NCBI GenBank assembly: GCA_963742735.1
Contig: CAVUMN010000003.1
Span: 480,001-544,000 of the forward strand
DNA from: an uncultured Actinomycetes bacterium
GTDB taxonomy: Bacteria; Actinomycetota; UBA4738; JBBDTT01
Direction: 5' to 3'
DNA length: 64,000 bases
Position numbers and translations under genes: made by a program. The notes under the pieces are model-generated. The model searched no databases. It was not told where the DNA came from and saw only the letters and a list, made by a program, of their open reading frames with translations. The stretch's first letter is position 1. Each line of letters begins with the position of its first letter. Positions 1-64,000 of the stretch are shown here, in pieces.

Positions 1-680
1 GCGCGCGTGAACTCGTACGCGGCGGCCTCGCCGTCGGAGCGGAAGGTCCAGTAGCCCATCGGCAGGAACACGTCGTAGAGGCGCCCGAGGTCCTTGAACG
101 GGAATTCCGGCCAGTATCCGGGGCTGTAGTCGAGCAGGGGAGGGGGCAGCACGATGGCCCCCAGGGCGTACCCGGGGCCGACGGCCTCTCGAACCTTCCT
201 CGACAGGGCGATGGCGCGACGGCTGCGCTCCCAGTACTGCGGGACCCGGGTGGACTCGATGTCCATCCCGAACGAGTCGAACCGTTGTCCGGTCGAGGAG
301 CGGAAGCGGATCGCCGCCAGCGAGCGATGCAGGTCGAGGCCGAGGTCGGTGAACCCCGGCACGTACCAGGCTACGACCTTGATCCCTCGCGCATGGGCGG
401 CGTCCAGGAAGCGTCCGATGAGGCCGGGCCACATGACGGCCTCCGGCATCTGGTAGTTGGAGGTCTCGAGGAACAGCGTGCGGGTCCCCCGTGCCGCGAT
501 CCTCGCCACCGTCCCCTCGGGGTTCGCGAGCAGGGCGGGGTCGTACAGGTCCACCCACGCGCCGATCCCCTGATATGCGGACAGATCGGGCGCGGCGGCT
601 CCGGCGGGGGTTCCGCTCGGGAACGCGAGCGTGCCCAGCAACAGCGCGAGGACGAGGATCCCTCGGGGAACGGGGCGCAT
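1..680 (-). CDS. Secreted glycoside-hydrolase-like (TIM-barrel) protein, 3' end runs off the window
   Basis: Not in the ORF track; manual translation from ATG 680 gives MRPVPRGILVLALLLGTLA (signal peptide)...GAWVDLYD...AAHARGIKVVAWYVP...GMDIES...YDVFLPMGYW. Confidence 0.65.
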   Translation of the reverse strand, partial: MRPVPRGILVLALLLGTLAFPSGTPAGAAAPDLSAYQGIGAWVDLYDPALLANPEGTVARIAARGTRTLFLETSNYQMPEAVMWPGLIGRFLDAAHARGIKVVAWYVPGFTDLGLDLHRSLAAIRFRSSTGQRFDSFGMDIESTRVPQYWERSRRAIALSRKVREAVGPGYALGAIVLPPPLLDYSPGYWPEFPFKDLGRLYDVFLPMGYWTFRSDGEAAAYEFTR

Positions 681-729
681 CGTGGAACCATTTCGCTGCG
701 GGCGGGGCGAGTTCCTTTACCCTCCGCCC

Positions 730-1476
730 ATGCCGGTGGTCGTGGTCGGGGCGGGGGGCCTGATCGGACGCTCGCTCCTGCGGCGACTCGCCGAGGCGGG
801 CGGCGAGGTCCGCGCGCTGGTCGCCCGCGAGGACGAGATCGAGTCCGTCCGAGCCCTCGTCCCGAAGGTCGCCGCCGTCGATCTCGATGACGTCGAACAC
901 CTGGCGACCGTGTTCCACGACGCCCACACGGTGGTGCACCTGGGGAGCTCGGACGCGGTCGGTTGGGTGGCGGCCGCCGCCGGGGAGGCCAAGATCACTC
1001 GGCTGCTCGTCACCTCCTGGCCGGACTCGGGCCAGGTCGTGGATGCCGTCGAGGCGTCGTCGGTGCCGCAGCGCGTCGTGGTGCGCACGGCGCCCGTGTA
1101 CGGCCCCGGAATCTCCTGGCTCGAAGCGCTTCGCTCGCTGGCCCGGGCGCCGATCGCGCTCCTTCCCGTCGACCCGGACCTCCGCGTGGCGCCGGTCTTC
1201 TACGAGGACCTCGTGGCGGTGCTGGTGGCGGCCGACGATCGTGGAGGGCCGGTATCGGGGACCTTCGCCCTGGCCGGTCCCGACCTCGTGACGGTCGGAC
1301 AGCTGCTTTCCCGGGTGTCCGGCAGGAGGCGGCATCCCGTGCGCGTCGGATTCCGTCGGGGCCGGACGGGGCTCGAGACCGTCCTGGCGGCGCCGGTTCC
1401 GGAGGGGGTCGACGCGGCCGCCGAGTTCGGGGTGGAGCTCACGCCGCTCCGGGAGGGTCTCTCGCGCTCGGCGTGA
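730..1476 (+). CDS. NAD(P)-binding Rossmann-fold / epimerase-like protein
   Basis: N-terminal VVVGAGGLIG glycine motif; ATG 730 within ORF 631..1476. Confidence 0.75.
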   Translation: MPVVVVGAGGLIGRSLLRRLAEAGGEVRALVAREDEIESVRALVPKVAAVDLDDVEHLATVFHDAHTVVHLGSSDAVGWVAAAAGEAKITRLLVTSWPDSGQVVDAVEASSVPQRVVVRTAPVYGPGISWLEALRSLARAPIALLPVDPDLRVAPVFYEDLVAVLVAADDRGGPVSGTFALAGPDLVTVGQLLSRVSGRRRHPVRVGFRRGRTGLETVLAAPVPEGVDAAAEFGVELTPLREGLSRSA

Positions 1477-1561
1477 GGCTCGGACGCGCTCACGGGGTTC
1501 AACCTACGATTACGCGGCTTCAGTGGGCGCCGCACGCGATCGAGGAACGGGGAGGTTGCCG

Positions 1562-2341
1562 GTGGGCGAGTTCGTGAAGCTCGAGGTCTCGGACGGGGTC
1601 GGCACGATCCGACTCGACCGTCCGCCGATGAACGCGATCGACGGGGCCCTCACCGCCGACCTGGTCGCCGCCGCCCAGGAGGCCACCGAGCGGGACGACG
1701 TGGGCGCGGTGGTGCTGTGGGGCGGCGAGAAGGTGTTCGCCGCGGGCGCGGACATCAAGATGATGTCCGAGATGTCACCCGGGGAGGTCGCCCCCATGAT
1801 CACAGGCCTCCAGGAGGCGTTCCTGCAGGTGGAGCAGATCCCGAAGGTCACCATCGCCGCGCTCAACGGCTACGCGCTCGGGGGCGGGTGCGAGCTGGCG
1901 ATGTGCGCCGACCTCCGGTTCGCCGCGGAGGACGCGACGCTCGGGCAGCCGGAGATCCTGCTCGGGATCATCCCCGGCGCCGGCGGCACCCAGCGGCTTC
2001 CCCGGCTGGTTGGATTCTCGACGGCGAAGGAGATCATCTACTCGGGCCGATTCGTGAAGGCCTCGGAGGCGAAGGAGATCGGGCTCGTCGACCAGATCCA
2101 TCCGGCCGCGGAGGTCTACCCAAAGGCGGTGGAGGCCGCGAAGCGGTACGCGAAGGGCGCCCGCGTGGCGCTGCGGGCGGCGAAGCAGGCCATCAACCAC
2201 GGCACGAAGCTCCCGATCCCCGCGGGGCTGATCATCGAGCGCGAGGCGTTCATCGCCCTCTTCGCGTCGGAGGACCAGAAGGAAGGCATGCGGTCCTTCC
2301 TGGAGGACGGGCCGGGGAAGGCCGAGTTCAAGGGCCGCTGA
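1562..2341 (+). CDS. Enoyl-CoA hydratase/isomerase (EchA17-like)
   Basis: FAAGADIK, ALGGGCELA, GQPEILLGIIPGAGGTQRL motifs; GGGAGG RBS before GTG 1562. Confidence 0.92.
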   Translation: MGEFVKLEVSDGVGTIRLDRPPMNAIDGALTADLVAAAQEATERDDVGAVVLWGGEKVFAAGADIKMMSEMSPGEVAPMITGLQEAFLQVEQIPKVTIAALNGYALGGGCELAMCADLRFAAEDATLGQPEILLGIIPGAGGTQRLPRLVGFSTAKEIIYSGRFVKASEAKEIGLVDQIHPAAEVYPKAVEAAKRYAKGARVALRAAKQAINHGTKLPIPAGLIIEREAFIALFASEDQKEGMRSFLEDGPGKAEFKGR

Positions 2342-2353
2342 CGGCCGGGGCCC

Positions 2354-3280
2354 ATGGCGAACGCCGACGCACGCAAGTCCGAGATCGACCCGAAGACCGC
2401 CAACGTCCTGTACCACGACGCGGCCGCGCGCTCGTACGACGCGAAGTGGTCGATCTCGTTCGACGAGCGATGCATCGACTACGTGCGGGATCGCGCCGAG
2501 CGGATGCTGCCGAGGCCGCGCTACGGCGACGTCCTCGAGGTCGGCGCGGGCACGGGGTTCTTCCTGCTGAACCTGTGGCAGGCCGGGTTCGTGGAGCGGG
2601 CCCACGCCACCGACATCTCACCGGGGATGGTCGCCGCGGTCCTCGAGAACGCCCGCCGGCTGGGGTGCGACCTGCAGGCGAGGCCCGCCGACGCCGAGGG
2701 GCTTCCCTACCCGGACGCGTCGTTCGACCTGGTGGTCGGACACGCGTTCCTGCATCACCTCCCGGACCCGCAGGCGTTCCTGCGGGAGGCGTACCGGGTC
2801 CTTCGCCCGGGTGGGGCGGTTCTCGTCGCGGGAGAGCCGACGGTCATCGGGGATCGCCTGGCACGCGGAGCGGGTCGCGTGGTCAGCCACGCGTTCCGCC
2901 TGGTGGAGCGCGCCCGCCCCGGTCTGCGCAGGCGCCCGCCCCCCGCCGAGCCGGGCTCCGAGGACGACCGGATCCTCAGGGACCTGGAGTTCGAGGTCGA
3001 CCTTCACACGTTCGATCCCGCCTCGGCCGAGGCCTGGGCGCGCGACCTCGGGTTCGTGAACGTCCGCGCGGAGACCGAGGAGCTCCTGTCGAGCCTGTTC
3101 GGGTGGTCCGTCCGGACGTTCGAGTCCGAGGCCCGTCCCGGGCTGCTCGGCGAACGGTGGGCCTGGTTCGCCTACCGCAACTACCTGCGTCTGTACCGGC
3201 TGGACCTCGTCCTCGGCCGGGTTCTGCCGCGGCCGTGGTTCTACAACCTGCTGTTGTACGCGGAGCGCCCGGCGGAGTGA
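2354..3280 (+). CDS. Class I SAM-dependent methyltransferase (Rv3038c-like)
   Basis: ANVLYHD..A..YDAKWSISFDERCIDY N-terminus; LEVGAGTG motif I; FDLVVGHAFLHH. Confidence 0.88.
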   Translation: MANADARKSEIDPKTANVLYHDAAARSYDAKWSISFDERCIDYVRDRAERMLPRPRYGDVLEVGAGTGFFLLNLWQAGFVERAHATDISPGMVAAVLENARRLGCDLQARPADAEGLPYPDASFDLVVGHAFLHHLPDPQAFLREAYRVLRPGGAVLVAGEPTVIGDRLARGAGRVVSHAFRLVERARPGLRRRPPPAEPGSEDDRILRDLEFEVDLHTFDPASAEAWARDLGFVNVRAETEELLSSLFGWSVRTFESEARPGLLGERWAWFAYRNYLRLYRLDLVLGRVLPRPWFYNLLLYAERPAE

Positions 3281-3927
3281 CGCTGGTGGACGAGGCGGCT
3301 CGGACCACGGCGCACCCCGTGCCGGCCCCGGCGCCCCGGCGGGGATTCGTCCCACTGGTCCGGTTCCTGGTCCGCCACCGGATGGCCACCCCGAGGTACC
3401 TGCGGCTGTGGCTCCGCTACGTGTGGCGCTTCAAGGTGCGCAACCGGCACATCGTCACCCGGGGCATGGTCTTCGTCCATCCTCGCGCCGAGGTCTTCTG
3501 CCGGCGGGGCCTCGGACACATGGAGCTCGGGCGCTGGGTGTGGATCGGCGCGGGCAACGCACTGCGCTGCCACGAGGGCTTCTTCCGGGTGGGCGACAAG
3601 GTGGTGTTCGGCGCCAACAACACGCTGAACGGGTACCTGGACATCGACATCGGCGAGGACTGCATCTTCGCGGACTGGATCTACGTCACCGACTTCGACC
3701 ACAACTTCGCCGACCCGCTCGTCCCGATCCGGCGGCAGGGCATCGTGAAGTCCCCGGTTCGCATCGAGGCGGACTGCTGGATCGGCGAGAAAGCCTCGAT
3801 CCTGCGGGGGGTCACCGTCGGGAGGGGCTCGGTCGTCGGGGCCCAGACCGTGGTCAACCGCGACGTGCCGCCCCGATCGGTGGTGGTCGGCAACCCGGGG
3901 CGGGTGGTGAAGCGCCGCGGCAGGTGA
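3277..3927 (+). CDS. Hexapeptide-repeat acyltransferase (Rv3034c-like)
   Basis: Left-handed beta-helix repeats, DFDH, GIVKSPVRIEADCWIG, VVGNPGRVVK; GTG overlaps upstream TGA. Confidence 0.85.
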   Translation: MTLVDEAARTTAHPVPAPAPRRGFVPLVRFLVRHRMATPRYLRLWLRYVWRFKVRNRHIVTRGMVFVHPRAEVFCRRGLGHMELGRWVWIGAGNALRCHEGFFRVGDKVVFGANNTLNGYLDIDIGEDCIFADWIYVTDFDHNFADPLVPIRRQGIVKSPVRIEADCWIGEKASILRGVTVGRGSVVGAQTVVNRDVPPRSVVVGNPGRVVKRRGR

Positions 3928-3934
3928 CCTCCTG

Positions 3935-4415
3935 GTGCGCCCCATGGTCGGCGAGGACCGCGCGGCGGTGCGGGGCCTCCTCGAGCACCTGAACGAGCTC
4001 CAGGAGGACTGGCGGGTCTTCCCGCCAAGGAGCGGCTTCCTCGACGAGGTTCTGGAGGGCTACCGGCGGCAGGTCGCCGCCGGCGACGCCGTCCATCTGG
4101 TTGCGGAGTCGCGCGGCGAGGTCGAGGGCACCGCGTTCGCCAAGGAGCACGTCGTGTCGCGGTTCGCCGATTCCCGGGCCCTGGAGGTCTCGAGCGTGGT
4201 CGTGCGCGGATCACCGGCGCCGGGGGGTCGCCCGGGCCCTCCTGCGGGCGATCGCCGAGGAGGCGCGTCGGCGTGGGGTCACCCACCTGGACCTGGCGAC
4301 GTTCGTCCAGAACCACGGGGCCCTCGCGTTCTGGGAGTCGGTGGGGTTCACGCCCCGCTACCTGCAGCTGGTGGGGGACGTGCCCGAGCTCCTCCAGGGC
4401 CTCGGCTCGAACTGA
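3935..4415 (+). CDS. GNAT N-acetyltransferase, split by an apparent indel near 4205
   Basis: One frame gives ...ALEVSSVVVR, the other continues ADHRRRGVARALL...NHGALAFWESVGF (motif A and C-terminal GNAT motif). Confidence 0.75.
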
Positions 4416-4423
4416 CCCGGTCC

Positions 4424-4450
4424 GGGAATGAACCGGGCGAGGTGGGCGTT
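4424..4450 (+). promoter_or_regulatory. SigR/SigH-type ECF promoter
   Basis: GGGAAT at 4424-4429, then 18 nt, then GTT at 4448-4450; matches the GGAAT-N18-GTT consensus. Confidence 0.5.
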
Positions 4451-4508
4451 TCGTATGTCGCAGGGTACCCGGGCATGGGTTCCGGACCCCGAGGAGGTAC
4501 GAACCGCA

Positions 4509-4742
4509 ATGCGAGACGGAACGCGGTCGATGCGTGGGGAGCACGCCCACCCCCTGCCCAGGGCGAACCGGGTGTTCTCCTCCGGGCGGGTCTGCGCCGA
4601 GGAGGGCTGCGAGACACGTCTGTCGATCTACAACAAGTCCAAGCTGTGCTGGCAGCACGAGCCGCTGCGCTACGACGTCCTTCGCGGACGCAAGAAGAAG
4701 CGCCCGGACTACGGCAACCTGGATAGCCTGAGCGCCGCCTAG
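4509..4742 (+). CDS. Small putative zinc-finger protein (C-x4-C...C-x2-H) with basic tail
   Basis: RVCAEEGCETRLSIYNKSKLCWQH; GAGGAGG RBS at 4491-4497. Confidence 0.65.
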   Translation: MRDGTRSMRGEHAHPLPRANRVFSSGRVCAEEGCETRLSIYNKSKLCWQHEPLRYDVLRGRKKKRPDYGNLDSLSAA

Positions 4743-5980
4743 AAGCGCTGCTCGAAGACGGCGCGGAGCGGGGCGCGCTCGCGACGACGAACGTCCTCGA
4801 CGATCGCCCGCCGGTACGTTTCGGCCGTCCGTGTCGCAACCGCCGGCCACGAGTGACGTTCCGCCAGCAGGCTGTGCGCCTCCAGCGCGAGCCGGCGGGC
4901 GAGCCGCTCGTCGGTGAGGAGTCTGGTGGCGACCTCGGCCAGCGATCGGGCGTCTCCCGGCGTGAACCGCAGGCCGGTGATGTCGTGGGCGACGATCTCG
5001 CGCAGGCCCCCGGTGTCCGCGGCAATGACGGGCGAACCACAGGCCATCGTCTCGAGCGCGACCAGACCGAAGGGCTCGTACAGCGACGGGACGATGACCA
5101 GGTCGGCCGTACCGTACAGCTCGCGCAATCGCGCCTCGTCGACGAAGCCCTCGAATCGGATCTGGTCCGCGACCCCCAGCTCGAGCGCGCGCCGCTCGAG
5201 CTCCGCCCGGTGCGAGCCGGCGCCGGCCACGACGAATCGAACGCCCGGCACGTCCGCGTCGATCATGGGGAGCGCCTCCAGAACCGTCTGCACGCCCTTC
5301 TCGTACTCCAGACGGCCGGCGAACACGATCAGCGGTGCCCCCTCCGGCGCGAGCTCGGCCCGCACGGCCGGCGCCTCCGCTTCGGGAGCGAACCGGGTGA
5401 GGTCCACGCCGTTCAGGATCACCTCGACCTTGTCGGGAGGGAGCTCGAAGATCCGGGTGACCTCCTCACGCATGTACTCGGAGCACGTGATGACGCGGCC
5501 CGCCTCGAACGTCAGCCACCACTCCACCTGGTGGATCAGGGTCTGGAGGGGCCCGGGAAGCCGACCCTGATGCCGTCCGTACTCCGTGGCGTGCACCGTG
5601 GCCACCAGGGGGAGCGCGTGGAGGTCCTTGAGCGCCGCCGCGGCGTAGCCGACGAGCCAGTCGTGCGCGTGCAGCACGTCGGGGGGCCGGTCCCGCAGTT
5701 CGGCCTCGGCCCGATGGAGGAGGGCGACGTTGAATGCGAGCACCCACGGGACCAAGTCCTCGAACGCGATCCGGGGTGGGTACTCGTCGGCGCGGACGAC
5801 GCGAACCCCGTCGTCGTCCTCTTCGGCGGGGGCCTCGGGGTGCCCCCGGGTGTACACGGTGACGTCGTGCCCACCGGCGGCCAGCCCGTGGGCCAGGTGG
5901 TACACGTGCCGGGAGAGCCCGCCGACGATCGCCGGTGGGTACTCCCACGACAGAAGGGCGACGGACAGGGGAAGGGCCAG
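4739..5980 (-). CDS. GT4 glycosyltransferase (Rv3032-like alpha-1,4-glucosyltransferase)
   Basis: LSWEYPPAIVGGLSRHV N-terminus (upstream of the ORF-track start), HAHDW, GRLEYEKG, YEPFGLVALE; probable CTG start at 5980 after GGAGG. Confidence 0.88.
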   Translation of the reverse strand: MALPLSVALLSWEYPPAIVGGLSRHVYHLAHGLAAGGHDVTVYTRGHPEAPAEEDDDGVRVVRADEYPPRIAFEDLVPWVLAFNVALLHRAEAELRDRPPDVLHAHDWLVGYAAAALKDLHALPLVATVHATEYGRHQGRLPGPLQTLIHQVEWWLTFEAGRVITCSEYMREEVTRIFELPPDKVEVILNGVDLTRFAPEAEAPAVRAELAPEGAPLIVFAGRLEYEKGVQTVLEALPMIDADVPGVRFVVAGAGSHRAELERRALELGVADQIRFEGFVDEARLRELYGTADLVIVPSLYEPFGLVALETMACGSPVIAADTGGLREIVAHDITGLRFTPGDARSLAEVATRLLTDERLARRLALEAHSLLAERHSWPAVATRTAETYRRAIVEDVRRRERAPLRAVFEQRF

Positions 5981-6023
5981 GATTCCTCCAGACAGGTTCG
6001 GGCGTCGCCCGAGCCCTGGGATG

Positions 6024-6584
6024 CTATCCGGTGACCGAGATCGGCGCGACGGCGAAGCCGACCGTGAAGCGCCGGCACCAGACGACGACGCTGTGGAAGC
6101 GGGAGAGGTCCAGCCCGGCGGCGAGCTCGTAGTTCTGGTCGCCGACGTTGCCCTTCAGCGCACCGAGGTCCACGAACTCGGCGTCGTCCGCGTCGCCCCA
6201 GTCCTGATCCGGCCCCAGCACGGACAGGTAGACGACCAGGTCCGGACCGTTCGAGACCTCCAGGTCCTCGAAGCGCAGGTACCGGGTGCCGTCGGCGGTC
6301 TGCAGGACCAGCGCCCGTCCCTCGGCGTCGTGCTCCAGCGGCCGGAACGCCCCGCGCGAGAGGACGGAGGGCCCGGCGACGGCCGAGGGCGAGGACCCGG
6401 GCGGAGTGGAGGCGTCGGCCGAGACGGTGGCGACGGGCGGGGCCTCGTTCACGCGCTCGTCGACGAACAGCTTGTGGGGCTCGAACCACGCGAACCCGAG
6501 CACCACCACCGCCGCGCCGAACACGGCGCCGGCGCCGGTCAGGCGGGGGTGCGCCCGCATCCATCCCAGCAGCCGTCGGATCAT
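6024..6584 (-). CDS. DM13 domain membrane-anchored protein
   Basis: TM segment, then LF.D..VNE; LRFEDL..SNGPDLVVYLS, LGALKGNVGDQNY, VVVWCRRFTVGFAVA. Confidence 0.85.
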   Translation of the reverse strand: MIRRLLGWMRAHPRLTGAGAVFGAAVVVLGFAWFEPHKLFVDERVNEAPPVATVSADASTPPGSSPSAVAGPSVLSRGAFRPLEHDAEGRALVLQTADGTRYLRFEDLEVSNGPDLVVYLSVLGPDQDWGDADDAEFVDLGALKGNVGDQNYELAAGLDLSRFHSVVVWCRRFTVGFAVAPISVTG

Positions 6585-6604
6585 CGCCCCTCGATTCGCT
6601 CCCG

Positions 6605-6844
6605 TCACGACTTCGGTTCGGCCCCGCCGCGCGCGACGCGGACCCGCTCCACGATCGCGTGCGCCTCCTCGAGCCGTTTCCGGTCGACGAACAGCCGCAC
6701 CCCGAACTCCCAGATCTGGCTGAGGTACCCGGGCTCCTTGAACCACCACACGATCCCCGCCTCCTCGAGCCCTCCCGCGATCTCGTTGGCCGTCTCGCGG
6801 TCGAACTGACCGAGGTGGACGGTGCTGACTCGGTCGCCGCTCAC
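6605..6844 (-). CDS. Small hypothetical protein (DUF2007-like)
   Basis: ANEIAGGLEEAGI...VRLFVDRKRLEEAHAI pattern; GTGA overlap with upstream gene. Confidence 0.6.
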   Translation of the reverse strand: MSGDRVSTVHLGQFDRETANEIAGGLEEAGIVWWFKEPGYLSQIWEFGVRLFVDRKRLEEAHAIVERVRVARGGAEPKS

Positions 6845-7560
6845 GGCCGGCACACCGCCACGAGATCGAGCGAGCGCTCGACGCCGCGCCTCGACAGGCG
6901 GAAGTTCCCCTCCCGGACCGCCCAGACCAGCGCCCGGCCCGCCGGCGAGAGGCCCTCGTACCCGTGCTCGACCAGGGCCGCCGGCAGGGATCGGTCCGCG
7001 AGCACCTCGTGCGCCCTGAGGAGGCCGCGATGGTGCAGCCCGAGGATCCGAACGTCGCCGAACACGGTCCGCGCCAGCCCCTCCAGCTCGCCGGCGGTGA
7101 ACTCGTGGGCGTGGAAGGGGTTCCGAGGACCATCGGGTGAGAAGGTCGTGCGGTTGGGTGTGGACAGCAGCAGCACGCCGTCGGGCCGCAGCGCCCGCCG
7201 GCAGGCCGAGACGAACGCCTCCGCGCAGTACAGATGCTCCACGACCTGCAGTGCGACGACCGCGTCGAACGCGCCGTCGCGAACCGGAAGACGGCAGGCG
7301 TCGGCCACCGCCACGCGCAGGTTCGGATACCGGCGCGCCGCGTGGGCGGCCACGGCCGGCTCGTACTCGAGCGCCGTCACCGTCGCCCGTTTGGCGAGCG
7401 TCGCGCTCCCGTAGCCCTCACCGCATCCCACCTCGAGCACGCGTCCCTCGGCCAGGCGAGAGGCCAGGCGGTAGACGGCCGAGTGACGCCGGAACCAGTA
7501 GTTCTCCTCGGGAACGTCGGGGAGGGTGCGTTCGCCGGTCAGCTCGAGGGGATGCGCCAT
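6841..7560 (-). CDS. SAM-dependent methyltransferase (Rv3030-like)
   Basis: LELTGERTLPDVPEENYWFRRH signature, LEVGCGEGYG, LQVVEH, STPNRTTFSP, NPFH. Confidence 0.9.
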   Translation of the reverse strand: MAHPLELTGERTLPDVPEENYWFRRHSAVYRLASRLAEGRVLEVGCGEGYGSATLAKRATVTALEYEPAVAAHAARRYPNLRVAVADACRLPVRDGAFDAVVALQVVEHLYCAEAFVSACRRALRPDGVLLLSTPNRTTFSPDGPRNPFHAHEFTAGELEGLARTVFGDVRILGLHHRGLLRAHEVLADRSLPAALVEHGYEGLSPAGRALVWAVREGNFRLSRRGVERSLDLVAVCRP

Positions 7561-7767
7561 CGAAGGGGATTCAAGCACCCGGGGACGCGCGCAGGGGAAA
7601 AATCTCTCGATCGGAGGTTTACGGCGCGTTCGCCTGAGGGATAGGACTCGCCGGATTCGGTCGGCGCCGACCCGAGCCTGCCCTGCCCGCGGGCGGCGCG
7701 GTCGCGGGAGGGGTGAGGCAGAGACGCGAGGAGCCCCGCACGAGGCAACGCCTCGGCGCGCCCGCAT

Positions 7768-7799
7768 CCCATCCGACCCGGACGCCCATCCGACCCGGA
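7768..7799 (+). repeat. 15-bp direct repeat CCCATCCGACCCGGA x2 upstream of protease gene
   Basis: Copies at 7768-7782 and 7785-7799. Confidence 0.7.
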
Positions 7800-7829
7800 A
7801 ACCCGCCCGCCCGTTCGAAGGGAGCGTTC

Positions 7830-8993
7830 ATGTCTGCTCTGAAGGCGACATGCCTCGCGGTGGTCCTGCTGATGGGCCTCCTCCTCGCCGTGCCCGCCGC
7901 GACCGCCGCCCCCGCCGCCGAGTCGGAGTCGGCTCGCTACATCGTGGTGCTGAAGGGCGTACCCGGCGGGGCCGCCCGCGCCTCGTCCGATCACCAGGCC
8001 CGGTACGGCGTCCACGCCACTCGGGTCTATCGCCACGCACTGAACGCGTACGTGGCGGTGCTGAGCTCCAGCCAGGCCGCGGCCCTGCAGCGCGACTCCG
8101 GCGTCGCCTACCTGGAGCGCGACGGCGCGGTGCAGGCCTCGACGATCCAGACCGGGCCGCCGTGGGGCCTCGACCGCATCGACCAGCGGGCCCGGCCGAC
8201 CAACGGGACGTTCGTGTACACCAACACCGGAGCCGGCGTGACGGCGTACGTGATCGACACCGGCATCCGGTTCACACATTCCCAGTTCGGGGGCCGGGCG
8301 ACCAGCGGCTTCGACTCCGTCGACGGCGGGACGGCCGACGACTGCCACGGCCACGGCACGCACGTGGCCGGGACGATCGGCGGCTCCACCTACGGGGTGG
8401 CGAAGGGCGTGTCCCTGGTCGCGGTGCGGGTCCTGAATTGCTCGGGCTCGGGCGCGACGTCCGGGGTCATCGCCGGCGTCGACTGGGTGACCGGGAACCA
8501 CTCGGCCGGCCAGCCCGCCGTGGCCAACATGAGCCTGGGCGGGGGCGCGAGCAGCGCCCTGGACGCCGCCGTCCGCAACTCGATCGCCGACGGCGTGTCC
8601 TACGCCGTCGCCGCGGGGAACGGGAACATCCTCGGGTTCCAGGCCAACGCCTGTAACTCATCGCCGGCCCGGGTGGCCGAGGCCATGACGATCAGCGCGA
8701 CGGACTCGACCGATCGCAAGGCGTCCTGGGCCAACTTCGGGAACTGCGTGGACTGGTTCGCGCCGGGCGTGAGCATCCTGTCGGCCTGGTACACGAACGA
8801 CACCGCGACCAACACCATCAGCGGGACGTCGATGGCGACCCCGCACACCGTGGGGGTGGCCGCGCAGTACCTGCAGTCCAACCCGGGAGCGGCCCCGGCC
8901 GCCGTCCGGACGGCGCTCTACAACCTGACCACGAAGGGCGTGGTCACGTCGTCCAGCACCGCCAACAACCACCTGCTGTTCACCAACCTGTAG
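7830..8993 (+). CDS. Secreted S8 subtilisin-like serine protease (aqualysin/proteinase K type) with I9 propeptide, copy 1
   Basis: Signal peptide, [35 protein letters not shown] catalytic triad. Confidence 0.95.
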
Positions 8994-9004
8994 ACGCCGG
9001 GGAG

Positions 9005-9035
9005 GGAGGCGGGGCCCGTCGAGGGTCCCGCCTCC
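9005..9035 (+). terminator. GC-rich hairpin after protease 1
   Basis: GGAGGCGGGGCCC-gtcga-GGGTCCCGCCTCC. Confidence 0.65.
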
Positions 9036-9150
9036 GGCCCATCGAGCCCGCGCCCATTTCGACCGAAAAGGTGGGTGTGGACCTCTGGTCGGCGCCGCCC
9101 GTGGCGTCTATGCTTGCCGCCAACCCCTGCCCTTTTCGAAAGGACGTTCC

Positions 9151-10305
9151 ATGTCACCAATGAAGGCGACATGTCTCACCGTGGCCCTGCTGTTGGGTCT
9201 GCTCGTCGCGGCGCCCATTGCGAACGCGGCGCCCGCCGCCGACTCCGGCTCGGCTCGCTACATCGTCGTGCTGAAGGGTGCGCCGGGAAGCGCCGCGCGT
9301 GCCTCCTCGGACCATCAGGAACGGTACGGCGTTCAGGCGACGCGCGTCTACAAGCACGCGCTCAACGCCTACGTCGCCAACCTGAGCTCCGAGCAGGTCG
9401 CCGAGCTCCAGCGCGACTCCGGGGTCGCCTACCTCGAGGCCGACGGCGTCGTCACGGCCTCCACGGTTCAGACCTCACCGCCGTGGGGTCTCGACCGCAT
9501 CGACCAGCGCGCCCGCCCGACCAACGGGACGTTCACCTACACGAACACCGGCGCCGGCGTGAAGGCGTACGTGATCGACACCGGCATCCGCACGTCGCAC
9601 GGCCAGTTCGGGGGCCGGGCCACCGACGGCTTCGACGCGATCGACGGCGCACTGCCGGCCACGGACTGTAACGGGCACGGCACGCACGTGGCCGGGACGG
9701 TCGGCGGATCCACGTACGGGGTCGCCAAGGGCGTGTCCCTGGTCGCGGTTCGCGTCCTGAACTGCAGCGGCTCGGGCTCGACCTCGCAGGTGATCGCCGG
9801 CATCGACTGGGTGACCGGGAACCACGCGCCCGGGCAGCCGGCCGTGGCCAACATGAGCCTGGGCGGAGGCGCGAGCACCGCGCTCGACAACGCCGTCAAG
9901 AACTCGATCGCCGACGGCGTGTCCTACGCCATCGCCGCGGGGAACAACAACACCAACGCGTGCACCACCTCGCCCGCGCGGGTGCCGGAGGCCATGACGA
10001 TCAGCGCGACCGACGCCGCCGACAAGCGGGCGTCCTTCGCCAACAAGGGGAGCTGCGTGGACTGGTTCGCGCCCGGCGTCGGCATCCTGTCGGCCTGGTC
10101 CACCAGCGACAGCGCCACCAACACGATCAGCGGGACGTCGATGGCCACGCCGCACACCGCGGGGGTAGCCGCCCTGTACCTGCAGTCGAACCCGTCGTCG
10201 TCCCCGTCCGCGCTGCGGACGGCGCTGTACAACCTGACGACCAAGGGCATCGTCAAGTTGGCCCAGTCGACGGCGAACAAGCACCTGCTCTACACGAACC
10301 TGTAG
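9151..10305 (+). CDS. Secreted S8 subtilisin-like serine protease, copy 2
   Basis: Same triad motifs; highly similar to copy 1 over the full length. Confidence 0.95.
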   Translation: MSPMKATCLTVALLLGLLVAAPIANAAPAADSGSARYIVVLKGAPGSAARASSDHQERYGVQATRVYKHALNAYVANLSSEQVAELQRDSGVAYLEADGVVTASTVQTSPPWGLDRIDQRARPTNGTFTYTNTGAGVKAYVIDTGIRTSHGQFGGRATDGFDAIDGALPATDCNGHGTHVAGTVGGSTYGVAKGVSLVAVRVLNCSGSGSTSQVIAGIDWVTGNHAPGQPAVANMSLGGGASTALDNAVKNSIADGVSYAIAAGNNNTNACTTSPARVPEAMTISATDAADKRASFANKGSCVDWFAPGVGILSAWSTSDSATNTISGTSMATPHTAGVAALYLQSNPSSSPSALRTALYNLTTKGIVKLAQSTANKHLLYTNL

Positions 10306-10322
10306 GGCGACCACCGGCGGGA

Positions 10323-10350
10323 CGGGCGGGATCCGCGAGGGTCCCGCCCG
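10323..10350. terminator. Hairpin between convergent genes
   Basis: CGGGCGGGATCC-gcga-GGGTCCCGCCCG with GNRA loop. Confidence 0.7.
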
Positions 10351-10357
10351 CTCGCGT

Positions 10358-11047
10358 TCAGGGGTATCGCGCCACCGAGCGTGCGGCCAGGACCTGGCGT
10401 CCGATCTCGGCCATCAGTTGATCGGTGAGGGCCTGGACGTGCTCGGCCGAGGCCGGGTCTCCCTTCGGCTGGATCGGCGCGCCGACGCAGATCCCGACCA
10501 CCGGGCGAAGCGGGGGCTTGAAGAGCAAGCCGGTCTTCGGCCAGCGCGCGTTCGTGCCCCAGATTCCCACGGGGATGATCGGGCCCTCCGAGGCCAGCGC
10601 CAGCCTCGCCGCCCCCCGTCTGCCGGGCATCAGCGGGCCCGGCCCCACGCCGCCCTCCGGGTAGACGCCCGCCAGGGCGCCCGATCGGACCACCGCCGTG
10701 GCTCCCTCGAGCGCCTGCACGCTCGAGGCGCCCCGGACCACGGGGATCTGACGGATCCTTCGAAGGCCCCACCCCACGACGGGAACGTCGAAGTTCCCCG
10801 CCGCCGCCAGGAACCGGACGGTGCGGCCCCGCCTCGCCGCCATCAACCCGAGGATGACGGGATCGAACACGCTGACGTGGTTCGAGACGATGACCCCGCC
10901 ACCGTCGGCCGGGATCTGTGCCAGCCCGTGCGGCCGCACGCGGAACAGCGCGTACATGACGGGAGCGATCACGGCACGGCCGATCGACCACCACAGGTCC
11001 TGGTCGGCGCGTCCGGTCGGGATCGGACGGTCGGGCTGGTAGCTCGT
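10358..11047 (-). CDS. Lysophospholipid/1-acyl-glycerol-3-phosphate acyltransferase
   Basis: NHVSVFD (HxxxxD), YPEG, IIPVGIWG; start uncertain (GTG 10972, or ACG 11047 after AGGAGG). Confidence 0.85.
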   Translation of the reverse strand, partial: TSYQPDRPIPTGRADQDLWWSIGRAVIAPVMYALFRVRPHGLAQIPADGGGVIVSNHVSVFDPVILGLMAARRGRTVRFLAAAGNFDVPVVGWGLRRIRQIPVVRGASSVQALEGATAVVRSGALAGVYPEGGVGPGPLMPGRRGAARLALASEGPIIPVGIWGTNARWPKTGLLFKPPLRPVVGICVGAPIQPKGDPASAEHVQALTDQLMAEIGRQVLAARSVARYP

Positions 11048-11100
11048 TTTGGTGCCCTCCTGTGGTTGGATCCTGCGGGATGAGGGACGATAGTGGCCTC

Positions 11101-11763
11101 ATGGCTGGCCACACCGCCGCCGAGGCACCGCCCAAACCCCGTTTCCGAGGCCGATTGCACCAGGTCGCGTTCATCGTCTCGATCCCGGCGGGGTTGACCC
11201 TAGTCGCCCTTGCCGAGCGGCCGGTCGCCAGGGTGGCGGCCGCCATCTACGCGCTGAGCCTGATCGCGCTCTACGGGACCAGCGCCGCGTACCACCTGGG
11301 CCGGTGGTCGACCCGAACGTTCGACCGGATGCGCAAGCTCGATCACTCGATGATCTACGTGCTGATCGCGGGCACCTACACCCCGATCGCCCTGCTCGGC
11401 CTGAAGCGGCCCTGGTCGATCGTGATCCTCACGCTCGCCTGGGCCGGCGCCGCGTTCGGCGTCGTGCTCAAGCTCGCGAAGTTCGATCGCGTGAAGGTCC
11501 TGGGGGCGGTCCTCTACATCGTGCTGGGGTGGCTGGCCGTGCTCATGACGCCCCTCCTGATCCGCCAGCTCACCCTTGCCCAGCTGCTGCTGATCCTGGC
11601 GGGGGGACTCCTCTACACGGGCGGCTCGATCATCCTGCTCCTCAACCGTCCCAACCCCAGGCCGGCCACCTTCGGGTACCACGAGATCTGGCACGCAATG
11701 GGGATCGCGGCGGGCGCGTGTCACTACACGGCGGTCCTCCTGCTGGTCCTCATCGCCGTGTAG
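11101..11763 (+). CDS. Hemolysin III / PAQR family membrane protein
   Basis: KPRFRGRLH, SAAYH, DHSMIYVLIAGTYTP, FGYHEIWH. Confidence 0.92.
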   Translation: MAGHTAAEAPPKPRFRGRLHQVAFIVSIPAGLTLVALAERPVARVAAAIYALSLIALYGTSAAYHLGRWSTRTFDRMRKLDHSMIYVLIAGTYTPIALLGLKRPWSIVILTLAWAGAAFGVVLKLAKFDRVKVLGAVLYIVLGWLAVLMTPLLIRQLTLAQLLLILAGGLLYTGGSIILLLNRPNPRPATFGYHEIWHAMGIAAGACHYTAVLLLVLIAV

Positions 11764-11772
11764 GACGCCACG

Positions 11773-13038
11773 ATGGCGATCGTGTCCGCGACCGACGCCC
11801 TCGTCCAGTTCCTGCGAGACCACGGCGTCCCGGAGGACCAGATCCAGGCGGCGAAGGCCGAGGGCCCGAGAGCGCTGGAGCTCCTTGCTTCGGAGCGCAT
11901 GCTCATCGGCGAGGAGGCGAAGTACACCGCGCCGGAGTGCGCCGCCATCGCCGGCGTCCCCGAGGACCTCGCCGACCGCTTCTGGCGCGCCCTCGGCTTC
12001 CCGGACGTCCCGAAGGACCAGCCGATCTTCACCGACGCCGACGCCCGGATGCTCGCCGCCGCGGGCCAGCTGATCGAGCGCGGGATCTCCGAACCGGAGG
12101 TTGCCCTCCAGGTGACAAGGGTCATGGGGCTGTCGCTGGCCCGTGTTGCCGAGGCGCAGGTCGAGTCGTTCCGTCAGTCGATCGAGGCCGCCATGCGCGA
12201 GGCCGGCGCCGACGACGACGAGATCGCGCTCACCGTCCTCCAGCTGGCCACGGCCCTGATCCCGACGCTGGAGGCGTTCCTGCTGTACACGTGGCGGCGC
12301 CACCTGGCCGCGGCGGCCCGCCGCCACATGGTGGCGCACTTCGGGGATGAGGACCCCGGCGTCTCACTGGTCGTCGGGTTCGTGGACATGGTGGGGTTCA
12401 CCTCGCTCAGCCAGCAGCTCGACGACCGCCAGCTGGGACAGATCGTCGAGCGGTTCGAGGGCCTCGCGTACGACACCGTCGCCGCCTACGGCGGACGCGT
12501 GGTGAAGTGGATCGGCGACGAGGTGATGTTCGTGGCCGAGGACGTGCTGTCCGCGGCCGAGATCGCGCTCCGGATGGCCGAGGCCCACTCGGCGGCGGAT
12601 GACCTGCCCGACGTGGCGGTCGGCCTGGCCGCCGGGAAGGTCCTGCCCCGGGAGGGGGACTACCTGGGCCCCACCGTGAACCTGGCCGCCAGGATCGTCT
12701 CGGTCGCCCGGCGGGGGACCGTCGTGATCTCGGAGCCGACGCGCGATCTTCTGAACGAGGCCGAGACCGTGGAGTACGTGTGGCGCCCGTTGCGGCCGCG
12801 GGTCCTCAAGGGGATCGGCCGGGCGCAGCTGTGGAAGCTCGCCCGCGCCCAGAGCCTCGAGGCCGACGACGCGGGGCGGGCCCCGATCGCGACCACACGC
12901 GCCCGCGTGGAGAACGCCCTGGTGCGGGCCTCCGACGTCGTCGACCAGGTCGGGGAGCCGCTCGAGCGCATCGAGGAGGCCGTGAAACGGGTCAAGGAGC
13001 GCCGGTCGGACCGCACGAGGCGTCGAGGAAGATCCTGA
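11773..13038 (+). CDS. Class III adenylate/guanylate cyclase with N-terminal regulatory domain
   Basis: RFWRALGF regulatory region; GFVDMVGFT, VKWIGDEVM, DYLGPTVNLAAR, LKGIG. Confidence 0.9.
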   Translation: MAIVSATDALVQFLRDHGVPEDQIQAAKAEGPRALELLASERMLIGEEAKYTAPECAAIAGVPEDLADRFWRALGFPDVPKDQPIFTDADARMLAAAGQLIERGISEPEVALQVTRVMGLSLARVAEAQVESFRQSIEAAMREAGADDDEIALTVLQLATALIPTLEAFLLYTWRRHLAAAARRHMVAHFGDEDPGVSLVVGFVDMVGFTSLSQQLDDRQLGQIVERFEGLAYDTVAAYGGRVVKWIGDEVMFVAEDVLSAAEIALRMAEAHSAADDLPDVAVGLAAGKVLPREGDYLGPTVNLAARIVSVARRGTVVISEPTRDLLNEAETVEYVWRPLRPRVLKGIGRAQLWKLARAQSLEADDAGRAPIATTRARVENALVRASDVVDQVGEPLERIEEAVKRVKERRSDRTRRRGRS

Positions 13039-13399
13039 GGGCAACCAGGTTGGTGCCGTCCAGCAAGGCCTCGGCACAGACCCGGGGACCCACCTCGAGG
13101 CCGTCCGTCTCCTCGGAGCTCAGGTCACGCCAGGCGCCTCCGTCGGCGACCAGGAACCGCGTGGCGCCCTCCGCGAGCCGCTGCAGCCGCACGATCGCAT
13201 CGGACTCGCCCAGGATGGTGAGGTGCCCCTCGGCGATCTCCTGAAGGGATCCACCGACCCAGACGATCGGAGGTCCGCCCGGGACGGGCGAGCGATCCTC
13301 GACCGAGGGGACCCCCGGATCGGCCGGAGGAGCCTCCTCGAACAGGTCGCAACCGCCGAGGGTCGAGAGCAACAGCACGATCGCGAGCGCGCGCCGCAT
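12992..13399 (-). CDS. Hypothetical lipoprotein
   Basis: MRRALAIVLLLSTLGGC lipobox. Confidence 0.65.
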   Translation of the reverse strand: MRRALAIVLLLSTLGGCDLFEEAPPADPGVPSVEDRSPVPGGPPIVWVGGSLQEIAEGHLTILGESDAIVRLQRLAEGATRFLVADGGAWRDLSSEETDGLEVGPRVCAEALLDGTNLVALRIFLDASCGPTGAP

Positions 13400-13400
13400 G

Positions 13401-13494
13401 GTGCGATTCAACCATCCGGGAGGGCCCGGAAAGTTGAACGCGCACACGCGCCACCATAGGATTCGCCGGGCCGGGCCGATGGCCCGGCTTTGTT
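13401..13494 (+). promoter_or_regulatory. Imperfect palindrome, sigma-A-like promoter and leader hairpin with U-tract
   Basis: Palindrome 13401-13445; TTGAAC(13434)-17 nt-TAGGAT(13457); GCCGGGCC-gat-GGCCCGGC followed by TTTGTT. Confidence 0.5.
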
Positions 13495-13530
13495 GCTCGC
13501 GCCCCCGGAGGCGCTCGGGAGGGAGGTAAC

Positions 13531-14970
13531 GTGCCCAGGCCCTGGGACGGGCTCTCCGCACGGGACCAGGTGCGGTTGCAGGAAGCCATGCTCCGTGACT
13601 TCCTCCCGCGGTATCTGTACCCCTTCAGCCCCTTCTACCGAAGGGTCTTCGACAACGCCGGGGTGAAGCCGGCCGACGTCCGCAAGCTGCGCGACCTGCA
13701 GAAGCTGCCCCTGACCTCGCGGGAGCAGTTCCGGGCCGAGGGCGATCCGGCCCGGCCGTTCCAGGCCCTGCTCCGGCCGGACGAGCACAGCCTGAAGCGC
13801 TGGTTCCATCGCTCGCTGATGCGCCGGGTCATGCGAGAGAAGCTCCTGCGCGGCGACGACGCGGCGGAGCGGGTCCTCGCCGAGGAGTTCAAGCCGATCC
13901 ATCTCCACCTCCCGCTCGCCGGGGGGCCCGTCGTCGGCTACACGATGCGCGACCTGATGTCCACGGCCCAGGCCGGGGCGCGGATGTTCTCGGTGATGGG
14001 CGCGACCCGTCAGGACGTCCTGCTCTCGTCGCTTCCGTTCGGCGCCGAGCTGGCCCACTGGTTCACGTACTACGGGACCCAGGCCTCCGGGATGGCGGGC
14101 GCCCACCTTGGGGGTGGGCAGGCCGTGCGCCCATCACAGGTGGCGCTGTGGATGTCGCGTCTGCAGGCGTCGGTGTTCGTAACCCAGCCCGGTTACGCCG
14201 AGGGGCTCCTGCGGGCCGCACCCCCGGCGACCTTCCAGACCCTCAAGCTGCTGGCCCTGTGGGGCGGCGAGGGGATGCAGGGCGCCCGCTCGCGGTTCAC
14301 CACCCTGCTGCACACCGCCGGAGTGGGGGGGGCCCGGGTCACCGCCGTGCTCTCGTTTCCCGAGGCCCGGCTGGCGTGGGCGGAGTGCCCCTCGCCGCAG
14401 GGGCAGCCCGAGCTTTCGTTCGGGTTCCACACGTACCCCGATCTGGAGATCGTCGAGATCGTCGATCCCGACACCGGGGCCCAGATGGGCGAGGCCGAGC
14501 CCGGGGAGATCGTCTACACGTCGCTGGACTGGCGCGGATCCGCGCTCCTGCGGTTCCGCACGGGCCTGATCGCCCGCCAGGGCATGGTCCGGTCGCGCTG
14601 CCCCGGATGCGGCCGATCGGTCCCTCGGATCGGCGCCGACATCTCCCGGCTGGAGTGGACGGACGCCGCCACCCGCGATCTGAGCGGCGACGCCCAGTTC
14701 GACCTGGCCGACCTGTTCCCCGTGCTGTGGGGTGAGACCGACATCCCGCTGTGGCAGGTCGATCTGGTCCAGGGGGCGGGCCCGCACGGCGAGGACGTCG
14801 TGAATGCGCTCCTCGCCGGCGGCAACGCGACCGCGCAGGCGAACGTGACCAGGGACCTCAAGCCCTTCCGCGTCCGCGTCCGCCCCGTGCCATTCCAGGA
14901 CCTCCGCCGCCGCGTCGGCGTCGGTCTCGAGCGCTCCGAGCAGCGCGTCCTCATCCGCTCGGCCGTCTGA
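13531..14970 (+). CDS. Phenylacetate-CoA ligase (PaaK)-like adenylate-forming family protein, degenerate
   Basis: SPFYRRVF..AGV.P.D....DLQKLPLT, VGYT.RD, EIVDPDTG...GEPGEIVYTSL, LLRFRTG, CPGCGR; TSGTTG loop missing. Confidence 0.7.
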   Translation: MPRPWDGLSARDQVRLQEAMLRDFLPRYLYPFSPFYRRVFDNAGVKPADVRKLRDLQKLPLTSREQFRAEGDPARPFQALLRPDEHSLKRWFHRSLMRRVMREKLLRGDDAAERVLAEEFKPIHLHLPLAGGPVVGYTMRDLMSTAQAGARMFSVMGATRQDVLLSSLPFGAELAHWFTYYGTQASGMAGAHLGGGQAVRPSQVALWMSRLQASVFVTQPGYAEGLLRAAPPATFQTLKLLALWGGEGMQGARSRFTTLLHTAGVGGARVTAVLSFPEARLAWAECPSPQGQPELSFGFHTYPDLEIVEIVDPDTGAQMGEAEPGEIVYTSLDWRGSALLRFRTGLIARQGMVRSRCPGCGRSVPRIGADISRLEWTDAATRDLSGDAQFDLADLFPVLWGETDIPLWQVDLVQGAGPHGEDVVNALLAGGNATAQANVTRDLKPFRVRVRPVPFQDLRRRVGVGLERSEQRVLIRSAV

Positions 14971-15032
14971 CCGCTGCCGATACGACCAACCCCCAACGAG
15001 ATACGGCCGGTGCGTGTGCTAGCTTCGGCTGC

Positions 15033-18855
<3,823 letters not shown>

Positions 18856-18862
18856 CCCGGGC

Positions 18863-20446
18863 TCAGGGCTCGAGGGTGGCTTCGTCCTCGGCCAGCGAGT
18901 GGGGACGGACGTCCGGAACCCAGTACTCCACGAGCGTGCCTCCGCCCACCGCCGACTCCACGCGGCACCATCCGCCGGCGGAGTGGGCCCGCGCGCGCAT
19001 CCCCGCCAGCCCGAGGTGGCCGGGCCCGGGGTCGTTCCCGTTCACGTTGAACCCGACGCCGTCGTCTCGGATCCGCACCCGGCATCCCTGGTCGAGGGCG
19101 TCGAGGTTGATGTGCACCTTGTGGGCGCGGGCATGCTTGAGCACGTTCGTGAGCGCTTCCTGGGCGATGCGGAAGACGATCTGGCGGGCCTCCGAGGGCG
19201 GCTCGGTCGGGACGCCGCCCTCGAAGGTGAACTCCAGTCCGGCCTGACCCCGGGCCCGCTCCAGGAGCTGGCGGAGGGCGGGCTCGATCCCGTACTCGTC
19301 CAGGGCGTGCGGGTGCACCTCGAAGATCAGCCCCCGGAGGCTCGCGATGCACCGGCTCACGTCGCGGATGAGCTGGTCGCACGCCTCGACCTGCGCGGGG
19401 TCCTCGATGTGGTTCCGGAGGGTCTCCAGACGCATGAGGGCGGCGGTGAGGCCCTGGATGGAGTCGTCGTGGATGTCCTGGGCGATCCGCTCGCGCTCCT
19501 CCTCCTGCGCCGTCACCAGCCGGGCCATGAGCGCCCGCCGGTCGGTGTAGGCGCTCTCCAGGAGGCGGACGCTGTCCTGCAGCTCCTGCTGGGTACGGAT
19601 CCGCTCGCTCACGTCGCGGAACGTGGCCACGACGGCCTCCACCCCGTGCTCGTCGAGGAGGTTCTTCCCCACTCCCTCGATCCAGCGCCACGTCCCGTCG
19701 CGGTGCCGGACCCGAAACAGGCCGCTCGAGGTGGCCCCGGGGGCCTTGAGCACGTCCGTCCACAGCCGCCTGGCCTGATCGGCGTCGTCCGGGTGGACGA
19801 GCTCCATCGCCACCCGGCCGGCGAGCTCGGCCTCGCGGTAGCCGAGGACGCGCTGGACGGAGGGGGTGGCGTACACCACCCGGCCGTGCGCCGACCACAA
19901 CATGATCGCGTCGGAGGAATTCTCGAACAGGACCTTGAACCGGCGCTCGCTCTCCTGGGCGGCGTTCTCGGCCTCGCGGCGCTTGGTGATGTCCCGGGCG
20001 ATCCCCTGGATCCCGACGGGCTTCCCGTCGCGGCGCAGGAGCCAGGTGCTGACCTCGAGGGGCACCGGGGTCCCGTCCTTGCGGATGATCTCGAGCTCGT
20101 ACGTGGTGACTTCTTCGCCGGCGAGCTTGCGCATGATCTGCTGCTTGGCCAGCTCCCGGTACTCCGGCGAGACCACGCTTCCGAAGTGCAGCCCGGCCAG
20201 CTCCTCCCGCGAGTAGCCGGTGATGGTCTGAGCCGCCCGGTTCATCGAGATGAAGTTCCCCTCCAGGTCGTGCGTGTAGATGATCTCGGGGGCGTTGTCG
20301 AACAGGGCGGGGGCCTGTGCTTCCGCCTGCCGCAGGACGGGGTCGACCTCGGGGATCACGACGATGCGCTCCGACGACGGAGCGGCCTGGGACGGGGAGG
20401 TCGCCTCGTCCGGGTCGGGCGTCTGGGGCGCTTCCTGGCGTTCCAT
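18863..20446 (-). CDS. Cytoplasmic sensor histidine kinase, 2 PAS + HisKA_3 + HATPase
   Basis: EEERERIAQDIHDD, QEALTNVLKHA, DDGVGF, GLAGMRAR; two PAS/PAC repeats. Confidence 0.92.
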   Translation of the reverse strand: MERQEAPQTPDPDEATSPSQAAPSSERIVVIPEVDPVLRQAEAQAPALFDNAPEIIYTHDLEGNFISMNRAAQTITGYSREELAGLHFGSVVSPEYRELAKQQIMRKLAGEEVTTYELEIIRKDGTPVPLEVSTWLLRRDGKPVGIQGIARDITKRREAENAAQESERRFKVLFENSSDAIMLWSAHGRVVYATPSVQRVLGYREAELAGRVAMELVHPDDADQARRLWTDVLKAPGATSSGLFRVRHRDGTWRWIEGVGKNLLDEHGVEAVVATFRDVSERIRTQQELQDSVRLLESAYTDRRALMARLVTAQEEERERIAQDIHDDSIQGLTAALMRLETLRNHIEDPAQVEACDQLIRDVSRCIASLRGLIFEVHPHALDEYGIEPALRQLLERARGQAGLEFTFEGGVPTEPPSEARQIVFRIAQEALTNVLKHARAHKVHINLDALDQGCRVRIRDDGVGFNVNGNDPGPGHLGLAGMRARAHSAGGWCRVESAVGGGTLVEYWVPDVRPHSLAEDEATLEP

Positions 20447-20559
20447 GGGCCTCCCCGTGGCAGGTGCGGCCGCCACAGTGCGGAGGCGGGCCGGATGCGG
20501 ACCGTGGTCAATGGTGAAGGGTTCCGCCCGGGGTGTCCAGACCTTCCGGAGCGTCCGGT

Positions 20560-22884
20560 TCAGTCCTCGTTCGGGCGCATCGGCACCCAGAACTCGACGG
20601 TGGCCCCGGATCCCGGCTTGGAATCGAGCCGCCACCAGCCGCCAACGGTCTCCGCGCGCGCGCGCATCGCGGCCAGGCCGAGGTGTCCGGCCGAGGGCTG
20701 GGCGGCCTCCTCGGGGAAGAAGCCGACGCCGTCGTCGACGATCGTGCCCCGGATCCCGTCGTTCTCCTCGGCGAGGGTGACGGAGACCTTGCGCGCTCGC
20801 GCGTGCCGCAGGACGTTCGTGAGGGCCTCCTGGACGATCCGGTACACGACCAGGCGCACCTCCGCAGGGGGTTCGCCGGTGAGCTTCTCGTTCAGCTCGT
20901 ACTCGAGGCCCACCTCACGGGCTGCCTTCGCCAGGAGCTGGGAGAGCGAGGACACGAGCCCGTACTGCTCCAGAGCGTGCGGGTGGACCTCGAAGATCAG
21001 CTCGCGGAGGCTGGCGATGCAGCGGCGGACGGAGTCCTGGAGCTGCCGGCAGGCGTCGGCCTGGGCGGGGTCCGTCAGATGGCGCTGCAGGACCTCCAGC
21101 CGCATGCTCACGGCGGTCATCACCTGGATCGACTCGTCGTGGATGTCCATGGCGATGCGCTCCCGCTCCTCCTCCTGGGCGTTGACCAGGCGGGCCATCA
21201 GGTCGCGGCGCTCGGAGTCGACCTTCTGGAGCAGCTCCAGGCTGGACTTCAGATCGCGCTCGGCGTTGACACGTTCGGTGACGTCGCGGAAGGTGGTGAC
21301 GATGGCCCCGACGCCCGGGTCGTCCATAAGGTTCTTGCCGACGCCCTCGATCCAGCGCCAGTCCCCGTCACGGCGCATGACCCGGAACGTGCCACGGACG
21401 TTCTTGCCCGGGTTGGCCAGGGAGAACTCCACCGCAGCCCGGATCGCGTCGCGGTCGTCGCGGTGGATCGAATCGAACGCGCTGTGTCCCACCAGCTCGT
21501 CCTCGTGATAGCCGAGGATGCGGGTGGTGGAGGGGGTGACGTACGTGATGATCGAGTCGGCGTCCCAGAGCATGACCGCCTCGGAGGAGTTCTCGATGAG
21601 GGCGCGGAACCGCCGCTCGCTCTCCTGCAGCGTGTGGGCCTGCTCCTGGAGGGCCTCCTCGGCGACGCGGCGGTCCGTGATGTTCTGACCGGCGCCCACG
21701 ATGTGCGTCGGCCGGCCCCGGTCGTCACGTACCAGCGTGGTGTAGAAGCGAACCCAGAACGTCTCGCCCGACTTCGCGACCAGCCGAAGCTCGCGGACCG
21801 AGCGCTCGGTCTCCCCGAGCGAGGCGATGGCCTCCGCGACCACGTCGTAGTCCTCGGCGTACACGATCGAGAACACCCCGCGCTCGTTCAGCTCCTCCGC
21901 GGTGTAGCCGAGGTCGCGGGTGAAGCTGCCGGTGATCCAGTCCAGGACCAGCTGCCCGTCGCGGGTCACGTTCAGCACGTACGCGTAGTCGGAGATGAGG
22001 TCCGAGATCACGCGGTACCGGCGCTCGCTCTCCCGCAGGGCCTCCTCGGCCTGGCGTCGCCGGGAGATGTCGCGGACGATGCCCTGGATCGCGACGGGTT
22101 TGTCGTCCCGGCGCAGGAGCCACGAGTTGACCTCCACCGGCACCCGGCGCCCCTGCTCGCCGATCACCTCGATCTCGTAGGTGGGAACCGACTCGCCCTT
22201 GATCAGGCGGTCCAGGACGTCCTGCACCAACTCGTGATATTCGGGAGCGACCAGGGAGAGCGCGTTGAGCGCCTCGCCGTCCTTGGTGTCGTAGAACCCG
22301 GTGCGCCGGGCCGCCTCGTTCAGCTCGGTGTACTCCCCGCCGATGCTGTGGGTGTAGACGACGTCGCTGGCGTTCTCGATCAGCTCGCGATAGCGGAGCT
22401 CGCTCTCACGGAACGCGCGCTCGGCGGCGAGGCGTTCGGTCACATCGTTCACCAGCACCAGGCGGCACCGACGGCCCCCAAGCTCGATCTCGCTCGACCG
22501 GACCTCCACCTCGATGAGGGAGCCGTCCTTCTTGCGATGGCGCCACGTCGAGGGCACGTCGAGGTCGGTGCCCTCGCGGAGGCGCCGCTCGAGCGCGGGC
22601 ACGTCCTCGGACGGACGGATGTCCTTGATCGTCATCGCCAGAAACTCGTCGCGCGTGTACCCGTAGACGTCGAGTGCCGCCTCGTTCACCGCGAGGAACT
22701 CGAGCGTGGCCAGGTCGTAGACCCACATGGGGTTGGGGTTGCTGTCGAACAGCAGCCGGTAGGGATCGCCGGACTCGGTGAGGCCCCGGCCGGTGGCGAT
22801 GAGCGGTTCCTGCCCAGGCCAGTCCGCGCCTGTATCCAAGGCAGGCGGAGTCGATGCCGGGGGCACCGGATCGATGATGCTCAT
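20560..22884 (-). CDS. Cytoplasmic sensor histidine kinase, 4 PAS + HisKA_3 + HATPase
   Basis: EEERERIAMDIHDE, QEALTNVLRHA, DDGVGF; four PAS/PAC repeats. Confidence 0.92.
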   Translation of the reverse strand: MSIIDPVPPASTPPALDTGADWPGQEPLIATGRGLTESGDPYRLLFDSNPNPMWVYDLATLEFLAVNEAALDVYGYTRDEFLAMTIKDIRPSEDVPALERRLREGTDLDVPSTWRHRKKDGSLIEVEVRSSEIELGGRRCRLVLVNDVTERLAAERAFRESELRYRELIENASDVVYTHSIGGEYTELNEAARRTGFYDTKDGEALNALSLVAPEYHELVQDVLDRLIKGESVPTYEIEVIGEQGRRVPVEVNSWLLRRDDKPVAIQGIVRDISRRRQAEEALRESERRYRVISDLISDYAYVLNVTRDGQLVLDWITGSFTRDLGYTAEELNERGVFSIVYAEDYDVVAEAIASLGETERSVRELRLVAKSGETFWVRFYTTLVRDDRGRPTHIVGAGQNITDRRVAEEALQEQAHTLQESERRFRALIENSSEAVMLWDADSIITYVTPSTTRILGYHEDELVGHSAFDSIHRDDRDAIRAAVEFSLANPGKNVRGTFRVMRRDGDWRWIEGVGKNLMDDPGVGAIVTTFRDVTERVNAERDLKSSLELLQKVDSERRDLMARLVNAQEEERERIAMDIHDESIQVMTAVSMRLEVLQRHLTDPAQADACRQLQDSVRRCIASLRELIFEVHPHALEQYGLVSSLSQLLAKAAREVGLEYELNEKLTGEPPAEVRLVVYRIVQEALTNVLRHARARKVSVTLAEENDGIRGTIVDDGVGFFPEEAAQPSAGHLGLAAMRARAETVGGWWRLDSKPGSGATVEFWVPMRPNED

Positions 22885-23050
22885 CTGGGCCTTCCTGGTG
22901 ACACGGGGCAGGGTGGTGCACCTTCACGGCGCGCTACGGGCAAAGCAGACAACCTTGAACACAAAATGGTGGACAAGACGGCCCTCGTCTGTCCAGTCCC
23001 CCATTCGGGGGGCACGGCGGCCATTGTGCCCCACCGATACACTCCCCGGC

Positions 23051-23341
23051 ATGCCGGTGGAGATCGATGTTGACCATGTTGCCCGTCTTGCGCGACTTGC
23101 TCTGACCGACGAGGAGCGGGAACGGTTCCGGGCGCAGCTCGCGGTGATCCTCGAGCACGCCGAGCGGGTCCGCGAGGTGGCCGCGGAGGACGTCCCCCCC
23201 ACGGCGCACCCCCTGCCGAGGGCGAACGTGTTCCGCGACGACGTCCCCGGCGAGACCCTCTCGCACGAGCTTGCGTTGTCGACCGCGCCCGAGACCGAGG
23301 ACGGCCGGTTCCGGGTCCCGCGGGTCACGGAGATCGAGTGA
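23051..23341 (+). CDS. gatC: Asp/Glu-tRNA amidotransferase subunit C (probably leaderless)
   Basis: [27 protein letters not shown]; TACACT 7 nt before ATG. Confidence 0.93.
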
Positions 23342-24797
23342 GCGTGGAGCTCTGCGACCTCCCCGCGCACGTGCTCACCGCGCGGATCGACGCCGGCGAG
23401 ATCACGTCTCTCGACGCCCTGGAGTCCTGTCTGGCCCGGATCGAGGCCGTCGAGCCCCGCGTCAAGGCCTTCCTGACCGACCACGCCGGAGGCGGCCCGG
23501 GAACGCGCCGCCACCGCCCCGAGCGGCGGGCGTCGGCGGCATCCCCCTCGCCCTGAAGGACGTGCTCGCGACGAAGGGCATCCGCACCACGTGCGGCTCG
23601 AAGATCCTGGAGTCGTACGTCCCGCCCTACGACTGCACGGCGTGGGAGCGGCTGAGCGCGGCCGGCTCCGTCCTGATCGGCAAGACCAACTGCGACGAGT
23701 TCGCCATGGGGTCCTCCACCGAGAACTCCGCGTTCTTTCCGACCCGCAACCCGTGGGATCTCGACCGGGTCCCGGGCGGGTCCAGCGGGGGTTCCGCGGC
23801 GGCGGTCGCGTCCGGGGAGGCGATCTGGGCGCTGGGGACCGACACCGGCGGCTCGGTGCGCCAGCCGGCCGCTCTATGCGGCATCGTCGGTCTGAAGCCG
23901 ACGTACGGCCTGGTGTCGCGCTACGGCCTGATCGCGTTCGCCTCCTCCCTCGACCACGTCTCCACGTTCAGCCGCGACGTCCGCGACGCGGCGACGCTGC
24001 TCTCCGCGATCGCCGGCCACGACCCGCGTGACTCGACCTCGCTCCCGCAGCCGCCACGCGACTACGCCGCCGGGATCGAGGAGGGGGTGAAGGGTCTTCG
24101 CGTGGGCGTGGTGGAGTCCTGGCTGGGGCAGGAGGGCGTGGAGCCGGGCGTCACCGAGCGGATTATCGAGGCCGCCGACCGCTTCGCCGCGCTCGGCGCC
24201 GAGGTCGGCTCGGTGGAGCTTCCCCACGCGGCCTACGCCCTGTCCGCGTACTACCTGATCGCCCCGGCCGAGGCGTCCTCGAACCTGGCCCGCTACGACG
24301 GGGTGCGCTACGGCCATCGCGCCCCGGACGTGCGCGACGTCGTGGAGATGAACATGCGCACACGCGGCGAGGGGTTCGGCGACGAGGTCAAGCGGCGGAT
24401 CATGCTCGGGACCTACTCGCTCTCGGCCGGGTACTACGACGCGTACTACGGCCAGGCCCAGAAGGTTCGCACGCTCGTGATCCGCGACTTCCAGGCGGCG
24501 TTCGAGAACTACGACCTGCTGCTGTCGCCGACGTCGCCCACGGTGGCCTTCCGGCTGGGGGAGAAGACGGAGAACCCGCTCTCGATGTACCTGGCCGACG
24601 TCTTCACCATCCCGGCCGACCTGGCGGGCATCCCCGCCATCTCCGTGCCTGGGGGACTGGCGAAGGGGCTGCCGGTCGGGGTGCAGCTGATGGGCCGCGC
24701 CCTGGACGAGGCCACCGTGCTCCGCGCGGCGTGGGCGTTCGAACAGGACCTGGGCTTCGCCGAGCGTCCACCGCTCCTGGAGGGTCTCCCCGCATGA
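23338..24797 (+). CDS. gatA: Asp/Glu-tRNA amidotransferase subunit A (apparent indels at about 23480-23535)
   Basis: [44 protein letters not shown]; N-terminus in another frame. Confidence 0.93.
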
Positions 24798-25315
24798 CCG
24801 GGGCGCGGCTGGCCCGGCTCGGCTCGGGCATCGGACTGGTGCTGGGCGGCGTGTACGCGCTGTGGCTCGCGCTGGAGCAGTCCCGCCCCGGACGGGCGGG
24901 GCTGACGCCCGGGCTCGCCCTCGGCCTCGGCTACCTGGCCCCGTTCGCGGTGGCGGGCGCCGCCGGCCGCCTGTTGGACCCGGGGCTTCGGCGCGGGATG
25001 TGGCTGGGATGTGGCGTCCTCGCCGTGGTCCTGGCGATGACGTCGCTGACCGGAGTCACCCTCCCGCTCGTCGTGCCGGGCGGGCTGCTCCTGGCCGGGG
25101 CGATCCGCGAGCAGCGCCGGGACCGGGGCGCCGGGCCCGACGTCGGGACCGCGCTCGGCCTGGTGGGGGTCGGCGTCATCTCCGTGGTGGTGGTTCGAGT
25201 GTGGGCCGACGGCTACGGCGCGGCGCTGGCCGTGATCGGCTGGGCCGGCGTGGGGGCGTGGATGCTCGCGCGGTTGTCCATGGACCGCCGGCGCCACCTG
25301 GGGGTCCCGCCGTGA
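24794..25315 (+). CDS. Hypothetical membrane protein between gatA and gatB
   Basis: Several hydrophobic segments; ATGA/GTGA overlaps on both sides. Confidence 0.7.
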
Positions 25316-26766
25316 CCGCCTACCAGACGGTGATCGGGCTGGAGTGCCACGTCGAGCTCTCCACGGCGACGAAGATGTTCTGCGGGTGCCCGAATCACTT
25401 CGGCTCGCCGCCCAACACCAACGTCTGTCCGGTCTGCCTGGGCCATCCGGGAACGCTGCCGGTGACCAACCGTGCCGCGATCGAGCACACCATGACCATC
25501 GGGCTGGCCCTCGGGTGCGCGATCGCCGAGCGCAGCCTCTTCCACCGGAAGAACTACTTCTATCCGGACATGCCGAAGAACTATCAGATCTCCCAGTACG
25601 ACCTGCCGCTGTGCACCGCCGGCACCCTTCCCATCGTGGTGGACGGGGAGGCCCGCTCGATCGGTGTCCACCGGGTCCACCTGGAGGAGGACACCGGCAA
25701 GAGCCATCACGCCGGGACGACCGGGCGGATCGCCGAGGCCGAGTACGCCCTTCTCGATTACAACCGCGCCGGCGTCCCCCTGGTGGAGGTGGTCTCTGAG
25801 CCGGACATGCGCTCGGCCGAGGAGGCGCGCGCGTACCTGACCGAGCTCCGCCTGGTCCTCGAGTCCCTCGGCGTCTCGGACGTGCGGATGGAGGAGGGGT
25901 CGCTTCGCTGCGACGCCAACGTCTCGCTGCGCCCCGAGGGCGCCGCCGAGCTCGGCACGAAGGTCGAGATCAAGAACGTGAACTCGATCCGCTCCCTGGA
26001 GCGGGCGATCCGCTACGAGGCAGGAGCGCCAGGCCGCCGCCCTTGACGCGGGCGAGCCCCTCGTTCAGGAGACGCGGCACTGGGACGAGAAGGAGGGGGT
26101 CACGAAACCGCTGCGCTCCAAGGAGTACGCGTTCGACTACCGGTACTTCCCGGAGCCCGATCTGCAGCCGGTGGAGCCCGACCGGGCCTGGGTGGACGGC
26201 CTGCGGGCGGCGTTGCCGGAGCTTCCCGCGGCGCGGCGGGCCCGGTTCGCCGCCGACTACGGCCTGGAGCCGGCCACCGTGCGGATCCTGACCGGCGACC
26301 GGGCGTGGGGCGGGTTCTTCGAGGCCGCCGTCGAGCTCGGCGCCGATCCCCGGGGCGCCGCGAACTGGATGACCGGCGACCTGGCCGGCTTGCTGAACGA
26401 GGCCCACGAGGACCTGGAGTCCTCGAAGGTCACGCCCGGCCACCTCGCCGAGCTCGTCGCCCTGGTGGGAGACGGGACGATCTCGACCGCGGGCGGGAAG
26501 GCGGCCCTGGCCGAGGCATTCTCGAGCGGGGACGCGATCGGGGCCATCGTCGAGGCCAAGGGCCTGCGGCAGGTTTCGGACGCCACGGGCAGCTCCTGGC
26601 GATCATCGACCGGGTCATCGAGGAGAACCCCGCGCAGGTCGAGCAGTTCCGGGGCGGCAAGGAGGGCGTGATCGGCTTCCTGGTCGGCCAGGTGATGAAG
26701 GCGAGCGGCGGCTCGGCGAACCCGAAGGAGGCACAGCGGCTTCTCCGGGAGCGGCTGACCGCGTAG
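25312..26766 (+). CDS. gatB: Asp/Glu-tRNA amidotransferase subunit B (apparent indels near 26022 and 26588)
   Basis: [46 protein letters not shown] spread over three frames. Confidence 0.93.
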
Positions 26767-26781
26767 GACGGCTCCGCCGGG

Positions 26782-27944
26782 TTGCGGCGCGGGCCACGGC
26801 CCCCGCGCGGCGGCTGGTCACGTCAGATCGAGCCATCGACGCCTACGCCCTCGTCCACGCGACCAGCGTCGCCGGGGACGCGCTGCTCGCGATCGGGCTG
26901 GCGGACTCGGTGTTCTTCTCCGTCTCCGCCGATCAGGCGACGTGGCGGGTGGCCGCCTACCTGCTGCTGACGATGGCGCCCCTCGCCGCGGCGGCCCCGG
27001 TCCTCGTCCGGGTGCTCGACCGAGGAGGGTTCCGCCGGGCCGTCACGTTCGGGGCGGCCGTGTTCCGCGGGCTCGTCGCCGTCCTGCTGGCCTCGCGCAC
27101 CCATACCTGGCTGCTGTTCCCGCTGGCGTTCGCGGCCCTCGTGGCCGCCCGGGTTCACCTGGTCTCGAAGAACGCGCTGACCGCCGCGTACGCGGAGCAG
27201 GTCGGGCTCGTGAACGAGAACGCGCTGCTCTCGCGGGTGGCGGCGATCAGCGCGACGCTCGCGTCGATCCCCGGCGTGCTGGCGGTCAAGTTCGGCGGAT
27301 CGGGGGCGGTCGTGATCCTCGCCGCGGTCGCGTATGCGGGATGCGCGCTGCTGTCGCTCCGCCTTCCCGCCACGCCGGAGCCGCCGGGCACGCCCGAGGG
27401 CGAGGTCCCGCGTCTCAGCCGGATGGTCCGGGCGGTGGGCGACGGGATGACCGGGATCCGGGGCGGAACGGGGTTCCTGGTCCTGCTGATCGCGTTCGGC
27501 CTGCGCCGGGTGGACGGCCCCGCGTACTGGCTCGCGATCATGGTCGGAGCCCTGGCGGTGGGGACGTTCCTGGGTGCGTTCCTCGCGCCCCGGCTCGCGC
27601 ACGACGGACGCGAGGAACCGGTGATGCTCGGGTCCCTCGTCCTGACGGCGCTCGGCGCGCTGGTCGCGTCGATCCAGTTCAGCCTGCCGATGCTCGGGGT
27701 CTTCGTTCTGTTGGCCGGCGTCGCCTCCGAGACGGCCCGGCTCGGGTTCCAGAGCCTCATCCAGAAGGAGGCGGGCCCGGGCGCCGAGGGGCGGGCCTAC
27801 GTCCGCTACGAGGTTCGGTTCCAGCTGGCGTGGGTCGCGGGCGCGTTCGTCCCGGCGATGCTTCCGATCACGTTCCGACCCGGGCTCCTGGTGCTGACCG
27901 CGCTGTACGCCGCGGTGGCGGTCTGGATCACCGTCCGGGACTAG
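26782..27944 (+). CDS. MFS-type membrane protein (start uncertain)
   Basis: AGDALLAIGLADSVFF, VAAYLLLTMAP, FQLAWVAGA; many TM segments; coding frame extends upstream of GTG 26910. Confidence 0.75.
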
Positions 27945-28047
27945 CCGGGGCATGGTCATTTCTGACTACCAGTCGGGCTGCTCGAGGGGCTGCCCCCGCT
28001 TCCGCCACCGCCGGGCGGCTAGGCGAGAACCGGCAACGGCGCGCGAC

Positions 28048-28080
28048 GAGAGCGGCGTCCCGTTCGGGGGCGCCGCTCTC
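28048..28080. terminator. Hairpin between convergent genes
   Basis: GAGAGCGGCGTCCC-loop-GGGGCGCCGCTCTC. Confidence 0.7.
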
Positions 28081-28090
28081 TCGCCTGAGG

Positions 28091-28924
28091 CTACGTCGGG
28101 ATGTCCCGCTCGCCGGAGGTGCGCAGGGCCTCCCGGCGCTCGGCCTCCTTGCGCAGCATCGGGTAGGCGGCCTTGTTGCCTACCGCGTAGGTCAGCCGGG
28201 GAGACATGGCGAGGATCACATCGGAGATCTTGGTGAGGGCCCCGCTGACCGTGACCTCGGGCCGGTCGCGCTCGATGGCCTGGATCGTCTTGGTCACCAC
28301 CTTCTCGACGGTGGTCGTCGTCCCCATCGGCGTCTTCGAGCCCCAGTCCCGGTCGTACATGCCGGCGCCCTTCACGTAGCCCGGCGACACCACCGAGGCG
28401 CTCACGCCCGTCCCGATGAGCTCGGCCCGGAGCGACAGGGTAAACCCGATCACCCCGTGCTTCGTGGCGGAGTAGGTGACGGTGTACGGGACCATGTTCT
28501 TGCCGGCGGTCGAAGCCATGTTCACCACGTGGCCCCGCCTGCGCTCGCGCATGCCGGGCAGCGCCTCGCGGGTCAGCAGGATCGTGGAGGTCAGGTTCAG
28601 CTCGATCATCCGTGCGATGTCCTTCGGCGCGAGCGCGGTGTACGGCGACCACTCGTCGAACCCGGCGTTGTTGATGAGGATGTCGACGGGGCCGAATGCC
28701 TTCTCGGTGGCGCGAAGCATCCGCGCTCGGTCGGCTTTCTTCGTGACGTCACCGGGCACGGCCGCGGCGCGGTCGCCGAGGGTCGCCGCCAACGCCTCCA
28801 GCTCGTCGGCGGACCGGGCCGTGAGCGCGACGCGAGCTCCCTTCTCCACGAGCTCGCGGGCGAGCACGGCCCCGATCCCCCGGGACGCGCCGGTCAACAG
28901 CACGGTCGAGCCGGCGATCTTCAT
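28091..28924 (-). CDS. Short-chain dehydrogenase/reductase
   Basis: TGASRGIG, NNAG, YSATK. Confidence 0.92.
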   Translation of the reverse strand: MKIAGSTVLLTGASRGIGAVLARELVEKGARVALTARSADELEALAATLGDRAAAVPGDVTKKADRARMLRATEKAFGPVDILINNAGFDEWSPYTALAPKDIARMIELNLTSTILLTREALPGMRERRRGHVVNMASTAGKNMVPYTVTYSATKHGVIGFTLSLRAELIGTGVSASVVSPGYVKGAGMYDRDWGSKTPMGTTTTVEKVVTKTIQAIERDRPEVTVSGALTKISDVILAMSPRLTYAVGNKAAYPMLRKEAERREALRTSGERDIPT

Positions 28925-29748
28925 TCGGTCTCCCTCGAGGCGGCGTTGACCTCGGCGGTTCGCTTGATCAGTGCGTGCGCCGGGTTCCGCAGGTACGCGG
29001 CCTGTGAGAACCTCGGCGAGACCGCCAGCCCCACGTCGGCGATCCTCCCGAGGAACCCCATGGAGACGACCTCCGGCCGCTCCTCCTCGATCGCCTTCAC
29101 GACGGCCGCGGCCACCTTGTCCACGGTCGTCCCGCTGCCCCCGATCGACTTCTTGGCGAGCTGGTTCGCGTACATGCCCACGTCGTCCACGGTGCCGGGG
29201 CTGACGATCGAGACGCCGACGCCGGTTCCCCTGAGCTCCGCGTACAGGCCGAACGAGAACCCCTTGACCGCGTGCTTGGTGGCCGCGTAGATCGTCTCGT
29301 AGGGGACGATCGTCATCCCCGCGATCGACGCGAGGTTCACCACGTGGCCGCGCTTGCGTTCGAGCATGCCGGGCAGGACGCGGTGGGTGAGGAGCATCAG
29401 CGCGACCAGGTTCAGGTCGATCTGCGTGCGGACGTCGGCCTCGGTCTGATCCGTGAGGGCCAGGATCGTCTGCATGCCCGCGCCGTTGACGAGGACGTCG
29501 ATCGGGCCGAGGTCCTTCTCGACCCGCTTCACGAGCCGCTCGCGATCGGCCGCCTTCGTCACGTCGCAGGCGACGGCGATCGCCGTGGCGCCCCGAGCCG
29601 CCAGCGAGTCGCGGACGGCGTCGAGCTCGTCCTGCGAGCGGGCGGCCAGGGCGAGCTTCGCGCCCCGTTTGGCGAGCGCGCCGGCGATCAGGGGACCCAG
29701 TCCCTTCGAGCCGCCGGTGAGGAGCACGTTGGTGCCCGAGAGCCGCAT
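28921..29748 (-). CDS. Short-chain dehydrogenase/reductase (paralog of neighbour)
   Basis: TGGSKGLG, NGAG, YAATK. Confidence 0.92.
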   Translation of the reverse strand: MRLSGTNVLLTGGSKGLGPLIAGALAKRGAKLALAARSQDELDAVRDSLAARGATAIAVACDVTKAADRERLVKRVEKDLGPIDVLVNGAGMQTILALTDQTEADVRTQIDLNLVALMLLTHRVLPGMLERKRGHVVNLASIAGMTIVPYETIYAATKHAVKGFSFGLYAELRGTGVGVSIVSPGTVDDVGMYANQLAKKSIGGSGTTVDKVAAAVVKAIEEERPEVVSMGFLGRIADVGLAVSPRFSQAAYLRNPAHALIKRTAEVNAASRETE

Positions 29749-29838
29749 GGAGCGGACATTCTGGACCGAAGGCACGCACCCGCGCGAGCCGGATTCCCTC
29801 GTAGGGTGGGGCGAACGACCCGATGGAGGTGGATGCGG

Positions 29839-30699
29839 ATGGCGAAGCTCGCGTTCCTGGGGCTCGGGCAGATGGGGGAGCCCATGGCCCGGCGGCTGCT
29901 CGGCGCGGGACACGAGGTGACGGTCTGGAACCGGACCAGCGAACGCGCGGACGCCCTCGCCACGGACGGCGCCGGGGTGGCGGACTCCCCGGCGCAGGCC
30001 GCGGCCGGCGCGGACGCCGCATTCACCATGTTGACCGACCCGGCGGCGCTCGAGGACGTCGTGTTCGGGCAGGACGGGCTCGCGTCGGGGCTCGCGCCCG
30101 GGTCCGTCCTGGTCGAGATGTCGACGGTTGGGCCCGACGCCGTGCGCGACGTGGCCTCGCGGCTCCCGGAGGGCGTTTCGATGCTGGATGCGCCGGTGCT
30201 GGGAAGCGTGCCCGCGGTGATCGAAGGGTCGCTCAAGGTCCTCGTCGGCGGCGACCGGGCGACGTACGAGCGGCTGCGAGAGATGCTGGAGGTGTTCGGG
30301 CCGACGACCTACGTGGGCGAGCTGGGTGCCGGGGCCTCGATGAAGCTGGTGGCGAACTCGACGCTCGGCGCGGCGGTCGTCGGGCTGGGCGAGGCGCTGG
30401 CGCTCGCCGACAAGCTGGGGGTCCCGCAGGACGTGGCGCTGGACACCCTCTCGGGTGGCGCGCTGGGCAACGCCGTGCAGCGGACGCGGTCGGCGATCGA
30501 GGCGGGCGACTACTCGCCGCGGTTCAAGCTCTCCCTGGCCGAGAAGGACCTTCGCCTGGTCGAGGACGCCGCCCGCGAGTCGGGACTCGCGCTGCCCCTG
30601 GCGAGCGCCGCTCGGGCCTGGTTCGAGGACGCCGCCGGGGCCGGACGTGCCGAGGAGGACTACCCGGCCGTCATCGCCCACATCCGCGGCGAACGATAG
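29839..30699 (+). CDS. 3-hydroxyisobutyrate dehydrogenase family oxidoreductase
   Basis: FLGLGQMG, WNRT, LDAPVLG, MKLVAN, KDL. Confidence 0.9.
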   Translation: MAKLAFLGLGQMGEPMARRLLGAGHEVTVWNRTSERADALATDGAGVADSPAQAAAGADAAFTMLTDPAALEDVVFGQDGLASGLAPGSVLVEMSTVGPDAVRDVASRLPEGVSMLDAPVLGSVPAVIEGSLKVLVGGDRATYERLREMLEVFGPTTYVGELGAGASMKLVANSTLGAAVVGLGEALALADKLGVPQDVALDTLSGGALGNAVQRTRSAIEAGDYSPRFKLSLAEKDLRLVEDAARESGLALPLASAARAWFEDAAGAGRAEEDYPAVIAHIRGER

Positions 30700-30786
30700 G
30701 TCTGTCTCTCGGGACGTGACGGGGGTGCGGCGGAAGCCGGATGGTAATCTGGCCGTCGTTCCCCCCGAACCGCCAGAGGTGATTCC

Positions 30787-31941
30787 GTGACCGAACGACC
30801 CGAGATTCTGATGACCCCCGGGCCGACCCCGGTGCCGCCGGAGGTCCTGCTGGCCCAGGGCTCGCCGCTCGTCTACCACCGAGGCCCGGGCTTCGGCGCG
30901 CTGCTCCGCGAGGTCATGGACGGCCTGAAGGAGATCTACCGGACCAAGGGCGACGTCCTGGTGTTCGCGTCAAGCGGCACCGGCGGGCTCGAGTCCGCGG
31001 TCCAGAACCTCCTGTCGCCGGGCGACCGGGTCGTCGTGCCGGTGGCCGGGTACTTCGGTGAGCGGTTCGCCAAGATCGCCGAGGCCTACGGGGCGGACGT
31101 TCGCAAGATCGAGTACGAGTGGGGGAGCGCGACGCGCGTCGAGGACGTCGAGGCCGCGCTGGCCGAGGCGCCGACCAAGGCCGTCCTGATGCAGCACTCC
31201 GAGACCTCGACCGGCGTGATCCACGACGTCGAGGCGGTCGGCACGCTCACCAACGGCACGGACACGCTGCTCGTCGTCGACGTGATCTCCTCGCTCGGCG
31301 CGGTGCCCTACGAGGGCGACGCGTGGGGCGTCGATGTGGGCGTCGGCGGCGCGCAGAAGGCCCTGATGGGGACTCCCGGCCTGGCGTTCGTCTCCGTGAA
31401 CGAGAAGGCCTGGGAGGCGACGAAGACCGCGAAGAACCCGCGGTTCTATTTCGACTGGGCCACGTACAAGGCCAGCGCCTCGCTCGACGACCCGGAGAGC
31501 CCGTACACCCCCGCCATCTCGCTGGTGGCCGGCCTGGCCGCGGCCGTTCGCCTGTACCTCGACGAGGGGTACGAGGCCGTCCTGGAGCGCCACCGCATCC
31601 TGTCCGAGGCCACCAAGGAGGGCGTCAGAGCCCTCGGCCTCGACCTGGACGGCGAGGGGCCGGAGCGGGCCTGGGCGGTGACCGCGGTGCGGGCGCCGGA
31701 GGGCATCGACGGCAACGAGCTCGTCCAGCGGATCCGCTCGCGACACCGGATCATCCTGGCTCCGGGCCAGGGTCCGCTGAAGGGGAAGGTCTTTCGGATC
31801 GGCCACTTGGGCTACTACGACCGGTTCGACATCATCCGGTGCCTCGCCGCGCTGGAGATCACGCTCGAGGAGATGGGCTACCCGGTGAAGCGCGGTTCCG
31901 CGGTAGCCGCGGCGGAGTCGGTCTTCGCCGCCAACCCGTAG
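30787..31941 (+). CDS. Class V PLP aminotransferase (serine-pyruvate/alanine-glyoxylate family)
   Basis: MTPGPTPVP, HSETSTG, VDVISS, AQKAL, FRIGHLG. Confidence 0.9.
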   Translation: MTERPEILMTPGPTPVPPEVLLAQGSPLVYHRGPGFGALLREVMDGLKEIYRTKGDVLVFASSGTGGLESAVQNLLSPGDRVVVPVAGYFGERFAKIAEAYGADVRKIEYEWGSATRVEDVEAALAEAPTKAVLMQHSETSTGVIHDVEAVGTLTNGTDTLLVVDVISSLGAVPYEGDAWGVDVGVGGAQKALMGTPGLAFVSVNEKAWEATKTAKNPRFYFDWATYKASASLDDPESPYTPAISLVAGLAAAVRLYLDEGYEAVLERHRILSEATKEGVRALGLDLDGEGPERAWAVTAVRAPEGIDGNELVQRIRSRHRIILAPGQGPLKGKVFRIGHLGYYDRFDIIRCLAALEITLEEMGYPVKRGSAVAAAESVFAANP

Positions 31942-31948
31942 GGGCACC

Positions 31949-33544
31949 GTGGCGGGCCCGATGCGTGTCCTCGTCACCGAGCCGCTCTCGGAGCGCGGCC
32001 TGGAGCTGCTCCGTCAGGACTTCGAGGTCGACGTCCGCACCGAGCTGGCCTTTGACGGCCTGCCCGCCGAGGTCGGCGCCTACGACGCGCTGATCGTCCG
32101 CTCGCAGACCCAGGTCACCGCCGAGGTCGTCGAGCGCGCGGAGAACCTGAAGGTCATCGCCCGCGCCGGCATCGGGCTCGACAACGTGGACGTCGAGGCC
32201 GCGACCCGCCGCGGGATCATGGTGGTGAACGCGCCGCAGTCGAACATCGTGTCCGCGGCCGAGCACACCATCGCCCTGATGCTCGCGCAGGCCCGGAACA
32301 TCCCCCAGGCGAATGCCGCCCTGAAGGCCGGGACCTGGGCCCGCGACCGGTTCCAGGGGATGGAGCTCGCGGGCAAGACCCTGGGGATCGTCGGGCTCGG
32401 ACGCGTGGGGGCGATGGTCGCGCAACGTGCGCTGGCGTTCGGGATGCGCCTCATCGCGTTCGATCCCTACATCTCCAAGGACCGGGCGCGGCAGATGGGC
32501 GTGGAGCTCATGCCGAACCTGGAGGCGATGCTGGTGCAGTCCGACGTCGTGACGATCCACCTGCCGAAGAACCCGGAGACGACGGCCCTGATCGGCGAGC
32601 CGCAGCTCGCGCTCATGAAGGAGGGCGCGCGGATCATCAACACCGCGCGCGGAGGGATCGTCGACGAGGATGCCCTGGCGAAGTCGATCAAGGACGGTCA
32701 CCTCGGCGGCGCGGCCCTCGACGTGTTCGTCACCGAGCCGACCACCGAACATGCGCTGTTCGACTTCGACAGCGTGGTCGTGACCCCGCACCTGGGCGCC
32801 TCGACCGCCGAGGCGCAGGACAAGGCGGGGACGGCGATCGCGGAGATGGTGGCCCTGGCGCTGAAGGGCGAGTTCGTCCCGTACGCGGTCAACGTCTCGG
32901 CGGCGGCGGAGGTTCCCGAGCAGGTCCGCCCGTTCATGGGCCTGGCCGAGCGCCTCGGCGCGATCCTCACCGGGCTGGCAGAGGGGCCGATGCGTTCGTT
33001 CGAGGCGGAGTACCTGGGGCGGATCGCCGAGCACGACACCCGGGTCTTGACCCTGGCCGCGCTGAAGGGATCGCTGGCCGGCGTGGTCCACGAGCCGGTG
33101 AGCTTCGTCAACGCCCCGGTCATCGCGCGCGAACGGGGGCTCGCGGTGAGCGAGAAGAAGTCGGCCGTGAGTCGCGACTACGTGAACCTGGTGACGCTGC
33201 GCGCCGACACCGAGGCCGGCGAGGTCACGGTGGCGGGGACCCTGGTCGGCAAGCGCGACGCGGAGCGGCTCACGATGGTGCACGGCTTCGACGTCGACAT
33301 GGCGCCGGCCACGTACATGGCGTTCTTCCTCTACGAGGACCGGCCCGGCGTGATCGGGACGGTCGGTTCCTTGCTCGGCGACGCCGGCGTGAACATCGCC
33401 AGCATGGAGGTCTCCCGCAAGGAGCAGGGCGGACGGGCGCTGATGGGCCTCACCGTCGACAGCCCGATCCCCGACGACATCCTGGGTCGCATCGTGGACC
33501 AGGTCGGCATGGACGGCGCCCGTCCGATCGTCCTGCCCGGCTAG
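31949..33544 (+). CDS. serA: D-3-phosphoglycerate dehydrogenase
   Basis: ARAGIGLDNVD, GLGRVG, TPHLGAST, ASB and ACT domains (DRPGVIG). Confidence 0.96.
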   Translation: MAGPMRVLVTEPLSERGLELLRQDFEVDVRTELAFDGLPAEVGAYDALIVRSQTQVTAEVVERAENLKVIARAGIGLDNVDVEAATRRGIMVVNAPQSNIVSAAEHTIALMLAQARNIPQANAALKAGTWARDRFQGMELAGKTLGIVGLGRVGAMVAQRALAFGMRLIAFDPYISKDRARQMGVELMPNLEAMLVQSDVVTIHLPKNPETTALIGEPQLALMKEGARIINTARGGIVDEDALAKSIKDGHLGGAALDVFVTEPTTEHALFDFDSVVVTPHLGASTAEAQDKAGTAIAEMVALALKGEFVPYAVNVSAAAEVPEQVRPFMGLAERLGAILTGLAEGPMRSFEAEYLGRIAEHDTRVLTLAALKGSLAGVVHEPVSFVNAPVIARERGLAVSEKKSAVSRDYVNLVTLRADTEAGEVTVAGTLVGKRDAERLTMVHGFDVDMAPATYMAFFLYEDRPGVIGTVGSLLGDAGVNIASMEVSRKEQGGRALMGLTVDSPIPDDILGRIVDQVGMDGARPIVLPG

Positions 33545-33555
33545 GGGAGCCGGGC

Positions 33556-34041
33556 TCAGCGCACCGCCTTCTTCACGAGCGCGGCGATGGCCGTCTCGTC
33601 GGCTGCGGTCAGCTTCGTCAGCGCGAAGCTGGTCGGCCACATTGAGCCCTGGTCGAGCTTCGCCGCGTCGTTGAAGCCGAACGTCGCATACCGCGCGTTG
33701 AACTTCGTCGCGCTCTGGAAGAAACAGACGACCTGGCCGTCCCTGGCGTAGGCGGGCATCCCGTACCAGGTCTTCGGCATGAGGTCCGGCGCGGTGGCCG
33801 TGACGATCTCGTGGATCCGCGTGCCCATGGATCGATCCGGCTGCGGCATCTCGGCGATCTTCTCGAGCAGGTCCTTCTCCCCGGCCGCCCGGTCCGCGCC
33901 GCGGCGCTCTTCCGCCTTCATCTCTCGGGCGCGCTCCTTCATCGCGGCGCGTTCCTCGGCCGTGAACCCCTTGGCGGACGTCTCGCGGCCCGCCAGCTTC
34001 GTCGCCGTGGGCTTCTTCGTGGCCGCCTTCTTTGCGCTCAT
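33556..34041 (-). CDS. DUF1801 / YdhG-like protein
   Basis: [46 protein letters not shown]. Confidence 0.85.
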
Positions 34042-34072
34042 CGTTCCCTCCTTCGGTGTCGTCACGGTCATG

Positions 34073-35347
34073 CTAGGCGGCGGCTCGGCGCCGGCGCTTC
34101 TCGATTCCTGATCGGTCTGGTCCGCCGTTCCTGCGCCGGGCCAGCAGCAGGACGCACGCGGCGGCGCCGAGCGCCACGGTGGCGAGTCCCGAGCCGGCCA
34201 GCGTCCCTCGCGGGCCAAGCGCGGTGGTGAGCGGTCCGCCGAGCGCGGTGCCGAGCGGCGAGGCGGTGAGCAGCACCGCGCTGCGGGCCGCGAGCATCGA
34301 GGCCAGGTGCCGCGGAGGCGACGTCGTCTGCATGAGCGTCACCGAGAGCGCCACGAACGGTCCGTAGATCGCCCCGCCGAGGGTGAAGCACGCCACGGTC
34401 ACGGCCGTCGGCGCGTCGAACCCGAACGGCAGCAGGGCGAGCCCCCAGGCGACGACGATGCCGACCGTCACCGGCCAGAGCGGCAGCCGCCGCAGCGCGC
34501 CGACCGCGAGCCCGCCGAGCACCGCGCCGACTCCGAACAGCGTCCAGTAGAGGCCGAGCAGCGTGCCCGGCGCGCGCAGGTCGTCCGTCACGTGAAGGGG
34601 CAGGGCGACCTCGACCGGGCCGTAGAGGAAGTTGAAGAACCAGGTGAGCGCCAGCAGCCCGAGCAGCTCGGGATGGGTCCGCATCAACGCGAGCCCGCCG
34701 CGTGCGGCGGCCTGGTCGACCGGGTCGACGTGCCCCGATTCCGGCAGCCGGGTGCGCGCGACGAGCACGGCGAGGAACACGTAGGTGAGCGCGTCCACGC
34801 CGAGCACCAGCGCGGAGCTGACGAACGTAACCAGGACGCCGGCGATCGCGGGCCCGGCGATCATGGCGGCGTAGCCGAGCGAGCTGACGATGGTGTTCGC
34901 GGCGAGCCGCTGCTCGTCGGGCAGGAGCTCGGCCAGCAGGGTGTACTTGCCCGCGGTGCCCCACGCGTGCAGGAGCGACGAGATCCCCAGCAGCACGACG
35001 TACAGCGGCAGCGTCAGGAATCCCGCGAGCCAGGCGAGGGGCACGGCGCCGAGAACCAGGCCGCGCAGGACGTTGTCGGCGAGCAGGAGCCGCCGAGCCG
35101 GCACCCGGCGCAGACGCCGGCCGAACACCAGCGCGCCGGCGACGCCCGGCAGCGTGTACGCGGCCACCGCGCCGCCGACCCACAGCCCCACGGTGGCCGG
35201 CGGCGCGAGCTCGATGGCGAGCCACGCCACGGCGACGAAGCTCATCCCGTCGCCGAGATACGAGACCCCGAAGCCGAGGATCAGCCGCCGGAACACCCGG
35301 TTGGACAGGACCGGCCGGTAGGCGGAGGGAACGAGGCGCCGGAGCAG
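34073..35347 (-). CDS. MFS transporter (start uncertain: CTG 35347 or GTG 35296)
   Basis: About 12 hydrophobic segments; [28 protein letters not shown]. Confidence 0.85.
34090..34117 (-). repeat. 28-bp exact direct repeat, copy A (putative AraC activator box)
   Basis: gccggcgcttctcgattcctgatcggtc, identical at 35785-35812. Confidence 0.85.
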
Positions 35348-35758
<411 letters not shown>

Positions 35759-35768
35759 GCCGTCAACC

Positions 35769-36212
<444 letters not shown>

Positions 36213-36245
36213 CTGCGGGATCGTGCCACGTCCCGCCGGAGGTGC

Positions 36246-36452
36246 CTAGGCAACCAGTCGACGAAGCTCGCTGCCCTCATCGGGACGGCTGACGTCCTGC
36301 AGGCCGACGAGTCCGAGGGCACTGAGGGCCTGGAGCCAGGCTCGCGTGGCCCCGTCGGCGACGATCACGTCAGCGAGCGGAACGGCCCGGCCGGAGGCGT
36401 GCAACTCCTCGGCGGCACGGCGGGCCTGTCGTAGCCATCGCTGAGTTTCCAT
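36246..36452 (-). CDS. Small hypothetical protein
   Basis: 68-aa ORF filling the gap, same strand as neighbours; no motif recognised. Confidence 0.4.
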   Translation of the reverse strand: METQRWLRQARRAAEELHASGRAVPLADVIVADGATRAWLQALSALGLVGLQDVSRPDEGSELRRLVA

Positions 36453-36503
36453 GGATGAGTCCTGCCCGCTGGGGGGCGCGCGGAAACGCCGGTGCCGAAA
36501 GGA

Positions 36504-37466
36504 TCAACAGGGCGGTCGCTGCGAGCCCGCCGCCGTTGCCTGCATCGCCATTGGCTCCTGCTCGGGTTCGGCGGGCCCGCGCTTGCGCCGGTGCCCGCTG
36601 AGCGCGCCCACGTAGGTCCCCGCGAGCACCAGGAAGGCGCTGATCCCGAACCGGATCGTGACGCGCTCGTCCAACAGCGCCGCGGAGAGCGTCACCGCGA
36701 CGATCGGCATGAGCACGAACAAGTAGGACATCCCACTGGCCGTCCACCGGTTCAGCGCGAAGACGTACAGGATGAACAGACCCACTGTCCCGAGCGTCGC
36801 GAGATAGATCATCGACGTCCATGTGGCGGTCTTCGAGGGGAGGGCGAAGGACTCGCCGGCGATCACGGAGAGCGCCACGAGCAGCACCGCGCCGATCCCG
36901 ATGGCGACCGCATTCGTCGTCACCGGGTGCGTCCCGGGGAACCGCTTGAGAACGATCCCGGCTTCCGCGCCGCACGCCGTTCCCGCGAGCAGCGCGAACA
37001 CCGACGGAAGGTGGATCGAGCCGTCCCCCGCGCCGCCGGCCAGGATGGCGATCCCCGCGACGGCGATCACGGCGCCGATCAGTCCACGCCAACGGAAGGG
37101 TTCCAGCCGTTGCACCACGGCGAAGAAGAACGTCAGCAGGGGGACCGTCGCCCCGAGGATCGCGGCGATCCCCGCCGGGAGCCGCTGGATCGCGTAGTAG
37201 GTGAGGGCGTAGAACGCGGTGAAGGACAGGACGCCGTACAGCGCGGCCCCGATCAGCGCACGGCCGCGAGGCAGGGGGAGCCGGCGCACGGCGACGATGA
37301 CGAACAGGAGCAGCGCCGCGACCAGAAACCGGCTGCCGGCGCCCCAGAACGGGTCGAGGTCCTTGACGGTGAACTTGGCCGCCACGAAGTTCGTGCCGCC
37401 CATCAATGCGACCGTCCCGAAGGCGATGAGGGTCAGGCGATCCGGGAGCGGAGCCTCGTCGGCCAT
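36504..37466 (-). CDS. EamA/DMT family transporter
   Basis: Two EamA repeats, GTNFVAAK, about 10 TM segments. Confidence 0.9.
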   Translation of the reverse strand: MADEAPLPDRLTLIAFGTVALMGGTNFVAAKFTVKDLDPFWGAGSRFLVAALLLFVIVAVRRLPLPRGRALIGAALYGVLSFTAFYALTYYAIQRLPAGIAAILGATVPLLTFFFAVVQRLEPFRWRGLIGAVIAVAGIAILAGGAGDGSIHLPSVFALLAGTACGAEAGIVLKRFPGTHPVTTNAVAIGIGAVLLVALSVIAGESFALPSKTATWTSMIYLATLGTVGLFILYVFALNRWTASGMSYLFVLMPIVAVTLSAALLDERVTIRFGISAFLVLAGTYVGALSGHRRKRGPAEPEQEPMAMQATAAGSQRPPC

Positions 37467-37549
37467 GGTCGGCACGATACCGTTTCGCCAACCGGGAGGG
37501 GACAGGCCGTCCTGTATCCTTCTGCCACCACGCGCCAGGAGGTGACGGC

Positions 37550-38473
37550 ATGCCGGTCGAGCCGGTCGACAAGGTCTGGATGGACGGGAAGCTCGTCGAC
37601 TGGGACCAGGCGCGGGTACACGTTCTGACCCACAGCCTCCACTACGGCTCCGGGGCCTTCGAGGGCATCCGCTGCTACGAGACCAAGAAGGGGCCGGCCG
37701 TCTTCCGCGGGCGCGACCACGTCGGGCGCCTGTTCCGCTCGGCGCAGATTCTGATGATCGACGTCCCGTTCACGCCCGACGAGGTGTGGGAGGGGATCCG
37801 TGAGGTCATCAAGGCGAACGGGCTGAGCTCCTGCTACATCCGCCCCCTGCTGTACCTCGGCTACGGCGAGATGGGGCTGAACCCGTTGACGGCTCCGGTC
37901 AACTTGGCGATCGCGGTCTGGAAGTGGGGCGCGTACCTGGGTGAGGAGGCGCTGGCGAGCGGTTGCCGCGTGAAGATCTCGTCGTGGAAGCGGCACGACC
38001 CGAACATCATCCCGGCTTCGGCGAAGGGCATCGGCCAGTACATCAACTCGAGCCTGGCCAAGGTCGAGGCGGTCAAGGCCGGCTACGACGAGGCGATCAT
38101 GCTCAGCCACCACGGGTTCGTGGCCGAGGGCAGCGGCGAGAACGTGTTCGTCGTGAAGGACGGAGTCATCCTCACGCCGCCGCTGGAGTCCGGCATCCTC
38201 GAGGGCTTCACCCGCGACAGCGCGATCCAGATCGCGCGCGACCGCGGGTACGAGGTGATCGAGCGGAACCTGCTCCGCTCGGATCTGTACACCTGCGACG
38301 AGGCGTTCTTCACCGGGACCGCGGCGGAGATCACCCCCATCCGCGAGGTGGACGACCGCGCGGTGGGCGCCGCCGGGCGGGGGCCGATCACGAAGGACAT
38401 CCAGGAGACGTTCTTCGGCGCGGTGCGCGGGGAGATCCACGAGTACGAGCGCTGGCTCGACCTGGTCGGCTAG
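37550..38473 (+). CDS. ilvE: Branched-chain amino acid aminotransferase
   Basis: LHYGSGAFEGIRCY, YIRP, EGSGENVF, ILEGFTR, GTAAEITP. Confidence 0.95.
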   Translation: MPVEPVDKVWMDGKLVDWDQARVHVLTHSLHYGSGAFEGIRCYETKKGPAVFRGRDHVGRLFRSAQILMIDVPFTPDEVWEGIREVIKANGLSSCYIRPLLYLGYGEMGLNPLTAPVNLAIAVWKWGAYLGEEALASGCRVKISSWKRHDPNIIPASAKGIGQYINSSLAKVEAVKAGYDEAIMLSHHGFVAEGSGENVFVVKDGVILTPPLESGILEGFTRDSAIQIARDRGYEVIERNLLRSDLYTCDEAFFTGTAAEITPIREVDDRAVGAAGRGPITKDIQETFFGAVRGEIHEYERWLDLVG

Positions 38474-38490
38474 CGCGCCCCGGCGTTCAC

Positions 38491-40686
38491 CTAGTAGTGC
38501 CGGACGCAGTCCGTCTCGCTCGTCTGGTCGCAGATCGCCGGCTCGACCTCCATGTGGATGACGGCGGCGTTGCGCCAGGCGTGCCACTCCTCGCACGCCG
38601 CCCCGCCCTCGGGTGAGGTGGCCGGGTCCAGGCCGAGCATCTCCCACACGGTGCAGGCGTAGGCCGGCGCGAGCATCGACCCGGCCGAGTTCGTCTCCTG
38701 GTAGTGGGAGCGGAAGTGGGCCTCGGGGAACGCGAGGTCGGGCGGGAGCTCCGAACAGGGATCGATCGCCTCGTCCAGGCCGATGACCCCATGGAGCGCG
38801 CCCAGTCCCACGCCGTGCGCCGGCGGCGCCGCAAACCAGGAGAAGTCGTAGCCCGGGACGATGTAGCCGAGCAGGTCCGGCGTGTAGCCGAGCAAGAAGA
38901 CGCGCGGCGTCTTGAACTTCCGCGCCGCGGCCAGGCGTACCCCGGGCTCGAACGGGCGGCCCGTATGCGCGCCCGGCTCGCCCTCGTACGAGAACGGCCG
39001 GCGGGCACAGGCGAGCGCCGCCGGGTTCGGTCGTGCGTAGTCGAAGTGGTTCTTGCGTCCGGTGGCCAGCCCGCGGTGGTGGTCGCGCAGGCCCCAGAAC
39101 AGCTCGGGGGCGAGCTCGCCCGGCGCGGTGACGAACGAGGCGCGTCCCAGCCGCCACGCGAAGAGCTCCGTCCGGGCGTCGACGCCGCCCAGGCCGCCGC
39201 GGAAGATGCCGGCGGCGGCCAGAGCCTCCTGCGCCACGTTCATCCCCGCGATGTAGGCCGGCTTGTCGATGACGCCGGCGAGCGAGAGCGCCGTCAGGCC
39301 CTGGTTGTTCACCGGGACGAAGAGCACCCGGTGGGTGAAGTCCGCGATCGAGGTCGCCGAGCGGTCGACGGGAACGCCTCGGAGGGCGGCGACGGCCGCG
39401 TTGCCGAACACCCGGCCGATCGCGTAGGTGCGCCGCCGCGGGCCGAGTGGGTCCGCCTCCATCCGCTGGAACACGAGGGGCTCTCCGCCCTCGTCGACGG
39501 GAAAGCGCTGGCCGTCGAACCGATCCCGCTGCCAGCGCCGCAGGCACGAGTCGCCGATGATCTCCACCACGCCCTGGGCGCCGTTCATGAACAGGGCGAT
39601 CCCTCCGAACGCCGCCTCCACGGTCAGCCGGGTGCTGTTCGCGTAGTCGGAGGAGACGTAGTAGTTGTCGTCCTCGAGGGACTCCACGTGGGTCCCCCAG
39701 TTGACGATGGTGGCGATGGTCCGTCCCCGTGTGTCCCGGAACTGGGCGGTCCGCATCTCGTCGTCGAAGATCCACGGCGTCCGGCAGCTGTTGCGGGTCT
39801 GCATGCCGGCGAGGTCCTCCAGGTTGCCGGCGAGCGTCCGGAACTTCTTGCCCGGCAGGATCGAGCCGTGGCGGAACGTGGCCGGCCGCGCCACGCGGGC
39901 CGCGTCGACCAGGGCCAGTGCGATCTTGACCTCGACGTACCGCTCGTACTTCGGGTACGTCCCATCGATGGGGGTGTCCGGACCCCACAGCCCGACCATG
40001 TCCGGCGCCTCGTGGTTGTGCGTGTGCGAGACGATCAGGTGGTCGAGCTCCAGGCCGGGGTCCATGGCGCGGGCCAGACCCAGGATGCGCTCGTTCCAGT
40101 CGCTGAAGTAGCCGATGAAGTCGATCGTCACGTGGGCGTAGGCGAAGCCCGAGGCCCGGTCGCGGACGTACAGCGCCCGCGCCCACAGCGGATCGAACGC
40201 CCCGATCGCCGCCCTCCCCGAGCCGAACCCGGCGAGATAGACCCCGTCCCATTTCCCGGCGGAGTCCGGGTCGATCCGCGTGTTGACCGGGTCGTCGACG
40301 TGCGGCTCGCCCAGGTCGTACCGGCCGTTCCCGTTCTGGTCCGTGAACGCCTCGCCCCACACGCCGGTTGGAAGGATCTGACCGGAGCTCGAGAACCCCA
40401 GCTCCGGCTCGACGGTGTCCCACAGGCCGCCGGGCTCGCCGTCGGGGTTCGAAGCGCCGCGGCCGGACAGGGGGCTCACCGCGTCGGTGACGCCGGGGAT
40501 CACCGAGAACGGCGTGATGTTGTGCTTCGCGGCTCCGGCCACCAGGCCTCGGGTCTGGGCCCGGACGACCGGCGGGCTGGCCAGGCCGGCGTCCGGAAGC
40601 AGCGCCGCCACCAGGGTTGCCAGCGCGGCCAGCGTCAGGGCGCGACGACGTGTCACATGCTGGGACTTCGGCCGCGGGGCCCTCAT
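38491..40686 (-). CDS. Tat-exported neutral/alkaline ceramidase-like metallohydrolase
   Basis: TRRRAL twin-arginine signal; LAGFG, DPLWARAL, SHTHNHEAPD, HVE, SSDY, GAQG, APGE, NHYQET-like SHYQET. Confidence 0.7.
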   Translation of the reverse strand: MRAPRPKSQHVTRRRALTLAALATLVAALLPDAGLASPPVVRAQTRGLVAGAAKHNITPFSVIPGVTDAVSPLSGRGASNPDGEPGGLWDTVEPELGFSSSGQILPTGVWGEAFTDQNGNGRYDLGEPHVDDPVNTRIDPDSAGKWDGVYLAGFGSGRAAIGAFDPLWARALYVRDRASGFAYAHVTIDFIGYFSDWNERILGLARAMDPGLELDHLIVSHTHNHEAPDMVGLWGPDTPIDGTYPKYERYVEVKIALALVDAARVARPATFRHGSILPGKKFRTLAGNLEDLAGMQTRNSCRTPWIFDDEMRTAQFRDTRGRTIATIVNWGTHVESLEDDNYYVSSDYANSTRLTVEAAFGGIALFMNGAQGVVEIIGDSCLRRWQRDRFDGQRFPVDEGGEPLVFQRMEADPLGPRRRTYAIGRVFGNAAVAALRGVPVDRSATSIADFTHRVLFVPVNNQGLTALSLAGVIDKPAYIAGMNVAQEALAAAGIFRGGLGGVDARTELFAWRLGRASFVTAPGELAPELFWGLRDHHRGLATGRKNHFDYARPNPAALACARRPFSYEGEPGAHTGRPFEPGVRLAAARKFKTPRVFLLGYTPDLLGYIVPGYDFSWFAAPPAHGVGLGALHGVIGLDEAIDPCSELPPDLAFPEAHFRSHYQETNSAGSMLAPAYACTVWEMLGLDPATSPEGGAACEEWHAWRNAAVIHMEVEPAICDQTSETDCVRHY

Positions 40687-41570
40687 TCCCTGCCGAGCAC
40701 GCGCTCCAGGACCTCGCCCGCCACCCGTTCGGGCGCCTCCAGGGTGGGCCAGTGCCCGACGTCGGGCCAGGTGAGGACCTCGGTGGCCGGGCGGAGCTCC
40801 CCGAGGCGCCGGGTCATGGCCACCACGGCGATGGGGTCCTGTTCGCCCCACAGGAGCGTCATCGGCCCGGGGTACTCGACGAGCCCGGCGGTCCACCGCT
40901 CCTGGTTCGCCCGACGCTCCTCGATGTAGCGGATGAGCCGGGGGAGGAGGCGGGCGCCGTCGGAGCGGCGGACCATCTCGACGATCCCGTCCAGGTCCTC
41001 CTCCGACGCCGGGAAGTCGGCGCCGAAGGTAGCGGCGAGTCCGGGCCGGAACATCTCCATCGGGGGCTCCTCGGGAAGGATCTCGTCGGGCATCGAGAGC
41101 AGGGCGAGCTGGCCGGGTGACAGTTGGGCGAGGTCGATGAAGATCGAGCCGTTGAGCAGGATGGCGCGTTCGGGCTCGAACCGCAGCCCGCCCTCCACCG
41201 ATCGCATGAGCAGCTCCGCGCACACGGTGTCGCCCATGTCGTGGGCCACGAGCGTGCACCGCTCGATGCCGAGCGTCGCGATCAGGCCTTCGGCCACGTC
41301 GGCCTGCTCGAACAGGGAGTACCGCGCGTCCGGCGGTTTGCCGGAGAGTCCGTAGCCGGGGAAGTCGAAGGCCACCACCCGGGCGTGCTCGGCGAGTGCC
41401 GGCACGACCGAGCGCCAGTCGAACGACGACGAGGGGAACCCGTGGAGGAACACGATCGCCGGCCCGCCGGACTCCCGTCCGGCCTCGACGACGAAGAGGC
41501 GTTGCCCGCCGGCCTCGGCGAGGCGACCCCTCCGCTCCCAGTCGGTGATGGCCTCGTCGGCAGCGCTCAC
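40683..41570 (-). CDS. Alpha/beta hydrolase (MEST/epoxide hydrolase-like)
   Basis: LHGFPSSSFDW, AHDMG nucleophile Asp, VGHWP. Confidence 0.9.
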   Translation of the reverse strand: MSAADEAITDWERRGRLAEAGGQRLFVVEAGRESGGPAIVFLHGFPSSSFDWRSVVPALAEHARVVAFDFPGYGLSGKPPDARYSLFEQADVAEGLIATLGIERCTLVAHDMGDTVCAELLMRSVEGGLRFEPERAILLNGSIFIDLAQLSPGQLALLSMPDEILPEEPPMEMFRPGLAATFGADFPASEEDLDGIVEMVRRSDGARLLPRLIRYIEERRANQERWTAGLVEYPGPMTLLWGEQDPIAVVAMTRRLGELRPATEVLTWPDVGHWPTLEAPERVAGEVLERVLGRE

Positions 41571-41603
41571 GGGCGAATCGTAGCCGCCCGGTATCCTCGA
41601 ACG

Positions 41604-42368
41604 ATGCGGCTGGTGCGGTTCCGGCACGGGGACACGATCGCGAACGGGTTCGCGGAGGACGAGCACGTCCATCCGCTCCGGGGAACCTTCTTCGAGGACC
41701 CCTTGCCGACCGGCGAGCAGATCCCGCTCGACGAGGTGCGCCTGCTCGCGCCGGTGCTGCCCTCCAAGGTGCTCGCGGTCGGCAAGAACTACGCCGAGCA
41801 CGCCGAGGAGTTCGGCGGCGACGTACCCGAGGAGCCGTTGCTGTTCATGAAGCCCTCAACGGCCGTGATCGGTCACCGCGACCCCATCCCGCTTCCGCCG
41901 CTGTCCGAGCGCGTGGACCACGAGGGGGAGCTCGCCGTGGTCATCGGGCGGTTCGCGCGCCACGTGACGATCGAGGAGGCGCGCAAGTACGTGCTCGGCT
42001 ACACGTGCGCGAACGACGTGACCGCCCGCGACCTGCAGGCGCGCGACGGCCAGTGGACTCGGGCCAAGGGATTCGACGGGTTCTGCCCGCTGGGGCCGTG
42101 GATCGAGACCGAGACCGACCCGATGGACCTGGCGATCGAGTGCCGCGTCAACGGCGACGTTCGGCAGAACGCGCGGACGTCCCAGCTCGCGTTCGGACCC
42201 GCCGAGCTCATCGCCTACATCACGGCGGTGATGACGCTGCTCCCGGGCGACGTGATCCTGACCGGCACGCCGGCCGGCGTGGGACCGCTGGCGCCGGGCG
42301 ACGTCGTCGAGGTCGAGATCGAGACGATCGGGACCCTCGAGAACACCGCGGTGGCGGCCGATGGCTGA
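41604..42368 (+). CDS. Fumarylacetoacetate hydrolase family protein
   Basis: GKNYAEH, DHEGEL, NDVTARD, LLPGDVILTGTP. Confidence 0.93.
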   Translation: MRLVRFRHGDTIANGFAEDEHVHPLRGTFFEDPLPTGEQIPLDEVRLLAPVLPSKVLAVGKNYAEHAEEFGGDVPEEPLLFMKPSTAVIGHRDPIPLPPLSERVDHEGELAVVIGRFARHVTIEEARKYVLGYTCANDVTARDLQARDGQWTRAKGFDGFCPLGPWIETETDPMDLAIECRVNGDVRQNARTSQLAFGPAELIAYITAVMTLLPGDVILTGTPAGVGPLAPGDVVEVEIETIGTLENTAVAADG

Positions 42369-43791
42369 CGTGCGGTGCCGGATCGCTCCGGCGCCGACGG
42401 GCTCGCTGCACGTCGGGAACGCCCGCACGGCGCTATTCAACTATCTGTTCGCCCGCCACAACGGCGGGTCGTTCGTCCTTCGCATCGAGGACACCGATCG
42501 GGCCCGCAGCACCGACGAGGCGATCCAGGTGGTCTTCGACTCGCTGCACTGGCTGGGGATCCAGTGGGACGAGGGCCCTGACGTGGGCGGTCCGTACGGG
42601 CCGTATCGCCAGTCCGAGAAGCTCGCGCGCTACACGGAGGTCACCGAGCGCTTCCTGGCCGAGGGCCACGCCTACCGCTGCTACGACACGCCCGAGGAGC
42701 TCGACGAGCGACGCAAGGCCGCTCTGGCGGCGGGCGGCTCGCCCGGCTACGACGGGCGGTGCCGCTCGCTCACGGACGCGGAGCGCGCCGCGTTCGAGGC
42801 CGAGGGGCGGACGCCGGCGATCCGCTTCGCGATGCCGGGGGAGGAGCAGGTCGTGCACGATCTGATCCGGGGCGAGGCCCGCTTCCCCGCGAAGGACCTC
42901 AGGGACTTCGTCATCGTTCGCAGCGACGGCTCGCCCACGTACATGCTCGCCGCCGCGGTCGACGACGCGGACATGGCGATGACCCACGTGATCCGCGGCG
43001 AGGACCTCCTCCCGTCCACTCCCCGCCAGCTGGCGATCTTCAAGGTCCTGGGCGTCGAGCCGCCCGCGTACGCGCACCTTCCCCTGATCGTGGGGGCCGA
43101 CCGCCAGCCGCTGTCGAAGCGTCACGGCTCGGTGGCGGTGGAGACGTTCCGCCAGGAGGGGTTTCTCCCCGATGCCATGGTGAACTACCTGGCCCTCCTC
43201 GGCTGGTCCTACGACGAGGACACCACGTTCTTCACCCGCGACGAGCTCGTCGAGCGCTTCGACCTGCCCCGGGTCTCCCACAACCCCGCCGCGTTCGACC
43301 GGGAGAAGCTCCTGTGGCTGAACGGGCACTACATCCGCGAGACGCCCGACGACGCCCTGTCGGCGATGTTCGTCGAGTGGCTGCGCACGGCCGGGGTGGA
43401 TGCCGACCAGGCGACCGTCCGGGCGGCGGTGCCGTTGGTGAAGGAGCGGATCAAGACCCTGGCCGAGGTTCCGGAGATGCTGGCCTTCCTGTTCACCGAC
43501 GTGGAGCCGGACGAGAAGGCGCGCGGGTTCCTGGGTCAGGAGCGGGTCGAGCACTTGCGCGAGGTCGCCTCGCGACTGGAGGCCGTCGAGGAGTGGAACC
43601 ACGACGAGCTCAAACGGATCCTGGATGAGCTGCGGGAGGAGCGTGGCCTCAACGCGAAGCAGGGTCTGCACCCCATCCGGGCCGCGATCACCGGCCGGCT
43701 CGTGTCGCCCCCGCTGTACGAGTCGATGGAGCTCCTGGGCCGTGAACGGTCCCTCGAACGGCTCCGTCGCGCGGCCGGCGTGAGCCCGTAG
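42361..43791 (+). CDS. gltX: Glutamate--tRNA ligase
   Basis: APAPTGSLHVGN (HIGH), RIEDTD, HVIRGED, LSKR (KMSKS). Confidence 0.96.
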   Translation: MADVRCRIAPAPTGSLHVGNARTALFNYLFARHNGGSFVLRIEDTDRARSTDEAIQVVFDSLHWLGIQWDEGPDVGGPYGPYRQSEKLARYTEVTERFLAEGHAYRCYDTPEELDERRKAALAAGGSPGYDGRCRSLTDAERAAFEAEGRTPAIRFAMPGEEQVVHDLIRGEARFPAKDLRDFVIVRSDGSPTYMLAAAVDDADMAMTHVIRGEDLLPSTPRQLAIFKVLGVEPPAYAHLPLIVGADRQPLSKRHGSVAVETFRQEGFLPDAMVNYLALLGWSYDEDTTFFTRDELVERFDLPRVSHNPAAFDREKLLWLNGHYIRETPDDALSAMFVEWLRTAGVDADQATVRAAVPLVKERIKTLAEVPEMLAFLFTDVEPDEKARGFLGQERVEHLREVASRLEAVEEWNHDELKRILDELREERGLNAKQGLHPIRAAITGRLVSPPLYESMELLGRERSLERLRRAAGVSP

Positions 43792-43816
43792 GACGCGTGG
43801 TAGGTTCCTGAGCCCG

Positions 43817-44467
43817 ATGGCCAAGAAGACCAAGAAGCGGGGACAGACGCCGGCACGCACGGTTCGGCTCGAGGCACGTGGACGCGCCGGACAGATCAGG
43901 CCGACCAACGAGCGCGCGAAGAAGAAGCGGCGCGCGAACCGCATCACCGCCGGCATCATCACCGTGCTGCTGGCCGGGGCCGGAACGGCGATCACGCTGC
44001 AGATCGTCGGCTCGAGCCGGCCGGAGGGTCCTCCCAGCGGCGTGCGGACGTTCGAGGTCACCGGCCGCGACCACGTGGAGGGGCTCGTCGATTACCCCCA
44101 GACCCCTCCGGTCGGCGGCAACCACAACTCGGTGTGGCAGAACTGCGGGTTCTACGGGGGCTCGATTGCCTCGGAGAACGCCGTGCACTCCTTGGAGCAC
44201 GGCGCGGTGTGGATCACGTTCGCGCCCGACCTTCCGTCCGGCCAGGTCTCCGAGCTGCGGGACCTGGCCGGGAACCGGACCTACGTGCTGGTCAGCCAGT
44301 TCGACGACCTTCCCTCGCCGGTGGTCGCCTCCGCGTGGGGCGTTCAGCTCCGCCTCGAGTCGGTGGACGACCCGAGGCTGGAGCAGTTCGTCGACTACTA
44401 CCGCCAGGGACCCCAGACTCCCGAGCCGGGCGCGACCTGCTCCGGCGGGACCGGAACGCCCAGCTGA
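43817..44467 (+). CDS. DUF3105 membrane-anchored protein
   Basis: PPVGGNH, NCGFY, VHSLEHGAVWITF, SAWG, PEPGATC. Confidence 0.85.
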   Translation: MAKKTKKRGQTPARTVRLEARGRAGQIRPTNERAKKKRRANRITAGIITVLLAGAGTAITLQIVGSSRPEGPPSGVRTFEVTGRDHVEGLVDYPQTPPVGGNHNSVWQNCGFYGGSIASENAVHSLEHGAVWITFAPDLPSGQVSELRDLAGNRTYVLVSQFDDLPSPVVASAWGVQLRLESVDDPRLEQFVDYYRQGPQTPEPGATCSGGTGTPS

Positions 44468-44471
44468 CGTC

Positions 44472-45332
44472 ATGGACCCGCCCGGTCGGTGGGCTGCGCG
44501 ACCGGGCACCGTTGCGTCCGGCCGTTGGCGCCACCTCCCGGCCATCCTGGTGGCGGCCGCGTTCGTGTTCCCCCTGTGGTTCATGCTGTCCGGCTCGGTG
44601 CGCCCGGCGGGCCTGCCGCCGCCACGCGTCCCCGAGCTCCTCCCGTGGCCGCTCGCGTTCGGCAACTACGGGCGCGCCGTCGAGCTGGTCGACCTTCCAC
44701 GGTACGCGCTGAACTCGCTGATCGTGGTCGGCCTGGCCGTGCCCCTGACCGCGCTGTTCGCGTCCTGGGCCGGCTTCGCGCTGTCGCAGCTCCCGCGCAG
44801 GACCGCGGGAGTGATGGTCGGGCTCTCCCTGGTCGCGCTGATGGTCCCGGTCACCGCCCTGCTCGTCAGCCGGTTCGCGTTGTTCCGCATCCTCAACCTG
44901 ACCGACACGTTCGTCCCGCTGGTGGCGCCGTCGCTCATGGGGACCTCGCCGTTCTACGTGCTGCTGTTCTACTGGTCGTTCAGGCGGGTCCCGAACGAGC
45001 TGTTCGAGGCGTCACGGCTCGCCGGCCTCGGCCCGTTCCGCACGTGGTGGCAGGTGGCGATGCCCCTGGTGCGTCCGGTGACCGTCGCGGTGGCCGTCCT
45101 GGCCTTCGTCTTCACGTGGAGCAACTTCATCGACCCGCTCATCTACCTGTTCGACGCGCGGAAGTTCACGCTCCCCCTCGGCCTTCGCTCGCTCGCCCAG
45201 CTGGACGCCCAGAACTTCCCCCTCGTGCTGGCGGGCTCGGTCATGGCGACGGCGCCCGTGGTGGCCGCGTTCGTGTTCGTCCAGCGGTACTTCCTGCAGC
45301 GGCACCGGGACGCGGGATGGCTGGGCCGATGA
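44472..45332 (+). CDS. Carbohydrate ABC transporter permease (MalG-like)
   Basis: NSL, PNELFEASRLAG EAA loop, WSNFIDP. Confidence 0.88.
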   Translation: MDPPGRWAARPGTVASGRWRHLPAILVAAAFVFPLWFMLSGSVRPAGLPPPRVPELLPWPLAFGNYGRAVELVDLPRYALNSLIVVGLAVPLTALFASWAGFALSQLPRRTAGVMVGLSLVALMVPVTALLVSRFALFRILNLTDTFVPLVAPSLMGTSPFYVLLFYWSFRRVPNELFEASRLAGLGPFRTWWQVAMPLVRPVTVAVAVLAFVFTWSNFIDPLIYLFDARKFTLPLGLRSLAQLDAQNFPLVLAGSVMATAPVVAAFVFVQRYFLQRHRDAGWLGR

Positions 45333-46387
45333 GCGGGCTGATCCTGGACCGGGTCTCCAAGTCGTTCGGGGACGTGGTCGCCCTGCGCGGGCTGGAGCTC
45401 GCGGCGGAGGAGGGGGAGCTGCTCGTCGTCGTGGGGCCCTCCGGGTGCGGGAAGACGACGGCCCTCCGCGTGGCCGCCGGGCTGGAGCGGCCGGACGCCG
45501 GCCGCGTGGTGATGGGCGAGCGGGACGTGACGAACCTGGCGCCGGCGAAGCGAAACGCCGCGATGGTGTTCCAGAGCTACGCGCTGTTCCCGCACCTGAC
45601 CGCGGGCGAGAACATCGGCTTCGGACTTCGGGCGCGGCGGATGCGGCGGGAGGAGGTCCAGCTGCGCGTGCGCGAGGCGGCGGCCCTCGTTCGGTGCGAG
45701 GAGGTCCTGGACCGCCACCCCTACGAGCTGTCCGGGGGGGAGCGGCAGCGGGTGGCGCTGGCCCGGGCGCTGGCCCGCCACCCGGACGTGTTCCTGCTCG
45801 ACGAGCCGCTGTCGAACCTCGACGCGCAGCTCCGCGTGGAGACGCGCGCGGAGATCGAGGCCCTCCATCGCCGGCTGGAGGCGACGATGCTCTACGTCAC
45901 CCACGACCAGGTCGAGGCGCTGACGATGGGGGACCGGGTCGCGGTCATGCGCGACGGCGCCGTGGAGCAGGTCGGCACCCCCGAGGACGTCTACGCGCAG
46001 CCGGTGAACAGGTTCGTCGCGAGCTTCATCGGCAGTCCGCGGATCAACGTCCTGCCGCTCACCCACCGGGCCGGCCGGTTCCACGCCGGGCCGTTCACCT
46101 TCGCGATGCGCGGGGCCGACGAGCGGCACGCGAAGCGCCCCCTGGAGCTGGGCATCCGACCCGAGCACTTCCAGATCTCGACCACCGACGGTCCGGCCGT
46201 GGCGACGGTGGCGCTCGTGGAGGTTGCCGGCCCCGAGACGTTCATCCATGTCGACGCCGGCGAGCATCGGCTGATCGTCCGGGCGTCCGGCCTCATGCGG
46301 CCGAAGCTCGGAAGCGAGCTGCGTCTGAGCGTCCGCCGGGCCAACACGCTGCTGTTCGACGCCGAGTCGGGCGAGACGCTGACGTGA
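45329..46387 (+). CDS. Sugar ABC transporter ATP-binding protein (MalK-like)
   Basis: GPSGCGKT, FQSYALFPH, LSGGERQR, DEPLSNLD, YVTHDQ. Confidence 0.93.
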   Translation: MSGLILDRVSKSFGDVVALRGLELAAEEGELLVVVGPSGCGKTTALRVAAGLERPDAGRVVMGERDVTNLAPAKRNAAMVFQSYALFPHLTAGENIGFGLRARRMRREEVQLRVREAAALVRCEEVLDRHPYELSGGERQRVALARALARHPDVFLLDEPLSNLDAQLRVETRAEIEALHRRLEATMLYVTHDQVEALTMGDRVAVMRDGAVEQVGTPEDVYAQPVNRFVASFIGSPRINVLPLTHRAGRFHAGPFTFAMRGADERHAKRPLELGIRPEHFQISTTDGPAVATVALVEVAGPETFIHVDAGEHRLIVRASGLMRPKLGSELRLSVRRANTLLFDAESGETLT

Positions 46388-47256
46388 GCGGACGCCGAGG
46401 GCTCGTGGTGATGCTCGCGCCGTACCTGCTCGGCCTGGCCGCGCTCGTCGTCGTTCCCGCGGTGATCACGTTCGGCCTGGCGTTCACGGAGTACGACCTG
46501 ATCCGGCCGCCGGACTTCGCCGGGATCTCGAACTTCACGTCGCTGTTCCGCGACGACGTGTTCCTGATCTCGCTGCGGAACTCGCTGACGTTCGCTGCCG
46601 TGGCCGTGCCCCTGCGGCTGCTCGGGGCGCTCGGGCTCGCGCTGCTGTTGCACCGGCGGTTCCGGGGTGTGGGGGCGTACCGGACGGCGGTGTACCTGCC
46701 GACGGTGGTCCCCGACATGGCCTACGCGCTGCTGTGGCTGTGGATCTTCAACCCGCTGTTCGGGCCGCTCAACCTGTTCCTCGGGTTGTTCGGGGACTTC
46801 TCGCCGAGGTGGCTCACCGACCCCACCTCCGCCCAGGCGGCCGTGATCATCATGAGCCTGTTCCAGATCGGGGAGGGGTTCCTGGTGGCCATGGTCACCC
46901 GCCAGGAGATCCCCGGAGAGCTGTACGAGCTCGCCACCACGGAGGGAGCCCGGCCCTGGCACGTGTTTCGGCGGGTGACGCTGCCGATGATGGCGCCGAC
47001 GCTCCTGCTGCTGCTGTTCCGGGACACCATCTTCTCGTTCCAGGCGAACTTCGTGCCGGCCCTGATCGTCACCGGCGGCGGCCCGCCGCCCTACGCGACT
47101 ACCTACCTCCCGCTCTTCGTGTACCGCAACGCCTTCGAGTACCTCCGCTACGGCTACGCGGCCGCCGCGACGCTGGCGATGTTCGTCGTGACGGGCGTCG
47201 TGGTCTACCTGCAGTGGCGCGTCGTCCGCCGCTGGCGTCGCAGCTTCGTGGTCTGA
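46384..47256 (+). CDS. Carbohydrate ABC transporter permease (MalF-like)
   Basis: YRTAVYLP, IPGELYELA..EGA, VTLPMM, GYAAA. Confidence 0.88.
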   Translation: MSGRRGLVVMLAPYLLGLAALVVVPAVITFGLAFTEYDLIRPPDFAGISNFTSLFRDDVFLISLRNSLTFAAVAVPLRLLGALGLALLLHRRFRGVGAYRTAVYLPTVVPDMAYALLWLWIFNPLFGPLNLFLGLFGDFSPRWLTDPTSAQAAVIIMSLFQIGEGFLVAMVTRQEIPGELYELATTEGARPWHVFRRVTLPMMAPTLLLLLFRDTIFSFQANFVPALIVTGGGPPPYATTYLPLFVYRNAFEYLRYGYAAAATLAMFVVTGVVVYLQWRVVRRWRRSFVV

Positions 47257-47261
47257 GCGCG

Positions 47262-47804
47262 ATGGGGGAGCCCGGCGAGCCCGAGCTCATCGGAGGCGAG
47301 GAGCGGGTGGGCATCACGATCGTGCCCTACGACCCCCGATGGCCGATCCGCTTCACGAGCGAGGCACGGCGGATCCGGGAGGCCCTCGGCGGCCGCGTCG
47401 CTCGCGTCGAACACATCGGGTCGACCTCCGTTCCGGGTCTGGCCGCGAAGCCGATCGTGGATATCCAGCTGGCCGTCGAGAACGCCGACGATGCGTCTGC
47501 ATACCTGCCGGAACTCGAGTCGGCGGGGTACGTGCTGCGGGTCCGCGAGCCCGGTCATCGAATGCTCCGGACGCCGGCGCGCGACGTGCACCTGCATGTG
47601 TGCTCCATCGGCAGCGACTGGGAACGACGACACCTCGTGTTCCGAGACTGGCTGCGTCACGACGAGGCCGATCGGACGCGCTACGAACGGGAGAAGGTGC
47701 GCCTCGCGGGGCAGGACTGGCCGACGATGAACGACTACGCCGATGCGAAGAGCGCGCTGATCGAGGAGATCATGTCCCGAGCGGAACGGTGGGCCTCCAG
47801 GTAG
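47262..47804 (+). CDS. GrpB family protein
   Basis: YDPRWP, EHIGSTSVPGLAAKPIVDI, HLHV, FRDWLR. Confidence 0.9.
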   Translation: MGEPGEPELIGGEERVGITIVPYDPRWPIRFTSEARRIREALGGRVARVEHIGSTSVPGLAAKPIVDIQLAVENADDASAYLPELESAGYVLRVREPGHRMLRTPARDVHLHVCSIGSDWERRHLVFRDWLRHDEADRTRYEREKVRLAGQDWPTMNDYADAKSALIEEIMSRAERWASR

Positions 47805-47815
47805 TCGGGCCGGTG

Positions 47816-49000
47816 TCAGCCGGGTCCCGGGAGCAGGTCGGCGACGGTCAGCTGTTCGGTGAGCAGCCGTCGGAAGTTGCCGGGGGCCGCGTCGATGAAG
47901 GACCGACAGAGACGCCTGCCGTCCGTATAGGCCGTGGTGTATGCACGCGAACCGGCGTCCGTCAGGAACCCCACGGTCTTCGCGGCGCGCTCGGCGGACT
48001 CCAGGGACCATTCCTGGAGGTACGCCTCGGCTTCCGCCGTGCTGATGCCGTCCTCGTGCAGCATGCGGGCGGCGTTCGTCGCGGCCTCGAACAGGCGCGC
48101 TTCCTCGGCGTCGACGACCTCCGCGACCTCGGGATCGATGCGGACCCCCAGGTCGCCGGCCTCCTCGAGCAGGGCGCGGAGCCCGCCGTCGGCCGTGGCC
48201 ATCTCCAGCGCGTTGGTCGCGATCCCTTCGGCGATCATCGCCTCGGGGGCCGAGACGATGGCCACCGAGGTCTCCAGACGTGATCCGTCCCGGTACAGCT
48301 GGGCCTCCTTGCACGCTCGCTCGGTGTGATGGCCCGGGTAGGCCTCGTGGGCGACGGTGGCGATGAGCGAGAGCAGGGAGATCGGCAGGTCCTCGTTGAC
48401 CTGCACCAAGCTGCGCAGGTCCCCGCGATAGTCGTTGAACGCCCGCCACGGACGGTCGGTGACGGCCTCGAAGTCGACCCGCTCGCCCGGTGGGAGCGCG
48501 ACGATGTCGGTCGTTCGGCGCCGGAGCGCGCCCCGGAGCGCCTCGATCGATTGCGGCATCGTCTCCCGAGGCAGGTTCCCGGCGTCGAGCCAGGCGTTGT
48601 AGCGCGAACGCAGGTCGCCGTTCCCGGGGAGAACCTCGTCGAGCGCTCGGTGGCTCGCCCGGAAGGCCTCCTCGTCCACGTGCCGCGGCCGGATCCCGAA
48701 GCACCGCTCGACCTCGTCGGACCAGGCGATCTCGTCGCCGGCCAGGCGAGACGCGACGCACTCGACCCCGCGAAGCTGGCCGGTCAGCCACCGAACCCGG
48801 TCGGGCTCGACGTCGGAGGTCGGGAGGCCCTCCAGGAGCGCGACGGCCTCCTCGCGCAGGATCTCGGGATCCACGGGCCCCTCCGCCTGGATCCGTCTCC
48901 GAAGCTCGGGCGGCCCGACGTAGGCATCGACGAACCCGTCGACGTGCGCATCCATCCGCAGGCAGAGTGCGACATACCGCTCGATCACGGGCCCGCTCAC
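47816..49000 (-). CDS. DUF885-like zincin-fold protein
   Basis: VDAYVGP, HEAYPGHH, EGIA. Confidence 0.7.
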   Translation of the reverse strand: MSGPVIERYVALCLRMDAHVDGFVDAYVGPPELRRRIQAEGPVDPEILREEAVALLEGLPTSDVEPDRVRWLTGQLRGVECVASRLAGDEIAWSDEVERCFGIRPRHVDEEAFRASHRALDEVLPGNGDLRSRYNAWLDAGNLPRETMPQSIEALRGALRRRTTDIVALPPGERVDFEAVTDRPWRAFNDYRGDLRSLVQVNEDLPISLLSLIATVAHEAYPGHHTERACKEAQLYRDGSRLETSVAIVSAPEAMIAEGIATNALEMATADGGLRALLEEAGDLGVRIDPEVAEVVDAEEARLFEAATNAARMLHEDGISTAEAEAYLQEWSLESAERAAKTVGFLTDAGSRAYTTAYTDGRRLCRSFIDAAPGNFRRLLTEQLTVADLLPGPG

Positions 49001-49050
49001 GGGCGAAGTGTAGGGACCCGCGGTGTAGGGGGCCGGACGTGTCTCCGCAG

Positions 49051-50037
49051 CTACCGGGTCCTGGTGAATCGCCGGAACCCGATCGTTGCCGCGGCTGCGA
49101 GGACGGCGGCCACCAGGGGGCGAGAGATCGGCGGCCCGATCAAGCTTCGATCATGGGCCCGGGCGTCGAACCGCCCGCGCGCTTCGACGTCGGCATGCAC
49201 CGGCTCCCAGAGATTCGCCGGCGCCGACGGATCGGCGGGCTCATCCGCCTGCTGGGAGCGGTACCCCGTCCGGCCGAGATATCGATCCAGCAACCCCGGG
49301 GCGACTCGGTTCGCGAGGATGGTGGCGGCCGTCGGGGCCCCGACCCACACCTCCTTTCGGGGATGCTCGGCGGCCCAGACGATCGCCCGGGCCGCGACCT
49401 CCGGTTGGTAGATCGGCGGGACCGGCCGAGACCGCTTCGGCAACCGCGAGAGGACCCAGTCGAACTGGGGCGTGTTCACGGCGGGAAGGTGCACCTGAAC
49501 GATCCGGATCCCGCTGTGATCGTGGATCAGCTCGGTGCGTACCGAGTCGGTGAACCCTCGAACCGCGTGCTTCGCGCCGCAGTAGGCGGACTGCAGCGGG
49601 ATGGCCCGGTACGCCAGCGCCGAACCGACCTGGACGATGACGCCCCGGTCTCGCGGGCGCATGCGGCGCAGGGCCGACATCGTCCCGTGGACGACGCCCA
49701 GGTAGGTGACGTGGGTCACCCGCTCGAACTCCTCGGGCTCGACCTCCACGAACGGCGCGAACACCGACGTCATCGCGTTGTTGATCCAGACGTCGATCGG
49801 CCCCAGCTCGGCCTCCACCCGGTCCGCCGCCGCCTCGACCTGGTCGAACTCGGCGACGTCGGTCGGAACCGCGAGCGAACGAACGCCGGAAGCCTCGAGC
49901 TCCTTCGCGGTCGCATGAAGACGTTCGCTGTCCCGCGCCAGGATCGCCACGTCGGCGCCTCGTTCGGCGCAGCGGCGGGCGACGCCTCGTCCGACGCCGG
50001 CGGATCCCCCGGCCACGAGCACGACGCGTCGTTCCAT
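49051..50037 (-). CDS. Short-chain dehydrogenase/reductase
   Basis: GGSAGVG, NNA, YCGAK, PPIYQPEVAA. Confidence 0.9.
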   Translation of the reverse strand: MERRVVLVAGGSAGVGRGVARRCAERGADVAILARDSERLHATAKELEASGVRSLAVPTDVAEFDQVEAAADRVEAELGPIDVWINNAMTSVFAPFVEVEPEEFERVTHVTYLGVVHGTMSALRRMRPRDRGVIVQVGSALAYRAIPLQSAYCGAKHAVRGFTDSVRTELIHDHSGIRIVQVHLPAVNTPQFDWVLSRLPKRSRPVPPIYQPEVAARAIVWAAEHPRKEVWVGAPTAATILANRVAPGLLDRYLGRTGYRSQQADEPADPSAPANLWEPVHADVEARGRFDARAHDRSLIGPPISRPLVAAVLAAAATIGFRRFTRTR

Positions 50038-50077
50038 CCCCGCGTTTCTACCCAGGTTCGCGGGTAGTACCTCTCAC

Positions 50078-51922
50078 GTGGAGCAAGCAATACAGCCACC
50101 GATCGGCGACTACGCGCTCATCGGGGACACCCGCGCGGCCGCCCTGTCGTCCACGAGCGGATCCATCGACTGGCTGTGCCTGCCACGGATGGACTCCGAC
50201 GCGGTCTTCGGCCGCCTGGTGGGGGGTCCCGACACCGGGCACTTCTCGATCACGCCAACGGGTGTGCGGGAAGTTCGCCGTCGGTACCGCGAGGACTCGG
50301 CGATCCTCGAGACGACCTGGACGACGGAGTCCGGCGAGGTCGTCCTGACCGAGGGCATGGTGCTCGACGTCAGCTCGTCGCTGATGCCTCAGATGGCGTT
50401 GGTTCGCCGGCTCGAGTTTCGGGGCGGACCCGCTCGCGTCCGGATCGAGTTCTCGCCGCGCTTCGGTCTCCCCGGCCCACGGCCCCGGGTTCGTCTCGCC
50501 GGGAGCTCCGTCGTGTGCACGCGAGGCGGGGTCGCGCTGTCGATGCAGACGTCGACGGGGAAGACGGTGGAACCGGAGGTCACGCACGAGTGGACGCTCG
50601 GTCCCGAACCGGCCGTGTTCGTTCTCGGCATGACCGATCGCCAGCCGCTCGTCTTCGTGGATCCATCCAGGGCGTGGCGCGAGCTCGAAGCGTGCGACGG
50701 GTGGTGGCGCGAGTGGTGCCGTGACATCGACTACGACGGCCCGTTTCGCGAGTTGGTGATGCGCAGCCTCGTCACGATGAGACTCCTGACCTACTCACCC
50801 TCCGGCGCGCCGGTGGCCGCGCCCACCACCTCCCTGCCCGAGGTGATCGGGGGCGATCGCAACTGGGACTATCGCCTGTCGTGGCCGAGGGATGCCGGGA
50901 TCGGGATCTCCGCGTTCCTCCAAGCCGGTCTGCGGGAGGAGGCGGACGCCTACCTGCACTGGCTCGCGCATGCGTCCCGTCTGAGCCGTCCGCGGCTGGA
51001 GGTGCTCTATTCGCTCCTCGGCCGGCCGGGACCGGACGAACGCGAGGTCCCCGACGTCACCGGCTATCGGGGAAGCCTGCCGGTACGGATCGGGAACGCC
51101 GCCTCCTCACAGCAGCAGCTCGACGTGTATGGATGGGTGCTCGACGCGGTCCGCGCCATGTCGGAGCATCCGCAGGGTCTCGATCCCGCGATCTGGAGAT
51201 CGATGGCGCCCTTCGCCGATTACGTCACCAGGCACTGGGGGGACGAGGACTCGGGGATCTGGGAACGACGAGACCGGCCCGCCCACTTCGTCCACTCGAA
51301 GGCGTGGGCCTGGCTCGCCCTCGATCGCGCGCTCGCGATCGCGTCGCGACATCCGGTTCGGGCATCGCGTGCCCGCCGATGGGCGCGCGCCCTCGACGCG
51401 ATCGCCGCCGACGTCCGTGCTCGCGGGTTCGACACGGAGCGGAACACGTACGTGCGCGAGTACGGCCGCCCCGAGGTGGACGCCGCCCTGCTGCTCCTGG
51501 CGGGAAGCGGCTTCGAGCCCGATGCGGCGCGCCTGGCGGGGACGGTCGCGGCGGTCCGTCGCGAGCTGGGGGCGGGTGGATCCCTGCTGTTCCGACACCT
51601 TCCGGACTCGGGAGACCCGGTCCCGCGCGAGGGAGCGTTCGTCGCGTGCTCTTTCTGGCTGGCGCAGGCCCTGGCGCATCTCGGCCGGCTCGACGAGGCG
51701 GCCGAGGTCATGGAGGACGTCGGTGGCAGGGCGAACGAGGTCGGCCTCTTCGCCGAACAGCTCGAACCGTCGACGGGCGAGCACCTCGGCAACTTCCCAC
51801 AGGTGCTGAGTCATTCCGCGCTCGTGCAGGCCGCCGTCACGCTCGGAGCGGAACGAGGGGAGGCTCCTACCGCGGCTGGAGGAACCCGCCGAGGATCGCC
51901 CCGTAGAGGACGTGGGCGATGA
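50078..51922 (+). CDS. Glycoside hydrolase family 15 (glucoamylase/trehalase-like)
   Basis: IGDYALIGD, AAPTTSLPE, NWDYR..WPRD, QLDVYG, GNFPQ. Confidence 0.9.
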   Translation: MEQAIQPPIGDYALIGDTRAAALSSTSGSIDWLCLPRMDSDAVFGRLVGGPDTGHFSITPTGVREVRRRYREDSAILETTWTTESGEVVLTEGMVLDVSSSLMPQMALVRRLEFRGGPARVRIEFSPRFGLPGPRPRVRLAGSSVVCTRGGVALSMQTSTGKTVEPEVTHEWTLGPEPAVFVLGMTDRQPLVFVDPSRAWRELEACDGWWREWCRDIDYDGPFRELVMRSLVTMRLLTYSPSGAPVAAPTTSLPEVIGGDRNWDYRLSWPRDAGIGISAFLQAGLREEADAYLHWLAHASRLSRPRLEVLYSLLGRPGPDEREVPDVTGYRGSLPVRIGNAASSQQQLDVYGWVLDAVRAMSEHPQGLDPAIWRSMAPFADYVTRHWGDEDSGIWERRDRPAHFVHSKAWAWLALDRALAIASRHPVRASRARRWARALDAIAADVRARGFDTERNTYVREYGRPEVDAALLLLAGSGFEPDAARLAGTVAAVRRELGAGGSLLFRHLPDSGDPVPREGAFVACSFWLAQALAHLGRLDEAAEVMEDVGGRANEVGLFAEQLEPSTGEHLGNFPQVLSHSALVQAAVTLGAERGEAPTAAGGTRRGSPRRGRGR

Positions 51923-52343
51923 AGGCGACCGCCGGAGTCTGCAACCCGTAGTTCAGCCCCAGCAGGCCGGGTGGCTCCAGCACGGCTCCGAGCCCGGGAC
52001 CGGCCCGCTCGGTGGCCATCCGGGGATGGACCCCCCCCACGAGCGGGACGATCACGGTGAGCGCCACCAGGCCGTGTACGGCGCCGAAGGCCGCGCCCAG
52101 CATCCAGGTCGCGCTGCCGATCAGCGAGAACGCCGCCGCGTAGACGAGGGCGAAGGTCTGGCCGGCGCCCAGATGGAGGAAGAAGCCGACCACTCGTGCG
52201 CGATCGATCGGCGCGACGAAGGCCGAGCCGAGCATGAGGGGGATATCGAGCCGGGACCAGCCGGCCAGCTGGGCGCCGACCATCACCGCGGTCAGGACGA
52301 CCGTGGCGATGAACCCGAAGGTGGCCCAGCCCGCCCAGTCCAT
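51867..52343 (-). CDS. Hypothetical membrane protein
   Basis: Four TM segments; HPRM...LEPPG..GLNYG motif. Confidence 0.75.
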   Translation of the reverse strand: MDWAGWATFGFIATVVLTAVMVGAQLAGWSRLDIPLMLGSAFVAPIDRARVVGFFLHLGAGQTFALVYAAAFSLIGSATWMLGAAFGAVHGLVALTVIVPLVGGVHPRMATERAGPGLGAVLEPPGLLGLNYGLQTPAVAFIAHVLYGAILGGFLQPR

Positions 52344-52420
52344 GGCCCCGCGTAGATACCCAGCAGCCCCGGGCTGTACGCTCGGGGAGCGGGGCCATCG
52401 CTCGACGAAAGGGAGGTTCG

Positions 52421-53230
52421 ATGCCCCTGTACATGGATCGCCACGAGCTGCCGGGCGCGACGGCCGAGGAGGTCGCGGCGGCGCACATCCGCGACCTCGA
52501 GGTCCAGCCGAAGTACGGGGTCCGGTACATCTCCTACTGGTACGACGACGGGGCGGGATCCGTGTTCTGCCTGGCGGAGGGGCCCAGCATGGAGGCCATC
52601 AGCGCGGTCCACGCCGAGGCCCACGGGCTCGTCGCGAACAAGATCATCGAGGTGGACCACCGCGCGGTCGCCCAGTTCCTCGGGAGGATCCACGAGCCCG
52701 CCCCGGGAGAGCCGTACGCCGAGACCGCCTTCCGCACGATCCTGTTCACCGACATCGAGGGTTCCACCAGCCTCACGCAGCGACTGGGTGACGCGGGCGC
52801 CATGCGGGTCCTGCACGCCCACGACACGGCCGTGCGCGAGTCGCTGCGGGCGCGCGACGGGCACGAGGTCAAGCACACCGGCGACGGCATCATGGCCGCC
52901 TTTCACTCGGTCGCTCGTGGCATCGAGTGCGCTATCGACGTCCAGCGCCGGCTCGCCGAGCACAACGACACCGACGAGATTCCCATCGGGGTTCGGATCG
53001 GCGTGTCGGCCGGCGAGCCGGTGACCGAGTACGACGACCTGTTCGGCGCCGTCGTGCAGCTCGCGGCCCGTCTCTGCGCCAGCGCCGGGACCGGGGGCAT
53101 CTACGTATCGAACGCCGTGCGCGAGCTGGCCCTCGGCAAGGGGTTCACGTTCGAGGACCGCGGCCGGGTCGAGCTCAAGGGCTTCGACGAGCCCGTCCAG
53201 CTCCACGAGGTGCTCTGGCAGACGGCCTAA
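52421..53230 (+). CDS. DUF4242 (SCO4226-like) domain fused to class III nucleotide cyclase
   Basis: MPLYMDRH..AH..DL.VQ..YGV...VFCL.EGP...VH..AHG; FTDIEGST, KHTGDG, DLFG..V.LAAR, LKGF. Confidence 0.85.
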   Translation: MPLYMDRHELPGATAEEVAAAHIRDLEVQPKYGVRYISYWYDDGAGSVFCLAEGPSMEAISAVHAEAHGLVANKIIEVDHRAVAQFLGRIHEPAPGEPYAETAFRTILFTDIEGSTSLTQRLGDAGAMRVLHAHDTAVRESLRARDGHEVKHTGDGIMAAFHSVARGIECAIDVQRRLAEHNDTDEIPIGVRIGVSAGEPVTEYDDLFGAVVQLAARLCASAGTGGIYVSNAVRELALGKGFTFEDRGRVELKGFDEPVQLHEVLWQTA

Positions 53231-53236
53231 CGCTCG

Positions 53237-53569
53237 TCAGGCTTCGGCGGCGGGCCAGTTCGCCACGGTGGGGTGGTCCTTGTCGACCGGACCGATCTGC
53301 GCTGCCCCCCCGGGTGAGCCGATGCCACTGATCTCTTCGTTGAAGAACTCGGCGTTGATCGGCGTGAACTCTTTCCAGTCCTTGGGGACGTCGTCCTCGG
53401 CGAAGATCGCGGTCACCGGGCACACGGGCTCGCACGCGGCGCAGTCGATGCACTCGTCGGGGTGGATGTAGAGCATCCGCCCGCCCTCGTAGATGCAGTC
53501 GACGGGACACTCGTCGACGCACGCCAGGTCCTTCACGTCGATACAGGGTTCGCAGATCGTGTAGGTCAT
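53237..53569 (-). CDS. fdxA: Dicluster ferredoxin (FdxA type)
   Basis: PCIDVKDLACVDECPVDCIY, ECIDCAACEPVCPV. Confidence 0.9.
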   Translation of the reverse strand: MTYTICEPCIDVKDLACVDECPVDCIYEGGRMLYIHPDECIDCAACEPVCPVTAIFAEDDVPKDWKEFTPINAEFFNEEISGIGSPGGAAQIGPVDKDHPTVANWPAAEA

Positions 53570-53660
53570 CGCCATCCCTCCGAGCAGGGTCCGCACATGA
53601 TCACTACCCCGGGATCGGCGAAACGAACACCGACACGAGGTAACTGCCCGTGGCGGACCG

Positions 53661-54568
53661 TTACGACGTGGCGAGGGTGTCGAGGATCTGCTCGAGCGCG
53701 TCGATGACCGCTTGCGGCCGAACCACCTGGATCTCGTGTCCGGCGCCGGGGACCGTTTTGCGCAAGCCCGCAGCCGACTTGTCGGCGAGCTCCTGCTGCG
53801 CGGCGGCCCAGAGCTCGTCGATCGTCGTCGCGAGGTCGGGTGGCAATCCCAACCGGCGTTCCCCAGAGGTCCCGGCGGTCAGCACCACCAGCGGCCGGTT
53901 CCCGAAGAGCGGTCCGGGCGTGTCGAGCGCGGCGGCCGCCAGCTCGAGGCTGGTGCGGATATGGAGGTGTTCGGGGTTCTGGGATGGGTCGATCTCGAAG
54001 GTCTCGAAGCTCTCGCGGAGGTCCGTGAGGCTGGCAGGTTCGTCCTCGGCCGGCGGCGGTAGTGCGTCGCGCAGCCTCTCGGAGAAGTGGGGACTCTCCG
54101 GGTCGACGAAGAGCAGGCCGACGACGTCGCCCGGGTACGCCTGCGTGAACAGGATCGCGACCGACGCGCCATACGAGTGTGCTGCGATCACGAAGGGCCC
54201 GCTGATGCCGGCCGCATCGAGCAGCGCGCGAAGGTCGGCGACCTGGTCCGAGGCGGTGCGCGAAGCCTCCGCGGGCGGCTCGCTCTGCCCCAGACCGGCG
54301 CGGTCGTAGGCGCACAGCCGATGGGTCGACTGCATCTCGGGCAAGATCTCGGCCCACGTGAGGTAGTCCCCCCCGCCCCCCGGCCTCGAGCAGGATCGTC
54401 GGTTCGCCCGTGTCGGTCGGGCCGACGCACACCAGATGCATGGTCCGACCGCCGACGTCGACGTCGGCTTCGATCTCGGTCGAAGTGCTCGCACTGGGCG
54501 AGGGCGCGGTCGAGGGGGGCGGCAACGACCACGGACAACAAGACCAAGCCGAATGGACGGGGACGCAT
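53661..54568 (-). CDS. Secreted alpha/beta hydrolase, with apparent indels (about 54370-54510)
   Basis: VDVGGRTMHLVC.G...PTILLEAG in one frame; YDRAGLGQS, HSYG, GHEI in another; homopolymer run at the junction. Confidence 0.75.
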
Positions 54569-54957
54569 GCGGGCGAAGTGTAACCGGGGTCCAACCGAGT
54601 AGCCCTAACCCGAGCCTATTCGAACCGTGACGTTCAGGACCGAATCGCGCGGCTATCCCGGCTCGCGTCACCCGGTGGTGCTGGGAATGTGAAGATTACC
54701 GACAGGAGTGGGACATCCCGCGGGCTCCAACGCTAGCGTTCGGGCTAGTGGCATCTTCTTCGCGGCGAGACCGGACAACCTTCTACATTTGGGCTGCGGG
54801 TTCGGTTGCCTGGGAAGCCTTGGCCGTGTGGCTCCTGGCGCCTTCTACGACGACGAGGCACCGGACTGCGATCATTACGTCTCGAACGAACACACGACGT
54901 CAACATTCCGGACTTTTGATGACCGGAATTCCAATGCTTAAGCCGGGGGCGTTTCTG

Positions 54958-55485
54958 ATGCGAAGGATCATCCTCGCGACGGCCGCGCTCACGATGTTGG
55001 CCTCTTCATGCGGTGGCCTCGGTACCGAGGTGGAAACCAATGCCGAGTCAAGCCCATCGCCAGAGGCAAGCCCCCTCCAGCCAACGCCGCTTACGTCGAC
55101 GGTTTATCTCGATCCGCTGAACCGCCTGACTTTCTCCCCTCCCGAGGAGGATGCCGTGGCGAAGCTCAGCCCAAGTGAAGCGGTAGCAGAATTCAAGGCA
55201 CAGAACTCGGAGTTCGCGGGCGTCCCCGACGACGGGAAGGCGTATTTGGGCCGTTACACGGCCTGGACTGGCGGAAAGGAATTTCGGTATGACCACCATC
55301 TCGCATGGGGAATAACGTGGCGGAACTGCGCTAGGGGCGGGGCGCTGTTCCCTGATTCCAAGTCGACGTCTCCCGCGACTGCCACGCCTTCTCCGTCCAG
55401 CTCTCCGCCATGCACCTTCTGGCTGTTCCTCGATGCGAACACTGGCGAGATGCTCGAAGCGACCTGGCAGACAAATACCGACTAG
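54958..55485 (+). CDS. Hypothetical lipoprotein with lower GC
   Basis: MRRIILATAALTMLASSC lipobox; C-terminal FLDANTGE (PepSY-like) motif. Confidence 0.65.
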   Translation: MRRIILATAALTMLASSCGGLGTEVETNAESSPSPEASPLQPTPLTSTVYLDPLNRLTFSPPEEDAVAKLSPSEAVAEFKAQNSEFAGVPDDGKAYLGRYTAWTGGKEFRYDHHLAWGITWRNCARGGALFPDSKSTSPATATPSPSSSPPCTFWLFLDANTGEMLEATWQTNTD

Positions 55486-55634
55486 TCGTTGGCTAGGCAT
55501 CGAGTCGATAGGCCGGAACATGCGCCGACATGTGCGACGCTTAGCGGTGGTCCCTTAGCCAAAGGTTGAACGCTCGATCGAACACGATCGAAACCCGCGA
55601 AGTTGGCTTCGGCAAGCCAAGCAAGCCAACCCAG

Positions 55635-55707
55635 TAGTCCCAACGGGGTTCGAACCCGTGTCTCCACCTTGAGAGGGTGGTGTCCTAGGCCTCTAGACGA
55701 TGGGACC
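55635..55707 (-). tRNA. tRNA-Glu (CTC)
   Basis: GGTCCCA...TGGGACT acceptor stem; CCACC-CT-CTC-AA-GGTGG anticodon arm; GGTTCGAACC T arm; CCA not encoded. Confidence 0.97.
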
Positions 55708-55810
55708 GAAGGGTGCGCCGAGGGCGCGAGCAGAGAGTGTAGCGGCTGCCCTCGCGCTCCGACCAAGCGCCCGAATGGCCTGCCGCCGGACGGGTATGCA
55801 TCGATGGGCG

Positions 55811-56119
55811 ATGCTCGAGTATCAGGTGGAACGCAAGGACGGGGGCGACGTGGAGGTCGCCCTTCGCGGCGCGCTCGCCGACGAGGACTGGACGGATCGA
55901 CTGGAGGCCTACCTCCAGGAGCACTACATCAACGACGGCGTGACCCGGATCATCCTGAACCTGGCCGGCGTCGAGTGGGTGGATCTGGAGGGCGTGGCCA
56001 CCCTCGTCCGGCTCGCCCATCACGCCCGTGACCGAGGCAAGCGCCTGCTGGTCACCGAGGCGAGTGACCTGGTCCGGGGGAAGCTCGAGCGCACCGGCGT
56101 GCTGGAGTACCTGAGCTGA
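55811..56119 (+). CDS. STAS-domain anti-sigma factor antagonist-like protein
   Basis: VALRGAL, IILNLAGVEWVDLEGVATLV, LERTGV. Confidence 0.8.
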   Translation: MLEYQVERKDGGDVEVALRGALADEDWTDRLEAYLQEHYINDGVTRIILNLAGVEWVDLEGVATLVRLAHHARDRGKRLLVTEASDLVRGKLERTGVLEYLS

Positions 56120-56195
56120 GATCGTTGTCGCGGCCGGATCTCGCGCGTAGGGTTCGCCTCCCCTGAACCGATCAGAACGAAACGGAGCGCCCCTC

Positions 56196-57059
56196 GTGGC
56201 CCATCGCCGGATCCTCGCCCTCCTGCTCGGCGTGGCGCTGCTCACCTCCTCGTGCGGGCTGGTCCGCATCCGTGGGAGTGCGCCGTCGGCGTCGGCCGAG
56301 GCGTCCGGGCCAATCCCCGACCGGCCCGAGTGCGCGCCGAAGCCCGTGCGGCTCGTCTTCAAGTTCGACCCGGGCACCATCCAGGCCGACCGGGATCTCA
56401 TCCGCGACGCCATCACCAAGGCTCGCGGCTACTTCCCGCTCGAGTACCCGCGCGACGCTCGCTGGTCCTACCTGGATCAGCACTACGTGTGCTACCCGAA
56501 GCAGTACTGGGAGCCGGTGGTCACGACGTTCACCCCGGCCGACGACCGCCGGACCGCCGAGTACCGCCCTCGCCGCGGCATCCGGATCTATCTGGGAAGC
56601 GACGGCTGGCGGAACTCGCCGCCGGTCTACCGGACCGTGATCGCTTTCCACGAGGCGTATCACTGGTTCCAGGACCTCGCGTCGAAGAACCCCCATTCCA
56701 TCTCGGCCGGCCACGAACAACCCCTGTGGATGGTCGAGGGGTCGGCCGAGTGGGCGGGCTGGGACGCCGCCGTGCACTTCGGCTCCTTCCCGAGCATGGA
56801 CGAGGCCCGCAGGCTGGAGCACGGGGCGCTCAACACCGACCGCGACGATCTACCGACGTACGAGTTCCCGGACGGGGACATCTTCGGCGCCTACCCGCTG
56901 TTCTTCACGGCGGTGGACGAGCTGATGGCCGACCACGGCGGGCGCACGGCCATGCGCACCTTCTGGGAGTTCGACACCAGTGAGAGCTGGCGAGTGTTCT
57001 TCCAGGAAGCCTTCGGCCTCAGCGTGAAGAAGTTCTACGCGGCGTTCGCTGCGGGTTAG
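56196..57059 (+). CDS. Lipoprotein, putative gluzincin metallopeptidase
   Basis: LTSSC lipobox; HEAYH then W.VEG.AEW; F..AFG C-terminus. Confidence 0.75.
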   Translation: MAHRRILALLLGVALLTSSCGLVRIRGSAPSASAEASGPIPDRPECAPKPVRLVFKFDPGTIQADRDLIRDAITKARGYFPLEYPRDARWSYLDQHYVCYPKQYWEPVVTTFTPADDRRTAEYRPRRGIRIYLGSDGWRNSPPVYRTVIAFHEAYHWFQDLASKNPHSISAGHEQPLWMVEGSAEWAGWDAAVHFGSFPSMDEARRLEHGALNTDRDDLPTYEFPDGDIFGAYPLFFTAVDELMADHGGRTAMRTFWEFDTSESWRVFFQEAFGLSVKKFYAAFAAG

Positions 57060-57061
57060 CC

Positions 57062-58128
57062 GTGCGGATCCTGATCAGCTATCGGCGCGAGGACTCCGCC
57101 GGCCATGCCGGCCGGCTCTACGACGACCTGACGGAGCACTTCGGCCCGGGGCACGTCTTCATCGACATCGACACCATCCAGCCCGGCGCGGACTTCACCA
57201 AAGCCGTCGCCCAGGAGATGCAGAGGTCCGAGGTCGTCCTGGTGGTCGTCGGACCGCGGTGGCTCTCGGTCACGGACGAGAGCGGCCGGCGCCGGCTCGA
57301 CGACCCCGGCGACTACGTCCGGCTGGAGGTGGAAGGCGCCCTTGCTCGGGAGGACGTTCGGCTGATCCCGCTGCTCGTCCAGGGCGCTCCGATGCCCGCG
57401 GTCCGCGATCTCCCGGAGCCCCTGCATCCCTTCGCGTACCGGAACGCGCTCTCCATCTCCGAGGACCGATGGAGGTACGACGTGGGCCGGCTCGTCCAGG
57501 CGCTCGATCCCAAGACGGCCGTACCGGAGGATCGCTCGGCGCGGACGTCCCGGGGCCGGGGTCGCGCGCTGACGGCCGCCATCGTCGCCGGCGTGGTCCT
57601 GATCGGCGGGGCGGTCTACGCGCTCACGCGCGGCGACTCGCCCGGGACCCCACCGTCGTCGCAGAGTCCGGGGACCACGGCGCCCGGTACGGTCCGCCCG
57701 CCGACCGGCTTCTCGCCCTGATCCCCGAGCACATCCGGGGGTCCTGCCAGGAGGTGACCGAGCCGAACAATCGGCCGAGCGGCGCGCTGGCCACCTTCGA
57801 CTGCGGGAGCGGCGGAGCGTACGCGTCCTACAGCCTGTTCCCGACGTCCGCCGCCGTGGACGATCTCTATCTGGAGCGGGTGGTGAATTCGGGGGTCGCG
57901 AAGAACTCGGGGGCCTGCCTCGGCGACGACTGGCCTGGGGAGGAGGGCATCGAGGGCCACGATTCGGAGCAGGCCCGGCTGCTGTGTACGCAGGAAGCGG
58001 GGGAGGATCCGAACCTCACCTGGAAGCGCTCGGACCTGATGGTCTACGCCACCGCGGGGAGCGGCGGCACGCGGGAGGACCTGCTCGAGTTCTGGGAGCG
58101 CGCCGGACCGGTCGGGCCCGGCGAGTGA
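57062..58128 (+). CDS. TIR-domain membrane protein (TIR - TM - Cys-containing extracellular domain), apparent indel near 57700
   Basis: ILISYRREDS..AGRLYD.L, VFIDID.I.PG.DF, DYVRLEV; TM segment; second frame ADRLLALIP...C...C...C...C...FW. Confidence 0.82.
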
Positions 58129-58133
58129 GCGTC

Positions 58134-58176
58134 TGGCTGGGACGCCAGGATTCGAACCTGGACGAACCAGGACCAA
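58134..58176 (-). pseudogene. 3' half of a tRNA-Gln (from the anticodon loop to CCA)
   Basis: Minus strand reads TTG-GT-CCTGG-TTCGT-CCAGG-TTCGAAT-CCTGG-CGTCCCA-G-CCA; no matching 5' half found nearby. Confidence 0.85.
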
Positions 58177-58185
58177 GGATGCCGC

Positions 58186-58194
58186 TGCTATTCT
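58186..58194 (+). promoter_or_regulatory. Extended -10 box (TGC-TATTCT) for tRNA-Gln
   Basis: 12 nt upstream of tRNA position 1; lies inside a 7-bp inverted repeat CCAAGGA(58173-79)/TCCTTGG(58203-09). Confidence 0.55.
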
Positions 58195-58206
58195 GGAGAG
58201 GTTCCT

Positions 58207-58281
58207 TGGGACGTGGGGTAATTGGTAGCCCGACGGATTCTGGCTCCGTTAGTTCAGGTTCGAGTCCTGACGTCCCAGCCA
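58207..58281 (+). tRNA. tRNA-Gln (CTG), CCA encoded
   Basis: TGGGACG/CGTCCCA acceptor stem; ACGGA-TT-CTG-GC-TCCGT anticodon arm; TCAGG-TTCGAGT-CCTGA T arm. Confidence 0.97.
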
Positions 58282-58692
58282 TCTCTTCGCCCAGGTCCTG
58301 ATGCGGTGACAGTTCGCGCACACGACGTCGCATTGTGCGACTTCGGCCCTGATCTCCCGTAATGGCCGGCTCCCCTGAGCTTTGCTGATGTTGAATCTTT
58401 TTGTCTCCGGGTTCACATGATCGAAGTCCATGACGTAGGCGGGGTAGCGTCGTCCGCAGTCCGCGCACGGACGATCCTTCGCGCCCTCGAGGAATCGCCG
58501 GGCCGTCGCGCGAGACTGCCGATTTCGGGACAGGGCAGCTGATCGATACCGTTCCGCGTTCCGCGCATAGTGTTGTTTCGCGTAGGCGCTCTGACACTCC
58601 ACGCAATACGACTGCATTCCATCGGCGCGGCGACGGTTTCGGTTGAAGGACACGGGCGGCTTGGTCAGGCCGCATCCGGGACAACGCTTCAT
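58249..58692 (-). CDS. Zinc-finger HNH endonuclease; last 33 nt antisense to tRNA-Gln
   Basis: CPGC and CVEC N-terminal zinc finger; CADC...MDFDH...N...CDVVCANCHRIRT HNH core. Confidence 0.88.
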   Translation of the reverse strand: MKRCPGCGLTKPPVSFNRNRRRADGMQSYCVECQSAYAKQHYARNAERYRSAALSRNRQSRATARRFLEGAKDRPCADCGRRYPAYVMDFDHVNPETKRFNISKAQGSRPLREIRAEVAQCDVVCANCHRIRTWAKRWLGRQDSNLN

Positions 58693-58698
58693 CCGCGA

Positions 58699-58720
58699 AT
58701 CGTAGCGAGCGGGTGTGACA
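58699..58720 (-). promoter_or_regulatory. PafBC / RecA-NDp-type DNA-damage promoter, leaderless
   Basis: TGTCAC-N10-TACGAT, then 6 nt to ATG; same spacing as the TGTCGG-N10-TAnnnT consensus. Confidence 0.65.
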
Positions 58721-58817
58721 CGATCGGGCTGCGCAGGCTGTGACGCCCGATCGCACCATCTACTAAGGTTCGCGGCTGTTGCCCGGCAGGCCGATCCTCT
58801 GGGGAAGGAGAAAAACC

Positions 58818-59150
58818 GTGAACAAGGACGAGCTCGTGGCCGAGGTGGCCAAGCAGGCCGACGTCGCCAAGTCCGTTGCCGCGGCGGTGCTCGAGGCGCT
58901 CACCGACACGGTGAAGACCTCGGTCGCCAAGGGTCAGAAGGTGGCGCTGGTCGGTTTCGGAACGTTCGAGAAGCGCGTGCGCAACGCACGCACCGCGCGC
59001 AACCCGCGCACCGGGGAGACCATCAAGGTCGCGAAGACCAACGTGCCCGCGTTCAAGCCCGGCGCCGCGTTCAAGGAGAGCGTGGCCGGCTCGAAGAAGG
59101 CGGGAGCGAAGAAGCCCGCTGCCAAGAAGACCGCCGCCCGCAAGCGATAG
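58818..59150 (+). CDS. hup: HU family DNA-binding protein with short Lys/Ala-rich tail
   Basis: NKDELV, VGFGTFE, ARNPRTGE, PAFKPG; AAGGAG RBS. Confidence 0.95.
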   Translation: MNKDELVAEVAKQADVAKSVAAAVLEALTDTVKTSVAKGQKVALVGFGTFEKRVRNARTARNPRTGETIKVAKTNVPAFKPGAAFKESVAGSKKAGAKKPAAKKTAARKR

Positions 59151-59160
59151 ATCGCTCGAC

Positions 59161-59200
59161 CGAGGGCCCCGCCGCCGGCGACCGGCGCGCGGGGCCTTCG
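59161..59200. terminator. Long hairpin between convergent genes
   Basis: CGAGGGCCCCGCCGCCGG-cga-CCGGCGCGCGGGGCCTTCG. Confidence 0.7.
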
Positions 59201-59207
59201 TGCGTAG

Positions 59208-60119
59208 TCAGGCCAGGCCGTAGACGGCCGTCGCGGTGCCGCCGAGGATCGCGTCGACCTCCTCGGGGGTGAACGAGCCCTCGGGGGCGTCGGCGAAGAC
59301 CTTCACGAAGTCGTCGTCGGCGAGCGCCGCCCGGTAGTGGGGGGCGTCGGTGCCCCACATCACCCGGTGCGGGCCCACCACCTCGAGCACCTCGCGGACG
59401 TTGTCCCGGAACCGCTCGGGCGTGCGCTGGGCCCGAATCTGCCAGCCCGAGAGCTCGCAGACGACGTTCGGCTTCAGCGCGGCGACCGCGAGCACGTCCC
59501 GCCACTGGAGGTTGCCGGTGTGCCCGGCGATGATCGTGAGGTCGGGGAAGTCGGCCGCGACCGTGTCGAGCAGTCGGGGATCCGAGAAGTGCGAGTGCGC
59601 CGGGGTCGGGCTCGGGCCGGTGTGGAACAGCACCGGAACCCCCACCGCCCCGGCCGCCTCCAGGAACGGGTACACCACGGGGTCGTCCAGCCGGAACCCG
59701 CTCGAGGGATGGAGCTTGACCATCACCGCCCCCTCGTTCGTGAGCGCCTCCACACAGGCGTCGAGGGCGCCCGGGTGGCGAGGATCGGCCCCGAACCCCC
59801 ATCGGATGCGGTCGGGGTTCGCCGCCGCGAAGTCTCGATACCAGGCGTTCTGCTCACGCCACCCGACCGTCGGGGGCCCGAGGCGCTCCCACCCGCTCCA
59901 GTCGAACGGGAACGCCACGGCGACGTCGACGCCGGAGACGTCCATCGCGCCGAGCTGCATGGAGCCGTCGGTATCGAAGAACGAGGGGATCACCGTGTCC
60001 AGCAGCATCGACGCGTCGATCCCGGGAAGGGTGGCCGCGCCGACCCGCGCGACGCCCTCCCAGTATCCCGGGCCGAGCCATCCCTCCTGGACGACGTGGC
60101 AGTGGGCGTCGACGCGCAC
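59208..60119 (-). CDS. Amidohydrolase family 2 protein
   Basis: VDAHCH, KLHP, LFHTG, IAGHTG, MWGTD. Confidence 0.88.
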   Translation of the reverse strand: MRVDAHCHVVQEGWLGPGYWEGVARVGAATLPGIDASMLLDTVIPSFFDTDGSMQLGAMDVSGVDVAVAFPFDWSGWERLGPPTVGWREQNAWYRDFAAANPDRIRWGFGADPRHPGALDACVEALTNEGAVMVKLHPSSGFRLDDPVVYPFLEAAGAVGVPVLFHTGPSPTPAHSHFSDPRLLDTVAADFPDLTIIAGHTGNLQWRDVLAVAALKPNVVCELSGWQIRAQRTPERFRDNVREVLEVVGPHRVMWGTDAPHYRAALADDDFVKVFADAPEGSFTPEEVDAILGGTATAVYGLA

Positions 60120-60326
60120 TCAGAAGGTGACGATCGTCAGGCCGCGGGCGACCTTGGCGCCACCCTCTTCGGCGAGGTCGAATCGAACCCGCTGGCCGAT
60201 CCGAAGGCCCCGCAGTCCCGAGCGTTCGACCGAGATGGGGTCGATGCGCACCTCGGTGCGGTCGTCGAGGAGCAACGAGCCCTCGCGCGTCGCGTCGTCG
60301 AAGTGCTTGATCGTTCCCTGGGCCAT
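60120..60326 (-). CDS. Small cold-shock-like OB-fold protein
   Basis: QGTIKHFD..TREGSLLLDD...SGLRGLRIGQRVRF; typical neighbour of cofC. Confidence 0.75.
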   Translation of the reverse strand: MAQGTIKHFDDATREGSLLLDDRTEVRIDPISVERSGLRGLRIGQRVRFDLAEEGGAKVARGLTIVTF

Positions 60327-60351
60327 GTCCTCGTCCTCCGGCCGTCCCCGG

Positions 60352-61005
60352 TCAGCGGGCGGCCACCCGTAGTCTCGCCGCCAGGTCGAGCTCCCGGCAA
60401 GCCGAGGCGGTCCGGCCGTGGACGCCAGAGTCCATCAGGGCGAGCACGTCCTGTGGCCGGTCGAGGTCGAACGCCAGCGCGGGCTCCCGGACGACGGCCA
60501 CGGGCAGCCCGGCCTCCTCGGCCTCGCGAACGTGGCGATCGAACGACCGGGTCCCGAATCGCGCGCGGATCGCGTCCGGCGGACGCCGGAGGAGGACGTT
60601 GGTGCCCCCGTCGGAGTGCGAGGGCGCCGCGACGACCGGGCCCAGGGTCCGCAGCGCGCTCGCCAGCGCCTCCGGCGTGAGCAGCGGGAGGTCGGCGAGC
60701 ACCACGGCGAGCGCGCCGACGCCCTCGCCCAGGGCGCGCTCCTCCGCCTGGGCCACGGCGCCGGTGAGGGTCGGCTCGGGGGCCTCCTCGAGCATGGGCT
60801 CCGCGCCCCGCCGGGCGGCCACCTCCAGCGCCGCCTCGTCGGCGGAGATCACCCAGGTCGACCACCCCGGCGCCCGCAGCGCCGCGTCGAGTACGTCCTC
60901 GAGCATCGCCAGGCTGAGGACCCCGCGCTCGATCGGGGACAGGTCGTTCGCCAGGCGGGTCTTGGCGGCGTCGAACGGCTTCACCGGCACGGCGATCACG
61001 CGCAC
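60352..61005 (-). CDS. cofC: 2-phospho-L-lactate/PEP guanylyltransferase (F420 biosynthesis)
   Basis: VPVK...AKTRL, AMLEDV, ADLPLL, GGTN, FG..SF..H, DLD.P.D. Confidence 0.92.
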   Translation of the reverse strand: MRVIAVPVKPFDAAKTRLANDLSPIERGVLSLAMLEDVLDAALRAPGWSTWVISADEAALEVAARRGAEPMLEEAPEPTLTGAVAQAEERALGEGVGALAVVLADLPLLTPEALASALRTLGPVVAAPSHSDGGTNVLLRRPPDAIRARFGTRSFDRHVREAEEAGLPVAVVREPALAFDLDRPQDVLALMDSGVHGRTASACRELDLAARLRVAAR

Positions 61006-61062
61006 GTGGCCAGTATCCCGCGGGTCGCCCGGTCGCGGCGTCCGCCGCCGGTGTGGGAGGCT

Positions 61063-61767
61063 ATGGCCTCCCGAGATTCCAAGGAGAAGACGCTGGCCGA
61101 GCCGTGGTACCGGGCGGCCATCACGGTGCTCCGGCCCTCGATGGCGTTCTGGTTCAACTGGCACGCCGAGGGGGTCGAGCACGTCCCGCCGACGGGGCCG
61201 CTCCTCATCGCGTGCAACCACATCTCGGAGCTGGACCCCCTGTGCCAGGGCCTGTTCCTGGTCCGGGCAGGGCGCCGCCCGCGGTTCCTGGCGAAGTCCG
61301 ACCTCCTGAAGAAGTGGCTCCTGCGCAAGGTCCTCCTGGGGGCCAAGCAGATTCCCGTGTACCGGGGCACCGGGGATCGAGGACCCGTCGACGCGGCGGT
61401 GAAGGCGCTGCGCGAGGGGGAGTGCGTGGTCATCTACCCGGAAGCGACACTGACCAAGAACCCCGACTACAGCCCGATGCAGGGGAAGCACGGGATCGCC
61501 CGGATCGCGTTCGAGGCGGGCCTCCCCGTCCTGCCGCTGGCGGTGTGGGGCTCGCACAAGTTCATGCCTCGCCGCGGCGAGAAGAAGGACCGGACGTTCG
61601 GCCGCCCGATCATGGTCAAGGCGTCGTCACCGATCGACCTGTCCGAGTTCGCGGCCCGCGGACACGACGACCCTGAGGCCCTCCGCCAGGCGACGGACCG
61701 CGTCATGGACGAGCTGTCGCGGCTGGTCGCCGACCTCCGGGCCCGGTATCCGAAACGGTGGGCGTGA
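61063..61767 (+). CDS. plsC: 1-acyl-sn-glycerol-3-phosphate acyltransferase
   Basis: NHISELD, FLAK, IPVYR, IYPEAT; directly upstream of gpsA. Confidence 0.85.
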   Translation: MASRDSKEKTLAEPWYRAAITVLRPSMAFWFNWHAEGVEHVPPTGPLLIACNHISELDPLCQGLFLVRAGRRPRFLAKSDLLKKWLLRKVLLGAKQIPVYRGTGDRGPVDAAVKALREGECVVIYPEATLTKNPDYSPMQGKHGIARIAFEAGLPVLPLAVWGSHKFMPRRGEKKDRTFGRPIMVKASSPIDLSEFAARGHDDPEALRQATDRVMDELSRLVADLRARYPKRWA

Positions 61768-62795
61768 GCGAGCGAGTCGCCGTCGTCGGAGCGGGATCCT
61801 GGGGCACCGCCTTCGCGATGATCCCTGCCGAGAAGGGGATCGAGACCGTGATCTGGGCGCGGCGTGAGGCCGTGGCCAAGGAGATCACCGAGCAGCACAC
61901 GAACGCCGGCTACCTGGCCGGGTTCGACCTTCCTCCGTCCCTGCGCGGGACCCACGACCTGGAGGAGGCCATCACGGGCGCGACGGTCGTGGTCATGGCC
62001 ATCCCGTCCCACGCCTTCCGCGAGAACTTCCGCGACGTCGCCGGGTTCCTGGGTCCGGGCGTCCCCGTCGTCTCCCTGACCAAGGGGATCGAGCAGGACA
62101 CGCTCAAGCGCATGACCGAGGTGATGGCCGAGGAGGCCGCCGTGGATCCGCGCCACCTGGCCGTCGTCTCGGGCCCGAACCTCGCGAAGGAGGTGGCGTC
62201 GCGGATGCCCTCGGCCACGGTGGTGGGATGCGCGGACGCCGACGTGGCCGCCCGCCTCCAGACCGTGTTCATGGCGCCCTTCTTCCGCGTCTACACGAAC
62301 CCCGACGTGGTCGGCTGCGAGCTGTGCGGCGCCATGAAGAACGTGATCGCCATCGCCGCGGGGATCGCCGACGGGATGAACTTCGGCGACAACACGCGGG
62401 CGTCGCTCATCACCCGCGGGCTGGCGGAGCTGGCTCGGCTCGGATCGACGCTGGGGGGGAACCCGCTGACGTTCGCCGGCCTGGCGGGGATGGGGGACCT
62501 GGTCGCGACCTGCATCAGCAAGCTGTCCCGCAACCGCCACGTCGGTGAGGAGCTGGGGAAGGGTCGCTCGCTGGACGACATCACCAACGAGATGAACATG
62601 GTGGCCGAGGGGGTCAAGACGAGCCGCGCGGTGGTGGCCCTCGCCGAGCGTCAGGGGGTCGAGGTCCCGATCTCCGAGCACGTGGTCAAGGTGCTCTACG
62701 AGGGCGTGAGCCCCAGCGACATGGTGCTGTCCCTCATGCTCCGGTCGGCGAAGGCCGAGCTGCACGGCATCGAGTCGCCCCCGGGCGCGGGGTAG
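61764..62795 (+). CDS. gpsA: NAD(P)H-dependent glycerol-3-phosphate dehydrogenase
   Basis: GAGSWGTA, SGPNLA, KNVIAIA, GLAGMGDL, SRNR, VAEGV. Confidence 0.96.
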   Translation: MSERVAVVGAGSWGTAFAMIPAEKGIETVIWARREAVAKEITEQHTNAGYLAGFDLPPSLRGTHDLEEAITGATVVVMAIPSHAFRENFRDVAGFLGPGVPVVSLTKGIEQDTLKRMTEVMAEEAAVDPRHLAVVSGPNLAKEVASRMPSATVVGCADADVAARLQTVFMAPFFRVYTNPDVVGCELCGAMKNVIAIAAGIADGMNFGDNTRASLITRGLAELARLGSTLGGNPLTFAGLAGMGDLVATCISKLSRNRHVGEELGKGRSLDDITNEMNMVAEGVKTSRAVVALAERQGVEVPISEHVVKVLYEGVSPSDMVLSLMLRSAKAELHGIESPPGAG

Positions 62796-62805
62796 GGTTA
62801 GCCGG

Positions 62806-63846
62806 GTGGCCCGAGCCTCGACGAGGAGGCCGCAGACCGTGGAAGCCGAACGCATCTCCGCGGACGAACCGGCTCCGCGAGAGCCGGCCTTCGTCGACGT
62901 GCTGGCCGGACGGCGGGTGATCGAGCCCTACCTCGGGCGAACGCCCTTCTACGAGTCGCTGTCGCTCGGCAAGATGCTCGGCCTCAACCTGTACATCAAG
63001 TACGAGAACCATCAGCCGGTCGGCGCCTTCAAGGTCCGAGGGACGCTGAACAAGGTGCTCTCGCTCAGCCCGGAGGAGCGCCGCCGCGGCGTGGTCACGG
63101 CCTCGATGGGCAACCACGGCCAGGGCGTGTGCTACGCGGCGCGCCTCATGGACGCGAAGGCCGTCGTCGTCATGCCGGAGAAGGCCAACCCCGACAAGGT
63201 CGAGGCCATGCGCAACCTGGGCGGGGAGGTCCTGTTCGTCGGCGAGGACCTGGAGGCCGCGAACGACGAGGCGCGGCGCCTGGAGCGCGAGAAGGGCTAC
63301 GTGTACTTCCACGCCGCGAACGACCCCTGGATCATCGCCGGCCACGGGACCATCGGCCTGGAGATGCTCGAGGACGTGCCCGACCTGGACACGATCGTCG
63401 TCCCGATCGGCGCGGGAGGCCTGATCAGCGGGGTCGCTCTGGCGGCGAAGACGCTCAACCCGGGGATCGAGGTCATCGGGGTCCAGGCCAAGGAGGTCGC
63501 GCCCTACTACGACAGCCGCCAGGCCGGGCATCTGGTCGACGCGCTCAGCGCCAAGACCTTCGCCGAGGGACTCGCGGCGCGATTCCCGACCGTGCTTCCG
63601 TTCCAGATGATCGACCGCTACGTCGACGAGATCATCGTGGCCAGCGAGGAGGAGATGCGCCGGGGCATCGTGCTGCTCCTGGAGAAGACCCACAACCTGG
63701 CCGAGGGCGCCGGCGCCGCGGGCGTGGCGGGCGTCGTGCGCCTGCACGAGCGCCTGGCCGGCCGCAAGGTCGGGACGATCCTCACCGGCGGCAACCTGAA
63801 CCGGCACGTGCTGGAGCGAGCCCTTACGGACCCGCATACCTGGTAG
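62806..63846 (+). CDS. Threonine/serine dehydratase family PLP enzyme (no ACT domain)
   Basis: KYENHQPVGAFKVRG, SMGNHGQG, PIGAGGL, TGGN. Confidence 0.88.
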   Translation: MARASTRRPQTVEAERISADEPAPREPAFVDVLAGRRVIEPYLGRTPFYESLSLGKMLGLNLYIKYENHQPVGAFKVRGTLNKVLSLSPEERRRGVVTASMGNHGQGVCYAARLMDAKAVVVMPEKANPDKVEAMRNLGGEVLFVGEDLEAANDEARRLEREKGYVYFHAANDPWIIAGHGTIGLEMLEDVPDLDTIVVPIGAGGLISGVALAAKTLNPGIEVIGVQAKEVAPYYDSRQAGHLVDALSAKTFAEGLAARFPTVLPFQMIDRYVDEIIVASEEEMRRGIVLLLEKTHNLAEGAGAAGVAGVVRLHERLAGRKVGTILTGGNLNRHVLERALTDPHTW

Positions 63847-63867
63847 CCGAGGGCGCCGGCCCGGCCG

Positions 63868-63999
63868 CTAGGCCCAGAACTCGTCGGTCGTGTATTGGTC
63901 CTGTTCGTGGACCCAGACCTCGGTCACGCGCCCGTCTGTGAAGTGGATGACGTGCACGATGTTGCCCTCCCACGACGCGTCGCCCCGCTTCGCGGTCGC
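63868..63999 (-). CDS. SnoaL/NTF2-like protein, C-terminal part only (5' end outside window)
   Basis: ...ATAKRGDASWEGNIVHVIHFTDGRVTEVWVHEQDQYTTDEFWA-stop. Confidence 0.65.
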   Translation of the reverse strand, partial: ATAKRGDASWEGNIVHVIHFTDGRVTEVWVHEQDQYTTDEFWA

Positions 64000-64000
64000 G

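Follow-up and report, generated by a model that had tools for sequence, protein, structure and literature searches.

How does a chromosome come to carry a complete tRNA-Gln gene, the inverted 3' end of another tRNA-Gln gene close by, and a nuclease gene whose stop codon lies inside the complete one? This arrangement was found in the window, by which we mean the whole stretch of 64,000 nucleotides that was analysed (positions 480,001 to 544,000 of contig CAVUMN010000003.1, assembly GCA_963742735.1, hereafter G000). The smaller piece is a minus-strand remnant (58134-58167), the 3' third of a tRNA-Gln gene, with variable loop, complete T arm (CCAGG/CCTGG), 3' strand of the acceptor stem, discriminator G and CCA, at which neither ARAGORN nor Rfam called a gene. 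The initial annotation had drawn this fragment as running from the anticodon loop to CCA (58134-58176); it is indeed a 3' piece of tRNA-Gln ending in CCA, but it starts in the variable loop, and the assignment of 58168-58176 to the 3' strand of the anticodon stem is unsupported, homology to the tRNA of a sister genome of the same genus (G001) stopping at 58167. Only 58134-58167 is demonstrably derived from a tRNA. Over this length 31 of 34 positions are identical to the 3' part of the intact G001 tRNA-Gln, and the alignment continues into a host flank downstream of the resident gene that is common to both genomes (58099-58133, by blastn and pairwise alignment; the blastn match pairs window 58099-58167 with G001 12227-12296 at 80%). 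Remnant and downstream flank thus both align with the intact minus-strand gene of G001, in agreement with the earlier view that the fragment is the resident gene.

The complete gene, as annotated from the letters, is a tRNA-Gln(CUG) with encoded CCA on the plus strand (58207-58281, ARAGORN; Rfam 62.2 bits, E 4.2e-12), 39 bases from the remnant, and is the sole tRNA-Gln that ARAGORN finds in the assembly, which is 88.9% complete, so that a second tRNA-Gln could be missing. Both programs show it uninterrupted and intron-free. A group I intron was rejected because the tRNA is uninterrupted, and a fragment of a tRNA array because the tRNA stands alone. The remnant and this cassette-borne replacement have the acceptor end in common and differ in the T stem by a compensatory change (CCAGG/CCTGG versus TCAGG/CCTGA), and they form an inverted rather than direct repeat, all as first described; the repeat measures 34 nt (58134-58167 against 58248-58281, 88% complementary, 80 nt between the arms). 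The 25-nt 3' end of the remnant occurs at two places in the window (58134-58158 on the minus strand, exact; 58257-58281 on the plus strand, with two mismatches), which are its sole occurrences across the 3.08-Mb assembly, and had no match in 100 shuffles. The 39-nt spacer between them (58168-58206, plus strand) has no counterpart in G001 and includes a -10-like TATTCT (58189-58194) 12 nt before the tRNA, within a motif, GCTG[GC]TA, that inspection by eye also places ahead of further tRNA-Gln genes linked to HNH (six spacers); a scan of 57900-58900 for consensus promoters and terminators found nothing.

Converging on the complete tRNA is the ORF of an HNH endonuclease of 147 aa (58249-58692, minus strand), with an N-terminal CxxC...CxxC zinc ribbon and a C-terminal HNH domain. 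It ends 33 nt inside the tRNA, its TAA stop (58249-58251) lying in the variable loop and its last 10 codons plus stop being the antisense of the 3' 33 nt, an overlap that accords with the convergent zinc-finger HNH gene originally noted. The ORF is free-standing between tRNA-Gln and hup, outside any intron or intein, and is followed by a 48-nt spacer (58693-58740), again without a G001 counterpart; homology to G001 resumes at 58741. The conserved right flank is hup, encoding the HU DNA-binding protein (58818-59150, plus strand; Pfam Bac_DNA_binding, E 2e-29), which adjoins tRNA-Gln in 64 of 87 surveyed loci. The conserved left landmark is tRNA-Glu(CUC) (55634-55707, minus strand, ARAGORN), 2.4 kb to the left of the remnant, co-oriented with it and identical at 73 of 74 positions to its syntenic equivalent in G001.

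Empty sites, divergent tRNA genes and scars

In G001 tRNA-Glu(-) is followed after about 2.6 kb by an intact tRNA-Gln(-) and then by hup(+), without HNH, which is the empty allele predicted for a close relative: a single intact minus-strand tRNA-Gln and no HNH gene. Window positions 58741-63954 align with the hup side of G001, and 58168-58740 (573 bp) stands in place of 115 nt of that genome. Within genus g1 and its family the comparison comprises only these two genomes. The cassette tRNA is identical to the G001 tRNA-Gln at 63 of 75 positions (84%), against 72/75 to 75/77 (96-99%) for six other tRNAs of the pair, and so looks foreign.

Empty sites in same-genus genomes were found not only in G001 but also in G031 and G140. 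G140 and its congener G040 have collinear flanks, between which 633 nt with an inverted tRNA-Gln and a frameshifted HNH gene replace 142 nt, and the tRNA-Gln of G040 differs from those of four congeners that are identical among themselves. In the pair G044/G031, tRNA-Glu is identical at 61 of 61 positions while the tRNA-Gln region is 87% identical. In all, the expectation that the HNH-adjacent tRNA would be of another sequence type than the resident tRNA-Gln of the same genus was borne out in three genera. In family f8, genomes without HNH have the order tRNA-Glu(-), tRNA-Gln(-), hup(+) (G035, G050, G039) or adjacent tRNA-Glu(-) and tRNA-Gln(-) with hup outside the stretch examined (G031), and those with HNH have tRNA-Glu(-), tRNA-Gln(+), HNH(-), followed by hup(+) in G023, G045 and G058 and with hup outside the stretch examined in G008 and G044. 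The same block stands in opposite orientations relative to hup in G033 and G273 versus G000 and G023. Linked tRNA-Gln genes are identical across families in two sets, G273 (f5) with G029 (f6), and G044, G058 and G027 (f8) with G133 (f5). G008 and G045, of one genus, have very different tRNA-Gln and HNH sequences (68% identical as DNA), with 80% identity in the adjoining flanks, and in the HNH tree, where supports are modest, G045 groups with G023 and not with its congener. Six genomes have an inverted tRNA-Gln without a detectable HNH gene; neither in these nor in the insertions of G293, G132 and G146 were HNH remnants found, the antisense-tRNA tail being the only match.

The best candidate for a position conferring immunity is pair 51:63 of the T stem, which is A:T in 10 of 12 HNH-linked tRNAs versus 15 of 75 others, counts that ignore relatedness. 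G023, with an intact HNH gene beside a resident-type T stem, is an exception at this pair, and the remnant itself carries the HNH-linked version, its T stem being of the HNH-linked type, unlike that of G001. Acceptor pair 5:68 is A:T in the cassette tRNA, the remnant and the resident gene of G001 and is C:G or T:A in other HNH-linked tRNAs; such sharing would be consistent with gene conversion or with a local origin.

Among the 12 loci of the Gln clade only G000 keeps a remnant, and in f8 no recognisable one lies between tRNA-Glu and the inverted tRNA-Gln. Scars are found in other members of the HNH family. The order tRNA-Arg, HNH, remnant of T arm and acceptor occurs in 6 of 33 loci linked to tRNA-Arg(acg) and in phage TunaTartare. 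At an acidobacterial locus (L218) an insert consisting of a complete tRNA-Gln and an HNH gene divides the resident tRNA-Gln in two at the variable loop/T stem; neither piece alone is called as a tRNA, and a tRNA-Gln was called in 113 of 154 cut-point combinations when the pieces were joined in silico. A second locus (L214) has the same layout in decayed form, and at four loci from Acidobacteria the T-arm hairpin of the remnant that follows the HNH gene is still perfect, its stem having another sequence (GCATG/CATGC). The suggestion that an inverted half-tRNA accompanies the HNH gene across the family therefore holds in part: remnants do occur elsewhere, but the inverted form is unique to G000 and the others are direct. 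The break had been placed near the anticodon; the breakpoints lie instead at the boundary between variable loop and T arm, in the G000/G001 alignment, in the Arg-type remnants and in L218.

The HNH protein and its family

The protein matches PHROG 2255 ("HNH endonuclease", E 8.6e-36) and PHROG 3106 (E 3.7e-28). Ten residues are invariant in 23 homologues (C30, C33, C76, C79, D91, H92, C121, C125, C128, H129), and at least 90% of them have N127. The catalytic D-H motif (D91/H92), N127 and the final H129 fit the pattern of the HNH (beta-beta-alpha-Me) superfamily; the paired CxxC motifs of the zinc site (C76/C79 and C125/C128) are invariant, and there is a further N-terminal ribbon (C4/C7...C30/C33). 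The predicted catalytic and zinc-binding residues are intact. Pfam contains no family matching the protein at E up to 10, NCBIfam no model below E 0.06, and PADLOC left it unmatched; a PDB profile search returned only the En domain of LtrA (E 0.066) and Gme HNH (E 0.16). An AF2 model (pLDDT 93.5, the tail 138-147 of low confidence) has as its best VIA structural match the Gme HNH nickase 4h9d (Z 5.0, rmsd 4.1, 63 residues aligned), followed by GVE2 HNH, T4 EndoVII, Cas9 HNH and McrA (Z 3.3-3.9), and Foldseek gave nothing at E <=0.001. G000 has no second member of the family, including between its divergent tRNA-Gly and tRNA-Pro genes.

Homologues occur in 17 of 294 genomes of the order (6%), and 4 of 12 Gln-linked copies are broken or reduced to remnants. 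That they would be associated with tRNA genes proved correct: an HNH gene lies beside a tRNA at 18 of 19 places in the order and at 15 of 19 in a sample of the phylum; 73 of the best 80 of at least 567 family loci, from several phyla, are within 150 nt of a tRNA; and in 6 of 8 phage records the homologue is at most 52 nt downstream of one. Chance would give tRNA adjacency at about 1.4% by our own arithmetic. Clades of the HNH tree track tRNA identity, with apparent specificities for Gln, Arg, Lys, Pro/Gly and Thr genes. Homologues also occur on seven enterobacterial plasmid records (37% identity) and in phages (at most 44% identity), where they stand between tRNA genes in clusters (among them ArcherS7, Lewan, LilhomieP and MS810); one phage homologue adjoins genes for polynucleotide kinase and RNA ligase. 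Between families of the order the blocks of HNH and tRNA have 65-82% DNA identity, similar to flanking housekeeping genes, which indicates that the element is old at this locus, and when 18 loci were compared with one another by blastn, all against all, no recently transferred or high-identity block emerged.

Homing and its alternatives

In the reading that we prefer, to which we assign a probability of about 0.65, a homing-type HNH element inserts itself into tRNA genes where the variable loop meets the T arm, and supplies a replacement tRNA as it does so. The block at 58168-58740 would then be a minimal selfish element comprising a free-standing HNH gene, a tail-to-tail tRNA-Gln(CUG) and a short promoter, and would have displaced the resident minus-strand tRNA-Gln beside hup over its 5' two-thirds, together with adjoining intergenic DNA, so that the last 34 nt of the resident gene were left as a dead remnant and the host came to depend on the tRNA-Gln of the element. 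The nuclease would presumably cut tRNA-Gln alleles that lack the HNH gene, at this boundary or close to it; an element-bearing copy would then serve as the template for repair, and the element-linked tRNA presumably escapes cutting through its T arm and other differences. In G000 repair probably proceeded by homology on the hup side and by an illegitimate join on the other, which would explain both the inverted orientation and the leftover remnant. Several observations tell against this reading: the presence of a remnant in just one of the 12 Gln-clade loci, the acceptor pair 5:68 shared with G001, the HNH-linked type of T stem in the remnant, the resident-type T stem beside the intact HNH gene of G023, the six genomes with an inverted tRNA-Gln and no HNH detected, and the lack of a Pfam match or of a Foldseek match at E <=0.001. 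Whether G000 exemplifies a large, as yet undescribed class of such minimal homing elements in many bacterial phyla and phages, each an HNH gene of about 0.4 kb that invades a specific tRNA gene at this boundary and spares the host by supplying either a fresh 3' portion or an entire tRNA gene, is in our estimate an even bet.

The alternative that survives best, though we hold it unlikely, is an ancient HNH/tRNA-Gln pair, inherited vertically and mostly stripped of its HNH gene, that in G000 was inverted or duplicated in place and left a partial 3' copy, with no homing or horizontal spread. The HNH divergence between families, which resembles that of flanking genes, and the lack of a recently transferred block among the loci compared speak for it, as do the two block orientations relative to hup, which differ by a simple inversion, and the A:T pair 5:68 common to cassette tRNA, remnant and G001. 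Judged from these sequences, vertical descent with many losses may account for most of the distribution, and this counts against homing. It sits poorly, however, with a remnant contiguous with host flank orthologous to the tRNA flank of G001, with a cassette tRNA so much less similar to its G001 counterpart than are six other tRNAs, with three genera in which the tRNA-Gln of HNH-bearing genomes is unlike that of congeners, with identical HNH-linked tRNAs in different families, with the divergent tRNA-Gln and HNH of G008 and G045 beside more similar flanks, and with family members that split tRNA genes outright.

Distinctly less probable is a cellular or defence function linked to tRNA, in which a domesticated HNH protein would act on the DNA or transcripts of tRNA genes or in anti-defence tRNA arrays, and the remnants would be functional T-arm/acceptor minihelices. 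The perfect hairpin with altered stem in four acidobacterial remnants does suggest structural selection, the phage homologue beside kinase and ligase genes would be in keeping with such a role, and HNH genes are the most widespread coding sequences of mycobacterial tRNA arrays, according to the part of PMC5966550 available. A patchy distribution over 6% of the order, frameshifted and truncated copies, clean empty sites in congeners and the absence of a PADLOC match argue the other way.

More improbable again is the scar of an integrase-type island, with the half tRNA as its attachment-site repeat, the HNH gene as a bystander and, as the candidate island, the variable 2.4-kb stretch with a TIR gene between tRNA-Glu and the remnant. 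This stretch does differ between G000 and G001, where the TIR gene has no match, and elsewhere in the order other insertions strike the tRNA-Gln locus and leave 5' fragments (G293, G132, G146 with an integrase-like ORF). Yet Pfam named no integrase among the eight ORFs scanned between 54.7 and 60.1 kb, and the 573-bp insert holds only the tRNA and the HNH gene, as the initial annotation had held in noting that no integrase is present; the repeat is inverted and not direct, the intact tRNA is 39 nt away and not an island's length, and in other genera, which lack this island, the block of tRNA and HNH replaces the resident tRNA. The TIR protein itself had only a weak ThsB-like PADLOC match.

Least credible of all is a chimeric join at the 34-nt inverted repeat or junction of this metagenome-assembled genome, since, even though the assembly has five contigs and 88.9% completeness and the short contigs of relatives obtained from one DNA run (a small share of it) include none that bridges 58130-58290, the junction lies inside a 962-kb contig, the order tRNA-Gln(+), HNH(-), hup(+) recurs in independent assemblies (G023, G045, G058, G040, and G008 without hup in range), an assembler would not be misled by an imperfect repeat of only 34 nt and, as a weak hint, a 224-nt contig of run X1 that is 96% identical over 58015-58167 ends its match exactly at 58167, the breakpoint seen against G001.

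Taken together, the genome comparisons favour the entry of nuclease genes into housekeeping tRNA genes of bacterial chromosomes, together with a spare tRNA or its 3' part. Under the homing reading, invasion of a single-copy tRNA gene, here tRNA-Gln, would make the host dependent on an element that could not be lost by simple deletion. Should cleavage be confirmed, the family would offer a route for the exchange of tRNA alleles between distant bacteria, and a set of small natural nucleases with clades apparently specific for different tRNA genes. Annotation is affected as well, since the HNH ORF runs into a tRNA gene and remnants resemble pseudo-tRNAs.

Comparison with known systems

Islands and prophages that integrate at tRNA genes by means of an integrase regenerate the 3' end of the gene, the insert carrying a copy of the tRNA 3' part and the displaced 3' remnant staying behind. 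The Arg-type members of the HNH family show exactly this layout of carried 3' part and displaced remnant. The present elements differ in having no recombinase and in their size (about 0.5-0.6 kb, encoding only the HNH nuclease), and the one in this window differs further in carrying a whole tRNA, inverted relative to the remnant.

Within a literature search of full text, most subscription journals being outside its scope, no HNH element splitting or replacing a chromosomal tRNA gene was found described, and HNH or GIY-YIG genes were found in the tRNA clusters of phages and in mycobacterial tRNA arrays. T4 SegB cuts the 3' end of tRNA genes, recognises a T-arm motif (GGTTCRANTCC) and carries neighbouring tRNA genes when homing (PMC2330249). 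It resembles the present element in being a free-standing nuclease gene among tRNA genes, and the breakpoints here are also at the T arm; it is, however, a GIY-YIG enzyme, of a different nuclease superfamily from HNH, and acts between co-infecting phages on dispensable phage tRNAs and not in a bacterial chromosome. The available part of PMC2330249 describes for SegB neither a split or remnant tRNA nor an overlap of ORF and tRNA, both of which are present here. The phage T5 enzymes F-TflI, F-TflII and F-TflIV, listed there as HNH endonucleases encoded by ORFs in a tRNA gene cluster, are similar in nuclease type and in gene location, a likeness by description only, and belong to a phage and not to a chromosome.

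HNH genes are also the most widespread coding sequences in tRNA arrays of Mycobacterium chromosomes, plasmids and mycobacteriophages, and adjacent HNH genes have been proposed to shape phage tRNA repertoires (PMC5966550). Those arrays are accessory and contain many tRNAs. Here, by contrast, the gene replaced is one housekeeping tRNA gene, a scar remains and congeners have empty sites; the available part of that paper describes no element that inserts into a tRNA gene and brings its own replacement. Cleavage by the nucleases of the present family, if confirmed, would explain the frequency of HNH genes among tRNA genes in phages and tRNA arrays.

To our knowledge, homing endonucleases are known in essential genes only within introns or inteins, or beside their targets in phage genomes. 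Those borne by introns and inteins invade conserved essential genes without destroying their function. Here, unlike in introns and inteins, function is kept by a spare gene or gene part and not by splicing, in a tRNA without an intron; if the homing reading is true, this would be a third strategy of silent invasion beside self-splicing introns and inteins.

Replacement of the resident tRNA-Gln gene

A small block carrying a tRNA-Gln gene and an HNH gene replaces the resident tRNA-Gln gene of the window, the last third of which is left in place. In the 64 kb of the window, ARAGORN identified two tRNA genes: tRNA-Glu(ctc) (55634-55707, minus strand, 61.2 bits in Rfam) and tRNA-Gln(ctg) (58207-58281, plus strand, 62.2 bits). 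The remnant (58134-58167, minus strand) starts with the variable loop, continues with a perfect T arm (CCAGG-TTCGAAT-CCTGG) and the acceptor 3' strand (CGTCCCA), and ends with the discriminator G and CCA. The remnant and the 3' end of the intact tRNA-Gln form a 34-nt inverted repeat (88% complementary, arms 80 nt apart), whose 25-nt core is found at these two places only in the window (0 in 100 shuffles) and nowhere else in the 3.08-Mb assembly. The HNH ORF (58249-58692, minus strand, 147 aa) runs into the intact gene, its last ten codons and TAA stop being the antisense of the 3' 33 nt of tRNA-Gln. The initial annotation had recognized the half tRNA, the intact tRNA and the stop codon within it, but had placed the start of the fragment in the anticodon loop; the fragment starts at the variable loop, because nothing upstream of 58167 is demonstrably tRNA-derived.

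An intact empty site is present in congeners. In G001 (61% complete, the only other genome compared from the genus), one 21-kb contig encodes tRNA-Glu (minus strand), an intact tRNA-Gln (minus strand) approximately 2.6 kb away, and hup (plus strand), and no HNH homologue was found anywhere in this 61%-complete genome with the HNH of the window as the query; this is the empty allele that had been predicted for a close relative. Window positions 58099-58167 align with the 3' part and downstream flank of the G001 tRNA-Gln (31/34 identical in the tRNA part), and positions 58741-63954 align with its hup side (78% identity); thus, 58168-58740 occupies the place of the 5' part of the G001 tRNA-Gln and 75 nt of spacer. 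The tRNA-Gln of the block is not an ortholog of the resident: it is identical to the G001 tRNA-Gln at 63/75 positions, against 72/75 to 75/77 for six further tRNAs orthologous between the two genomes and 73/74 for the neighbouring tRNA-Glu. In another genus, G040 and G140 have collinear flanks (76-80% identity), between which a 633-nt block of inverted tRNA-Gln and frameshifted HNH in G040 replaces 142 nt with the resident tRNA-Gln in G140. A third same-genus pair, G044 and the unpublished G031, is identical over the tRNA-Glu part (61/61) and 87% identical in the tRNA-Gln region. The contigs of the one public sequencing run available came from relatives only, and none bridges the junction in the window; one of them is 96% identical over 58015-58167 and its match stops exactly at 58167, which hints weakly that a closer relative has an empty or different allele.

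The 52 tRNA genes of the window's assembly (88.9% complete) include a single tRNA-Gln, that of the block. ARAGORN found no tRNA-Gln(UUG), which leaves CAA codons without a cognate tRNA in the assembly at this completeness. A second tRNA-Glu(ctc) (C2:208723-208797; L155 124-198), which matches the syntenic tRNA-Glu(ctc) found in the window and in G001 at only 48/75 positions, may be a foreign or divergent copy, and has no HNH homologue nearby. Near the remnant, a stretch (57062-58128) that is unmatched in the corresponding G001 interval encodes a protein with a TIR domain (Pfam TIR_2, E 4e-12; weak PADLOC ThsB-like match) and a predicted membrane segment. The protein ends at 57721, and an open frame extends beyond it, in a different reading frame, up to 58128 at the edge of the remnant, so the stretch may be one frameshifted gene.

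The HNH protein and its tRNA-linked family

The 147-aa protein has no significant match in Pfam or NCBIfam, and matches two 'HNH endonuclease' families of PHROGs (2255, E 8.6e-36; 3106, E 3.7e-28). Residues C30, C33, C76, C79, D91, H92, C121, C125, C128 and H129 are invariant in 23 aligned homologues and N127 is kept in at least 90% of them, amounting to a predicted N-terminal zinc ribbon and zinc-stabilised HNH motif. Confidence in the AlphaFold model is high (pLDDT 93.5) apart from the tail, which the antisense of the tRNA encodes. Foldseek returned no match to this model at E ≤0.001; a wide VIA structure search placed the Gme HNH nickase first (Z 5.0) and also returned GVE2 HNH, T4 endonuclease VII, Cas9 HNH domains and McrA (Z 3.3-3.9). 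We take the protein to be a putative HNH nuclease with intact catalytic residues.

The family is tied to tRNA genes, as the initial annotation had led us to expect. Homologues were found in 17 of 294 genomes of the order, with a tRNA within approximately 100 nt at 18/19 places, and in 22 of 401 genomes of an even phylum sample (one row being the unpublished G642), with a tRNA within approximately 200 nt at 15/19 new places. A scan with one genome per species yielded at least 567 relatives. The best 80 loci span Actinomycetota, Acidobacteriota, Planctomycetota, Rhodothermales, Chloroflexota and others; in 73 of them a tRNA lies no more than 150 nt from the ORF, namely Arg(acg) (33), Gln (12), Gly(tcc) (10), Lys(ctt) (6), Thr(ggt) (5) and others (7). 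These three sets overlap and share relatives, so their counts are not independent; the chance of such adjacency is estimated at approximately 1.4% from the tRNA density of the window's assembly. Within the order, a clade of >50% identity lies beside tRNA-Gln and a second clade beside tRNA-Pro(tgg) or tRNA-Gly(tcc), and the clades of a 29-protein tree track tRNA identity (support 93/91 for the Gln clade, 96/82 for the order's Pro/Gly clade). Homologues of up to 44% identity occur in 386 phage records; in six of the eight inspected, the gene is at most 52 nt downstream of a tRNA, mostly tRNA-Pro(tgg) or tRNA-Arg(acg). The homologue of Streptomyces phage Cursive (L163 563-2022) is not beside a tRNA, and directly follows genes for a polynucleotide kinase and an RNA ligase, enzymes of the tRNA-repair type. 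In G492, two tandem head-to-tail paralogues (L138 1064-1941), 37-38% identical to the query, adjoin a convergent tRNA-Lys(ctt).

Scars elsewhere and tRNA-Gln loci of the order

Comparable scars are found in other family members. In phage TunaTartare, a tRNA-Arg T arm and acceptor strand immediately follow the HNH stop codon, and the ORF is preceded, at a distance of 44 nt, by a complete tRNA-Arg(acg); the same order of complete tRNA-Arg(acg), HNH, and T arm with acceptor 3' strand is found in 6 of 33 Arg-linked bacterial loci (L177, L189, L193, L194, L205, L210). At locus L218, a resident tRNA-Gln is split. Its 5' part, extending to the first T-stem bases, is followed after 24 nt by a second tRNA-Gln, complete and different from the resident, and after another 74 nt by an HNH ORF, whose stop codon is inside the T stem in the 3' part of the resident. 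ARAGORN calls neither half singly, and calls tRNA-Gln(ctg) in 113 of 154 cut-point combinations when the halves are joined in silico. L214 has the same layout, decayed, and in L179 and L219 remnants of 15-16 nt flank HNH. The break is at the boundary of variable loop and T arm in each of these loci, and also in the window. No unpublished genome contributes to the comparison of G000 with G001 (window's assembly and sister genome), to that of G040 with G140, to L218 or to the Arg-type scars.

Directly 5' of the T arm of the window's remnant, GTCCTGGTTCG (58154-58167, minus strand) resembles the first half of the G001 T arm, so that the 5' half of the T arm looks partly duplicated (TCCTGGTTCG then TCCAGGTTCG); the T-stem 5' strand is likewise partly duplicated at the break in L218, and both duplications could be repair footprints. 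Four acidobacterial tRNA-Arg remnants (L189 1923-1943, L193 1942-1962, L194 640-660, L205 1921-1941) retain a perfect T-arm hairpin with a different stem (GCATG/CATGC versus GGAAG/CTTCC) and the same acceptor strand, and this conservation suggests a possible role for the remnant itself, such as that of an RNA processing or target-mimic minihelix.

A survey of 87 tRNA-Gln loci (86 and the window; one row being the unpublished G006) found hup within reach in 64. The native form, with tRNA-Gln divergent from hup, accounts for 52 of these (HNH or its remnant in 3), and the inverted form, with tRNA-Gln co-oriented with hup, for 12 (HNH or its remnant in 6). In family f8, genomes without HNH have Glu(-)Gln(-)hup(+) (G035, G050, G039) or an adjacent Glu(-)Gln(-) pair (G031), with identical tRNA-Gln in all four; those with HNH have Glu(-)Gln(+)HNH(-), followed by hup(+) (G023, G045, G058) or with hup out of range (G008, G044). 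The former pattern comes partly from unpublished genomes (G031, G039, G042, G059; G035 and G050 are not so flagged), as does the latter (G045; G023, G008, G058 and G044 are not).

The HNH-linked tRNA-Gln belongs to a distinct sequence type that occurs across families. The tRNA-Gln of G273 (family f5) is identical to that of G029 (f6), and those of G044, G058 and G027 (f8) to that of G133 (f5), while that of G040 is unlike the tRNA-Gln of four congeners, themselves identical; the unpublished G030 has the type without HNH. The most HNH-associated column is T-stem pair 51:63, A:T in 10 of 12 HNH-linked versus 15 of 75 other tRNA-Gln (Fisher p ~3e-6, ignoring kinship). By eye, a motif GCTG[GC]TA and then a -10-like hexamer (TATTCT or TAGCAT) lie approximately 12-25 nt upstream of HNH-linked tRNA-Gln in the window (58184-58196), G045, G008, G058, G027 and G023, and in f8 the tRNA-Glu, now transcribed separately, has a TACCAT motif ahead of it. 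Insertions of several kinds appear to share the tRNA-Gln/hup site as a hot spot: tRNA-Gln 5' fragments of 27-37 nt (96-100% identity) without HNH are co-oriented with an intact tRNA-Gln 1.1 to 3 kb away in G293 (L085 1482-1508, 56 nt from hup), G132 (L096 583-619) and G146 (L098 6037-6067, with an integrase-like ORF in the insert).

Proposed mechanism and comparison with known systems

Much of the HNH distribution could be old inheritance with losses: the tRNA and HNH block is 65-82% identical between families, similar to flanking genes, and the between-family DNA comparison found no recently moved block. Several details also count against the mechanism proposed below. Only 1 of 12 Gln-clade loci, that of the window, keeps a remnant; acceptor pair 5:68 is common to the cassette tRNA-Gln and the type resident in its genus; the remnant has a T stem of the HNH-linked type; and in G023 the T stem next to an intact HNH is of the resident type. 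Furthermore, tRNA-Gln is inverted with HNH undetected in six genomes, at L055 (G027, unpublished), L058 (G053), L067 (G012), L097 (G133), L102 (G163) and L130 (G161), with 0.5-1.9 kb between tRNA-Gln and hup; the nuclease gene may have been lost or replaced after the tRNA swap, and G027 and G133 have the HNH-linked tRNA type.

For replacement by the block, we propose that the nuclease would cut HNH-less tRNA genes near the T arm, that the break would be repaired from an element-bearing copy, and that T-arm differences would protect the element's own tRNA. The inverted orientation and missing 5' remnant in the window suggest that the break was repaired by homology towards hup and joined illegitimately at the opposite end. 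As the only tRNA-Gln found in the 88.9%-complete assembly is that of the element, a simple deletion of the block would be expected to kill the host.

Two reports (PMC5966550, PMC2330249) already describe HNH or GIY-YIG genes in the tRNA clusters of phages and the tRNA arrays of mycobacteria. In the full-text literature, which leaves most subscription journals and supplements outside its scope, we found no account of a chromosomal housekeeping tRNA gene being split or replaced by an HNH element that brings a spare. According to PMC2330249, SegB of phage T4 recognises a T-arm site, cuts tRNA genes at their 3' ends and carries tRNA genes along; the cut proposed here, near the T arm, would fall at the same site that SegB recognises.
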